Positions 1 to 64,000 of a stretch of DNA of 64,000 nt are shown here, in pieces. A program made the position numbers and the translations under genes. Position 1 is the first letter of the stretch. Each line of letters begins with the position of its first letter. The stretch spans positions 10,230,001 through 10,294,000 of the forward strand of contig JAQFVV010000009.1 of the NCBI GenBank assembly GCA_028023455.1. Direction: 5' to 3'. Source of the stretch: Epiperipatus broadwayi (lineage: Eukaryota > Animalia > Onychophora). The notes beneath the pieces were generated by a model. It searched no databases and was not told the DNA's origin. It worked only from the letters and a program-made list of their open reading frames with translations.

Positions 1-1231
1 TAAAGAAGATATTAGAAATTACAGACCTATCAGTCTTTTATCAGTTTTATACAAAATTTTTAACATGATAATCACAATTCGTCTACCGAGAACATTGGAT
101 TTCATCCAATAATAAAAAAACAAGTTGGATTTAAAGGTGGTTTTATTACAGTTGATCATATCCACATATTGAGAGAAGTTATAGAAATGACCAATTAATA
201 TGAGTTTTTATCATTATGCTTTGAATTTCTAGATTATGAAAAGACATTTGATTCTATAAACATTTCTTCAGTGATTAAAGCATTAGATCATCAAGGTATA
301 GACCCAGGATATTGGAATATTCTGAAGAATATTTATAAAAATGCAACAGCAACAATTAGATTACATAATGACATTAGGAAGAGCGTAAGATCAGGTGACC
401 ATATCTCCAAAACTTTTTACAGCAGTACTGCAAGAAGTATTTTGTGCATTAAAATGGGAAGGTAAAGAAATAAAAATAAATGGAGGTTATTTATGTCATT
501 TAGATTTTGCAGTTGGTGCAGTTGTTTTTTTTTTTTCAAATTATGTTTTAGAACTTCAGGAAATATTGCAAGAGTTATCAGATGAAAGTAAGAAAGTAGA
601 ACTAAAGGTAAATATTAAAAAGATTAAAATAATGTTTAATGGATTTTTTCCAAAGAATGAAAATAAAGATTGATTATGATGAGTTAGAAGAACATAATAA
701 CTACAAATACCTTGATCAGAATATTACTGCAGATGGAAAAATGGATGAAATTAATCATAGGTGTTCTTGGTAGAAATAATTTAATATTAAAATGAAATAT
801 GTCTATGTGTTTGAAAAGAAAGATTTTTAATAAATGTGTTTTATCAGTTCTTACTTATGAATCTGAGACTTGGACACTTAATAGAAGAACAATACAGAAA
901 CTTCAGACCATTCAAAAGATTGTGGAGAGAAGAGATTGAAAATGCAATACATAGATAAGAGAACAAACATGTGTTACTGACATTATTGAAAGAATTAAAA
1001 GTCCGAAGTGGATTGGACTGGACATATTGCTAGAAGAGATGATAGTAGATGGACAATTGAAATCTTAAACTGCATTCTAAGAGATTGTAAAATATCCAGA
1101 AAGAGACCACATGTGATATGGATGGATTAAATAAAAAATTATGCAGGAGGGATGTGGAGAAGAGAGGCTAGAGATTAGAGGAGATAGATTGAACTTGGAG
1201 AGATCATCCTATGGTGGATTGATAATGGTTG

Positions 1232-1233
<2 letters not shown>
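1..1233 (+). mobile_element. RTE-clade non-LTR retrotransposon, RT and 3' end, pseudogenised (runs off the window start)
   Basis: Translation across stops/frameshifts gives KEDIRNYRPISLLSVLYKIF, LDYEKTFDSI, GDxISPKLF, NKCVLSVLTYESETW and GHIARRDDSRW. The 3' end TTGATAATGGTTGAT runs into (AT)n. Clearly homologous to 63117-64000. Confidence 0.9.
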
Positions 1234-1265
<32 letters not shown>

Positions 1266-1304
1266 GAAATAAACCATGTATTATTTTATTGATGGTTTAT
1301 TTCC

Positions 1305-1335
<31 letters not shown>

Positions 1336-1357
1336 GAAATAAACCATGTATTATTTT
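1234..1357. repeat. (AT)n tracts with a 26-bp direct repeat and an inverted copy between them
   Basis: TTTGGAAATAAACCATGTATTATTTT occurs near 1262 and near 1332; ATGGTTTATTTCCA (reverse complement of its start) lies between them. Confidence 0.85.
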
Positions 1358-1486
1358 GCATTACAATCTGATATTTTGACAGACTAGCAACCATCATTAT
1401 CAAGGTTAACTTTTGAAAGAAAAAATGTTAGATCTCAAACAATAACATGACTCAGTGCCAGATGAGAAATGAGATTCAACTTGAAG

Positions 1487-3075
1487 TAGTTCAGCATTCA
1501 CAATATGAGGCTTATCAAAATGTTTATTTCCCTCAGTTTTTCACCTATTAATTTTAAGTTAATATTAGATAAAATAAGAGGTTTCCACATAACTGGAATA
1601 CATTGTGCTTCATCAGCCATATTTAAATGAGTAGGTTTCTTTAATATTTCAATTGACTCTCTCATAGTTCTTAAATCATATCTTTCCAAATTAGCAAGTA
1701 TTTTTGTATTGTCAAAATCAGGTTTGTGACCAATTTCTCAAAAATGGGAAGTAAAAACTGATGTGCTAATTTTTTGATTAAAAGCATTTCTATGTTTCTT
1801 AATTCTGACATTTATTCATCTATTAGACTGACTCACATAGCTTCTTGAGCACTGCAAACATGGAATTTTGTAAACTCCTTGGTGTTCCAAAAATATTCTG
1901 TCTTTAGATTTACATAAAAAATCACCAATTTTTTTGCCAGTAGAAAAAGTAGTCTTTATATTAAAACAAGATAGTCTTCTACTGATTTTATTAGTAACCC
2001 CTTTAATATAAAGTAAAATTACTCTACTAAAAGAGGAATTGTCAATTCTATCCTTTTTTTTCTTTTTAGTATTAATATTATGTAAAACCTTACATATGAT
2101 GTTTTTATTACAATTATTAGAAAGTAGAATATTTTTGTAAGTTCTATTTCTTGAGTAAGATGTTCTTTATCAGATAAATTATAAGCTTTAGTCAAAAGAT
2201 TTTTTGCTACAGAAAAAAATTGTGCAGGATGTTGATGAGAATTAAACAGATCGCTTTCTTTTCTAGATGTTTTAATTGCAAGAAAATGTGATCAAACATT
2301 ATCATTACCATTTTACAGAAAATCCACCCATACAAACAGATATCTTAATTTTAATTCTCATCATCATCCTGCACAAATTTTTTCTGTAGCAAAAAATCTT
2401 TTGACTAGAGCTTATAATTTATCTGATAAAGAACAACTTACTCAAGAAATAGAATTTACAAAAAATATTCTCTTTTCTAATAATTATAATAAAAACATCA
2501 TATGTAAGGCTTTACATAACATTAATACTAAAAAGAAAAAAGAGGATAGAATTGACAATTCCTCTTCTAATAGAGTAATTTTACCTTATATTAAAGGGGT
2601 TACTGATAAAATCAGTAGAAGACTATCTTGTTTTAATATAAAGACTACTTTTTCTACTGGCAAAAAAATTGGTGATTTTTTTATATAAACCTAAAGACAG
2701 AATATTTTTGGAACACCAAGGAGTTTATGAAATTCCATGTTTGCAGTGCTCAAGAAGCTATGTGGGTCAGTCTAATAGATGAATAAATGTCAGAATTAAG
2801 AAACATAGAAATGCTTTTAATAAAAAAAATAACACATCAGTTTTTACTTCCCATTTTTTAGAAATTGGTCACAAATCAGATTTTGACAATACAAAAATAT
2901 TTGCTAATTTGGAAAGATATGATTTAAGAACCATGAGAGAGTCAATTGAAATATTAAAGAGACCTATTGGTTTAAATAGGGCTGATGAATATCTAATATT
3001 AACTTAAAATTAATAGGTAAAAAAATTGAGGGAAATAAACATTTTGATAAGCCTTATATTGTGAATGCTGAACTA
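1487..3075. mobile_element. Penelope-like element (PLE) 3' portion in head-to-head inverted arrangement
   Basis: Arms 1487-2246 and 2350-3075 are reverse complements (about 90% by eye) around a 103-bp spacer. The plus strand encodes a PLE RT thumb and GIY-YIG endonuclease. Confidence 0.9.
2257..3000 (+). pseudogene. PLE RT C-terminus plus GIY-YIG endonuclease (frameshifted)
   Basis: LSFLDVLI...FYRKSTHTNRYLNFNSHHHP, ILPYIKGVTDKISRRL, then GVYEIPCLQCSRSYVGQSNR (2720-2767) and RESIEI. Includes ORF 2401..2688; ORF 1498..1689 is the mirror copy. Confidence 0.88.
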
Positions 3076-6000
3076 TACTCTTTAATATTTACACTAAAGT
3101 GTAAAGAAGTTTTAATTTGAAAGACATTTTATCAATATATATTACCATAATCATTTATTTAAAAACTATTTGTACTCAAATGCATATATAATACACATGC
3201 ATAATTTTATTTAGTACTGTATCTTATTTAAATGCAACATCAATATTTATTTTGAATATCATCTGTATTAATAATACATTATTGAAGAAATCATTACAGT
3301 TGTTATTAAGATAATCAAAAATCATTATGTATGGGATGTCTGCTTATAATTCCTTAAGATGCATACTATGTGTAGTCCGTATTGAGCAAGTGAAACAATC
3401 ACCTCAAAGATATGACCTGCCTCAACTCACGAGTGTTGTCTGCTCTTTTGTGAAAAGGAATGGCAAGCCATAGCAAACTTCTGCTGCTGATTAAGTATTA
3501 TTTCTTCATTATAATATCTTATTGTTTAGTTACTTCAACTAATCTTTTGCAAGATCATATATATATAAATATTTAATGATATACACTTATAATGCTAAAT
3601 ACACATAACGTTCAAAACCTCTTTTGAAGTGGCTATGCCATTTCAAAAATTGAATTTCTTCCTAACCATAATGTAGAAAGCAATTAGAAGCAACCATTTT
3701 TTTATTGCACATATTCATAGTAGCAATCATTTCAAGTGAATAGTCTTAAACATTAGACACACACGCGCGCACATACACGCATATATATGTTATGCCTCTG
3801 AAATTTTGTGAGATAACAGGATTCAAAAATATGTTTGGAAGTTATTTTATTTCATAAACTATAACTTAAGATGCAGCTGATATTGAGTTAATCAGCTTAA
3901 ATATTTTATATATAGAATAATATTAAGTTATCATCATCCTTAGCAAACACTCATAATTGAATATGATCATTTTAGCTACAGGAAAAAAAAATTAAATTTT
4001 CATTAACTATTCATACCAGTCATTTGACAACTTCTGATGTTCTTTTTTAACTTCTGCATCTAACTTTTCTTTCTGAAAGATTTCAACGCCTTATCTCAGT
4101 TGTAACTTTCCATTGTGTTTTATTCGCAAGCATGTCGTCATAATGAAAGAAATTACAATCACACCCTTTTAGAATATCTTTGATATAATTTTACTAACAA
4201 ATGAAATTTGTCTTCTCCACCTAAACCATCTTCAAGTTCACATTAAAATACTTTATAATTTAAAGAAAATTTATTATTTATTCACGTCATATGTCCAGTT
4301 CATTAAAGATGCGTCAAAGTATATTCATAATATATAGCAAAGTCGAAAATATGCTATTAATCTTGATTTTGCTCTCATATTTTCAGAAGATGTATCTATA
4401 TGTCTGTATAAGAAAATAATGACAAAGCTTAGGTATAATGCTTGTGATGCATAACATCATATTGATGATGAAGGCTGCATTATAATATAGTCATGGTTTA
4501 TGATTAGCATATCACTTATTTAATTAATTCAGATTATACTGTGTGACATCTTCCAGCTAAAAAAAAACCCAGACACTGTTTACTGACTATTATCGAATGG
4601 CTGAATTAAATATGGCTAGCTCTCTAAAAACAAATTGTTAAGGCAAGAGAATGCCATGAAGTTATCACATGTACATATACATGCAAATATTTTCTTGTGA
4701 TGTGTAAATATGTACATTAATCATAGTTATTTATCATTAAACCAGATATTCTGGAATCATATGATAGAAAACAACATCGCGACTGCAATACTTCCTTTTA
4801 ATTATTGAATTTTTATTCTTTGTTCACTTGGCATAGATTTAAAAAAAAACGTTAGCTATTTATAACCCTTACTGAACTAAACTATGTGCAACATTCATAG
4901 CCACCTATCTATAAATGATAATAGCTATATAAAGGATATCTAGTTCAATTACTTAATTTATTTCCTATTTTCAGGACCTATTTACAATTGAAAAATGTTA
5001 ATTTATGTTTCTAGTAGAAAGCAAGAAATCACTTGTTTCAGCTGCTGAAGGATTTTATAATTTTTGACATTGAAAATCCGTGATCTGAAATTAAGTAGTT
5101 CTATTAATTCAAGTCAGATACTTAAATCCGTTTTTAAATGTTTTACAAGTTGGAAAGTAGAATTTTGTAGTTATCAAATTAACATTTCCTAGAGTTGAAG
5201 GAGTTTAAAATTGATTGGGTTACATAAAATACCAACCATTCTTTAAATCGTCATCTCAAAGCATTGAAAATATAGAAATTAATGTATTGAATATTTTTTA
5301 TTTATGTAATAAACAAAATAAATTTAGAATTGAATATAGAAAAAAAGTTTAGTTTTAAAAATTCTTTTTTTAATTCAATATCCGATGTATGAAATGTTTC
5401 ATCAGATCCTTAATGACATTTTTGCTATAAACAGTCAATATTTTATGAAGTTTTTGAAACAGTTTACTATTGCCTTGGATAAATTGCTGCATTCTTTTAT
5501 TTGTATACTTTTTAAAAATCTGTTAATTTAATGCTTTCTATATGTTGTAGTTAGACTTCTAAATACTTTCTCAATGCGTAGTTAATATGTGTGTAGTTAG
5601 TATGTGTGTGCGCATGCTTATTGAATCTCTTCACCTTCTTTGTATTCTAAAATAATCTATATTGTTTTGAAACCAATGTTAGGAAATGAATTAATATTTT
5701 GAAAAGTCTGTTTTTTTTAAAATTATCATTAATCATTAGAAAAAAGTTAGCTTCTATATCATCTAAGATCATCTCTGAGTACTTTCTTCTCCTTTACTAT
5801 ATTCATAATATTTTATTTCTTAAATTCGTCTATCAATTTCTATATTCTTTTTTTCTTTCAGCTTTCATAATATTTTCTAACTATTATTTATAAAATCAAT
5901 TCAATCTTTTTTTAAAATTTTATGTTTTCTGCTTAACAATTTTTCAAATCTGAATGAGCATTGTTTAATGCCAGAATATTGTGAAAAGTTAAATAGCAGT

Positions 6001-9000
6001 GCATTCAAAAATTATAAAATTTGCATATTACAGAATTAATATATAGCCAATAATTATTGTATTATATACTTAGTATTCATTTTAACTAAATGATTTTCAG
6101 ATTGATGATATTGCAGAGTATTTGATGGCACTGCTATTAATTTTAGCTTTTCCCCAATTTCTTGTCACTAACTATACTTCTGTTTTGTTAGTTATGTATT
6201 CATTTGATGACAGAAACTGGAACTAAAGTAAATAATGATTTAATCTGAAGATGTCAGTATTTTATAGAGAAAGTATTATAAGTAAGACAACAGTGCTCAT
6301 TAATTGATAGATTCTGTGATATCAAGCTTTGAAAACAATTGGAGACTACTTATGAACTCCTATTGTTAGCAATGAGCAAAAAAATTGTATATCCTCTGTA
6401 ATTTACTTATATATTTATAATTGTTTTTACAAAACAGTGGTATAGTAAGTATTAAAAAATAAATATTTTCATGATTACATTTAAGTTTTTTTCCAATTAT
6501 TTTTTAAAGTACATGGTAAAAATTCATAGTAATAGTTAAAATAAAACCATGACTAATATTATCTTGTCAAATATACCAGTACAGAACTTTTGTTATGTTT
6601 TAATCATCATAAATGTAATTTTAAATATTAGAACAGAATTTTATACCTTTATTTTGACTTAACAATAATTCAATCAGGTTTTAGAAATGAAGTTAAATTA
6701 ATTAAGATTTCATTAGTTTATTTATTTTTAACCAAATTTGTAATAATCAACCAATAAGTTGTTTTCATTACATATATCACTTTATCATTTTTTTAATATA
6801 TTTGTAAAGTTCAAATATGATTTTTTAGAAAGTTTTTCACTTTTAAATTTATATTTTTAATATATTATCACTAGGAAATGATACCAAAAACTTAAAATGT
6901 GGAAAGGTTAATTTTGAAAGGATGAAAAATTATATTGATGATAATCAAATATTATTACTTAATCAAACTATTGTCTAGTTACCTTTAACTGCCTTTCAGT
7001 AAAGAGTTTAACTTAATAAGTATAATGAAAAAAATTTGGCAACTGACAAGAACTTAGTATGATTTTATTTTTTCTTTGGAAATTCTATTTAAAAACTAAA
7101 TTGTATATGTGCATGTATGAATTATAGGTTTATAATAAGTGTACTACAATAGTGATTTGAGATTGTGATAAACTCTTAACCTTGCATGCTTTTGATAGTT
7201 TATCTCTAAATATAGTTTAATTATCTTATTGTACATTATTTTGTATTATCTTAAAGAATTTCATACTCCATTATTAAAAATAGAAATCTAGAAAGTTTTT
7301 TTTTCATTTTCATTTTTATATAGTATGAATGGACTAGGATACATTTTACTTCCAAGAATAAGATTAGATCAAAAGATAATTGTTTAGAAGTGGGATGAAA
7401 ATTATATTTTTAAAATTTTAATTAGAAAAATGATTCATATTATTTTTTAGTCAATTGATAGGATTTCACATTAAATTTCCTGATTCCTGTAGAAAATTCT
7501 TGAATTTTGTGTCATTTAACTAAGTACTAAAGAAATGGAGTAGGAGTTATTTATCATCTTATTTTAATTAATTGTTTAGCTACTTGTACTTCAGTACCAT
7601 GACATCTGAAGCAATTAAACACATGAGTATTATATTTTCATCTGTGCATTTTGCCACAATGCTAGATTGTCTGGTTCAAGATCTGAAAGCTCCTGAACCA
7701 AAACTCAACCTACCACTTCTGAAAATCACATGACCTTCCAAGTGACCAATATTTTGATTATTTTTATCCAAATTTAACATTAATATATTACTTTAAAAAA
7801 CAAACAAAAATTCACAAAGAGAATTATTCATAACAATTGCCTTTTCTATTGGAGCTAATCATGATTGTCATGATTGTTAATATATATATATATTGTGGAT
7901 GTGTGCGAATAATACTATATATATTGTGGATGTGTGCGAATAATACTAATTAATCAAATCTAAATCTAAGTTTTATTAAAACTGAAAAGTTTGTAAAATT
8001 GAGTCATATCATCTTTATGTAAAAAATCCAAAAAAAAGAAAAATGACTTATTGATTATCATTATTAAAAAAATGATACTTGAGAAATGAAGTCTTCTTAT
8101 ATTAGATTTGCTAAAGCAAGAGCAGATTTAGATTATACTTTCATCAATCAGGGATTACAAAATGATAGGGCATGTAAATATTACCCCCAAATTTCAATTT
8201 TCGAATTATCAGTGAAATTTGAGAGTCAAAGCTGGAAATAATAAAGTTATTCAGTGATCCTTAATTCTTTTTTACCATTCAAGTTAGAAATATTAATAAT
8301 AACAAATCACTTAACTTTTATAATATATAATATATGATATAACAAGAGCAACCTCTCATTCTAGTATAATCTACAGTAAGGTTCAGTATTCAGTGATTAA
8401 TTTTAAAAAAATTGAGAGAACTAAAATATATAATTACTGGCTTTGAGACAGATTTATAAATCTGTAGATCCCTTATAAAATTTAGTTTACCTTGTGAATA
8501 AGTTATATTTATTTATTACAAGAAAAATATACTAAAGTCAGTATAAAAATGAGATTTATTTATTTATTTAAAAAAATACAATAAGATGGGAGGGAGGGAA
8601 TAGTTAACTTCAAATTTATTTAGGAGTAGACAATAAAGTTAATAAAGTTTAAGATCAATTGGTCTTAGTTGTTCATATAAAAATTTTTTGTCTACAATGT
8701 TTTGTTTATGTAATTGTGATAATAACATTCAAAATTTATTTATTAAAAGTTATATTTTTCCAAGCATTGATTTTTAATTCCAATCTCTACATACTTATAT
8801 CTTTTCTTCATATAAAAAATTAAAAAAATGATTATTTGTTAGTTTGTAACTCAGGAGTTAATAATTTAATTTCAAAGAGTTTTAATTTTATATGCAAGGC
8901 TATTTCAATTCGAGAAATTCAAGGACTGCATTAAAAAAGATATTTATCTGAGGGCTGCATTTAAAGTAATAAATACAGTACATATATTAAATTATTGGAG

Positions 9001-12000
9001 AGCCCAACCATTAGTTACAGAAGAACTATAACTGAATAGAAACTAATTGTGCATTAATCTTTCATATCATTGTGATTATTCTCAACATGTATGCTGTATT
9101 AAAATAGTGTAAGGCTACTTCTTTGACATACGTTTAAAAAACATATGGAAATGCAGTTATGTAATGCCAGATAATAATATCGATATCCAGATTATCATTC
9201 AGTGATAGAATTAAAATACCTAATAAGCATTCTATTAAAACTATAATTTAATTTTTGCTTAAAAAAATAAAAACTACTAGGCAGGCTGCATGTGTCTTAT
9301 GGTTTCAATACCTCTAATGTGTAGCACAATTTCCAAGGAAGCTATAGGCTTTTTAACTTCTTTATTTTATCAATAGGGGCATTCATAGGATCAAAATACA
9401 CATTCAAAGGGCAAATGATGTAATAAAAATTTGATCTGCTTGTATGAGATCAGGTACATTGATCTGTAAAACAATAAAGTATTTTGAATTTATAATGTTA
9501 TCTTTGTAAATATTATTCCATCTGATTGGCTGTCACGTAAGCATGTTTAAAGCGTATCTGTTTGAAGGTGTTTAGCTTTCACGTTATTATTATAATGTTA
9601 TCTTTGATAAATTTTGTTATTATAAATGGTCTTTTTTGTAACTGTATAGAAGGACTTTCCTTGAACTCATGCTTGTTGCTTTAGGAATTGGGCAAGCTAT
9701 AACTACAATTAAATATTGCTATATTTATATGATGGAGTTAGATTTATGTTAACCACAATCTTTTATTCAGCAATGAATTAATAACAAAATCAATTACAAG
9801 TTAAATAAAATCTCTCACTAATAGTGCAATGACTTTTAAACAAGATGTTTCATTTTTTGAGCAAAGAAGTCAAAATTTGATTACAGTCCATAGATATATG
9901 AAAATTAAGATTTTTCTATATATGTGAACATAGTTTTACAAATATCAGCACTTTTGGAAAGAATTGATGATTTGGATGAAGTCTTGTTCTATATAGAAAG
10001 TTTGCATTTTATTAGTTTGGGTGGTTTTAATTCCATTTATCTATATCATGTACTTTATTAATATCATCTTTAGTTTTCAATTCATTTTGTTTTTGTGCAA
10101 GATTTTTTAATTAGATGAAATAATACAACAGTATCTTAGTTCATCAAGATATGTTGGCAGAAATATAATCTATAAATGATAATGGAATAATTTTGAATCA
10201 TTCTCTTGTAATGTCAGTAGTAAAAATATATATTTTCTTTTGCATACATGTGTAATGACTTTTCATTGACTTATATTTTATCATTTTAATTGCTGAACTG
10301 CTTTGATTTGTTTAATATTACATAGCAAATATCAGGTATTAGCTCAAATCAATGAGCTCAGCAGAATCAGGCACTAGTTTTAAAAAAAAATTCTTTGTCA
10401 TAAGATAGTGTGTGTATGTGTTATGTTATGTTCACAAATTAATGGATTGACAATTACTGTACTATAAATATCTTAGCAGATTATTTAACCACCCTATTCT
10501 TACTAATATATAAAACTTCTTTTGATAACAATTCAATATTCTCTTAAGAATAAACATACTATATATAACAGAACACTACTTTTAATGATAAGTTTTGATT
10601 TCTGAACTATATTACACATTTTTTGTATTTTTTTTAGATATATAACATAATTCTGAAAACAAGATCTAGAAATTGTTGTATGTATTGGTTTTTTTTATCA
10701 AATTAATGGTATATGAATTTTTTATTATTAAAAAATAAACAAAAGGAATGTATAAAAGACTAGATAGATGTCTTGCCTATATCTATATACTAAATTCATT
10801 ATTGTACAACTTCTCATATTGGTCAATTAATAAAAAAATAACCGAAAACTAATAATTATTTTTTTAATTTCCCAACTTATAACTCGTATTTCTTCATTTT
10901 TGGCTATTTAATAGGATATAAGCCCTTTTCTTTGTATGTGTGGAACAAATTGAGAGTTATATTTGTGTATGCACACACAACTTTGGGTTAATTATATTTG
11001 TAAATCTCTAATTATTATATAAAAAGTACAACGGAAACAAAAATATTAATTTTATTTTTTCTTTATCCTATAGTCTTGTAAAAATCATTTATTTAAAGAA
11101 AATGCTTAATTTTTTTTTTCCAATTAAATATCCCCCCCCCCCCCCGCTTGAGATACAATAAAAGATCAAACTTCAAATCTTGCATACATTATTAGCTGAA
11201 GCATCAAAGATTATAATTAATTAATATCATTAATCTTTTAGAAAGAAAATACATTTTTGCTTTTTTATGATAAAAATATATATATCACAAATTTGATTTA
11301 AATTAAAACAGTTTTTATTTTTGAAGTGTTAATTTATTTTTTAAAAATGAAATAAATTCTAATCTCATGGATAAAAGGATTTGCCTTTAAAAATTATCAT
11401 ATGTGGATTTGATATCTTTTTCAAAAGCAAACTTTATTGAAAGAAAGATTATACAAATAGCTGACAAATGCATAATTGAGTCATGAACTTCTTTAGAACC
11501 CTTATTAAGAAAGAATGATTACTAATAGAATTTCCCTATCTTGATGTGGAATTTGTTTTAAAAGGAAAATATATCAGTCTCTCATACTTGAAATAAAATT
11601 AAAAGTCATATATTTCAAGAACACATATATTAAAATATACTGGTAGTAAATAAAATTAGTAAAAACATAAAGACATTTTCAATGGAATATTTAAAAGGAT
11701 AAAAACTGCTAAAGTACTTTTTCATTAAAGGATTATTCTAGGGATAATTTCTTACATTTAAAGTCTTTCATTCTTATGAACACTTTTAAGAAAATGACGG
11801 TAATTAAAGAAGCATCCCAAAAGTAGTAATACAATTTTTAAGCAAAAAGTAAAGTTTTAAATATTATTTATATAATTCTGTAATTTTACATATATTTATA
11901 TTTGCATTTGCATTATTACAGAAAATATCTTGCAATGCACCAAGGAAAAATAATATTGGTATTTTCTTTATAAAGAAAGAGTGAGACGAAAGCAAAGCTG

Positions 12001-12299
12001 AATGTTGGAATAGACATGTGTGTATTAACTAATTTCTCCTTAAACTAATAATTTATATGTGTGTCAAGCTATAAATTTTTTTGCTTTACTTTTTTATATC
12101 AACAGGGAAATAAAATATTTTTTATTAGCTTATTATTGACAGTAGTTTTTGTTAGAAAAGCTTCATTCCTGGAAATTACAGTTATGGAATTTTTTTCACC
12201 ACCTGTATATTACTTGTTATTTTTCTCAATTAATTGAATCAATTGTATATTAAAAATATTTTGCATTTGAAAATAGATTTATGCTCTATGTCTCTCTTA

Positions 12300-13060
12300 T
12301 TACTATATCCTTGTGTTATAAAATTGTTTTCTGAACTTTATCCAAACAATTAATATGGCATCCAAATTGTATTTCTTCCATAATATTAGCTGATATTGTT
12401 TGCTGATTGAATGAATAAAGTATTGATTCAAACTAGTATCATCATTTTTTATGCTATTTTACTTTTTTGGTGTCTGGGCAGAAGTAACTATTTGTTTTAG
12501 AGTGAAATATTTTTACAAGTAGAATTTAATTGCTCCATATCATTAAGATTTATATTTAAACATTCATATTATTAAATGTTTCTATTCCATCGATTAAGGA
12601 AAACTTGAGTTTATAGTTAATAATCTAGGGAAATGTTTACCCTTTCATCCTGGAGGAGTTTACATTATATCCACATGATCAGATACACAAGTGGGCTACC
12701 CTTTTATTTTTTTTTCTTATTGTTATTTTCCACACCCTTTGATGATTTATTGGTTACTGATCCCAAAGAACTTATGCAATCTTTTCATACCATAAATCTT
12801 ACTAATACCTGTTTGGTTACAGGTTTAGTTTAATCATATGATTAGGATAATCCATCATAAAGTTTAAATCAAGAGTATCAATTATATGGAATATTTTAGT
12901 TTTAGTACAGTAATTTATAGGTTAATCACTATACTTGGATAGGGACTTTTGGTGGCTCTGATATTGTAGCATGGATGGTGAAGGAAAATACAATCTCATC
13001 TGATTTTTGATTAAGTGATGATCAGTCCACATAAGTTTATTGATTTCATTAAATTTATAT
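12300..13060 (-). mobile_element. Possible very old LINE relic (end of endonuclease domain)
   Basis: The minus strand reads MWTDHHLI near 13010-13045, like the RTE WTDHRL motif. Little else is recognisable and the boundaries are guesses. Confidence 0.25.
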
Positions 13061-13621
13061 ATACTGAAGAGGGTAAGAAGGCATCATTGAAGAAGGCCTT
13101 TATATATTAATATAATAAAATGTTTGTTGCTAAATTACTTATTTAGCTATTATTCATTTGTTTTTATACAAAGAGGGGAAATCTTATAATTACTTCAATT
13201 TTATGATAATGGTACAATAATGTACATATTTATTATTCAATGCTTTTGTAATTGATTCAATCTTTCATGTTATGTTTTAGGAATGATATTTTATTGCTAT
13301 AAAAATATTTTAGTTTACTGACTGCTGTTGAATATGAAATTTTATGTAGCTTACCCATACATAGATTCATGGAAGAATTAAAAGCCGTTGTAACTGAACT
13401 AATTTCTACTGACATGTTTTTTTGGAAAACCATTAAATTTTATTAGCCAGTTTTATTTCATGATCATACAGAAACATTAAATCAATCATATCATTTAATA
13501 AATGCTAGTGATTAATGTTAATTGCTACAGCAGATTTATCACATTCTAATAATTAATATTATATTAATACTATTGTTATATATAGAGCCCGCAAAACAAG
13601 CTCTTAACAAGCTTTGAGAAT

Positions 13622-13676
13622 ATCCTCAACCCCAGACTGGTTTCTGCATCTAGCATCATCAGTGAGGTGCCAGGAT
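13622..13676 (-). ncRNA. Type I hammerhead ribozyme fold
   Basis: Minus strand: ATCCT GGC ACCTCA CTGATGA TGC TAGAT GCA GAAA CCAG TC / TGGGGT TG AGGAT. Stem I, stem II and core are present; the stem III palindrome is decayed (ACCAGT, versus ACCGGT in the sister copy). Confidence 0.75.
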
Positions 13677-14021
13677 ATTCATTAGATTTAAAATACTAGG
13701 ACAAGTCCAGCACTTTATCTAATGTATAACTATTGAGAAGAAAATCTGAAATTTTCAGACATTCATATGTCTAAAAATCCAGCTATCTAACTCAAATAGC
13801 CATATGGGACTGAAATAAGTTCAGATACACCATATATTAGTAGCTTTAGCAATATAAAATCACCAAAGCCTTAATAGCAAAAAATAAAATAATAAAAAAA
13901 TATCAAGTCAGATGTCACATGACCTAATTTTAATAAAGCTCATATTTACAAATGTTATATATGGATGTCTGAAAATTTCAGATTTTCTTATCAATAGTTA
14001 GTGCTGGGCTTATCCTAGTAT

Positions 14022-14076
14022 TTCCTGGTACCTCTCTAACAACGCTAGATGCAGAAACCGGTCTGGGGTTGAGGAT
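14022..14076 (+). ncRNA. Decayed hammerhead copy (core CTAACAA)
   Basis: CCTCT CTAACAA CGC TAGAT GCA GAAA CCGG TC TGGGG: two G>A changes in CTGACGA, with the ACCGGT palindrome intact. Confidence 0.65.
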
Positions 14077-14334
14077 ATTCTCAAAGCTTGTTAAGAGCTT
14101 GTTTTGTGGGCTCTATATATAATATTTGTAAATAAGAGTTTTATTAAAATTAGGTCATGTGACATCTGACTTGGTTTTTTTTTTTTTTATCATTATATTA
14201 ATACTATAAGTTGTTTTCTTAATTATAATTCTTTTGTTAATAGGAAGAGTTTTATTCTACAATCACTATAATTTAATTCAATATCTTATTAATACATTGT
14301 ACAGGCTTACACCTGCATTTATATATGTAATATA

Positions 14335-14420
14335 TGTGGGATTCAAACTTAGACTTTCACATGACCCACAACTCTCAGTGCCATCTTATATTGCTGACCC
14401 ACTTGATCACACACATGTCA
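14335..14420 (-). mobile_element. Possible tRNA-derived SINE head remnant
   Basis: The minus strand has an A-box-like GATCAAGTGG and a B-box-like AAGTTTGAATCCC about 50 nt apart. Confidence 0.3.
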
Positions 14421-14752
14421 ATGCAGTGACAGAATGATAGACTAAAAAACTAAAGATAACTGGATCAAGTATCTATGTGTTCAAATATAAAGTAATTTTC
14501 TAAAAAATTGATTATTTGATAAATTTGAAATGCTGTGAAATTTACCTGAAAAATTCTACATTTCTGTAATTACAAAAATATCTAATCCTAACTCTCATGA
14601 TGCTTTTTTTTTGACTTAAAACTCTTCTAACTGAAGCATGAGTTGCTCAATATTACTTTATTATCATTTATTTTCCTGATACCTAGCAGTTAAGATTGCC
14701 ATAATTAAAATTTAAAAAATAAACCTTTGCAATTAAACTTATATTAGATAAC

Positions 14753-15019
14753 TATGAGGGCTAAGATCAGCCTAGCTATAGTATTGTTTTGAAAACATAG
14801 ATACCATGAATCGTAATTTAAAATGAAACAAGCTTTTTGGTTTAGTTTCTTCTTATTCTTTGATTATTTGAGGAAATTATTGTTTGTTGGATATCAATTA
14901 TAGTTTTTGAATGACAAATATTCATCTTCTGAAATTTGTAATCAGTCAGACTTTAGCTACATTAAATGATTTCCATTAAAGAAGATTGTAGGATAGTTAG
15001 TGCTGCTGAAAGCCTCATA
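14753..15019. mobile_element. Possible mariner-type MITE (~270 bp)
   Basis: TATGAGGGCT... and ...AGCCTCATA ends with ~25-bp imperfect terminal inverted repeats (TIRs) and TA at both ends, resembling TACGAGGG mariner termini after CpG decay. Confidence 0.35.
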
Positions 15020-17935
15020 GTGAAATGGTTTACATATTAGTCCCCTTTTCCTAAATCCTAGGTTCAAACAGAGTTTTATCTACATTTGAAGTGCCAAACG
15101 AACTCAGAATTTTCACTAACGAATTCCCAATCGATTTAACTAGCTACTAGTGTTGGTTGATAAGTAAACATTTAACTATTCCAAATTACAGAATTGACAA
15201 TTTCACAAAGTATTTAGCTTTAATTAAAACTTTAAGAAAGAGAATCTGATAGATTTTGTAAAAAAAAAAAAAAAAAAAAAGATTGTGCATTGATATCAAA
15301 ATGATATCTATTTGTAAAGAAGTGAGTTAAGTCCTAAACTTAAAACTTCATAAAGAGAGATTTGGAGCTACTGCGTGAACGTTGAAAAAAATTGCTGTGA
15401 AATGATTATTTTTTTAAATATATAATTGCTTCCTTGTTTTTATAATCAACAGATCTCTTTTTTTATGTTACCATGGCTGAAAGAGTAATTTCATTTGAGA
15501 AAGTGATTTTTTTTAAAAAAAAAAAGATACATCTATTTTATTAATTTAAGAGAATTCATTTCAAGCAATCAAAAAACTGTTTAATAAATTATGCGTTAAA
15601 GTTGTCAAATCTTTTGTTAGAAAAAAAAAAAACACATTACAATATTAATAATTGTGTGTGTGTGTTTTTAAAAAGGTGTCTTTTTTAAATTATCTGTAAA
15701 ATATTAATCATTAATTTAAAATTTATGCAGTTTTCTTGTTAACAAGAAGTAAAAAAAAAGAGTGGAGTGGCAAGTATTATGAAATGAGATTTCTAGCTCT
15801 TGAACTTTCCTGTAATAATTAATAATATATTTTAAAAGAAAATAAATAATCACATGACTATTAAAAGATGAAGTGTATTTGAATATTTGTTTTAACACAA
15901 ACATTAATACCTTTTAAACATAAACTGTTTACCTTTGTTTATATTAAATTTAATGCATTAAAAAATAGTAGGATAAAAAAAAAATCGAAGATATTTTCTA
16001 CAAGTAATTGTTTTAATTAAATACTCCGACGTATAAAAAGCAGTGCTGATAGTATAAACTCAGCTAAGGGTTTCATGATACATTTTCCTCATATCACTGA
16101 AGAATTCCAAGCAAGTCAAGATTTTTTCAGTAGCTTTTCTTAGTTATGCATCTTAATGATATGAGACTTTCTATATTATTTCTATCTCTAAATGTCAAGC
16201 GTTGTTACCCGAGAGGTCAGCACAGCCGCCATGCAAGCAAGCAGTTGGTTGCAGACGGTAGTTGCGGGTTCGCCTACCTGCCGATGCTCTGACATATGAA
16301 AAAAAAAAGATATTGGAGTGAATTATGTTGAGAGAGAGATGGTATGATTTGTCAAAGTCAACAGCTGACTCAAAAAATTGATTACCATAATAGAAGTAGT
16401 AATAGTAGGAGTAATAGTAGTAGTAGAAGTAATAGTAGCAGCAGCAGTAGTAGCAGTATAATTCAATTTATTCATAAATAAACAGCTCAAAAGAGGCCAC
16501 AAACATTTACAAAGTAGTACATGTCTGTATTATAAAATTATGTAGATATGTTTAAAATCACTATTTATAAGAACGTAAAATTGATTTTATTTTGTCATTG
16601 AATTGTGTATAGTTTAAAGATAAAATATCAATATCAGCAAACTTTTTATTATACTCCAGTTGCAATATATGCACTGATGAATTAATAATGTCTCAACATA
16701 GATAAATAAAACAATTCGTGATATCTAGAATTATAAGTTAGAATCCTAATCAAAATTTTTGTAATTGCATATTTTAATGATACAGTACCATGCACTAATT
16801 TAAATAAAAACGGCATGGCTATTTGTCTTGTATTTTTTGTAATTTACTTATATTTGATTGATTATATGGATTTCAAACAATAGAACCATAATGCATAAAG
16901 TGCCATTAAATATATGAAATAGTAACCTATATATTTCTAATTTAAATTGAATATTTGATCTCAAAATCATGCCCATAATTTTAAGAGATTTATTAATCAT
17001 TATTTGAATATAATCATTAAATGTATAACAAATTTGTGAAAATAATACCCAAACCTTTCTACTTAAAAATTATGGCAATTCTGTTTCCATTAATACAATA
17101 TGACCATTATTAACTATTGTTTTTTTTTTTTGTATAAGATACTGAATTGCATTTTTTTAATGTTTATTTGCATATTATTGACATGGCACTAATTACAAAA
17201 AGCATTAATATAATTTTGCAATACTTTATGATCATTTATATGTTTGATCTCCAAAAAGAACTTAATATTATCTGCATAACATAATATATTTTTGTCCAAG
17301 CTATGATAGAAGCCAGATCAGAAGTGTAAATGTCAAAAAGAATGTGACTTAAAATACTTCCTTGGAGTATTCTACACCCGTAAGTAAGCATAAAAGAAGA
17401 TTCTCCATTAATATGCACATAATTCTTTCTATTAATAAGAAACAACTTTAAAATTTTTTAAATATTAATTAATAATTCAATTTTATCCACTTTTATTAGT
17501 AAAATTTTATGATGTATCTTATCAAAAGCTTTAGACAAATTAAAATAAACATCATCAAGTTGTCTTTGAAAATAAATAACTTGTGCTATAACATCTGTTA
17601 TGTGCAGCAAATTTGTTTTTGCAGATCTTGCTGGTAAAAAAACCATGTATAAATGAAGGAATAATATTTTTTAATTGATGTATAATCCTATTATAAATTG
17701 ATTCTTCTAATATTTTAACACAAATTGGCAATAAAGAAATAGGCCTACAATTAGATAAATCTGATTTCCCCCCTAAAATTATAAAATGGAACTATTTTTC
17801 CAGTTTTCTAACAATCAGGAAAAACAGATGATAAACAGAGCAAAACTCTCCATACAGTATTGCCACCTGTGCTAAACAGAGTAATCAATGGATGCCAGAA
17901 GGCTTGTGCATAAAATCCCTATCTAATGCCTACTC

Positions 17936-17994
17936 ATCCAATATCCCCAGACTAGTTTCTGGCTTGTGGCCTTCGTCAGTGAGGAGCTTTGGAT
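17936..17994 (-). ncRNA. Type I hammerhead ribozyme fold
   Basis: Minus strand CCTCA CTGACGA A GGC CACAA GCC A GAAA CTAG TC / TGGGG with outer helix ATCCAA/TTGGAT; predicted cleavage between 17950 and 17949. Confidence 0.8.
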
Positions 17995-18805
17995 CTGAGA
18001 GCACTGCATCTAGATCTTAGGATCTAATGCAACCCTCTAGCAACCACCTTTTATCTCTACTTAACTACAAAACTATGAGAATAAAATTGAAAACACAAAA
18101 AATATTTTCAATCTAAGCTCAATAGCTTATATAGTCATATGGGTCTGAACTCAGTTCAGCACCCATACATTTTGGTGTCTTTGGCTCTTTTACAACCATA
18201 GCCACCACTATCCTATTAGGCAGGATTGGTGTTAAACCACTAAGCATCACATGATCACATTTCCTATACTAGCACATTAATTGTTGATAAATAGAGCAAA
18301 ACTCTCCATACGGTGTTGCCTCCTGTGCTAAATAGAGTAATCAATGGATGCCAGAAGGCTTGTGCATAAAATCCCTATCTAATGCCTACTCATCCAATAT
18401 CCCCAGACTAGTAGGCATTAGATAGGGATTTTATGCACAAGCCTTCTGGCATCCATTGATTACTCTGTTTAGCACAGGTGGCAATACTGTATGGAGAGTT
18501 TTGCTCTGTTTATCAATAATTAATGTGCTAGTATAGGAAATGTGATCATGTGATGCTTAGTGGTTTAACACCAATCCTGCCTAATAGGATAGTGGTGGCT
18601 ATGGTTGTAAAAGAGCCAAAGACACCAAAATGTATGGGTGCTGAACTGAGTTCAGACCCATATGACTATATAAGCTATTGAGCTTAGATTGAAAATATTT
18701 TTTGTGTTTTCAATTTCATTCTCATAGTTTTGTAGTTAAGTAGAGATAAAAGGTGGTTACTAGAGGGTTGCATTAGATCCTAAGATCTAGATGCAGTGCT
18801 CTCAG

Positions 18806-18864
18806 ATCCAAAGTTCCTCACTGATGAAGGCCACAAGCCAGAAACTAGTCTGGGGATATTGGAT
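18806..18864 (+). ncRNA. Type I hammerhead ribozyme fold
   Basis: ATCCAA AGT TCCTCA CTGATGA AGGC CACAA GCCA GAAA CTAG TC / TGGGGA TA TTGGAT; predicted cleavage after 18850. Confidence 0.82.
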
Positions 18865-19262
18865 GAGTAGGCATTAGATAGGGATTTTATGCACAAGCCT
18901 TCTGGCATCCATTGATTACTCTGTTTAGCACAGGTGGCAATACTGTATGGAGAGTTTTGCTCTGTTTATCAACAATTAATGTGCTAGTATAGGAAATGTG
19001 ATCATGTGATGCTTAGTGGTTTAACACCAATCCTGCCTAATAGGATAGTGGTGGCTATGGTTGTAAAAGAGCCAAAGACACCAAAATGTATGGGTGCTGA
19101 ACTGAGTTCAGACCCATATGACTATATAAGCTATTGAGCTTAGATTGAAAATATTTTTTGTGTTTTCAATTTCATTCTCATAGTTTTGTAGTTAAGTAGA
19201 GATAAAAGGTGGTTACTAGACGATTGCATTAGATCCTAAGATCTATGATGCAGTGCTCTCAG

Positions 19263-19321
19263 ATCCAAAGTTCCTCACTGACGAAGGCCACAAGCCAGAA
19301 ACTAGTCTGGGGATATTGGAT
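19263..19321 (+). ncRNA. Type I hammerhead ribozyme fold
   Basis: Same fold with core CTGACGA; predicted cleavage after 19307. Confidence 0.82.
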
Positions 19322-19719
19322 GAGTAGGCATTAGATAGGGATTTTATGCACAAGCCTTCTGGCATCCATTGATTACTCTGTTTAGCACAGGTGGCAATAC
19401 TGTATGGAGAGTTTTGCTCTGTTTATCAACAATTAATGTGCTAGTATAGGAAATGTGATCATGTGATGCTTAGTGGTTTAACACCAATCCTGCCTAATAG
19501 GATAGTGGTGGCTATGGTTGTAAAAGAGCCAAAGACACCAAAATGTATGGGTGCTGAACTGAGTTCAGACCCATATGACTATATAAGCTATTGAGCTTAG
19601 ATTGAAAATATTTTTTGTGTTTTCAATTTCATTCTCATAGTTTTGTAGTTAAGTAGAGATAAAAGGTGGTTACTAGACGATTGCATTAGATCCTAAGATC
19701 TATGATGCAGTGCTCTCAG

Positions 19720-19778
19720 ATCCAAAGTTCCTCACTGACGAAGGCCACAAGCCAGAAACTAGTCTGGGGATATTGGAT
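19720..19778 (+). ncRNA. Type I hammerhead ribozyme fold
   Basis: Same fold with core CTGACGA; predicted cleavage after 19764. Confidence 0.82.
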
Positions 19779-20639
19779 GAGTAGGCATTAGATAGGGATT
19801 TTATGCACAAGCCTTCTGGCATCCATTGATTACTCTGTTTAGCACAGGTGGCAATACTGTATGGAGAGTTTTGCTCTGTTTATCAACAATTAATGTGCTA
19901 GTATAGAAAATGTGATCATGTGATGCTTAGTGAAAAACAGATGTTTTTAGTGACAAATTAAATACATATACTAAAGTAGAAACTAAAAGCTCATTGCAAC
20001 TTTTATAAATAAATATAGGTATATCATCATGTTCTATACTTCTCTTATTTTTTAAAGATTTAGATGCCATTAAAATCTTATTCACATTCAGACTAATTAT
20101 ACTTATTAAATTACCATTATCTATAAGATTATTAGAAAAATGGTAATTATGTGAATACACATTATTATGAATTATTTAACATGAGAAATATCTCATAAAA
20201 TCATCTGACTTAATATGTTGCTTCTCCATTTCTAACTTTAAAATGACCTTTCATGATATTCTAAAATTGCCTTGGATTGTTACTAATGTTATTCTGTATG
20301 TTTTTTATATACAAAAGAAAATCTTGTTTTTCCACTTGTTTTTATTAAAAAGCTACAATTTTTCAAGTTATTTAAAAACATTCTACTCCATATTTTTTGA
20401 ATAAATTATAAATTCACTGCTTTCTCTTTATACATAAGTTTGTTTGAAAACCATTTAGGATATTTAGCTGATTTAACATCTTTCATTGGAATAAATCTAT
20501 TTATTACATCAAATAACATTTTTTGAGATATTTCTGCTGCTATTGAAGCATCCTTACTGCTATAAACTTTCTCCCAGTTTATATCTTTAATTGCTCCATA
20601 CAAACCAAAATAATCACCTCTAGCATATTTTTTTTTAGC

Positions 20640-20806
20640 ATAAAAATCTAAATTTAATTATTTTGATGTCTAATGCAAAATGATGATAATCTTCAGTCAC
20701 TAGAAGATATGACTGAATTCATAAAAAATCTAAATTTAATTATTTTGATGTCTAATGCAAAATAATGATAATCTTCAGTCACTAGAAGATATGACTGAAT
20801 TCATAA
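20640..20806. repeat. 82-bp tandem duplication inside the LINE endonuclease region
   Basis: AAAAATCTAAATTTAATTATTTTGATGTC...GACTGAATTCATAAA repeated with an 82-bp period. Confidence 0.9.
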
Positions 20807-22123
20807 ATTTGTAATTATTAAATCCAAGTATATTCATAATTATTGTATATATCATTGACATGCTTTTGATCTAAAAACTTAAGTAATTCCATCAAGCCAT
20901 TAAATTTGGCATTATTTTGACAAACATTGTTTCCATAATATGCAATGTTCAAATCTCCCACAATTAATACTTTATGCTTATATAAAATCAGAAATGACTC
21001 TAATGCTTTTAAATTTTATTTCAAACATTTTTGTGAAACATTAGATGGAATGTACACACTTCCAATAATAATTTAGAATTATTTAATTCAAATTCAATCC
21101 ATACTGCATGAAATAAGAAACATGGAACATGTATATACTTATAGGTAACCTATTTCCTAAATACAACTAATATATCTCTACCTCTGGCAGGTATAGATAC
21201 TGGTTATCACTTCTATAAACACTATATCTCTCATCTATCAAATCTTCATTATATTTATATTCCTTTAGCCATGTCTCTGTTAATCAAATAATGTCATATT
21301 TTTCAGTTAAAATTTTATGTTTAATTTTACATAACTTTGTCCACAATCCTCTCACATTTTGTAAGTAAATATTTAATAGTTTTCAATTCATCAATACTAA
21401 TTTGTTCAGAAATGTATAGATTCTAACTAATATCTTATCATAACCAATTTCTGTGTCATTTACCTCTTTGGTAACATCATTTTCATTCATAGAGTTTGAT
21501 TTATGTAATCTTTCATAAAAAGGAACTAGTATCGAATCATTCATAAAAACGAAGTAGTATCGAATCACATGGGCAAAGCTCTGGGTTTATTATGTGTTCT
21601 ACTTACTGTTTATCCACTGAAATGTTATTTTCAGGTGGCATTTTATAACAAACAATTGAAGTTTTAAGTTTATCCATTAGATGTTTAATAATATCTTTCT
21701 CATTCATTGCTACATCAATTTTTGTGAGAAATTTTTTTTTAATAAATTGGTTTTACTGCCAAAATATTATGATTTTTTTGAATTCCTATTATGGCTATTT
21801 TATTTGCATTTTTTCTATTGGCTTTCTTTTTATGTGTTACTGAAATAAAAACATCATTACTATCCTTAATTTCTTCATCCTGTACCATTAATTTAGTATA
21901 TATGTCAGAATTATTTTGCTGTATGCTTTTAATTTTACTATCACTTTTATTATTATTACTCTTATTACTATCAAATGATGTCACTATCTCAGCCCAGGTC
22001 TGAGTACTATTTTTCTCATTTTTCTTTTTGAAATTATTAATATCAATATCAGGATTAACATTATATTTATAATATTTTCTATCTACTTCAGAAGAATCCA
22101 CTTTAGCTTTTTTTTCTTCTTCA

Positions 22124-22215
22124 TTTATTATTATTATTAATATCATCATCATCATTTCATTATCATCATCATCATCATTATTATTATTATCATCATTTCA
22201 TTACAATAATAATAA
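22124..22215. repeat. (ATT)/(ATC)/(AAT) microsatellite, possibly the tail of a minus-strand LINE stub at ~22215-22450
   Basis: Direct reading; accounts for the low-complexity start of ORF 21739..22155. Confidence 0.7.
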
Positions 22216-22659
22216 TAGAGGATGCCTTAGATCTTGGCCAGAAAAAAGTGAATTGTTGGTTTTTATGCTGGGTTTGGGAAAAGATAAGGGGAATTTAGAT
22301 ATAAAGGCCATAGAGTTGACAAAGATTATGTTGTGGAAATGGGATGGAGAAGAATATGGGAAAACTTAGAGTGGGGAATGGAAAATAAAGTGGTTAACAG
22401 GTTTATCTGGGCATAATTACTGAGATATTCTTGACTTCGTTTAAGAAGCCACAGTACATCACATCACATCAGATCAGGTAAAAACACTCCACATTCAAAT
22501 CATTAAAAAGCTAATAAAAACCATCAGAAACAATGTGAAAAATACATATAACATCAAAAATTCTAATATTAATTTAATCATTGTCAGCTAACAGAAAAAG
22601 TAAGCAGAATTTAATTGATAATTTTTAAATTGAAAACCGATATTAACAAATTAACTATG

Positions 22660-25600
22660 CAAACATGGAGGCTCAAAGATCACATGACCTAATTAATAGT
22701 GGCAAAAACACCAATGAAAGCCATAAAAAAAAAGCTAACATTTGCAGACATAATCAAGAAAAAGAAAGAAAAATGAATTTATTTATCCTAACAAAAAACA
22801 AAGTCTATTTAATTCAGATACCAGCAAAGAGATTTAAAAAAGCAGATATGGGAAATAGATAACTTAGAAATTGAAAAACATGAAAGTCAAAGTTGTCTGG
22901 AATGAAGAAAAATTGAAGATCACAACTGAGTTGCTCAACAAATCAATACCAAAGCATCTCATCACAACATTCAAGAGATCCCTCCCAAGTCCATGGTGTT
23001 GTCAGAAACAAACATCAACATTTCATTATATAATTTCTGAAAGAGTTGCTGTATGAGGCAATAACAGTAAATGGATTCTGGGACACCATATAACAAAATG
23101 TAGAACAACCCAATGACTGGTACTTAATATTGGAATTTTATGAAATTACACATAAGGGACAGATTTTAAAGACAATTTAGACCATTGGGTAACTTTGCAC
23201 TGATCACTATAGACCAGTGCTATCACAATACCATCGCAGGAATAATTAAGAATACCTACTTAGGATACACAGAACAAAACTTTCAAAGGGTGATGGAACC
23301 ATTTGGCAAGGTCATTATGTTCAAAACAATATACCCGAAAGACACACCAATACCAATCATGATAACACTTATGAGTTCAGAATAAAACTGCATCCAGAGA
23401 CTGATCCAGATTATATATCAACAAAATTCCAGAACAAGAAGCCATGCTCACTCTATACATCAGAGGTCTGAAACCACAGGGTTACCCATGCAAACAAAGG
23501 GACATGTCATTGCACAATGTCCTAAACCACTAGAACATAACCAGAAATCAAAATCCACACATGAAAAAACAACAAAATTTCAACACTAATATGCAAATAG
23601 ATAAAAAATAGCCATCACCAAGGATAACAGTGCAAAACTACACAAAGAAATAATATCAAAAAAGTAGAGATACCAAGCTTAGACCTTATAGATTTGTTCA
23701 CAGAAAAACAACAAAATTCCAAACTAAGGAATGTGATCAAAAGAAAGCAGAAGCCAAGAAAAAATAACACAACTAAAGCAAATGTATATATGCCAGAATT
23801 TGACTGCACAACAGATTAAATCACTCAGCATATTATTAGCAATAAGACAGTTATAGAAATTATAAAGACACCCCTACCCTCAAGCAATCCTAGCACAATG
23901 ATGCAACCAACAAATCCAATCCAACCAGAAAGCAAGAAAAATCCTGGGAGAACTATCAGAAAGAAGCTAGCAAAAAAAAAAGGCAAAGACAATTGATGAT
24001 ATCTCTAATTCACCAACTGTTGATAATATAAATGAAGACTCAAGTCCAATGGAAATAATCACAAATTTATTCAAAAACCTTTTAATAACCATAGCATCAT
24101 AGAATGAAGAAGCACAAAACATACAAACCCTGAACACAAAAACAAATCAGAGGAATGATGCAAAAGTCAACAAAACAGAATAAAACCAAACAAAAATAAA
24201 ACAAATCAGTGAAAATATGCAATGTAAAACTTCAAAACAACCACAACAAAAAATACAAACCAATCCCAGCTATACAGTTAATGTAAATTAAAATAGCAGA
24301 ACTGAATGTCAGGGGCATTAATTCGATATCAAAAATATGTCAACTTAACAAATGGATTGGCATCGTACAACTACAAATATTAGGGCTACTAGAAACCAAA
24401 ATCTATAATGGATCACCCATTAATTTAGCCAACAAGGTTTTTCCACATACTCCAGGGACACATCATCACCTTTAGTGGATACAATCATATTCATAGCTCA
24501 AACTGCAGTTTTTTAACCTTCAAAATGACTCATATTTCCTAATCACATTCCAGCATCAATAATCATGCTCAACATTATTTTTGTGTACATACTCCCAGGT
24601 CCCAGCACAATAGCACCAATAATTCTCCCAATAAACTCCCAGATCACAACCTAACAATATTAAATGGGCAATTTCAATTGAAGTTATACAAAATTAAATA
24701 CAATACAAATGGTTATATCAATTATACCTGCCACTCATGAGTGCTCAGGGTTTTATTGTTGCAGATTCAGTTCATTTTATAATTGAAAACACACCACACG
24801 TCACACCAATGCTTCATCACCTAATCAACTTCCAATTTAATCCATGCCCATTTTCTGACCATGTTGTGCAAACCATTACAATAAATTTCTCAAAGCTCCA
24901 AACAACGTCCATTTATCAAGAAAAAACAATCAGATTCCTACTCCCAACAATCACTACTGAATTCTTAATCTCAGAGACTTACATCATGCTAAATAAAATT
25001 AATGATATGCCACAAGATCCAATTCAAAAATACCAGTCACTCATCAACATATTATTTTTCAAAATACATCATATGTTAAAGTACTCACCCTCATTCTTTC
25101 ATTTATGGCACTAACAGGCAATCTCCACAAGAGAATCACCATTGCTAGATCCATGCACAACACTCACCAATACATACAAAAATTAACAAAGCTATATCAC
25201 CATACATCTAAACAATTAAAAGAATACTTTGCCACAAGGAAAAGAAAAAATATGTCTTACTCAACAACACACATGGACACACCAATATAATCTACTGCCA
25301 CTGGACTATCCATCAACCAGAAAAGTGGCATCATCTATGCAGGACATAACATGATGGATCCAATTTACCAACATTTCAAGCAAAACTACAAACATATAAA
25401 CAATACATACCAACCACTAATCAGTTTGGAAGGCCTAAAATACATATTCCCTTTCAGATCCAATAATTTGCTGAAAAGCCTAAAAAAATTTCCAACAGTT
25501 GCCACCCTGGAACCATTGGTGTCTTTTCTTTGAGTCAAATTTACCATGGAGTACCTTTGCAATCTTGCTAACTTCCTATAACAAAAATATACAATACTAG

Positions 25601-27660
25601 AGGACTATATCCAATAGCAATAGTGCCATTTGATAAAAAAACAACAGCCATATCAAATCTCAATAACCTTTGAACCATCTCCACAGACCCATTAGGAATT
25701 AAATTATTGAAAAAGGTAGTCAAAGATAAAATATAAATATACATACTATCTCTGATATTAAACATGCAGTATGAAAAGAAAGGATCCTCCACCATACTGT
25801 CTGCACTTGTATTTAAAATGATACAAAGTGAAGTGCAATAAGATAAAAGTATGCCCTAATTGCAGTTTAACTGGATATACAGGCGACATTTGATTCTGTT
25901 GCAATATATGACTTAATGAATATGCTTGTGAATGCAGTCATTCCACCCACCCTACTATACATCATTGCAAATCTATTACTCAACTGAGAGATACACCGCA
26001 TATTTCATGACAGAAACACAAAATCATTTATTCCCACACAATCAATTTCCCAAGGATCCCTGCTCAGTGGATTGCTGTTTATTCTATATATAAATCAACT
26101 CTTAAAACAGATTGAAAATGAGTTACCAGGAATATTAATACCAAGAAATGCAAGCATATTCCATGTATTGCATGCATGGAAAAATGATTGTTTTTAACAT
26201 CGCATAAAGAAATGCCAGTGTTAGAAAAAATACTACAAAATTACACAGATATACACAAACTACAATTCAATCTAAGCAAAACATCATCATGGTTCATCTA
26301 TACTAAAAAATTCTACACAGCTCAAGAAAAACCTACTCCATTTCTCAGATTTCGATTTTACCTGGGAGCACATGAAATGAGACAAGTACTGCAAAACAAG
26401 CTCAAACAGAAAGCAACAAACATAGCTATGTCTTTATCAAATGCATACTTATCTGTATATTAAAAAGTGCACCTATTTACCATACTCATAACAACAAGAA
26501 TTTTATATTATTCATCTATTGTTAATTTTACAAAAAAATTTACAGCAGCCATGTCAATAGCAAAATACTATGTAGTAGGAAAACTAGCCATTTCAATCAA
26601 ACAACTTAGCCAACCAACTATACAGAATGGTCTGGAGGTCCACACAGTACATGAGTTCTACACAAAAAAAACAATAAACCTACTGGCAAAGATTACTGCA
26701 TGGTTTCAGCAACTGCAACGTTTCCTCAACATAATGCCTACAGATTGTCTCCCATCCACATATTGATATCTAGTATTTTTAGCACCTTCAACACAAATCA
26801 ATGTCAGAACTACAACATTTACATTTATTAGTGAATAGCATACTGGCTGACATACAAATTGATCAACTCAACCACAAAAAAATAGACCTTTAGTCTAATG
26901 CTGGGAGTAAACAACAAGCAACTTCTTAAAATCAACAGAAAATGGTCAATGGAATAGAAGTTCTTCAACTTCTTGATCAAGTTAAACTTATTTGCACTAC
27001 TAACATCCTAATTTTTATGATACCATCATCTTTATAGGTTAATAGAAACATTCTGAAACCTATGCTATGTTGCTGAAGAAACACAACAACACATATTTTG
27101 CAATCATACAGCACTAAATACTATGTGAACAATATGCTAAATCAATATAGAACAAGACAAACTATGCAGTAGTAACAGATTTTACACACAGGCAGACAAC
27201 CCCTACAGCACAAGCAGCAATCTTTAGACCCCATGCTTGATGCACACGATATATATTTAGCCTGAGTAATAACACCAGATGGCATCCGACATTTTACAAC
27301 AAGCTACAACCAATAAGGAGCAGAGATGCAAAGATTACACATTCAGACATTTTTTGTGGCCACCTGGTCACTATTAAAATTACAAGCTAATTTATAAGAG
27401 CATGCAATAACTAGCCATTATATAAGCACAGCCTATTCAAACAAAACTAACAATGAACAAGAAACTAAAAGGATAATATGAAATATGGATACTTACACAG
27501 CTGAACAAAATGAATAATACTTTTGACCAATAAAAAAAGTCAATAACAGAACATTAATGAGTGATTAAAGGGGGGACTCTAACTAACAACAAGATCATAA
27601 CTAACAACAATAAAAATTAAACAATGATGGCTAGACAAAAATATAACGTAAAAAAATCTA
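22660..27660 (+). mobile_element. L1/Tx1-like non-LTR retrotransposon, near full length, heavily decayed
   Basis: ORF1 remnant (VMEPFGKVI, then YPCKQ-KGHVIAQCPK zinc knuckle ~23440-23525); EN motifs LNVRGINS (~24300), MGNFN, SDH; RT motifs LDIQATFDSV (~25870) and SQGSLLSGLLFILYINQL (~26050). Boundaries approximate. Confidence 0.78.
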
Positions 27661-28972
27661 CTATGTACACTCAGGTTTCTAAAATATAGTAATTGAATAA
27701 GTTAACTGATGTAGACCCCTATTCAACACTTCCATACCTATATAATTAGCAATGAAAATCAGTAGTGTTTTCAACCATGTCAGGTGGCTGCTAAGTAATG
27801 CTGTGTATCATAAACAACTGTCCAGAAGCCTGTAATTGATAAATTTCTATCTGAAAGTGACTTAAATTGACAAATTAAAATACCTAAGGTAAAGTAAATC
27901 GAATAAATCCTTCTAACTATAAAATTCAAATTACAAAAACAGAAATTGGTGAAAATACATCAAACGCAACCACCACCATTCCAGAATGAAGAATTCTTTG
28001 CTGAAATGGACAAAGTAAAATGCCTAAGGCAAAATAAATCGAACAAAATCTTCCAAAATACAAATTAAAAAAAAAATAAGAAAACGCTATGAAATTTGAA
28101 TTACAATAAAAACAGAAAAACTTTAATGGTAAATGTCAAAAAAATTAACAAAGCTTCATTAGTGGTGGATGGTGCTTTATTAATAGCAAGAATTACAAAA
28201 ACAGAATTTCATCAATATTTAGCTTTCAATATTTGCAAATATGCATCTGTGATCAGATTCCAAAGCAGTACAAAATACAAATTAAAAAAAACAACCAAGA
28301 AAATGCTATGCATCAAGAATTCAATCAAAAATAAGTAAAATGAAAATACAAAAACAGAAATTGGTGTCTAATTAACAGATATACCCTCTCCCCTCCTGCA
28401 CAAAGAATTAAAACAAAAAATGGTGGTGACCAAGTAACTTTTCAAAAATGTACTAAATTTCATCAATATTTAAAACATAAAAGACTATTTGCAAATATGC
28501 CTGTGCATTATCTAACCAACAGATATAATAATAATTCACAAATCTTAAATACAGACTAACACATATTAAGTAATTAAATATAGATAACAATGAGCATATA
28601 ATGATCTGTTGTTATCTCTCAGAATAATTTCAAAGCAGCTATTTATATCAGGAGAGCTAACAATTTTTTTTTCCAAAAATTTATTACATTAATTGTTGTC
28701 TGCTTTGAAATTATGGCATATCATAACATATGAATTCGGATAAAATAATCAGAATAGAAAATAGGCATGACCATAGATTACAGAAAGTTTAAAATAATCA
28801 TTGATTACAGTTACAAGAAAAATGATTTAAAAGTTATATTTATTGACAAGAATGTTACCTGAATCTCAATCAAACCAAACCTGTAAAAATCATCATGCAT
28901 GCCACTATAACCAAGGCATAAGCATGTAAATACCTTGTAACCTTTGTTGACAATAAAATATATTATTGAAAC

Positions 28973-28973
<1 letters not shown>

Positions 28974-29018
<45 letters not shown>

Positions 29019-29057
29019 TGATGATGATGATTATGATGGTGATGATGATGATAATGA
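28974..29057. repeat. (AAT)n(GAT)n microsatellite
   Basis: Direct reading; produces the poly-His/poly-Tyr of ORF 28811..29062. Confidence 0.95.
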
Positions 29058-29214
29058 TGCAATTCAATTCTTATTTATTACATACACTTAAATAGAAATA
29101 CACAAATAAATATTCATACATTATTAATAATTATAAAATAAATATACAATAAACTAAACATACAATATATTAACATTTTAACAAAAATATACAACATTAA
29201 AGAAAATTACAATT

Positions 29215-29215
29215 C

Positions 29216-29282
<67 letters not shown>

Positions 29283-29340
29283 CAACAACAACAGTAGTAG
29301 CAGCAGCAGCAGCAACAACAACAACAATCACAATAAATAA
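29215..29340. repeat. (AAT)n(AAC)n(CAG)n compound microsatellite
   Basis: Direct reading. Confidence 0.95.
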
Positions 29341-32300
29341 TAAATCCTCTTTTTATAGGTATCAGACTTATTGCTTAATTCTGTCATGAAAGAGTAAAGC
29401 ATTTACTCTATTATTATTAAAAGTAAAACTTTACTAAGACCTGGCTGTCACAGATGTTGGTGGCATGAGTAATATACCCTTTAAGCTTATATTAAGACTA
29501 AAACTCTTAATAGCATATTATTAGGAAGTGATCTCAACCTAAACAATAATATTTGTGATTAGCAATGCCATGAGAATAATTTAATATACTGTATAGTCTT
29601 CATTGACTCATATAAATACTTTTGGGTAAAATAAAATGGGTAACTTTTATAATTATTTAATTGTCTATTCTAAATACCTTTTATTATAGAAAACATGAGG
29701 TTGATTTAAGGGATCAATAAAACACAAGAGATTAACTATTCATTTGGATTTAACATATTTTACCATAACTTAAAGTTTAACATAACTGATCTCCAATGCA
29801 TACTAGAATTAATACAATTTTTTTCTTTTTTTTTTTTCTTTCTTTCTTTATTGATATCTATATTTACATATCATACCATTTCCAACCTTTTTATACACTT
29901 AATAATAGTATTTTTTATACTAAAACTTTACTCTTACAGTTTTGACTGTCCTGCTGATTAAGAATTATTCTTGTCATTACATATTATAAAAAAAACTGTG
30001 TTAATATATATATAAAATCAAATACAATTATATAATAATCAGTTTTAAACTTATAGCATACAAAGCATTAACATATTTTATATAGCTAATAATAAAGCTA
30101 CGATTTGTTTTAGATTTTGTGATAAATGTCAAGAATGAGTAATTATGTAATATTTAAAACAATATTTGTTTTGTTGTTAATTAATAAAAAACACATTAGT
30201 GCTTATATATCCTACAAACATTTTGGAATCATCGGAATATATTCAATTAAAAACGCACATTACAAATAGTTATATTTAATTAAAATTTAGAAATTTTTAA
30301 TTTGCAAGAATAAGTACTGTTGAAATTAGATAAATCTTGATTTTTTTTTTTTTATATAAATATATTTATAAAAATGTAACATTGAGTTGCCAAGAACTGG
30401 TTGTCATATAGTTAATTGAATAGACAAAAATCAATGGATTTAGAGTTATAATAATTGATATATTATTATTAATGTATTATCTTTCTAATGAGAAAAAATA
30501 CTTTTAATTATTCATATTTTATAGTTTTAATAATTAAAAATTCAGCATATATAAATTTTTAGTAAAAATATTTTTAATTATTCATATTTACTCTTTAATA
30601 TAAAGAAGAAATGTTTCAATATTGTTAGTATTACATAATATTGCATCACAAAAAGTCATAGAAATGTATTACAGTTATTTAATCATAAGTATAAAATATT
30701 TTAAAAAGCCTACTTCATATTTTTTAAATTTATTAAAGAAAAGTTTCCTTGTTTTTATTTTTATTTTAAAGTGTCCAGAAAAACCTATCATAAGTTTTTC
30801 TCATCTTAATATTCATCACAAAAGACTATTTGTAATGCATACATCTCCTGTTGTTATTCTTACTTTTAATACTGTCTCAGCATTTATTGATTCATTTATA
30901 ATTTTTCTTATGAGGAAAAAAAAATTATAGGTCCTCTCATTTTAAAAAAATGAAGGCATTTGATAACAAATTTTTCAAACAATAGAAAATAATAAGAGTT
31001 ACTTACAGTAATATGATTTTACATGACATCATGCAATCAAACAAAAATCCCTTAAAAAATGGCTCTCATTAAAATAATGAAATTTATATGCAAGTGTTTA
31101 TTTGGAAAGTAAAGGTTTTAATCTTTGTAATTTTTAAATTTACTTATTTTGATATACATACATTTGTATAATAAAGATAAAACAATAAAAGAATAACAGA
31201 AGACTTAAGCTAAGTTTCAAGAAATTTTAAGAGACTTTAAAAAAAATAAAAGTAAGGTGCTTGGATAAAATAAACTTGGTGGGTCTTTCATATTGCATTT
31301 TTTTCAAAAATGTTTGAAATTTGTGGTGCATGCTAAAATAAAAATATTAAGTAAAACTGTAATTAATGATATCACATATCAGTATAAAAGTACAGAAAAG
31401 TGTCTTCCTTATTGAAATGTCATTGTTCATATTTTTTTTACATGTTTTGCAAAGCAAATGATTATTTTCATATGGAAAAATCTAGCACCTAATAATTTTC
31501 ATCCTTTCCTGCTCCTGAAAAACTAATGGTGAAAGCAATAAAAATTGTGATAAAACAAAATTACTGCTAAATGAGTGATTGAATAATCTGATAGGAAATT
31601 CTGTACAAAAGAATTTTAAGCTGTTACAGTTTATCAATATTAATTGTGATTATGAAAACTATAACTTGAAAGATTTATAATGCAGTAATTAATTCATCTA
31701 TCTTTCCATTCTTACAACTCAGGGGTTAAAATAAAATAAAATAAAATTGTTTTTGGTTGGTGAAGATTTCTAAGCAAGCCTGGGGCTTTTTAGACAGCCA
31801 ATTATTAGTTATTAAATGGTTATTTAGCTATTCTTAGTTCAAATGTAAAATTTTTAAGTTAATCTGAGTTGGGATCAGGTGAGTGCTGTTGCACTAACTA
31901 TAATTTAAAGAATGATTCCAGCCCCCATAACCAGTGAGAAAACTGTCATACTTCTGTGGGTGATAATTTCACTGTTTTCTTTTAATATTATTTTCACATT
32001 CTGGATTATTCTTTGTAAATATATTTATACATAAAAATAATTGGCACCTGTTTTATGTAGATTTCTTATTACAATATAGCATTACTTGGTTGTTCTGCTT
32101 ACTATAGTACAAACAAGAACTGACTTTTTTTTTATTTCTACTATTCTTGTGTCATTTATTGTAGTCTTGAATTATCAGTAGTTATCAGATGATAATGCAA
32201 TTTAATCTCTATTTCCAAGAAAATTCTTGACTTTTTTTTTTATTCATGAGGATTGAGATCTAAAATTAGAATTACTGTGCACTTGGTCACCATTTTTAAC

Positions 32301-34244
32301 TCCATCTTTAACATCAAGCTATAATCTGAAAGTAAAAAAAGAAACTCTAACATTTGATTTAATTATCTTAATAAAGAAATAATTGAAGTTTGACACCTTG
32401 GTTTCAGCTTTGAATCTCAAGTCCTTATTAATAAAGACAAAAACCAAAAAATGACCTGAAAACAGGCATTAAATCATCTTACTATTTAGAAAAAACACAT
32501 ATTATTCAAAGTTAAATAGATATTTCTATAATAATATAGAAAGGGAGGGGGTACTCTTGCTTAGATCTCTTATTCAATCTCTTTCCCTACTCACTAAAAA
32601 GTTAGATGACCAAAAATCAATTTGTAACAGTTTACAATTTTGCTTTTAACTTTATGAGTGATCAGTCTTCTGATAGCAAAAAAAAAAAAAACCTTTAATG
32701 AAAAGACTACAAAAATTCACTTGTTATTATTTTAAAAATTATTACAAACAATTTTCTAGAACACATTAGCCATGATAACAATAAAGTCTCCATCAAAGCA
32801 TCAGTTATTTATTTCTGTGGAGAATATTTTTATGTTTGGAAACCTAAGTCTTTTTAAAGACTTTCAATATTCTGATTCATTTGTTTCTGATCATAAAAAT
32901 ATTTCCTATTATAGCAGATTTCTATTATTTATTTTCCAAAATCTTTTTAAATTCTACATACATACTATCACCAAAATGTTATATTATTTCAGCAGCATTA
33001 TATTCTGAAACAAACATAAAGTCTAAATAAAACAGAATAGATAAAAAATTAGGTTGAAGTTAATAAGTAACATAATATTATAAGTATTGATATGATCATC
33101 ATTTATTGAAGTTTATCTTAGTTAGCTATAGCTAATTTTAGCATTTCAATTTAATTTTAATAGCATTTCAATTTAATTTTAAAGCAAAGGTTTTATTCAG
33201 GCTTCATATTTGTTTCATAAGATAGCACTGTTAGTGATAGTAATATTTTACATTTGAATTTTATTTAGTGATATGAAACTGGTTCTGTTATTTAAATACT
33301 CATAACTGAATATCTCATATCATACTGCAATTTTATGTAATCATTGTTTTTTATTCTAATAACTTCAATAAAACTTTTGCAAAAAAAAATATTTTTCTGT
33401 TTAATATTTAATAGACCAAATATGCACAACATTTAATAATTATTTTTTAAATCACATTAATATTATTAAAAAAATCAAATATGCTCTTCAAATATAACTT
33501 ACAATGAACTATTCATAAAAATATTACAGAAATTGTTTTTTTTAAAAGCTTTTATTTAAATACATATATGTTTAATTTAAATTAAAAAAGCATTATCAGA
33601 ATTTATGACAATCGTGTATTATTTATATAAATTTAAGACACTTAAAGATTATATATTTTAAAAAACTTTATTTTGCAACTGATCTCCCTCATATATATAT
33701 ATATATATTTAAGAAAGAGAAAAATAAACAGATAAAACATCTTAGACATATCAAATCTATATTAAAACTTTGTTAATGTTATCAAACATATCAGCAGTGA
33801 GTTTTGTTTTCAAACTCTTTTAAAAAAACAAGTTGAATTTAAAATGGTAATAATCCAACAATTCACATTGAATTATTAAAGGAAGAGAAAACATCTGTGA
33901 CTATGACTTATTAAATTTACATTGGATTTGTATTTTATTTAAAAAGTATTTGATTTTTCAAGAATTTTTGTGATGATTAAAGCTTTAAACCACCAAGACA
34001 GAGCCAAGAGATGAGGGTGTAAGATAAGGTCATTTTATTTTTCCAAACTTTTTACAGCAATACTGTAGCAATTTTGAGATTTGAAATGGGAGATTAGTGA
34101 ACTAAAAACAATTTAGATATCAGATGATGTGACTTTTTTTTTTTTTGCAAATAATGCTTCAGACCTTCTAGAAATATTACAATAGCTTTCCATAAATAAA
34201 ATAAAATATTTTTTTTTAAGTAATAAATGAAAAGAAATTAACAT

Positions 34245-34748
34245 CTATAAAAAACCTTGCTCATATTATTAATACTAATGGAAACATTATGGTTGAAATT
34301 AATCATAGAATTAAACTTGGGTAGAATGCTTTTAATGAAAATATCATTATTGAAAATAAGTGCATTTTTTTTTATAGATAAGCAATTACAGAGATTGTAG
34401 ACTATTCAGCAAATCATTAAAAGTTAAACGTTAAGATTAGTGAAAAGCAAACTGATTTTGTGATAAAAACAAACAAAAACAGAGACACAACTGGCATCAC
34501 TAAAAGAGACTGAGATTGTGTTGGGTTGGCATTTGATAGAAAAAATATTAAGTACTGAACAATTAAAATACAAAACATTGTAAAAGATCTAAAAAGAGAT
34601 CACATGTGAAAAAATGGATGAATAAGAAAATATTCTGGCTGGAATGATTTAAAGACAGGGAAGCTGAGAATTGAAAAAACTAGATTAAACATGGAGAAGC
34701 CTTTATTCTGCAGCAAGTTGATAATGATTGAATGTGATGATGATGATT
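34245..34748 (+). mobile_element. RTE 3' fragment
   Basis: GAAATTAATCATAGAATTAAACTTGG matches ~63870. Ends ...AACATGGAGAAGCCTTTATTCTGCAG...TTGATAATGATTGA(TGA)n like the other copies. Confidence 0.75.
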
Positions 34749-37700
34749 ATAAATGCAATATAAAATAAAATAAATCAGAATTAGCTTATACTTTGAATGA
34801 ATTCAATCGTTTTCTAAGAAATAGTATTGAATGTGTTAGGCTTTCTATAAATTAAGAGAAACTGGAATAATTTAATAATCTGATATTGAATAATAAATAA
34901 TGTGAAATATTTGTGTATTTTTATGGCCTAAGTAGGTAGTTAGAAAAATATATAATATATAAAAATTAAAAAAGTATTATAAACAATATACAGCCATTTG
35001 GTAGAAGACTAGTGACTTAAAAGTTTAAAATAGTGGTAGAGAAATATATGACAAACTTTATTTAAATTCTAGAAATATATACTAACAGTTGCTGTTGTGT
35101 TTTTTTTTTTCCTGAAAAAATTATTAAATAATTCATAAATCTGAAACAATTATATGTTTTTAAAGATTGACATTATAAATTTAGGATATATTTTCAAAAA
35201 ATAAAGCTGTTCTAGGATATATTTTTCCAAAAGATAAATAAATGTAATAATGGATTTTATTCATAATGATTTTAAAAATGCTTACAAAATTCATGTACAA
35301 TAAAATGAACCATAAAGTGAATTATTAATAATAATACATTTTATTAAGAATTATTGTGATACAATGTTTTTAGACAATTATTGACTTTCCAAACAAAAAC
35401 AGAATTTTTTAATGTAATTAATGCAAGTAGCTATTCAATATTAATCAGTAAATGAATATATTATTATTTAGGAAAAGTAAAGTTTCCATTATTATTTAGA
35501 CTGAACAGATCAGTGTTCTTTCACTGAAAACAAAAATAACATGGTTGTGATATAATATTGTTTTAACTCTACCATATATTTACAAGTGCTGAGTCTATAG
35601 CTTATCTTTATAAAAGAATATCATATATACTTTAATTGAATAGAAAAAAAGATTAGAATTTTAAAACAAGCCACAAAATATTAAATATTATCCATATTTC
35701 CACACAACTTAATATTAAAAGAATCTTAGTGACTGAATTTTATAGATGACTAATTTTCTAGTTTTCAAACTAATTGATTTCTTAAACATACATTAATGAG
35801 TCTCTCAAATTTATCTTATTAATTCCTAAATCACAATTATTCTGCTATTGTTACAATGATAGAAACTTTGAATCCACCAATAGCAAAACAATAATAAAGA
35901 CTATTTTATGCAACTGAAAAGGATCCTTTGCATAGAATTTTTATGTTTTTGATTAACTAATTTTATTTTAGTGAGTCTTATTAGTCTACTTTCTGCTATT
36001 TTCTCAATCAGATTTGCTTTAATAGCTATTGCCATTTATCTCTATATAAAAAATGGTATTTTTTAAAAAAAATTGAATCACAGAAACACTATACATAAAA
36101 AATTTCATATAGGTTATATGGTTTTAGCAAAATATTTAGTTATCAATATCAAGTTATATTCAAATCAGGATTATGGATAGGGGATTTGATCATGAATGAG
36201 CAGAAGGTTAAAATTCAAGTATGATTCCATATATTTTATAATCAAAGAATGCTGCATCAGAATACAATTATATTTTTATCTTATAATCATTGCATTGAAA
36301 CGCAGTTGATAAATCCAGATTATTTGGAGATTTGCTAGTTAAGAATAGTTGTTTATCTATTTGCTTATCAATAAAAGAGTAGCCAGATGGATTATTATTG
36401 TGTTAGTTACCTGACTAAAATCCTAATCATATTTAATAATTCTAACTATGTGAAAAAACAGGTTTCTGGCTTTTATCAGATTTGAACCACAGATCATGAT
36501 CATAGCAGATGAAAATGCTATATTAAGAAGCTCTTAAACAAGAGGATTTTAAAAGAAATCAACATATATATATATATAAGTATAAGTTAATATATAAAAA
36601 TTCAAATAGAATTATTAAATGAATATTATGATTAAAGCTATGCTAATTAATTTTAAGCCTATTTGAGCAATAAAAAATTGACTAATTAAAGTGTTCTCTT
36701 TATTATTGTGCAGAGAAACAGAGCGAAATTTAAAGCAGTAATTATATTTCATATTCGTTCATATTGCAATAATATTAAGGTGTGAATAAACATTATGTAA
36801 ATAATCATGAACTGTATTATCTTGAGATCTAATGACTTTCGAGCATCGAAGCTATAGATTGAAGATAATAGCTCAATTGGGCTAAATTTATAACAAATAT
36901 CACTGAGTGGTTTATTCCAGTGTTAAAATGGCAAGCTTATCAGCTAAATATCCTATACTGATTTTCAGCTACAAATTTTTTTAAAAATCATTTTGGTCAT
37001 TTAAATTAATTTTTTGTGCTTAATCTGCCACTTGGATATTTAAACATGACATAACCTCCTGAGTAACTGATCATTACTATTTTTTATACTATAAGGGAAT
37101 GAATTACATGCCGTTTGCTACTAAAGGGCTGAAACACTATTATATACTTAGCAAATATGCAGTCTGAAAATTGCGACTTTTGTTTATTCCACCTATCTCT
37201 ATGTAAAAAGTTTAATTAAATTAATTTTGTTATTTTTGAAGTGTTAAACTAAACTAATAATTACCATTAAAAATATTACTTTTTTTTGCAATTGTAAGTA
37301 TGAAAAATATTACTTTTTTTTAACATTCAAAATTCAAAAATTAAATATTCATAAACTAACAACAATTTTAAATGTAATTTTAAAATATTTTTGCTCCAAA
37401 TTGTTGAAATGTAAACAGATTACTTTCATTTTTTTTTTTAAAAGTCTTTTAATAATTATAAAATATTCATGCTTTTTTTTATTCACTGATAAATCATGTG
37501 ATCTTCTGTCAACAGTTCATTTACCCCGGTATCATTTAAAAGAATGTTAAATTAATTTAATTTTTCTTTTTATTTTATTAAATGAATGATTGTGTGTTAT
37601 GAAATTTAATTTCATGATATGAGAAGAATTATTCATGGTTGGCAAGGCTTTCTCCTATTATTACATCAAGACAAAGAAAGATGGTTTTAATATCACAATA

Positions 37701-38269
37701 AAACTAAATGAATTCTACATTAGTAATTGTTAGCTCTGAAATTAATTAAATTGAATTCTGTAATAGTCTACTTAGTTGACCAGACTATTAAAGAAGTGCA
37801 TCTTTTTAATCTCGCAATTTTCATAAGAAAGGAAATGACTTTTTTTCTCTCTTTTAAATTTCTGTTTCTTTGACAAATATTAGACTTTGAAAGTCTACAA
37901 ATTCTGTTTTAATAGTTTTTATCAAATTTATTAATATATACGTATGTATATGTATATGAGATAAAGCAGAAGAGATCTAAATAGTTTTCAGGTCTAAGGT
38001 TTTTTCATCAACCCTCCACAAAGTGAAAGAGAAAAAAAACATATTATTCATAAAGGTAATCATCTAATGATTGATTAGGGTTTTTCTTGTTTTTCTTGTT
38101 TGTTGTATACTCTAAATAAAAAAAATTAATTGCCCATTTATCAACCATTAAATTGAATGGCCAAAATATTCATCAATTATTTAAAAAAAATATTTTTAAA
38201 ATGCTTGCAAATTTCTCAGTTATTAAAAAAAAATTCTTGATCTGCATAGATTTCAATTTTAGACTGTAG

Positions 38270-38380
38270 GCATGTAGGGGTGATGTGCAGAAGAGAAGCT
38301 AAAGATCAGAGAAGATGGATTGAACATGGAGAGTCCTTCATTCTGCAGTGTATTGATAATGGTTGATGGTGATGATGAGC
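38270..38380 (+). mobile_element. RTE extreme 3' stub
   Basis: GAAGAGAAGCTAAAGATCAGAGAAGATGGATTGAACATGGAGAG...TTGATAATGGTTGATGGTGATGATG matches 1160-1233. Confidence 0.8.
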
Positions 38381-40099
38381 CATTTATTGTCATTCTTGTG
38401 TATATATCTTTGCATTTTGATATAGGTAAAAATAAAAAGTCTTTTCAGTTAACATATAATTTACTAAATAAATAGGATTTATTTTAGAAAGCTGGCTTAT
38501 AAAAATATCAAACCAGGCTAGTCTTAACTGTTAGGTAAAGATTAAAGAATATAACCAAGCAGTAATGTGTTAACAATATTATTATGATGCAACACTAGTG
38601 AGACTCTGGGTGCTAAGTCCAATGTCTGTCTTTAATTTTATGCATCTTAATGATATAAAGGATTCTTACAGTTTATGGTGAAATTCTAAATATTAATATT
38701 TTCTTTTTGAATTCTGTTGCTTTATTACTTCAACCTGCTTTCAAGAAAAGAACACATATGTATGGGTATAACACACACATATAAACAGAAAACTTCCAGA
38801 ATATAAATTATATTTGTATTCAATCAAATATTACAAATTCAGCCTGTATCCTGCCCATTTCTTTTTTGTGTATTTGAACAGATAAGCTCCTATACATGAA
38901 TGGTCAGAATGATTTAATGTGAACATGCGCTTGACAATAATATTGGCCTCAACATGAGATTTGGGTGATGCATCATCAGATTGTGAATGGTATGGATAGC
39001 TGAAAAGTTGGAGGGTGGACTAGAATGAAGCCTGGCTATTAAAGTTTAAATATTTACTATTTTAATATAAACTGAGGATTGATTATATATATATATATAT
39101 TGTGCCCTTGTCTGTAGGTCATGGTAAGGTAGAAAGGTCAATTACTAAAAAAAAAATTTTTTTTAAATTTTAAGTTATATTTGTATGATATATAAATAAT
39201 AATAGGATAATTAGATTTTATAGTACAATTTAAAGCTGAAAATACCTGGTATATAACAGTGTAATAAATTATTTTAAAAGAAAACAGTTAAATAAAGCTT
39301 AATAATATCATTGCTTATGGTTGTAAAAGCTGGCCATATAAAATAATACAGCTATGAATAGTTAAAAGTATAATAATAATTTGAATATAATATTTTTAAA
39401 ACTAATAAATTAAATAAATGCTATATGTAAAGTATAATTATATTTAATAGTCAAAATTAACAGAGTGTATTTTAAAATAAACTTTATGATGGTGAGAATT
39501 ATGTTTAGTTCTACAAGTTTCAATTATTTTCCAAATTTTTATAAAATATATCAGTTTTGGTAATTTAGACCGAGACGTAAATAAAAAATCATTTGATAAA
39601 AGTAGTAAACACGTGACTGTATATTATATACCTTCACACACACGCTTGTTAAAATAATAATAAGGTTTGTGAATTTGAAACTAGATATAATTGCCATCGA
39701 TCATTAAAGTAAAAGTTAAAATATTAAATATTGTTTTAATAATTGTTTTAAAAGTTTAAATGATTTTGGTAAAATTAAAATTGAATTTAAAAGTACTAGT
39801 CTAAATAATATTTGAGACATGACGTCATCAATTCTTTACTTTAAAAGTCTAATCTGTTATATAACAAAATGTGTAAATTTGTTCGCGCTAAAAAGTCATT
39901 AACCAATCAACAGAGGTAAATTAGCAGACAAAATATAAGAATTATACGAAGCAGGGGAGAAGTAATGTGTAAGTGAAAGAGAAAGTAGCATATTTTTGTA
40001 GCTGATAACACCGTAGCTGGAAAAGTGATATAAATTTAAAATTTAGTATTTATTTTCAAAGTTCTTCTGTAACATATAATATATTTTGACTGCTTCGAC

Positions 40100-42460
40100 A
40101 TGGATTGCTAATTTTAAAAGTTATCTTACCAGGGAATTTTATTCAAGTTTAACCAAAAACCTACAGTAGAGATGGAAGTACAGGGAAAAATACCTAAAAA
40201 TATTGCCGAAGGAAAAATATTTGGAAATTGTCTTAATACAGTTTTATTTATGCTCAACCAGAGACTTAGTATTATAACTCAGAGAGATATAATTGGGACG
40301 CTATATGAAAATGTAAAAGAGAAGTTACTTGCCGTCAGAAAAAAATTATGACGCACCAATTTTACAAGGCTAATTTAAAGTTATTTTTATTCTTCTCTAT
40401 GGAAAAATTTAATATGCGTTTTATTATGTAAATGTATAATGAAGAAAGAGTATTTATCTGTGAAAAAGAGACATTATAAAAATATAGTATCAGAATTTAA
40501 AATAAAGAAAAAGTTATAGAGTAATATGAAAGAGTTATTATGTATTTTATAGAAAGGAGCCGAAAACTTTCTCTAAGAGGAATTAGAAAAATATTATAAA
40601 GTATTCAATGGAAGAAATGCTTGATTTAGAAAAGATAAAATTAAATTACTTAATGAAAATGGATCCAGGAAAACAGGAAAATTATTGAAGATTTAAATAA
40701 AGTACCCAGAAGATGCATCGGAAAAGTCGCGCGGGAAAATACTAGCAGACAATAGTAGAAGAGAATATCATGAATTAATAATTGTATACAATATTGTGAA
40801 AACCAAGGATTGTCGTCTATGAATATTTATTAAACAGAGTAGTAATTGTTTTACTTAAAATATGACATTAAGTGACTGAAGAAGAAATAAAATATTTGTT
40901 TTTTTTTAGCTTTAATATGAACGATTTTCAAGCAAGTTCGATAAAGAAGTACCGTAAATATAATTTAAATATTTTTTACTGATTATATTTAAAATATAAA
41001 ATGCTATGTGAGATTAGGGAAAACATATAAACATAATTTTAGTAATATTGAAAAATTAAATATAATAGCTTAATAGAATGATAGAAATATTGTTTTAAAA
41101 TAAAGAGTATGTATGGAAATCATATATCTACAAGAATCAATGGGATGGTGAAGCCTACAGAACGCGATCGAGAATATAAAGATCGTTTGGTAACTTTGAT
41201 ATTTATTCATAAAGCATAATGTATTTTTTTAGATCGTTTATTGATTTAGAATGATGTGTGAAAGTTTAAAAAATATGTACACATTTTATACAACATTAAA
41301 ACATATTATGAGATAGGAGTAATTTTAAATATGCATGCAATAAGTTATTTAAAGTATAATTAATAATATAATATAACAGAAAATTGTGATTCTTTTGAAC
41401 TTTCATGTTGTAAAGTATTCAAATATTTTAAAATAGTTTGTATATGATAAATATACGAGAAAAGTAGTAAAAGATTTTCTTAAAGAACAGCGGAATAGAT
41501 TTGAAATAAATGAATTTTATTATTGTTAGAAATGCAGATAGGAATTTGTCGATGTACTGTATAGAAAAATCTTGAGAAATAAGATCGGATAGTGACTTGG
41601 TAGTACTAGTGTAGAGGAAACCAAGATGATGTTTTTGTTAAGAAATAAGAAAAATAAAGTATTTGGATCATAGTTAGTTTGTGTGATTTCAGTATAGCTA
41701 ACTAAGCCCTATCACTGAACACATATATTTTGGACAGTGTTTTTGCGCATCTTTTAAACTTTTTGATGTTATATAAAGCTGAAGAAATAGCTTTAGCATC
41801 ACTCCTATAATAGAGGTGGGCAGACAGACAAAGGTCACTCCTCTATAGTGTCTTTAAATTCACTGTGCCATTATTGTCAAGGTTTATGACGGATAATATT
41901 CTAGTTATATTTTGATCCTGTGCATCTATTTTCGCTATTCTTGTTTTCGTGAATCTGCATCGTCAGAAAGATATTTTAAAAAGAATAATGAATAAAATAG
42001 AACTGAGGATATGTTATCGTTCAAGTAAGAATAGTTTATTTACTGGAGTGTGTGAGAATTGTGTAACTTTAAAAGTGAAAGTGCAAAATATCATAAAGAG
42101 AGAAAGAATCATATGATACAGTTTAAAATCAATTCGGAAATGAATATAAGATTTTTAAAAGAGAAATCTAAACAAAGTTTTTTATAAAAGTGATAATAAA
42201 ATTTTAATGTTTTTTTAAATAATATTTAGAAAATAAATATTGCATATTTATTAAGAAAATAATTCAATAATGTGTAATAGACATATATTTGTGCATGGTG
42301 TGTTAATAGTTGTAATTATCATCCGAAGTAAGGCTTAAATGAGTATATTATGATTAACAAACATCGGATAAGGAACAATCAAACTTAATACCTAATGTAG
42401 AAGAATGTTTGAATTAGTAGGATTCCATACAACCAATATAAAAAATAGAATTTTATTGTT
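40100..42460 (+). mobile_element. Very decayed Gypsy/Ty3 LTR retrotransposon pol remnant
   Basis: Motif-like remnants in Gypsy order: YNIVKTKDCRL (RT start), YEIGVIL...AISY and NADRNLS (RNase H), CENC (zinc finger), IFVHGV and VGFHTT (integrase). Many stops. A purine run AAAAGGGGGAA near 43386 could be a polypurine tract; LTRs could not be paired. Confidence 0.45.
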
Positions 42461-45400
42461 TTTTATATAATTTTTACTACGAATGTAATTTTGTAAAATT
42501 AAAAATATAATTTAAATAATAGTAGGGATACAAAGTGTTAATGATAATTATATAATAAATACATTTTTGTAACAAGCTAAACTATAATAAGAAATCCCAT
42601 AATAATAATACTATATTTTCTTAAGCATTTAAAAGATAAGAGTTAACTAGAAAAAATAAGTAGAAGTTTGATTTCAAATTTATAAACTAGTAAAATAATT
42701 TTGTGATAGGAGAGTAAGGATATCCATGTACATAATGTAAAATATTGTTATTTGTTTATGTTATTAATAAACTTTGTTGTAAATTTATTTTAAAGCTTTG
42801 TGTCTTCGTTGTTATTTCTCCACATGGATGCATGATATCACAATACATTTATAATTGAAACAGACATATAGTTTTGCACAAAAAGGTAAACCTAAAGTGT
42901 TATAATAATTTTGAAAATTTATTTGTATGATAAAATTAAAAGATCATAATTATATCATTTATTGGTCATAAGTCGGTTGCCACCATATTACATTAAAATA
43001 TATGCTATTGTTGCCACACGTATTCTGTTGTCAGATTATTAAAATACTACCACGTACGTAATTATTTATTTCATTTAGGAAGTAATAAGATTATATTATA
43101 CTATTGTGGTTATTATTATTATTTATTATTGTTAGTTACTGCGTAGTGAATTTATGACATAAAATTCCCTTTTCATAGTTTACTACCGTAATTTTAAATC
43201 AGTTAGAGTACAATTTATGAACCTGAGATTTTATTTTATTTTATTTATTCTATTTATTTACTTAATTTTATTTAATTGAGCTAGATTCTTATTATAAAGC
43301 ATATTAAGATATGATGATTATTTTATCGTAGTGAAAAGAGCTTAGAAAGTCATAAGAATACTATAGGTTAGTTATTTAGTATAGTAAAAGGGGGAATAGT
43401 ATTCTTATGCCATTGAGGTAGTATCATGTGGATAATATCTCAATGTAGTCTATCTCGTTCCCCGTATCGTCACTCCATGTCTCATGAAAATAATAAATAT
43501 TTGTTAATTCATTTTTTTAGAAATATAACCGTATTTGTATTTTAAAAATTAGAGCTAGTAATCATTTTAATTAATGCTGGATATTTCTTTTTTTTATTTG
43601 TTAAACTGAGCTAGAACCCGTTAAAAAAAATTTTAAACAGTATATAAAAATTTTGTATGTGGACGGACGAAAACGGTGGGGGGAGAGGTTAGAATATATA
43701 TATATATGTGTGTGTGTGTGTGTAAGAGATAATGATCTGTCCAAGAGATGAATGCTTGTTTGGTATGAAATACATATATTGGAGATCATTTATCTTTTTC
43801 ACATGTGTGTTGTTATGTGTATTGGTTGTATGAGATAGAGCAGATAACTAAAAGGAGTTTGAAAGTCTGTGTTCAAGTTTCCTATGGTTAGATATGATAA
43901 CTTGTATGACATTTACATTTAAGCATTGATGGCAGAATACAATGTTTTATTCAAATGTGAATAGCCATTTCTCCCATCCTCGTTTTTCACTGTTTTTAGT
44001 CATAAAAATATTTATTGTACTCACTAGAAAATTAAATTTATTCTGAATTTATACTGGACTATAAAAAAAAAGTAAAATTTTGCAATTTATCAGCTTAGGT
44101 CTGCAGGAAGTTGTTTCATATAAAAGTATCATTTTATAATGCTGCAGTTGAATGAGAGGTAATTTTTGATATATTGCTACTGCTTACAAATTATATCTGA
44201 TTAGTACTAATCTGAACATTATGTAGACATTTGAACTGAGTACCATATAAATCATTATTTTGTTCATATATTTTATAATATTTTTATTATTTTTATATAT
44301 AATTTTAATGGGGAGGGTGTCAAGATGCATTATATAATGGTGGTAACAATGTCTTTATATTTTCACAACATATTTTTAATTAAAATTAGACTCTTTATTA
44401 AGATGCAAATGAATCCAGTAAAGAGTGGCTGTGAATGAAGTTAAAATATCTCCTATATAACATGAAGAATGTGTGTTAATGAAGTTATATAATTCTTATT
44501 TGACTATAATTACATTAAGTAAAATATATTTATAGTTAACTTATTATTAGAGTTACCAAATCATTTTGGCCTTGATCTAGTTTTTGTTATATGTAGTTAA
44601 TGAGATTTGAGTGTAGTCTATACAATGCTAGGTGGAAATAGATATATGCATCAGTTTCCTCTATTGCTTTAATCAAGTGTCTGAATTTGATTTATCCCCA
44701 TATATTTGTTTCTCTATTTTTTTTTTATCTAATTAGATAAATTGTTGTAATGTGAGAGAACAAATAATTTTGATATATATAATGATTTTTTGTTTGAGAG
44801 ATCAAATAAAATTTGTGCACCAGAAGTAACTTAATTAATCACAATCCATGAATCTTGGGCTCCCTAAACTAAGAAGAGCATTTTGATAAAGAAAAATAGT
44901 TTAAGAAAGCTTTCTTTGTGAAAATAATTCTTACTAATGATGGTATTTTAAAAACAACAGTTTTCACTAATAAAAACTTTCCAAAAAATGTTATGAAAAA
45001 ATTTATCAAATCGATTGTTTTCATAAAATATTTTTATAATTTTCAAAACTGAGGAAACTCAAACAAAAATTTGTAAGTTCAATTAGTATCTCAATTGTTA
45101 AAAAAAAAAAAAGTGATTTAAAATTCGTATTAATTATCTGTGAAAGAGAATAATTTATGCCATAGCAACAATTTCAAAAATATTTGAAAATAATGCAAAA
45201 TTTTAAATCATTTTGTAAAAATGAAAATAAAAAAATAAGAATGTGAAAAGAAAATGTTTTGTTATGAAGCTATACGTCAGTATTTATCAATTAACAATTT
45301 TTAAATTCATCATTATGAAAGCCACCAGTCATCTAATATAAATAGGCAAAGATGAAAAAGTCAAAAGAATAAGGAAGTTGTTCATGTGATAATGTAAAAT

Positions 45401-47721
45401 GACTGTAAATCAGTTTAGTATGATAATCTGTAATATTTGGAAATCTCATTAACTTTGCTCTTGAAAAGTGAAAAAATAAAGAAATTGGGATGATCCTCAT
45501 GAGTAAGAATATAATATTCTGCAGACTGTTGCATTTAGCAAATAATCTAGTTGGTTAGAGTGCCACTTTAATTTCAATATTCATAAATCTAAAGCTAATT
45601 TCCATACTAGAACTGTCATTCATTATCAGGCAGGTAAGACTTGAAGTAGAGAAAAGAATAACAGCATTTGAAATGCTGTGATCTATACTAACCTGTGTTT
45701 TATTACTAATAGTTGAATAATATTTTGAAAAATATAAATAAAATTTGAATTTTTTAAAATCATTTAACAATTCAACTAAATATTAGAAAAAGTCTGACAT
45801 ATAATTATATATAAAATACTATCATCACAACTTTTAGCCTGCAATGGTTACAAATGATGTATCATACAATTTTTACATGTCTTGGTTTCCTAGAATTTTA
45901 TTAATTAAACAGGTGTCTGATTTAGCACCTTTATAAGTATATCTGTATTTTTAAAAAAGAAGAAGAAGAATTAGAATGAATTTTGCTTGTATTGTGTAAG
46001 TATTTATATCTTTTGTTTTGCATTTGCGGTAATTTTATTTCTCCATTTTTTTGCACTTGGGATGGTTATGTGTTTCTACTTTTTTTTTAAATAGAAATAT
46101 TATATATTTTTTTGTAAGTAATGCATAAAATTATTTTTAGTTGGTTTACTTATTTTAAATGCCCATTTGAAACCTTATTTATATAATAACTCTTTTCTTA
46201 TGGATAATATTAGATACTGGCAGTAGTGATTACATTAAAAAAATGTTGTAAGCCTTGAAATATGTGCAGTAAATATTCCAGTCTGAAATAAATCATTTAA
46301 AATTTTTTTAAACTGTTTTATTTAATTTAGAACCTGAATTATATCATAAAATAACATTTTTTTCATGAAATGTATCAGATAACTGATTATAGTATTAGTT
46401 CTATAAAACATATTTCAGGTTAATAATGTCTCTATAATTAATAATCTTTGAATTCAAACTGTAATAAAATCTTATGCACTTATCAAATTAAACATATTAC
46501 AATGGAGATTTTAAATATTTGATGGTCTTTGGGATATCATTTTTTTTAAGATTCAATATATTAGTGACCATATGGATAAATTTTTATCTGTATGATTTCC
46601 TTTTGTTAACTGTTTAGATCCTTTGATTAAATATGACTTTTGTGATGCCTATTGATTTTATACTCCCATGAAAGGATTTTTACTGCTAGAATACAAAATC
46701 ATTCAAAACTGCAAAATTTTAGAGCAACTATAAATTGTATATCACAATTCTATTTAATTGATATATACATATATTTACCAATACTTTAAAAGTTATTGTT
46801 ACTATATTGGTTCAAAAAATCTGCATTTACAACAAAAACTATATTAACAACATTAATTCAGCTTAGACCCAAGCCAGGTCCCAGAAAGATTATCATCATT
46901 ATCTTGTGCATAATAATTGTTGATAAGTTTTCATTCACATTAATCATTAGAGGTAGGCAGTTGATATGCTAAAGATCTATTCTTGTTCAATTGATTATAC
47001 CATTCATAAATATGGTACATACAACTTTGATAGATTGGATCATGCTTATGTAAACCACGTAATAGTCATGGCCATATGTTTCTACTTTTGCGTATAGTGA
47101 TAAGGATCAATATGACATTGTACTTTTCAGTAAAAATCACAAATGACTAAAGTAATGGAAGTCTGTCTAATTCTCCATACATCAAGCAAGTTATCTGTGG
47201 TCCATTTCTTTAGAGAATCTGGAAACATTTCACTTTTATTTTGTATCTATATCAACCATACAACAGTATTTATAGTATTTTTCAAATATTTTGATAATGA
47301 AGAAAACTTGCCTGTCTGAAGAACGTATTAAATTAATTAAAAGGAATATGCTGTTTATTAAATTTTTCAAAAATAAAAATATTTAAAATATCTAGCAAAA
47401 AATGAAAAACTGATGAATATCAAAGTTTTAAATTTAATGATGATATATAATATTTTTTAAAAGAACATTGCCATGACATTATGTATCTTAACATAAGAAA
47501 TATATTAAATTAAAACATGAAATAATGACTCATTATGAATAGATATAATTTCATTGTTGACCTAAATATTTTTCCATTTATTCATTGTTTACATGTTAAA
47601 TAATATGTAAGATATTACCTTTAAATACATAAAATTAATTAAAAATTAACATACACATAACATTAAATAACTTTAAAGATTTAAAATAATCATTAATCTA
47701 TTACATCATAAATTTTATTAA

Positions 47722-48105
47722 TTCATCACCATCATTTTCAACAATTATTGATCCATTGCAGGATAAAGATTTCTCCAAGTTCAATCGATCTTCTCTGATC
47801 TCTAGCCTCTCTTTTCCACATCACCCAAGCACCCTTCATTATTTCATCCATCCATCTCACATGCAGTTTTTTTTTCTAGGTCTTTTATATATCTTAGAAT
47901 CCAGTTTAAGATTTCAACTGTCCATCTATTATCATCTTTTCTAGCAATATGCCTAACCCAACTCTACTTTAAACTCAGAATTCTTTCAATAATGTCAATA
48001 ACACCTGTTTGTTCTTTCACCCATATATTTCATTTTTCAATGTCTTCTTGTTATCCTTAACATAGATCTCGATTCTTCATTGAGTGGTCTAAAGTATCTG
48101 TATTG
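47722..48105 (-). mobile_element. RTE 3' fragment
   Basis: Reverse complement reads GGAAAAGAGAGGCTAGAGATCAGAGAAGATCGATTGAACTTGGAGA, matching 1155-1200. Confidence 0.8.
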
Positions 48106-48746
48106 CTCTTATGTTAAATGTTCAAAAAAGTTTAATTAATATATATTTTTTTTTAAAAAAATCAATCAATCATTGTATAGAATATATAAGTTTCAAGATC
48201 CAACATCTTTCTTTCTATGGAGTAATTTTCTTATATAAATATCAAACAATGATAAGTCATTATTAAAGAATGCCATTATTGTATTGATGTAGGAAATTAG
48301 TGATACTTTCTGGAAGCTAATGAAAGATGTTGTGTCTTAAAACATATCTATCTAGAAGAATATATGGTTAAAATATTATAATAATGTCATATATTGGCTG
48401 GAAATTTCTGTTTATATCCATTTCTAATTATACTTGATTTATTTAAAGATTATATGTAATGATTTTAATTTATTTGAAATATTAATAAATATGAATTTAT
48501 TCAAATTTGTTTTTACTATTGATTGCTATTATGAAGAATGCTTTAAAGGACTGCTTTTGTTATGTATTCACATTTTAACAACTCTGTCTTTAATATTTGT
48601 ATAATAATGACATTACCATAATAAAATGGAAAATTAACACTCCATAGCAACTAATGAAGGTTGTTAAAATATATAAATTCTGCAGAACTGTTGATTTATT
48701 TTTTATATTATATGTTAATTGAATGAATGATTTAATAGGTGTCTGA

Positions 48747-49735
48747 TTGGCTAACAACTTTAATGTTGTTTGCTGTAATTGTGCTTACATGATAATGTGG
48801 CTGTTAGCCATAAGTATTCATATCAAATCTACTTTTAATGTTATCTTAAAATTTATCAAGTAAATTTTTTTTATAATGTAAATTAATCTTATTTTAAAAA
48901 TAATAATCTGGGTAAAAGGAGTTGTCTGCAATACAAAAAGATTTGGGATATATAACTGAAGGTATTGGGGAAAAAAATTAAATATGATAAAGTAAATGAA
49001 TTATGTTATAATTGTTTAAAATTTTGTTGCTAAAATGTCATCTGAACTTCCAAGTTTCTTATCAGTGTCTAAAAAGAAACCATAAACTGATTGTAGAAAT
49101 GGGAAAACAATTATTTTGTCATTTAATAATAATTGATTGCTTTATGATTATCTAAGATTATATAGTGAAGATATCTGGTCATTATTATGTAGATCTTTAA
49201 TTTGCTTTTGAAAAAAAAAATGATTTGATTGCAACTAATAGATAATGTTGGCTAGAAAATTTAATGTTATTTGCTGTAGTTGTGCTTATGTGATAATGTA
49301 TGTGTTAACCATAAGTAATTATATCAAATCTACTACATGTTATCTTAAAATTTATAATGTAAATTATTTTTATGATGCGAATGGGTCTTATTTTGAAAAA
49401 GTAGTCTGGATAATAAGCCTTTTTATTATAAAAAAAGTTGTCTAAATAAAAAAAGATTTGGAATAAGTTTATAATTGAAAATATTGAAAAAAAAAAGTAT
49501 GAACTAAATAAACTATGTTGTGTCATTTAACATTTTGATTCTAAAATGTTATCGGACTGCCCAAGCTTCATATCAGTTGCTAAAAAGAAATCTGAAACAA
49601 TAATTGTTTTGTTGTTTGATAATAATTGACTGCTTTTTAATTATCTAAGATTATCAATGAAGATCTCTGATCATTAATATATAGATCTTTAATTTGCTTT
49701 TAAAAATAAAAAAAGATTTGATAGCCATGAATAAA
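48747..49735. repeat. Two diverged tandem copies of a ~501-bp AT-rich unit
   Basis: TTGGCTA...TTTAATGTT.TTTGCTGTA.TTGTGCTTA starts at 48747 and 49248; both copies end AGATCTTTAATTTGCTTTT. Confidence 0.8.
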
Positions 49736-49914
49736 TAATCCCTTTGTTATAATAATCCTTCTATAAAAAATGTCACTATGGGAACACAAAATTCTTATAT
49801 CTAAGAAGTGTAAAAGTTATTATTATTATTATTATTATTATTATTTTGAGACTTATGGATTCATTAGTCTGGACACCAAGATTGATTATGGAAATTCTGG
49901 ACATTATGATTGAC

Positions 49915-50746
49915 AGCCATGTTTTTTTTATATTATATATTTTCAGTGGCATAGTTATCTCACAATCCCAATAAATATGTTTTACTTGTTAATATTAAGC
50001 AATAAATCCATTATAAATTCCTGTTAACTTTAATAAATAGCAATAAATGTATTATAAATTCCATTCACAGAAATAGCAAAAAATTACAACAATAAATTTT
50101 AAATAACAAATAAATTTAATAATTCAAGCTGCAGGAATTTAAAAAAACAAAACAAAACAAAAAGTGACTAATGTGGCAAATGTTGATGGTCTGAAATCCC
50201 CAATGGCCTAAAATCACCACAATTTTTTTGTGTGTGTGCATGCATTATCACATAAATTCTGATAAATAGGTTGGATGTGTTATTGTACAGTTTCCTGATA
50301 CTTCTTATTCCACATTTGGCTAGACCCCACAGTCATTCAAAGTTTTGTGTATGCACCCCTGAATGTGAATCCATGAAATTATATTGGTGATTGACTTTTA
50401 AATGTTCAAAACTGGAATGGCATAAATCATCTCTTTTATATGCCTTCCAGCAATCCAAATAAATGGATAGATCTATCAGCCATATTTTCTTTAACAGCAT
50501 CCAAAAGAATAATAGCTGTTCTCCCAGTGATTACAAATCATTCGCAAGCCACTCAATAACCATTGCTATGGAAGTAAATTACATCTTGTGAATAGAATTT
50601 ATAATACATTTATTGGTATTTATTAAAGTTAACAGGAATTTATAATCAATATACTGATATTTTTTAATATTAAAAAATAAAAGATATTTATTATGCTTAT
50701 GGGATAACTATGCTTATGAAAATGTATAATAAAAAAAAACATAGCT
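49915..50746 (-). mobile_element. Merlin (IS1016/IS1595-like) DNA transposon, internal-deletion derivative with long TIRs
   Basis: Imperfect TIRs of roughly 150-170 bp with a perfect 30-bp match (50010-50039 and 50617-50646). The minus strand reads DCWKAY (50438-50455), HLKVNHQYNFMDSHSGVHTQNFE*LWGLAK and TYLSEFM*. Confidence 0.82.
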
Positions 50747-52673
50747 TTGGTAAAATGACTGTGAATCACATACCTGAAAAAGTTCTGATTGGAATCCAAG
50801 GTCATGAAAATAACAGGCAAGTTCAATTACTCATAAAACTATGATTTTTGAATAATAATCATGTAAAATAAATTGTTTGTAATGTTCAGTAAATTTAAAG
50901 GATTGAAATTTTAAATGCAAATTTTAGATGAAAATTTACTTTTTTTTTTTTTTTTGGAGAAATATATATATTTTAACATTAAGCGTCAAAATTATTATAA
51001 ATAATGTGTTTATTTGATTAATATTTATTATAACTTTTTAAAAATAAGTTGCATGGATTTTTATATCATCTTTTTCTAAGTGTCGGCTACCTAAGAAGCA
51101 TAGCTCATTAGGGAATAATTATTCAAAATGATTTAAAAATCAAAGGGAACTTAACATTTTTTAAAAAATAAATAAATAAATGGCTTAAATTAGCAACAAT
51201 AACAAAAAAATTAATTTCTTACATTTTTGTAATAATCCCCCTTTCCGCTGTATTATTTTTTTTAAGAATTCATTTTTTATTAAATGTCTATTTAAAAATT
51301 CACTTTACATTATTTTAGATTTAAATCTGCAGTAACACATGTTTCTTTTAACACTTTTTTTTTACATTATAGTTTGTGAGATTGTCAGAAACGACTATTA
51401 ATTCTAGTTTGCTGTCAATCTTTTTATAGATTCAAATCCTTTATTATAGAGTGAAATGTAATTTGATAAGAGAAAGGGATACGATGCACTGAAAGAAAAA
51501 AAACGGTACGAGGGTCATCTAGCATAACATGAGCATGTGCCATTAATAAAATAATTATTTTATTAGTAAAGATAAACTGCAGACTCGGCATCTATTATCT
51601 CCCTACTAATGGTAAAGAAGCATCATATTACAAACGTATTTTTCGTTTTTACAGTCGGTGCGTCAGCATTCATTTGGTCAAACTAGACATCATTTTGGAA
51701 CTATAAATTGAAAGGTCTGATGTTGTATCACAACAATGGGCAAAATACAGCTCCCAATGTTACTCTGTACAACATCCAAGACGATAATATGGATATTAGT
51801 TTTCATTGGCATTTTTTCTAAACGTATGTATTAATAATGTATAATAATATAGTATATACCAATGTCAGAATATTTTATTTTTTAAATACTTTAAACTTAA
51901 TAAAAAAATCTATAGTTTGAAACTTAAATTTTTTTAACTATTATTAACATGCATTTTATTATCATATTTGTTTGATATAAAGTACTTAGATATTTGATAG
52001 CCTGTGTCATTCCTACCAAAATTAGTTCCAAAAGTCACTACTACAGCTTTTTAACATCTAAAAGTGCATAAAACATATTATATGTGGCTTTTATTAAAAA
52101 GAATATCCAATTCTAGGATATCATTTAGTATATTTTTCTGACTTAAATACCATGTCTAATTATAGCTCTCAAATGCATTCTATCCTCCATCATATTTTCT
52201 CAGTGAAAATAAACAGCATTACACTTGTTTAGGTTTGAAATAAGCTTTCCAATGAAAACAAGGTTTACCTCTCCCATGAAAATCATATTTAACTTCACTA
52301 TATGTTTTGTATTCTTCAGTTTCATATGTCCAATCCAATGAATGCAATTTCATAATAGTAAATTCTATAGTATTACAGACAACAAGGTAAAGAACATATT
52401 GATTGATATTTTGATCCTGTAATTGTGTATTTTTAGAATTTTACAGAGTATTTTTTGGTGAACTTTTTTTAATATCTTTACATTACATCGATAAAGGGAC
52501 TGATCCCATTTTCATATGATAAATTTGTTAAAATAACAGTTCTTCACTATGCAGCTAATTTAGTTACAGTAATAATTTCATCATGCTAAATGCCCTATCT
52601 TTTAACTTGTTAAAGCAATAGCAGAACATTGGAGTCTTAAACCATCAAACATCACAAGCTGTTTTTCACAAAG

Positions 52674-52941
52674 GCAAAACTCTCCATACAGTAGCGCCAC
52701 TCAATGCAAGCCAGAGTAATCAATTGTTGCAGGAAGATTTGTGCATAAAATCCCTATCTAGTGCCTAAGTTACAAGCTAGAAACTAGTCTGGAATTATTG
52801 GGTGAGTGCGGTACAAACTAGAAACTAGTCTGGAATTGTTGGGCGAGTAGGCACTAGATATGGATTTTATGCACAAACCTTTCTACATCCATTGATTATT
52901 CTGGCTTGCACTGAATGGCGCTAATATATGGAGAGTTTTGC
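52674..52941. mobile_element. Fold-back remnant of the 457-bp hammerhead family
   Basis: Arms 52674-52767 and 52848-52941 share GCAAAACTCTCCATA, GAGTAATCAAT and TGTGCATAAAATCCCTATCTA with the 17.8-19.9 kb unit. The loop contains AGAAACTAGTCTGG twice (52779 and 52820). Confidence 0.85.
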
Positions 52942-54733
52942 ACATTAAAGTTTGTTTTGCCTCTTAACATCTAACATAATCTTTCTATTTAAAAAACTGT
53001 TAAAACATTTAAATTGGGTTATATTCTCAAGTTGATAGCCAACCCAGCTACCTTGAAAAATTTTAATTCTTATATGGTTGGTATTCATATGAAATTAGTA
53101 TGTTAAAAAATTGACAACATTTATTTTCTCTTTTTACAGTGGACCGATAAAAGTTTGCGTATGCAGATATTATTATACATAAATTAATTTTTTATGATGT
53201 TTTTTTTTTGCTTCCATACTATTTATGTTTAATTTGACATTTCAAATTATCTTCATAAAATATTTATTTATGCTGGTTTAAAAAGAAAGATCTTTATATA
53301 TCTGCAGGAATATTGATTGAACTTTACGTTATTAATTTAATATTTGAAATAATAAAAATAAATGTTAAAAAATGTCATTTATTGTTTTATTTACACACAC
53401 ACTCATACAAAAATGTATAAATTCTGAAAAAAAAAATCTGTGATATGCTGTGTTATATATTTAAAATAAAAACTTAATCTTTAAAAAATACAAATCTTTC
53501 TCTTGTGAAACTATGATTATAAATTTTATTATAATAAGACTTTTATATATAAAGTATTGTTTATCTCCAGTTCACTATTATCCCTACTTTAAAAACAAAA
53601 CAAAAAAAAAAAAAAAACAACTTTATAAACCTCCAGAATTCTTTTCTTCATTGAAATTAGTCTAAGGACCACTAAATCAGCATTAAAAACTTGTCAACAT
53701 GAAAATGTTCGAAAAATCCGATAATCAATAGTTGGTTCTTTATTTGGTATTTTAGTCTCCATAAGCGATCATGTAACTACCCCCCCCCCCCCACACACCC
53801 TTGTGATAATAAGCCAAATTTAATATAAATCTAAAGTTTTAAATAATAAAATACCACTAGATTATAATAAAATTAAATTCTGATTTGAAAAAGTGTTATA
53901 AAAAAGTTTTTTAAATTTATTTTTAATAAGCTATGTAACTCTTTCTTTCTCTTTGCAATTGTAATTATTAAATTAGCTCTAAATCACTTAAAAAAAAAAA
54001 AAAAATTGACTCAAAAGTATTATGTTGTTAATGAATTTAAGTATATATTTAAAAATTAAACTAAAGAAGATTAACACAACTTATTTAAAAATAATTATTT
54101 AAATTTATTTTTCGATAATCATTTACTACAAAAAGTATTTTAAATGCTCAAATCAAGCTGCCTCTATGCAAAATTGACATATTTATGCATACATATTATA
54201 ATTCTAGTAGTAGGAGCGTAACCGCTACATAATCAGATTTGAAAAATAACGCGCGCGTGCGTGTGCTTCTCCACATGCGCATATACGGTAGAGAAAAAGA
54301 AAATATGCAGTTTGTAAATTAAAGGGCATTTTAAGGTCTTTTTGGTTTCATCTACTTTGAAGTGTGTTATAAATAAAATTTTATCCATTCCTATAGAAAA
54401 TAGAAAGGTGAGTTCAAATCCAAGTAGAAGAATTGTAAATTAACAATATTTTTTTAATTATAAATAAAATAAAAGCCGGCAAAGAATTTCTCAGTGTGTT
54501 TAAAATTTTAAAAAATCAGATATATTAATCTTTAACTGAGGTTTAAAGTTTATGTCCATGGTAGAGATAATCTCTAGTTTCGAAAATGATTAGTAATAAT
54601 CATTAGTGTATTTATCTGAAATGGATGGCGTCAAAGTTGTCAGTGGAAGGAGTTTGACAATGGTAAATGAAAATGTAACAATTTACTCTAGATAAATAGT
54701 ATGCATATAATAAAGATATATATGAGAGAGAGT

Positions 54734-54786
54734 GACCTGGGCCAATTGATGAGTGCTGGTTCAGCACAAAATGCATCTTGGGGGTC
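54734..54786 (+). ncRNA. Fossil minimal type I hammerhead (two core substitutions)
   Basis: GACC..CCAA TTGATGA GTGCTG GTT CAGCAC AAAA TGCA TC TTGG..GGTC: stem I, a 6-bp stem II and palindromic ATGCAT stem III are intact; the core carries C3>U and G12>A. Confidence 0.6.
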
Positions 54787-55326
54787 ATTTGTCTTTTATT
54801 ATATCTTTATTTATATGAATTTGAAAAGAATGGAGAAGTGTGGAGGTGTTTATTATATCTATAATTTCTCTCTTGTATTGTGTATTAGATTTAAAAAACA
54901 AACAAACAAACGGATATTTCTTTCTTTTGTTGAAAAATATAATGAAATATTTTTCTCTACATTCCAAGATGGTAGTATAGTTTATATTATGGTATGGTTG
55001 ATTGCTAATGATGTCTTAAGCAGTTATTCATTCAGAGATCAACTTCATTCTAGTGTGGATTTACCAATTCCAAACTGCAAGATGTACATTAAAAAAGTTG
55101 AAGTGAGTCTTTGTAGAGAATAATAGAAGCTATAAGAATGTTTTATTATATTAGGAAATATTTTGCCATGAAAGGCTAGGCAAGAACAATGCAGTGTATG
55201 AAGTTATATCTCTATTTCTTATAATCTGCCAATAAAAGGAAAGAACTAGACTGCAGTCAAATCGCCAAAGACTCATATATATATTGCATATGCACTGCAT
55301 GAATCTAATGCTAATTTATGTATTCA

Positions 55327-58300
55327 GTTTGTGGTGAAGGCTTTTTTCTGCCAGATACCTTTTCTTTTTATACCAGAAGATATATCTTTCTCATAGACCT
55401 TCTCTACTATACCCAGACCTTCATTTCATTATTGATCCATTTCTTCATTCCCCCATATTGTAGGTCCCTCTGAAACCAAACTGCACTAGTCTTCAAACCC
55501 CACTATCCTGAACTGCTTTAGGAAACTTGGTTACTTTCACCATTCAATCTCTCCTATTCCACCTGCTGGTGTTGCAATTCTGATATCCAACAATATCCCA
55601 TTTGAATCTTTTCAAAATTAATTATATAAACCAACATATGATTGTCGCTACCTTATTCCATAGAGAATTATTCATTTGTTAATTAATCCAGCAAATTAAT
55701 ATCACACTTACCTCAAACTCCTACCCAACCACATTCCTGGGAGATTTCAACATTTTTTATTAAGAATTTACCACAAATATATCCATAATCTAAATATGAA
55801 TTTCATGTGTGGTGAAGGCTTCTTTCTGCCAGATACCCTTTTCCTTTTATACTAGAAGATATATCTTTCTCATAGACCTTCTCTACTATACCCAGACCTT
55901 CATTTCATTATTGATCCATTTCTTCAACCCATTCCTCTTAGATCACCTTGAGTTATCTCTCAATATTTTCCTGGACCTCAATCATGCTCCATTCTAAATC
56001 TAAACTATACCACTAGAATTCTTCTTAAATTTTCATCCCCTGAAGCAATTCTCTTTAAGGCATATATTTTATTTCCATAAGATAAAAAAGTCTTACTCTA
56101 CCACAAACAGAGGCCTGGTTCACTTTCATCCAAATTTTAATATCAATCATCTCATATTACACTTCACGTAACAAATGATCTTCAATGCTCCTAATGGATC
56201 TTGAAATGATGTCAGCACCCTCAAAAATCTACCCCTAAACTCAATTTCCATTGATTCCATCTTAAATCTAAAACCTCAGTACAAAAGCAAACAGATTATT
56301 CTTGTGGAATATCTATCCACCAAAAAATCAAAGATCTACTTGAGTCACCCCATAATTGGTCCAGAGGCTACATTAGGTGGACCCTGGGCCATAGAGATAA
56401 GCAAGCCACTCCATCATTCATCATTGTAAGGAACTGGCTGTATACCAGATCAAACATGATTCAAGAGATTTTTTACCTATTTCAGAATAAGTTCTCCACC
56501 TTTCTGCCAGAACTCAGACAAGACACTCCAATTGATTCATCAACCACAGACCATGGTATAACTCGGGGATATTCTTGCAAAATTAAGCTCCATGCCAATA
56601 AAATCCATCCAGGTCTCCATGTGATTCCTTGATTTCTTCTATTACATTTGTCCAACTTCTCCATACCAATCATATATAATCTAATCAACCACATTTCTTC
56701 TGGTATCTTAGACATTGGTGGGCTCTACTTCATAGCGATGATGCCTTTCCTCAAGTGCAACACTATTCTTTTGTCACTGGAAAATCTTAGGCCATCTCTA
56801 TGACTCCACTGATGGTCAAAATTATCAAATTGGTCATTAAAGATATCCCGATATCAATTTGTGGCAAATTCACTGCAGGTGTTATTAATCTTTTTAAAAA
56901 TCATCATTGATCATATCAAGAAAGCCAGACAGTTGAGATCAGTGATAATCCAACTTGACATAACTGCAGCCTTCAAGTCCATTCAGTTTAATTATCTCAT
57001 GTCACTTGGTGAGCATGACCTTCTCCTTGGAATCATCAACATAATCAAAAACCTCTATAATTGAGAAATCTTCATTTCCCTCAATGGGAAAACTATCCAT
57101 TCTATTTACTACTATGGCCTCCATCCCTCATTCTTACTCAGCACCCTGTTTTAGTACCTATCTTAATCCCTTGCTCCTTCAAATCAAGAAGTCTCTTTCT
57201 GGCATCTACATCACCTTCATGGATAACTTGGACATGTTTCTGCCTTCAAGAAACCTAATTCTTCAGCTCCTCCTAATACTAAAAGAATTTTTAGATCAAT
57301 CCTGCCTGCAATTTAATATGACAAAGTTGTCTGCCTGGAAATTAGCCTCAGGTAACATCATTGTCTCTCTATTCTCAGCAAAGCCTCAACATTTCTTAGG
57401 CTATCCAATATTTTTAATTCATGCACTACCATGAGGAGAACAATCCAAGATAAACTGTTCTAATCCTCACACAGAATTACCTCTGCCCTTTCCAAGGTGT
57501 ATATGTCCATGTTTACCAAGTTCTCCCTCATCAATATCCTGTTTTCCCTAAAAATATCATACTTTACTCTTATTATTGATTTCACCAAAGCATTCATTAA
57601 AAATATTCATAGAATGCATAGAATGTGTACCAGTCTGATCTGGGGAGGAAAGGCTACAACAATTAACTTGAGAAACCTCCAAAAACATACCAAATTTAAT
57701 AATCTTCTCCTTCATTCCATAGACACCTTTCAATTTCAACATACTTACAACACCATTAATAGAATTTTCTTACAATATCCTAATGCCCTACCCTTTATTG
57801 AGACTTCCTACTGACAAACCCCTTCCTTCATCTCTCATATCCCATATCGCAAAGTTTACAACCATCCCGAATAAATCCTCTTTGCAGAAAATTATTTTTG
57901 GGAAGCCTACCATATTATAACCCCTAATGTTTCTCCTGGCCCCACTTTCCTAAAGATTAACAACCATATTCTATTCAAAAAATTTAAATGATGGTTCCTC
58001 AAACCCAAATTTTTTGACTTTTTTTTAAAAATTAACCTTAATACCCTTCCCACAAATCACTTCCTTGTACACTATTGAGGTTTCTTGGACATTGATTCAA
58101 TTTGCTTTTTGTCTCTCAGAGAGGATGAAACCTCAGCCCACCTTCTTTGTCACTGCCTCCTCCTACAACCATACAGAGATTTTTCAGCCTCTATTTCAAT
58201 AAATAAAAATCGTACTCTTTCAACTCTCATCGATAGCATTCTTCATGGCACCGTCCCTGGGATGCACTCAACAACCTTCATCCTTTTCTCACTATGGTTC

Positions 58301-58912
58301 ACCTGATGTTGGCTCATTTTTAATCTGGCTCCAGAGAGCTCACTGGACATATTAATTAATAAACTAAAAAAAAATTCATCTGAGGGACCAAAACCTGGCA
58401 CCTCCCTATGTATTTGAAGCCACATGGAAAGCAATTCCTATACCTTCTTAAAGTTCCACTACTTTTACACATTGTGGCTTTTCTTACATCCAAAAATTGT
58501 GGCTTTTCTTACATCCAAAAATTGCCAATCTATAATGGGTTTGCTTTTACCTGGGATTCACAGTGGATTTCTATTCTTTCCCAAATTTACTTCTAAAATC
58601 CGGCCTATCTCCTGTGGAACTGGCATTGCCTAAGTAAACTCTGCCCCTCCAGGGACAAAACTTTAGAAATTCTCTCCTTATAAATCACTGAAGTTATAGA
58701 TCAAGGTTCTGTTATCAAAAAATGTTTTTTCTTCTCCTTTCTAGTAGAATGTTCAAACCTTGTTTGGTTTATATAGATTGGCAGAGAGTGTAATTCCTGT
58801 TTTTTATTGTAAAGTACTTAATCCAAATTTATTGATCTCACCTTCTGATTGTATCATCCATTTACTTGTATTCACTGTTCCATAATAAAAATTTTATTTT
58901 TATAAAAAAAAG
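55327..58912 (+). mobile_element. L1-like non-LTR retrotransposon, 5'-truncated ORF2, decayed
   Basis: SETKL, AGVAILI, FLGDFN, LDH (EN); QLDITAAFKSI, ITFMDNL (RT); C-terminal CFLS...ETSAHLLCHC zinc motif; AATAAA-like signal and A-run at ~58885-58912. Confidence 0.8.
58471..58520. repeat. 25-bp perfect tandem duplication
   Basis: ATTGTGGCTTTTCTTACATCCAAAA x2. Confidence 0.95.
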
Positions 58913-60189
58913 TCATTACAGTGTTTCAAGTTTAGGAACTATTTATATATCATTTGAAATGATTATATTCAATCATTATTATAATGGAAATACTTGAAAA
59001 ATATATCTATTATTATTGAGTGTTCACTATAATAGGGATAGGAGGGGTGACACATGTAAAATGCATATACATTAAATAAAGAAAAGTATAGCGTACATTT
59101 AATCTGCATTTGAAAGAGCAAATTAATCCAGCTGAAATCTTTCTATTTGTGCTATCTGCTATATTTATTCATCTAAGATGAATAATTAATAAATACCAAA
59201 TAATGTCAAATAAATATTCAAATTAATTTTTAGCTATTAGACATTCATAGAGAGAAGTTTGTATCAGAACTATCTCATCATCAAAAAATACTGTCAGCAC
59301 ATATAAGCCTATATATCTCTCTTTACCAATTCTCTCCAATTTTGATTGTACTTTGTAAGAATGCTGAGCAAATTTAAATTGGCCACCTTTTTATAATGCC
59401 ATTTCACATATTATGTGTTCAAAAAGTAATTATATTGGTTTTAAAATTTGAAGTTGCTTGAAAATTCAAACCATTCGCTTGAATAGCATGAGTAAAAGTG
59501 GCTGCTGGGATGATAATTTCTTTTGCTGATGACAACCAATATTTAGAAACTGGTCTGAGAATGTGTTTGGCAGTTCTACTCACATGACACTGATTACTTA
59601 TGTTTATGTGGATGTTTCACAAATAAAGTAGATCATTTTATAGGAATAAATTTTATTGAAAAAGTTTAACATAATATGAAATTATATTATTAAAAGTATT
59701 ACAATAGTGTTAATTAAGTGCTTCACATTTTATAGATGTTTTAAAAATGGTATTTAATTTAAAATGCTAAAGTTTTTCTTGTATTCATATAATGTATTTA
59801 TTTTATTAATAAAAGAAAATTTCTACTATGAACTTTTAATGAATTAAATTATTTTAAATTAAAAAATGTTATCATTTAATTCTCAATGCTATCAAACTAA
59901 ATATAGTAAAATGTCTATTAATTATGCAGTGCTAAATAATAAAATAGTCATATAGTTTATGTCTGGTAGTTATGTGATGTTCAAATGTCCAAGCAACAGA
60001 TTAAATACAATTATTTTAAGATTTCAATCAGGCTAAATTAGTGAATCATCTAACTGTTAGTAGGTTTGAGGGCATCTAATTAGCTAAAGAATAAAACAAT
60101 GATGCAGAACACTAAAACCATCACTATCCAGTTTAATAAATATAAATACAGAAAATAATGATAATTACAAATACAATTAGCAGTATAAT

Positions 60190-60400
60190 GAACAGAATAA
60201 AGAAAAACATTGGATATGGCCATGTTTAATGGATAGATAGTAGTAGTCTATCAAGTCAGACAATAGAGTAGACATTAATTGAAATATGCAAAACAGATAA
60301 ACAATCAAGATAGGTTAAAAAATAAGTCTATGGGCTTCAGTTATTTGCAATAAAGATATTGCAATAAACAGGGCAGAAAGAATGGAATTTTGACATTAGC
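60190..60400 (+). mobile_element. Possible old RTE-type 3' remnant
   Basis: TGGATATGGCCATGTTTAATGGAT resembles the W(Y)GHVxRM motif; boundaries uncertain. Confidence 0.3.
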
Positions 60401-61217
60401 AGAGTGTCAAATTTATTCTTGACCTAAAATGTTATGATGATATTTTAAATAATATTTTTAAAGATCTATAAAGAATAAATAGAATTATTTTTGCTAAGAC
60501 TTTCTTATTCATAAAAGAATTGTGGGTTATTTTTTAAATAAATATGAATTCATTATGATTGTTGTTTTTAATATTTCTATAAATTCTTTTAAGTAACACT
60601 ATATTATCTGAATAATTAATTAAGACTATATGTTTATACATAAAATATTAATTACAAATATTTATTTATTCCTTAATTTATTAAAAATCCATTCAAATAG
60701 TTCATTATAAGAAAAAAATAATTTACATGATAAACAATATATACTTTTTTAAAAAAAATCTAATGTAAATTATCTTAGTGGGAAAAAAGTTTAATAAATG
60801 ATAAATGTTTGCATATATTATTACTTTTATAAGCATTTACACGTTATCTGATTATATTTTATATTTATATCCGACTACATCTTTTAAAGCATGACTTTGT
60901 ATATGATAGTAGTGGGTGTAGTTTCTGTGTGTATAAGACATAAGAATGGAGTGAATTTTTGATTAAGTAGATCTAAATCATGATTGGTTCTGGGACCAGA
61001 AGTTAAAAATCTGTAGGCTTATAATTTCTTCTAATATTTTCATTTTTAAAAGTCAATATTCAAATTTAATAGATATACATATATAGAGTTATTTGAAGGA
61101 TATTAAATCTTTACATATTATCTACAGTATTTTCTAAACTGTCAAACATTGCATATTGATTTTAAAAATTAACAATTTCTGCAAAATATGCATTTATTTA
61201 TATACATATAGATATCT

Positions 61218-61383
61218 GGCTGCAGGAAGGAGTTTGCTATTAACTGAAAGGAGACCCTTTGATTCCTCTTGGAGGCCTTAAAGGCACCAAGCAGGGCAAA
61301 TTCCTAATGTCCACTCCATACCTTCTTGTCATTGCAGCTGTTATTACTATGTGACTATTTATATAATATACGAACATGGATGG
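61218..61383 (+). ncRNA. HDV-like ribozyme fold at the RTE 5' end
   Basis: P1 GGCTGCA/TGCAGCT (G-U at the first pair), P2 CCA(C)TCCAT/ATGGATGG, a 13-nt P3-L3 segment with L3 TTCTTGT, GT after P1, P4 TATTA/TAATA and J4/2 TACGAAC. P3 is damaged. Confidence 0.65.
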
Positions 61384-64000
61384 GCTGCTCACCAACAAGC
61401 ATTATCCAGCGTGATGAGTTTATTGGCTTTTTACCTCTGAGTTTAAGAATATTTTTTCCAATATATACAATCATGACAGACAAAAATAAATCATGGCTTT
61501 TATTCCCAGGAGGCTGTAAAGTCACTAACCAAGGCAGCGGTTGATGGCCAAGGGTGAAGGGTGCTAAGAATCCCCTGATTGCGAATCCAGGCTGCCATTT
61601 GATGATGACTTTTTATTTAGGTACTTACAACTGCAGATCACTTTTAAGTGAAGGAATATTGCAAGAATTAGAAGAAGAACTGTCTTATATTAAATGGGAC
61701 ATTATTGGACTTTGTGAAGTTAGAAGAAAAGGTGAGGAGACAATTGATTTAAAAAGTGGACATATACTCTATTATAAAGGCACAAATATTGAAAATACAA
61801 GTGGAGTAGAATTCATTATAAATAAAAAGTGGAAGAACAATATTGTGGAGATTGATGCTGTATTGGACAGAGGGGCAAGATTAATTATAGAATTTAATAG
61901 CAGATACCAAATGTAGATAATTCAAGTTTATGCCCCAACAAGTTCTCATAATGTGATGAAGTAGTAGAAGATTTTTATATGGATGTTCAAAAGGCTTTTG
62001 ATCAGAGTAAACAACATTTTAAAATTGTTATGGGAGACTTTAATGCTAGAATTGGTAAGCAACTGAAAGATGAAAGTGCTGTAGGTAATTTTGGTTATGG
62101 TAATAGAAATGAGAAAAACTTTATATTATGAATTCTTTTTTTGAGAAAAATGTTAAAAGGAAATGGACATGGAAGCATCCAAATGAAGGTACAGCAGAAT
62201 TGGATTATATTTTGACTAACAGAAAATACATATTTCAAGATTGTAATGTTCTTAATATATTTAACACAGGAAGTGATCATTGATTAGTAAGGTGTAAGAT
62301 ATGTGTTAATGTAAAACTAGAGAGACAAAAATTATTAAGGAAAACAATATTTACAGTTGATATTCATAATCTTCAGAAACATTCTAATGAATTTAAATTA
62401 AAACTTACAAATCGGTTTCAAGTATTAGTAGATTTTGAACATGATTCAGATTTGAATGAAATTAATATAAAAATAACTGATACACTTTTAAAAACTGCAA
62501 CAAAGATAGCTGGTAGAAAAAAGCAGCAATTGACCATTAAAATTTCTACTGAGACTAGAGAATTTATGAAGAAAAGAAGGAATATGAAGATATACAAAAA
62601 TGATGCATTAAAAAGGATTGAATATCTCGAATTTTGTAAAATGGTGTGGAAAAGAGTTGAAAATAATATAAGAAAGTATAACTGTGAACTAGCAAGGAAA
62701 GCTGTAGAAGAAAACAAAAGTCTCAAGAATGTTAAACAACATTTTGGTATTTGTAGGAAATTTATATCTGGAATAAGAAAAAAAAATGTAATTATTACTA
62801 AAAAGAGAAATGACATCATGAAATTGGTAGAAGATTTTTATGAAGAATTATATAGTAATAAAGAACAAGTACCTCCTATATCTATTACACCTTCCAAATT
62901 GCCCAGAATTTTAAATGAAGAAGGTGAGACATGCAATTAAACATATGAAAAATGGAAAGGCTCCAGGTAATGATGGAATTATAATTGATGTATTAAAAGA
63001 AGCAGGTGAAAAAATATAAATATTTTTAGCAAAGTTATAAACCAAATGTGTAAATGATAAAGGTGTACCAAATGATTGGAAGAATGCTGTAATAATATTA
63101 ATATTTAAAAAAAGTGATAAAGAAGATATTAGAAATTACTGACCTATCGACCTTTTATCAGTTTTATATAAAATTTTTACCAAGATAATTACAACTCGTC
63201 TACAGAGAATATTGGATTTCCACCAACCAAGAGAACAAGCTGTATTTAAAAGTGGTTTTAGTACAGTAGATCATATCCAGGTATTGAGAGAAGTTATAAA
63301 AAGGACAAATGAATATGAGTTGTCATTATGTTTTGGATTTGTAGATTATAAAAAGGCATTTGATTCTATAACCATTTTTTCAGTGATTAAAGCATTGAAT
63401 CATCAAGGTATAGATCCAGGATATTGTCATATTTTAAAGAATATTTATAAAAATGCAACAGCAACAATTAGATTACATAATGATACTGGGAAAGTCAACA
63501 TTGGGAAAGGTGTAAGACAAGGTGACTCCATATCTCCAAAACTTTTTACTGCAGTGCTGCAAGAAGTCTTTTGTGGATTAAAATGGGAAACTAAAGGAGT
63601 GAAAGTAAATGGAGATTATTTAAATCATTTAGATTTCACAGATGATGTAGTTGTTTTTGCAAATAATGCTTCAGAGCTGCAGGAAATGTTGCAGGAGTTA
63701 GCAGATGAAAGTAAGAAAGTAGGACTAAAGATAAATGTTAAAAAGACTAAAGTAATGTTTAATCGATTTGCTCAAAATATGAAAATAAAGATTGATTATG
63801 GTGAATTAGAAGAAATTAACAATTACAAATACCTTGATCAGATTATTAATACAGATGGAAACATAATGGAGGAAATTAATCATAGAATTAAACTTGGTTG
63901 GAGTGCTTTTGGTAGAAATAACTTGATACTAAAAGGAAATATGCCTATGTGTTTGAAAAGGAAGGTTTTTAACAAATGTGTTTTACCAGATCTTACTTAT
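61218..64000 (+). mobile_element. RTE-clade LINE with 5' UTR, APE endonuclease and RT, pseudogenised (continues past the window end)
   Basis: GTYNCRSL...WDIIGLCEVRRKG, QVYAPTS, MGDFNARIG, GSDH, GKAPGNDG, GVRQGDSISPKLF, LNHLRFTDDVV; stops and frameshifts throughout. Confidence 0.93.

Follow-up and report, generated by a model that had tools for sequence, protein, structure and literature searches.

Non-LTR retrozymes of Metazoa are tandemly repeated, non-coding sequences with a repeat length of a few hundred bp, in which each unit carries a type I hammerhead ribozyme; repeats of 150-450 bp were reported for animal retrozymes by Cervera and de la Pena (2020; PMC7229834), who demonstrated their circular and linear RNAs, and consensus lengths of 51-972 bp by Li, Clavereau and Pollet (2026; bioRxiv 10.64898/2026.07.22.740005), who regard retrozymes as non-autonomous Penelope-like element (PLE) sequences. 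In the design usual for metazoan type I hammerheads helix III is short and its loop small and palindromic, an arrangement presumed to work in dimeric form (Cervera and de la Pena, 2014; PMC4209133). PLE insertions are described as partial tandems accompanied by an inverted copy truncated at its 5' end, with a tail of 30-40 bp at one end (Craig et al., 2021; PMC8557442). For the Poseidon element of Anolis it was found in vitro that both target strands are cleaved and extended, and that reverse transcription (RT) has two neighbouring internal starting points; these belong to an AC-rich stem-loop that follows downstream of the hammerhead, and the tail is located between them (Frangieh et al., 2024; PMC11167929).

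We consider it likely that positions 17831-19931 of the window (the whole stretch of 64,000 nt analysed here) represent an insertion of a high-copy, non-autonomous non-LTR retrozyme that owes its mobility to the RT/GIY-YIG protein of a PLE, acting in trans. The element is of a known kind, a retrozyme inserted in the manner of Penelope, and not a new one. An undescribed family had been suspected from the monomer length of 457 nt, a suspicion that the published ranges do not support, since they reach 450 bp (PMC7229834) and span 51-972 bp (bioRxiv 10.64898/2026.07.22.740005).

Two head-to-head arms of a 457-bp monomer

The element measures 2101 bp (~2.1 kb), i.e., 2101/457 = 4.6 monomer units, and TRF detects a period of 457 bp with 3.3 copies and 99% matches at 18410-19932. 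It is non-coding, its longest open reading frame being at most 43 aa, and its GC content (38-39%) is higher than that of the flanks (22-25%). The preliminary description of this locus was correct as to the monomer, its ~4.6 copies and the lack of coding sequence. It had also envisaged a single direct concatemer, but the first 1.27 units proved to be inverted and to stand head-to-head with 3.33 direct units (Table 1). The GC skew changes sign at the junction between them, and 17829-18390 and 18410-18971 are 98% complementary. In the blast map the left arm is made up of two minus-strand segments, 17829-17950 (monomer 1-122) and 17951-18406 (monomer 1-457). Its outer end, at monomer ~121-122, is a "short" end without a tail, and its inner end falls within the ACTAGT of the next unit. 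The right arm is 5'-truncated, beginning at monomer position 17, and has a "long" outer end at ~168.

Table 1. Features of the insertion, with positions in the window
Feature	Positions	Strand	Basis
Left target-site duplication, 12 bp, GAAAAACAGATG	17819..17830		Exact match; perfect duplication
Left arm, 1.27 monomers	17831..18412	-	Arm complementarity and blast map
Left-arm hammerhead core (fourth hammerhead), CUGACGA ... GAAACUAGUC, C17 at 17950	17950..17979	-	Regex match
Head-to-head junction, 3-nt AGT common to both arms (microhomology)	18410..18412		Arm overlap
Right arm, 3.33 monomers	18410..19931	+	TRF period of 457
Hammerhead domain of unit 1, core CUGAUGA, C17 at 18850	18800..18868	+	Pattern match, fold, descriptor
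Candidate RT start region 1, motif GTTTATCAACAAT, once per unit	18964..18976	+	Inferred from end histogram
Candidate RT start region 2, motif GTTTAACACCAAT, 11/13 identical to region 1	19019..19031	+	Inferred; long ends at 160-179
Hammerhead domain of unit 2, core CUGACGA, C17 at 19307	19257..19325	+	Pattern match
Hammerhead domain of unit 3, core CUGACGA, C17 at 19764	19714..19782	+	Pattern match
Tail, ~47 extra nt (monomer 122-168), right end only	19885..19931	+	Comparison of insertion ends
Right target-site duplication, 12 bp, GAAAAACAGATG	19932..19943		Exact match

The limits 17831-19931, as given earlier, are exact, because the element sits precisely between the duplications at 17819-17830 and 19932-19943 and fills the space between the two copies of GAAAAACAGATG; two exact matches to this sequence occur within the window, compared to 0.02 expected by chance. 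Both flanks are part of an older repeat, and at least 14 of its paralogues provide empty sites in which the flank matches lie 11-12 nt apart. The inverted and direct units together were, therefore, acquired in one insertion event.

The hammerhead motif

The motif CTGAYGA-AGGCCACAAGCCA-GAAA-CTAGTC ends on the plus strand at 18850, 19307 and 19764, with a spacing of 457 nt. The prediction of a type I hammerhead motif in each full unit, with the cleavage-site base C17 at these three positions, was thereby borne out. Unit 1 possesses a distal and a proximal helix I, a helix II (GGC/GCC) with the loop CACAA, the GAAA, and the palindromic ACUAGU of helix III. Its topology is that of type I, i.e., an open, bipartite helix I (UCCUCA/UGGGGA plus AUCCAA/UUGGAU; 6 bp and a distal 6 bp) and closed helices II and III. 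Helix II comprises 3 bp, or 4 bp in variants with a U10.1-A11.1 pair, and helix III has 2 bp, which lie in the palindrome ACUAGU. The conserved core (C3 U4 G5 A6 N7 G8 A9, G12 A13 A14, A15.1-U16.1 and H17) is complete in the units of the window. A descriptor requiring the core, at least 3 bp in helix II, A15.1-U16.1 and at least 5 of 6 pairs in helix I matched 1 of 20,000 shuffled monomers.

Among 85 copies of the family each core base is retained in 72-85, N7 being polymorphic (C in 51, U in 34), and G8 is changed to A at a CpG in 12. Covariation is essentially limited to the helix II pair 10.2-11.2, which is G-C in 69 copies, A-U in nine and intermediate in six; variants such as AAC/GUU also occur in the genome-wide list of motifs. 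We attribute the scarcity of compensatory change across the helices to the youth of the family. Genomic copies decay freely and, consequently, constraint is visible only between subfamilies.

The proposed scan with the Rfam model for type I hammerheads (Hammerhead_1, RF00163) did not recognise the motif, neither at the gathering threshold, nor at E<=10 on 2.6 kb, nor at E<=10 on 81 nt. The likely reason is the A.A pair at 10.1/11.1 that closes helix II, a mismatch present in most copies. A second family from the same genome is scored by RF00163 at 34-40 bits. The type I hammerheads reported earlier for PLEs and metazoan repeats (PMC4209133) share with the present one a 6-bp helix I, a short helix II and a 2-bp helix III ending in a palindromic loop of 2 nt, for which action as a dimer is expected; an additional or unpaired nucleotide on helix II's 5' side and motif pairs spaced by 100-700 bp on opposite strands have been recorded among them as well. 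Compared to these, it is unusual that helix II is closed by A.A on both sides.

Since helix III is short and its palindromic loop (in ACUAGU) has only 2 nt, cutting would be expected to proceed best with two units paired. Judging from other retrozymes, the hammerhead probably trims transcripts to units of 457 nt, which could be ligated into circles. The predicted fold of the plus-strand monomer (-148.7 kcal/mol; z = -4.8) was equalled by none of 100 shuffles, and that of the minus strand reached -108.5 kcal/mol (z = -2.5). The additional hairpins named in the preliminary description are present in the minimum-free-energy fold of the monomer.

Insertion anatomy across the genome

In the genome as a whole (5.6 Gb) the hammerhead pattern has 50,421 and 50,647 matches on the two strands (~100,000), against 7 and 6 for the reversed control. 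All 30 loci taken around the first hammerhead matches were copies of the 457-bp monomer (73-100% identity), and a search with the monomer returned 705 candidate places, of which the 40 that were scored are 92-100% alike. Insertion anatomy was surveyed in 50 complete insertions, 44 of them with two arms and six with a single arm. All 44 two-armed insertions have the minus-then-plus, head-to-head orientation seen in the window, and the tail-to-tail orientation (plus-then-minus) was not encountered among the 50. The ends cluster at monomer positions 105-134 (mostly 115-124) and 160-179, and 40 of the 44 combine one short end (~120) with one long end (~160-178; p = 1.7e-8). The resulting tail of 40-55 nt is one-sided and occurs equally often on either side (20 versus 20). 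Target-site duplications (TSDs) of 7-15 bp flank 39 of the 44, whereas a displaced control gave mostly none. At the inner junction the arms overlap by 1-16 nt, meet bluntly or are separated by 1-30 nt of filler, and the lengths of the two arms of an insertion are unrelated. The earlier reading as a mobile, non-coding hammerhead retroelement rather than a plain satellite, for which copies devoid of TSDs would have been damaging, is thus upheld, and the link to PLEs proposed with it is backed by the head-to-head arms and the paired short and long ends.

With the animal retrozymes of PMC7229834 the family has in common that it is non-coding and consists of tandem units, each a few hundred bp long and furnished with a type I hammerhead; further shared features are a GC content under the upper limit of 45-50% reported there, TSDs of >4 bp, a high copy number and the presence of PLEs in the same genome. 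However, circular and linear RNAs were demonstrated for those retrozymes, whereas the sequencing runs in which the present sequence occurs consist of contigs of uncertain library type, none of them on record as RNA; neither inverted head-to-head arms nor a one-sided tail, which are the rule here, are described in that study, and the A.A closure of helix II and the miss by the Rfam model also set the present motif apart. The likeness to PLEs (PMC11167929; PMC8557442) extends to the partial tandems with an inverted 5'-truncated copy, the one-ended tail, a hammerhead upstream of two adjacent internal RT starts (candidate starts in the present family) with an AC-rich motif, the use of both target strands and the AT-rich targets. 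Unlike PLEs, the unit has no open reading frame, measures 457 nt instead of about 3 kb and has a tail of 40-55 rather than 30-40 nt. Retrozymes were linked to PLEs by Li, Clavereau and Pollet (bioRxiv 10.64898/2026.07.22.740005) from co-occurrence and pLTR similarity in vertebrates, whereas the evidence presented here is the anatomy of the insertions in an AT-rich, invertebrate-like genome.

Candidate route of insertion and its alternatives

A potential helper is at hand, as the genome holds >21,000 PLE RT candidates and >10,000 GIY-YIG candidates. Many open reading frames of 800-901 aa are 96-98% alike, YVDD and GVY...YIG motifs are directly legible, and apparently intact PLE genes are present. 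In 20 loci centred on GIY-YIG matches, which cover only the 3' halves of the open reading frames, neither sequence similarity to the monomer, pLTR similarity included, nor an autonomous PLE with this hammerhead or 3' region was found. PLE hammerheads are located at the starts of the open reading frames.

In the route that we propose, the PLE protein would bind a multi-unit, plus-sense RNA ~120-175 nt downstream of the hammerhead cleavage site, and its endonuclease would cut both strands of an AT-rich target with a stagger of 11-13 bp. Each freed 3' end would then serve as primer for a cDNA begun within either of two neighbouring start regions inside the RNA (~120 and ~160-178), the first of which we liken to the AC-rich internal initiation site of a PLE (PMC11167929). 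The two cDNAs would extend inward across at least one unit, be randomly 5'-truncated and become joined via microhomology or filler. Such a route would leave two outward-pointing arms, a tail of 40-55 nt at one end and a target duplication. The short/long rule, which holds in 40 of 44 insertions irrespective of side, may tentatively be taken one step further: the two primings could be mechanically coupled by a dimeric Penelope protein that occupies a single RNA and has an active site at each of the adjacent start regions. Each protomer would then cut one DNA strand, and both would copy inward from a shared template, multimeric or circular.

In an invertebrate-like genome with many PLEs the element itself is nothing out of the ordinary, and its value lies in the evidence that it provides. 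In PMC7229834 and bioRxiv 10.64898/2026.07.22.740005 the connection between retrozymes and PLEs is drawn mainly from co-occurrence and sequence similarity, and the anatomy reported here is described in neither. Here, a non-coding hammerhead repeat displays the full Penelope signature, its arms being inverted, its tail confined to one side, and its insertions marked by two internal start regions and TSDs. The size and youth of the family would allow it to be mined for RT start sites, junction repair and target choice, and could reveal any importance of the ribozyme and circular RNA for mobility. If priming is indeed coupled, this young family of ~100,000 copies would be a natural archive of the still unsolved mechanism of Penelope insertion, and direct anatomical proof that animal retrozymes use it.

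An alternative would assign an obligatory role to a self-cleaved and ligated circular RNA of 457 nt, the tandem units arising from an RT that circles repeatedly. For related animal retrozymes, expression as circular RNA has been documented (PMC7229834), and the fold predicted for the plus-strand monomer is very stable and largely paired. Insertions are always 5'-truncated, yet arms of several units persist in this young family, which would be easier to understand if unit-length circles regenerated the multimers, and the variant 422T occurs in all three units of the right arm, not in the left arm, and in only 1 of 49 other monomers. However, the insertion ends are internal (~120 and ~160-178) and away from the ribozyme cut, which consequently has no visible role in priming. 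Furthermore, hammerhead mutants of a real PLE inserted normally in vitro, with unprocessed multimeric RNA as the main substrate (PMC11167929), and because insertion of this PLE in vitro is independent of hammerhead cleavage the circle is not a necessary step. Also, units 2 and 3 of the right arm, which do not differ from each other, have in common three private changes absent from unit 1, a pattern that one circle copied three times would not produce. It seems, on the whole, rather unlikely that the circle is obligatory.

A foldback-type DNA transposon, with long terminal inverted repeats of tandem subrepeats moved by a transposase and an incidental hammerhead, has also been considered. The head-to-head arms and the TSD of ~9-13 bp lend the element a superficial likeness to foldback elements, but the termini are not the equivalent inverted repeats of such elements, differing by 40-55 nt at one end, on either side, in 40 of 44 copies. 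The unrelated arm lengths, the variable inner junction with its microhomology or filler, the six single-arm insertions, the TSD length of 7-15 bp and the 3' ends of the ribozyme strand, which point outward in 44 cases to 0, likewise speak against this very improbable origin.

A plain satellite grown via unequal crossing-over and local inversion, in favour of which the identical units 2 and 3 and the enrichment of multimeric retrozyme arrays near centromeres and telomeres (bioRxiv 10.64898/2026.07.22.740005) could be cited, is scarcely credible, as it is contradicted by the TSDs and the paralogous empty sites that mark the window copy as an insertion, by the dispersal of the family as short, TSD-flanked insertions with fixed ends, tens of thousands in number, and by an inverted architecture repeated in 44 of 50 copies. 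Nevertheless, the identity of units 2 and 3, private changes included, makes at least one duplication in place likely.

Architecture of the insertion and relations among its units

The element is built of 457-bp non-coding monomers and was presented in the preliminary description as one hammerhead concatemer of 4.6 units at 17831-19931. These limits and the unit count are correct, since the composite is bordered exactly by two copies of GAAAAACAGATG (0.02 matches expected in the window by chance). The single concatemer was a misreading; the blast map gives 1.27 minus-oriented units (the left arm) that abut, head-to-head, 3.33 plus-oriented units (the right arm, comprising units 1 to 3). At 18410-19932, Tandem Repeats Finder detected a 457-bp period (99% matches over 3.3 copies), and repeat analysis identified 17829-18412, left of the direct array, as the reverse complement of the same monomer, with 98% complementarity between 17829-18390 and 18410-18971. 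The arms have AGT in common at their junction (18410-18412), where the sign of the GC skew flips. The GC content of the element is 38-39% vs. 22-25% for its surroundings, and its longest ORF does not exceed 43 aa. A short tandem duplication (2.0 copies, 98% matches) occurs ca. 700 bp downstream of the insertion.

Features located in the window
Feature	Positions	Strand	Remark
Repeat GAAAAACAGATG	17819-17830; 19932-19943		borders the composite
Hammerhead motif CUGAYGA-AGGCCACAAGCCA-GAAA-CUAGUC	ends 18850, 19307, 19764	+	motif match
Fourth hammerhead motif copy	17950-17979	-	motif match
Units 2 and 3	18850-19306; 19307-19763	+	
GTTTAWCAMCAAT motif, copy 1	18964-18976		short-end cluster
GTTTAWCAMCAAT motif, copy 2	19019-19031		part of long-end cluster, ends near 175
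Host repeat (at least 1 kb)	17300-17819; 19944-20460		surrounds the insertion
82-bp tandem duplication	20642-20807		
Second hammerhead repeat	13568-14194		inverted arms 13568-13678 and 14020-14130
Its core, CTGATGATGCTAGATGCAGAAACCAGTC	13635-13662	-	
Isolated hammerhead-like motif CTGATGACAACCAATATTTAGAAACTGGTC	59526-59555		
Old short head-to-head copy	52674-52941		
Penelope GIY-YIG fragment	1621-1920	-	head-to-head with the next
Penelope GIY-YIG fragment	2720-2986	+	
Further transposon fragments (Penelope GIY-YIG or another transposon protein)	26152-26556; 57153-57649		

Units 2 and 3 are 100% identical and carry three private changes (at 372, 374 and 397; monomer position 1 is C17, the base at the cleavage site), which are absent from unit 1, the left arm and 49 other monomers, while 422T occurs in all three right-arm units and C in the left arm. 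This pattern points to either an in-place duplication, which would be recent, or a heterogeneous template. The private changes are not what three passes around one circle would give, and it seems rather unlikely that a circular RNA served as the template for reverse transcription. The number of differences per pair (mean 13.5 within arms and 15.4 between loci, mostly private) does not separate a rolling circle from a linear multimer. A search yielded 15 sequencing runs from 9 organisms, all consisting of contigs whose RNA status was guessed; the four runs compared contained thousands of contigs that are 85-100% similar. Their joints going back 455-456 represent either tandem copies or circles, and the contigs, which lack molecule ends and strand, are silent on expression. 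The plus-strand monomer RNA is predicted to be unusually stable (-148.7 kcal/mol, z = -4.8; minus strand, -108.5 kcal/mol, z = -2.5), which would be compatible with a structured retrozyme RNA and is no proof as to circles.

A single insertion and its relatives in the genome

The sequences on either side of the window copy are parts of an older interspersed host repeat of several hundred copies (84-88% identity). In at least 14 of its paralogues the matches to the left and right flanks lie only 11-12 nt apart and thus form one target copy; hence the inverted and direct parts were inserted together in one event, and the 12-bp repeat is a genuine target-site duplication (TSD). No flank copies of at least 99% identity, i.e., an allelic empty site, were found elsewhere in the assembly. 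A plain satellite, for which the preliminary description had named the lack of TSDs in other genomic copies as the sign, is contradicted by the TSD of the window copy and by the empty sites in paralogues of the host repeat.

A pattern count over the 5.6-Gb assembly, in line with the copy survey that had been proposed, revealed dispersed copies, with 101,068 matches to the hammerhead pattern; the reversed control gave 13. The first pattern matches were inspected at 30 loci, each of which is a monomer copy (73-100% identity), and a search with the monomer yielded 705 candidate places, of which the 40 scored are 92-100% alike. Anatomy was studied in 50 complete insertions, with ends, TSDs and junctions counted over the 44 that are two-armed. 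These 44 are all minus-then-plus, head-to-head, none is plus-then-minus and six have a single arm; consequently, the 3' ends of both arms, relative to the ribozyme strand, face outward. The outer ends fall into two clusters, at monomer positions 105-134 (short) and 160-179 (long), and 40 of the 44 two-armed insertions combine one short with one long end (p = 1.7e-8), the long end being equally frequent on the left and the right (20 each). End type is unrelated to arm length in the two-armed insertions (p = 0.27). Exact TSDs of 7-15 bp surround 39 of the 44, with mostly none in the displaced control, and the inner junction varies (overlap of 1-16 nt in 17, blunt in 2, filler of 1-30 nt in 25). 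The window also holds an old short copy of the same superfamily (80-84% identity to the monomer), both arms of which stop near monomer position 111.

The hammerhead motif

In the 457-nt monomer, helix I consists of UCCUCA/UGGGGA, a small internal loop and AUCCAA/UUGGAU, helix II of GGC/GCC with the loop CACAA, and helix III of two pairs within the palindrome ACUAGU. Most family copies close helix II with A.A, some with U-A or A-U. Metazoan type I hammerheads usually have a weak helix III with a palindromic loop cap, a design expected to act as a dimer (PMC4209133), and the monomer hammerhead matches this design. Its core is retained among 85 non-identical family copies; the variable core position is N7 (C in 51, U in 34), and pair 10.2-11.2 is G-C in 69, A-U in 9 and intermediate in 6. 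One in 20,000 shuffled monomers matched the motif descriptor. The Rfam scan suggested earlier produced no hammerhead match: Hammerhead_1 never reported the motif on 2.6 kb and 81 nt, at the gathering threshold or even at E<=10, and the sole Rfam matches in these scans were spurious miRNA hairpins on the palindromic arm junction. The same model gives 34-40 bits to another hammerhead family in this genome. We take the motif to be a real, though off-model, predicted hammerhead. RNAcofold of two hammerhead domains gave no ACUAGU duplex, a result that is uninformative because the hammerhead core lies outside what nearest-neighbour folding can represent.

The second hammerhead repeat in the window, assigned to a ~379-nt family in the preliminary description, has inverted arms that are 89% complementary, and the isolated hammerhead-like motif does not match the 457-nt monomer. 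A further family of retrozyme-like type has units of ~425 bp (L031-L040, loci fetched from the same genome; e.g., L038 605-2418 and L039 654-2467) and carries the canonical hammerhead CTGAAGAGACCCATAGGTCGAAACCGGTC (Rfam RF00163, 32-40 bits) in arrays that are likewise minus-then-plus, head-to-head.

Relation to Penelope-like elements

Animal retrozyme repeats measure 150-450 bp (PMC7229834) and published retrozyme consensus lengths span 51-972 bp (bioRxiv 10.64898/2026.07.22.740005); the 457-nt monomer is therefore not exceptional, and the earlier argument from its unusual length does not hold. Animal retrozymes have been argued to be Penelope-like element (PLE) sequences that are not autonomous (bioRxiv 10.64898/2026.07.22.740005). 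Inverted arms, a tail (the stretch between short and long end) and TSDs of this kind are present in the 457-nt family but are not described in either of these papers, and the anatomical link to PLEs is, therefore, a useful independent line of evidence.

The anatomy of the insertions matches that published for PLEs, which form partial tandems with an inverted 5'-truncated copy on the 5' side and a tail of 30-40 bp, often at one end only (Craig et al., PMC8557442). With a purified PLE protein, both strands of the DNA were cut and extended. An AC-rich stem-loop, situated roughly 90 nt downstream from where the hammerhead cuts, holds two neighbouring internal sites at which reverse transcription begins; the tail spans the interval from one start to the other, and ribozyme mutants insert nonetheless (Frangieh et al., PMC11167929). 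In the 457-nt family the ends lie ~120 and ~160-178 nt past the cut. Copies of the GTTTAWCAMCAAT motif, whose 3' half is AC-rich, coincide with the short-end cluster and with the long ends near 175; the remaining long ends, at 160-169, are situated just upstream of the second copy. We infer that the 457-nt element is moved in trans by a PLE protein, whereby both strands of a staggered target cut would be primed, with one priming per start region. The family is of value mainly as an extensive natural record from which the insertion mechanism of Penelope can be studied.

Candidate PLE helpers in the genome comprise more than 21,000 RT and more than 10,000 GIY-YIG sequences. Many PLE ORFs are 800-901 aa long and 96-98% alike, with YVDD and GVY...YIG motifs readable by eye; Pfam hmmscan gave no match on them. 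PLE ORFs that look intact lie, e.g., at G000:C12475:1294947, C183:1394703, C12451:7102845 and C12394:20946730. Among the 20 PLE loci compared (GIY-YIG loci L071-L090, covering the 3' halves of the ORFs), none shares this hammerhead or 3' region, resembles the monomer or carries a CUGANGA hammerhead.

The Penelope GIY-YIG fragments in the window are degenerate and accompanied by fragments of another transposon protein. Motifs of the ATGACTA...GAAAC type, ~300-410 nt past Penelope GIY-YIG stops (L085 ~2091, L089 ~2086, L088 ~2096, L079 ~2215), may be candidate hammerheads with an A3:U8 core variant. Downstream of the GIY-YIG stop in L080 (~1850-1925), a GC-rich tRNA-like stretch, which may be a tRNA-derived SINE, is inserted in the Penelope 3' region.
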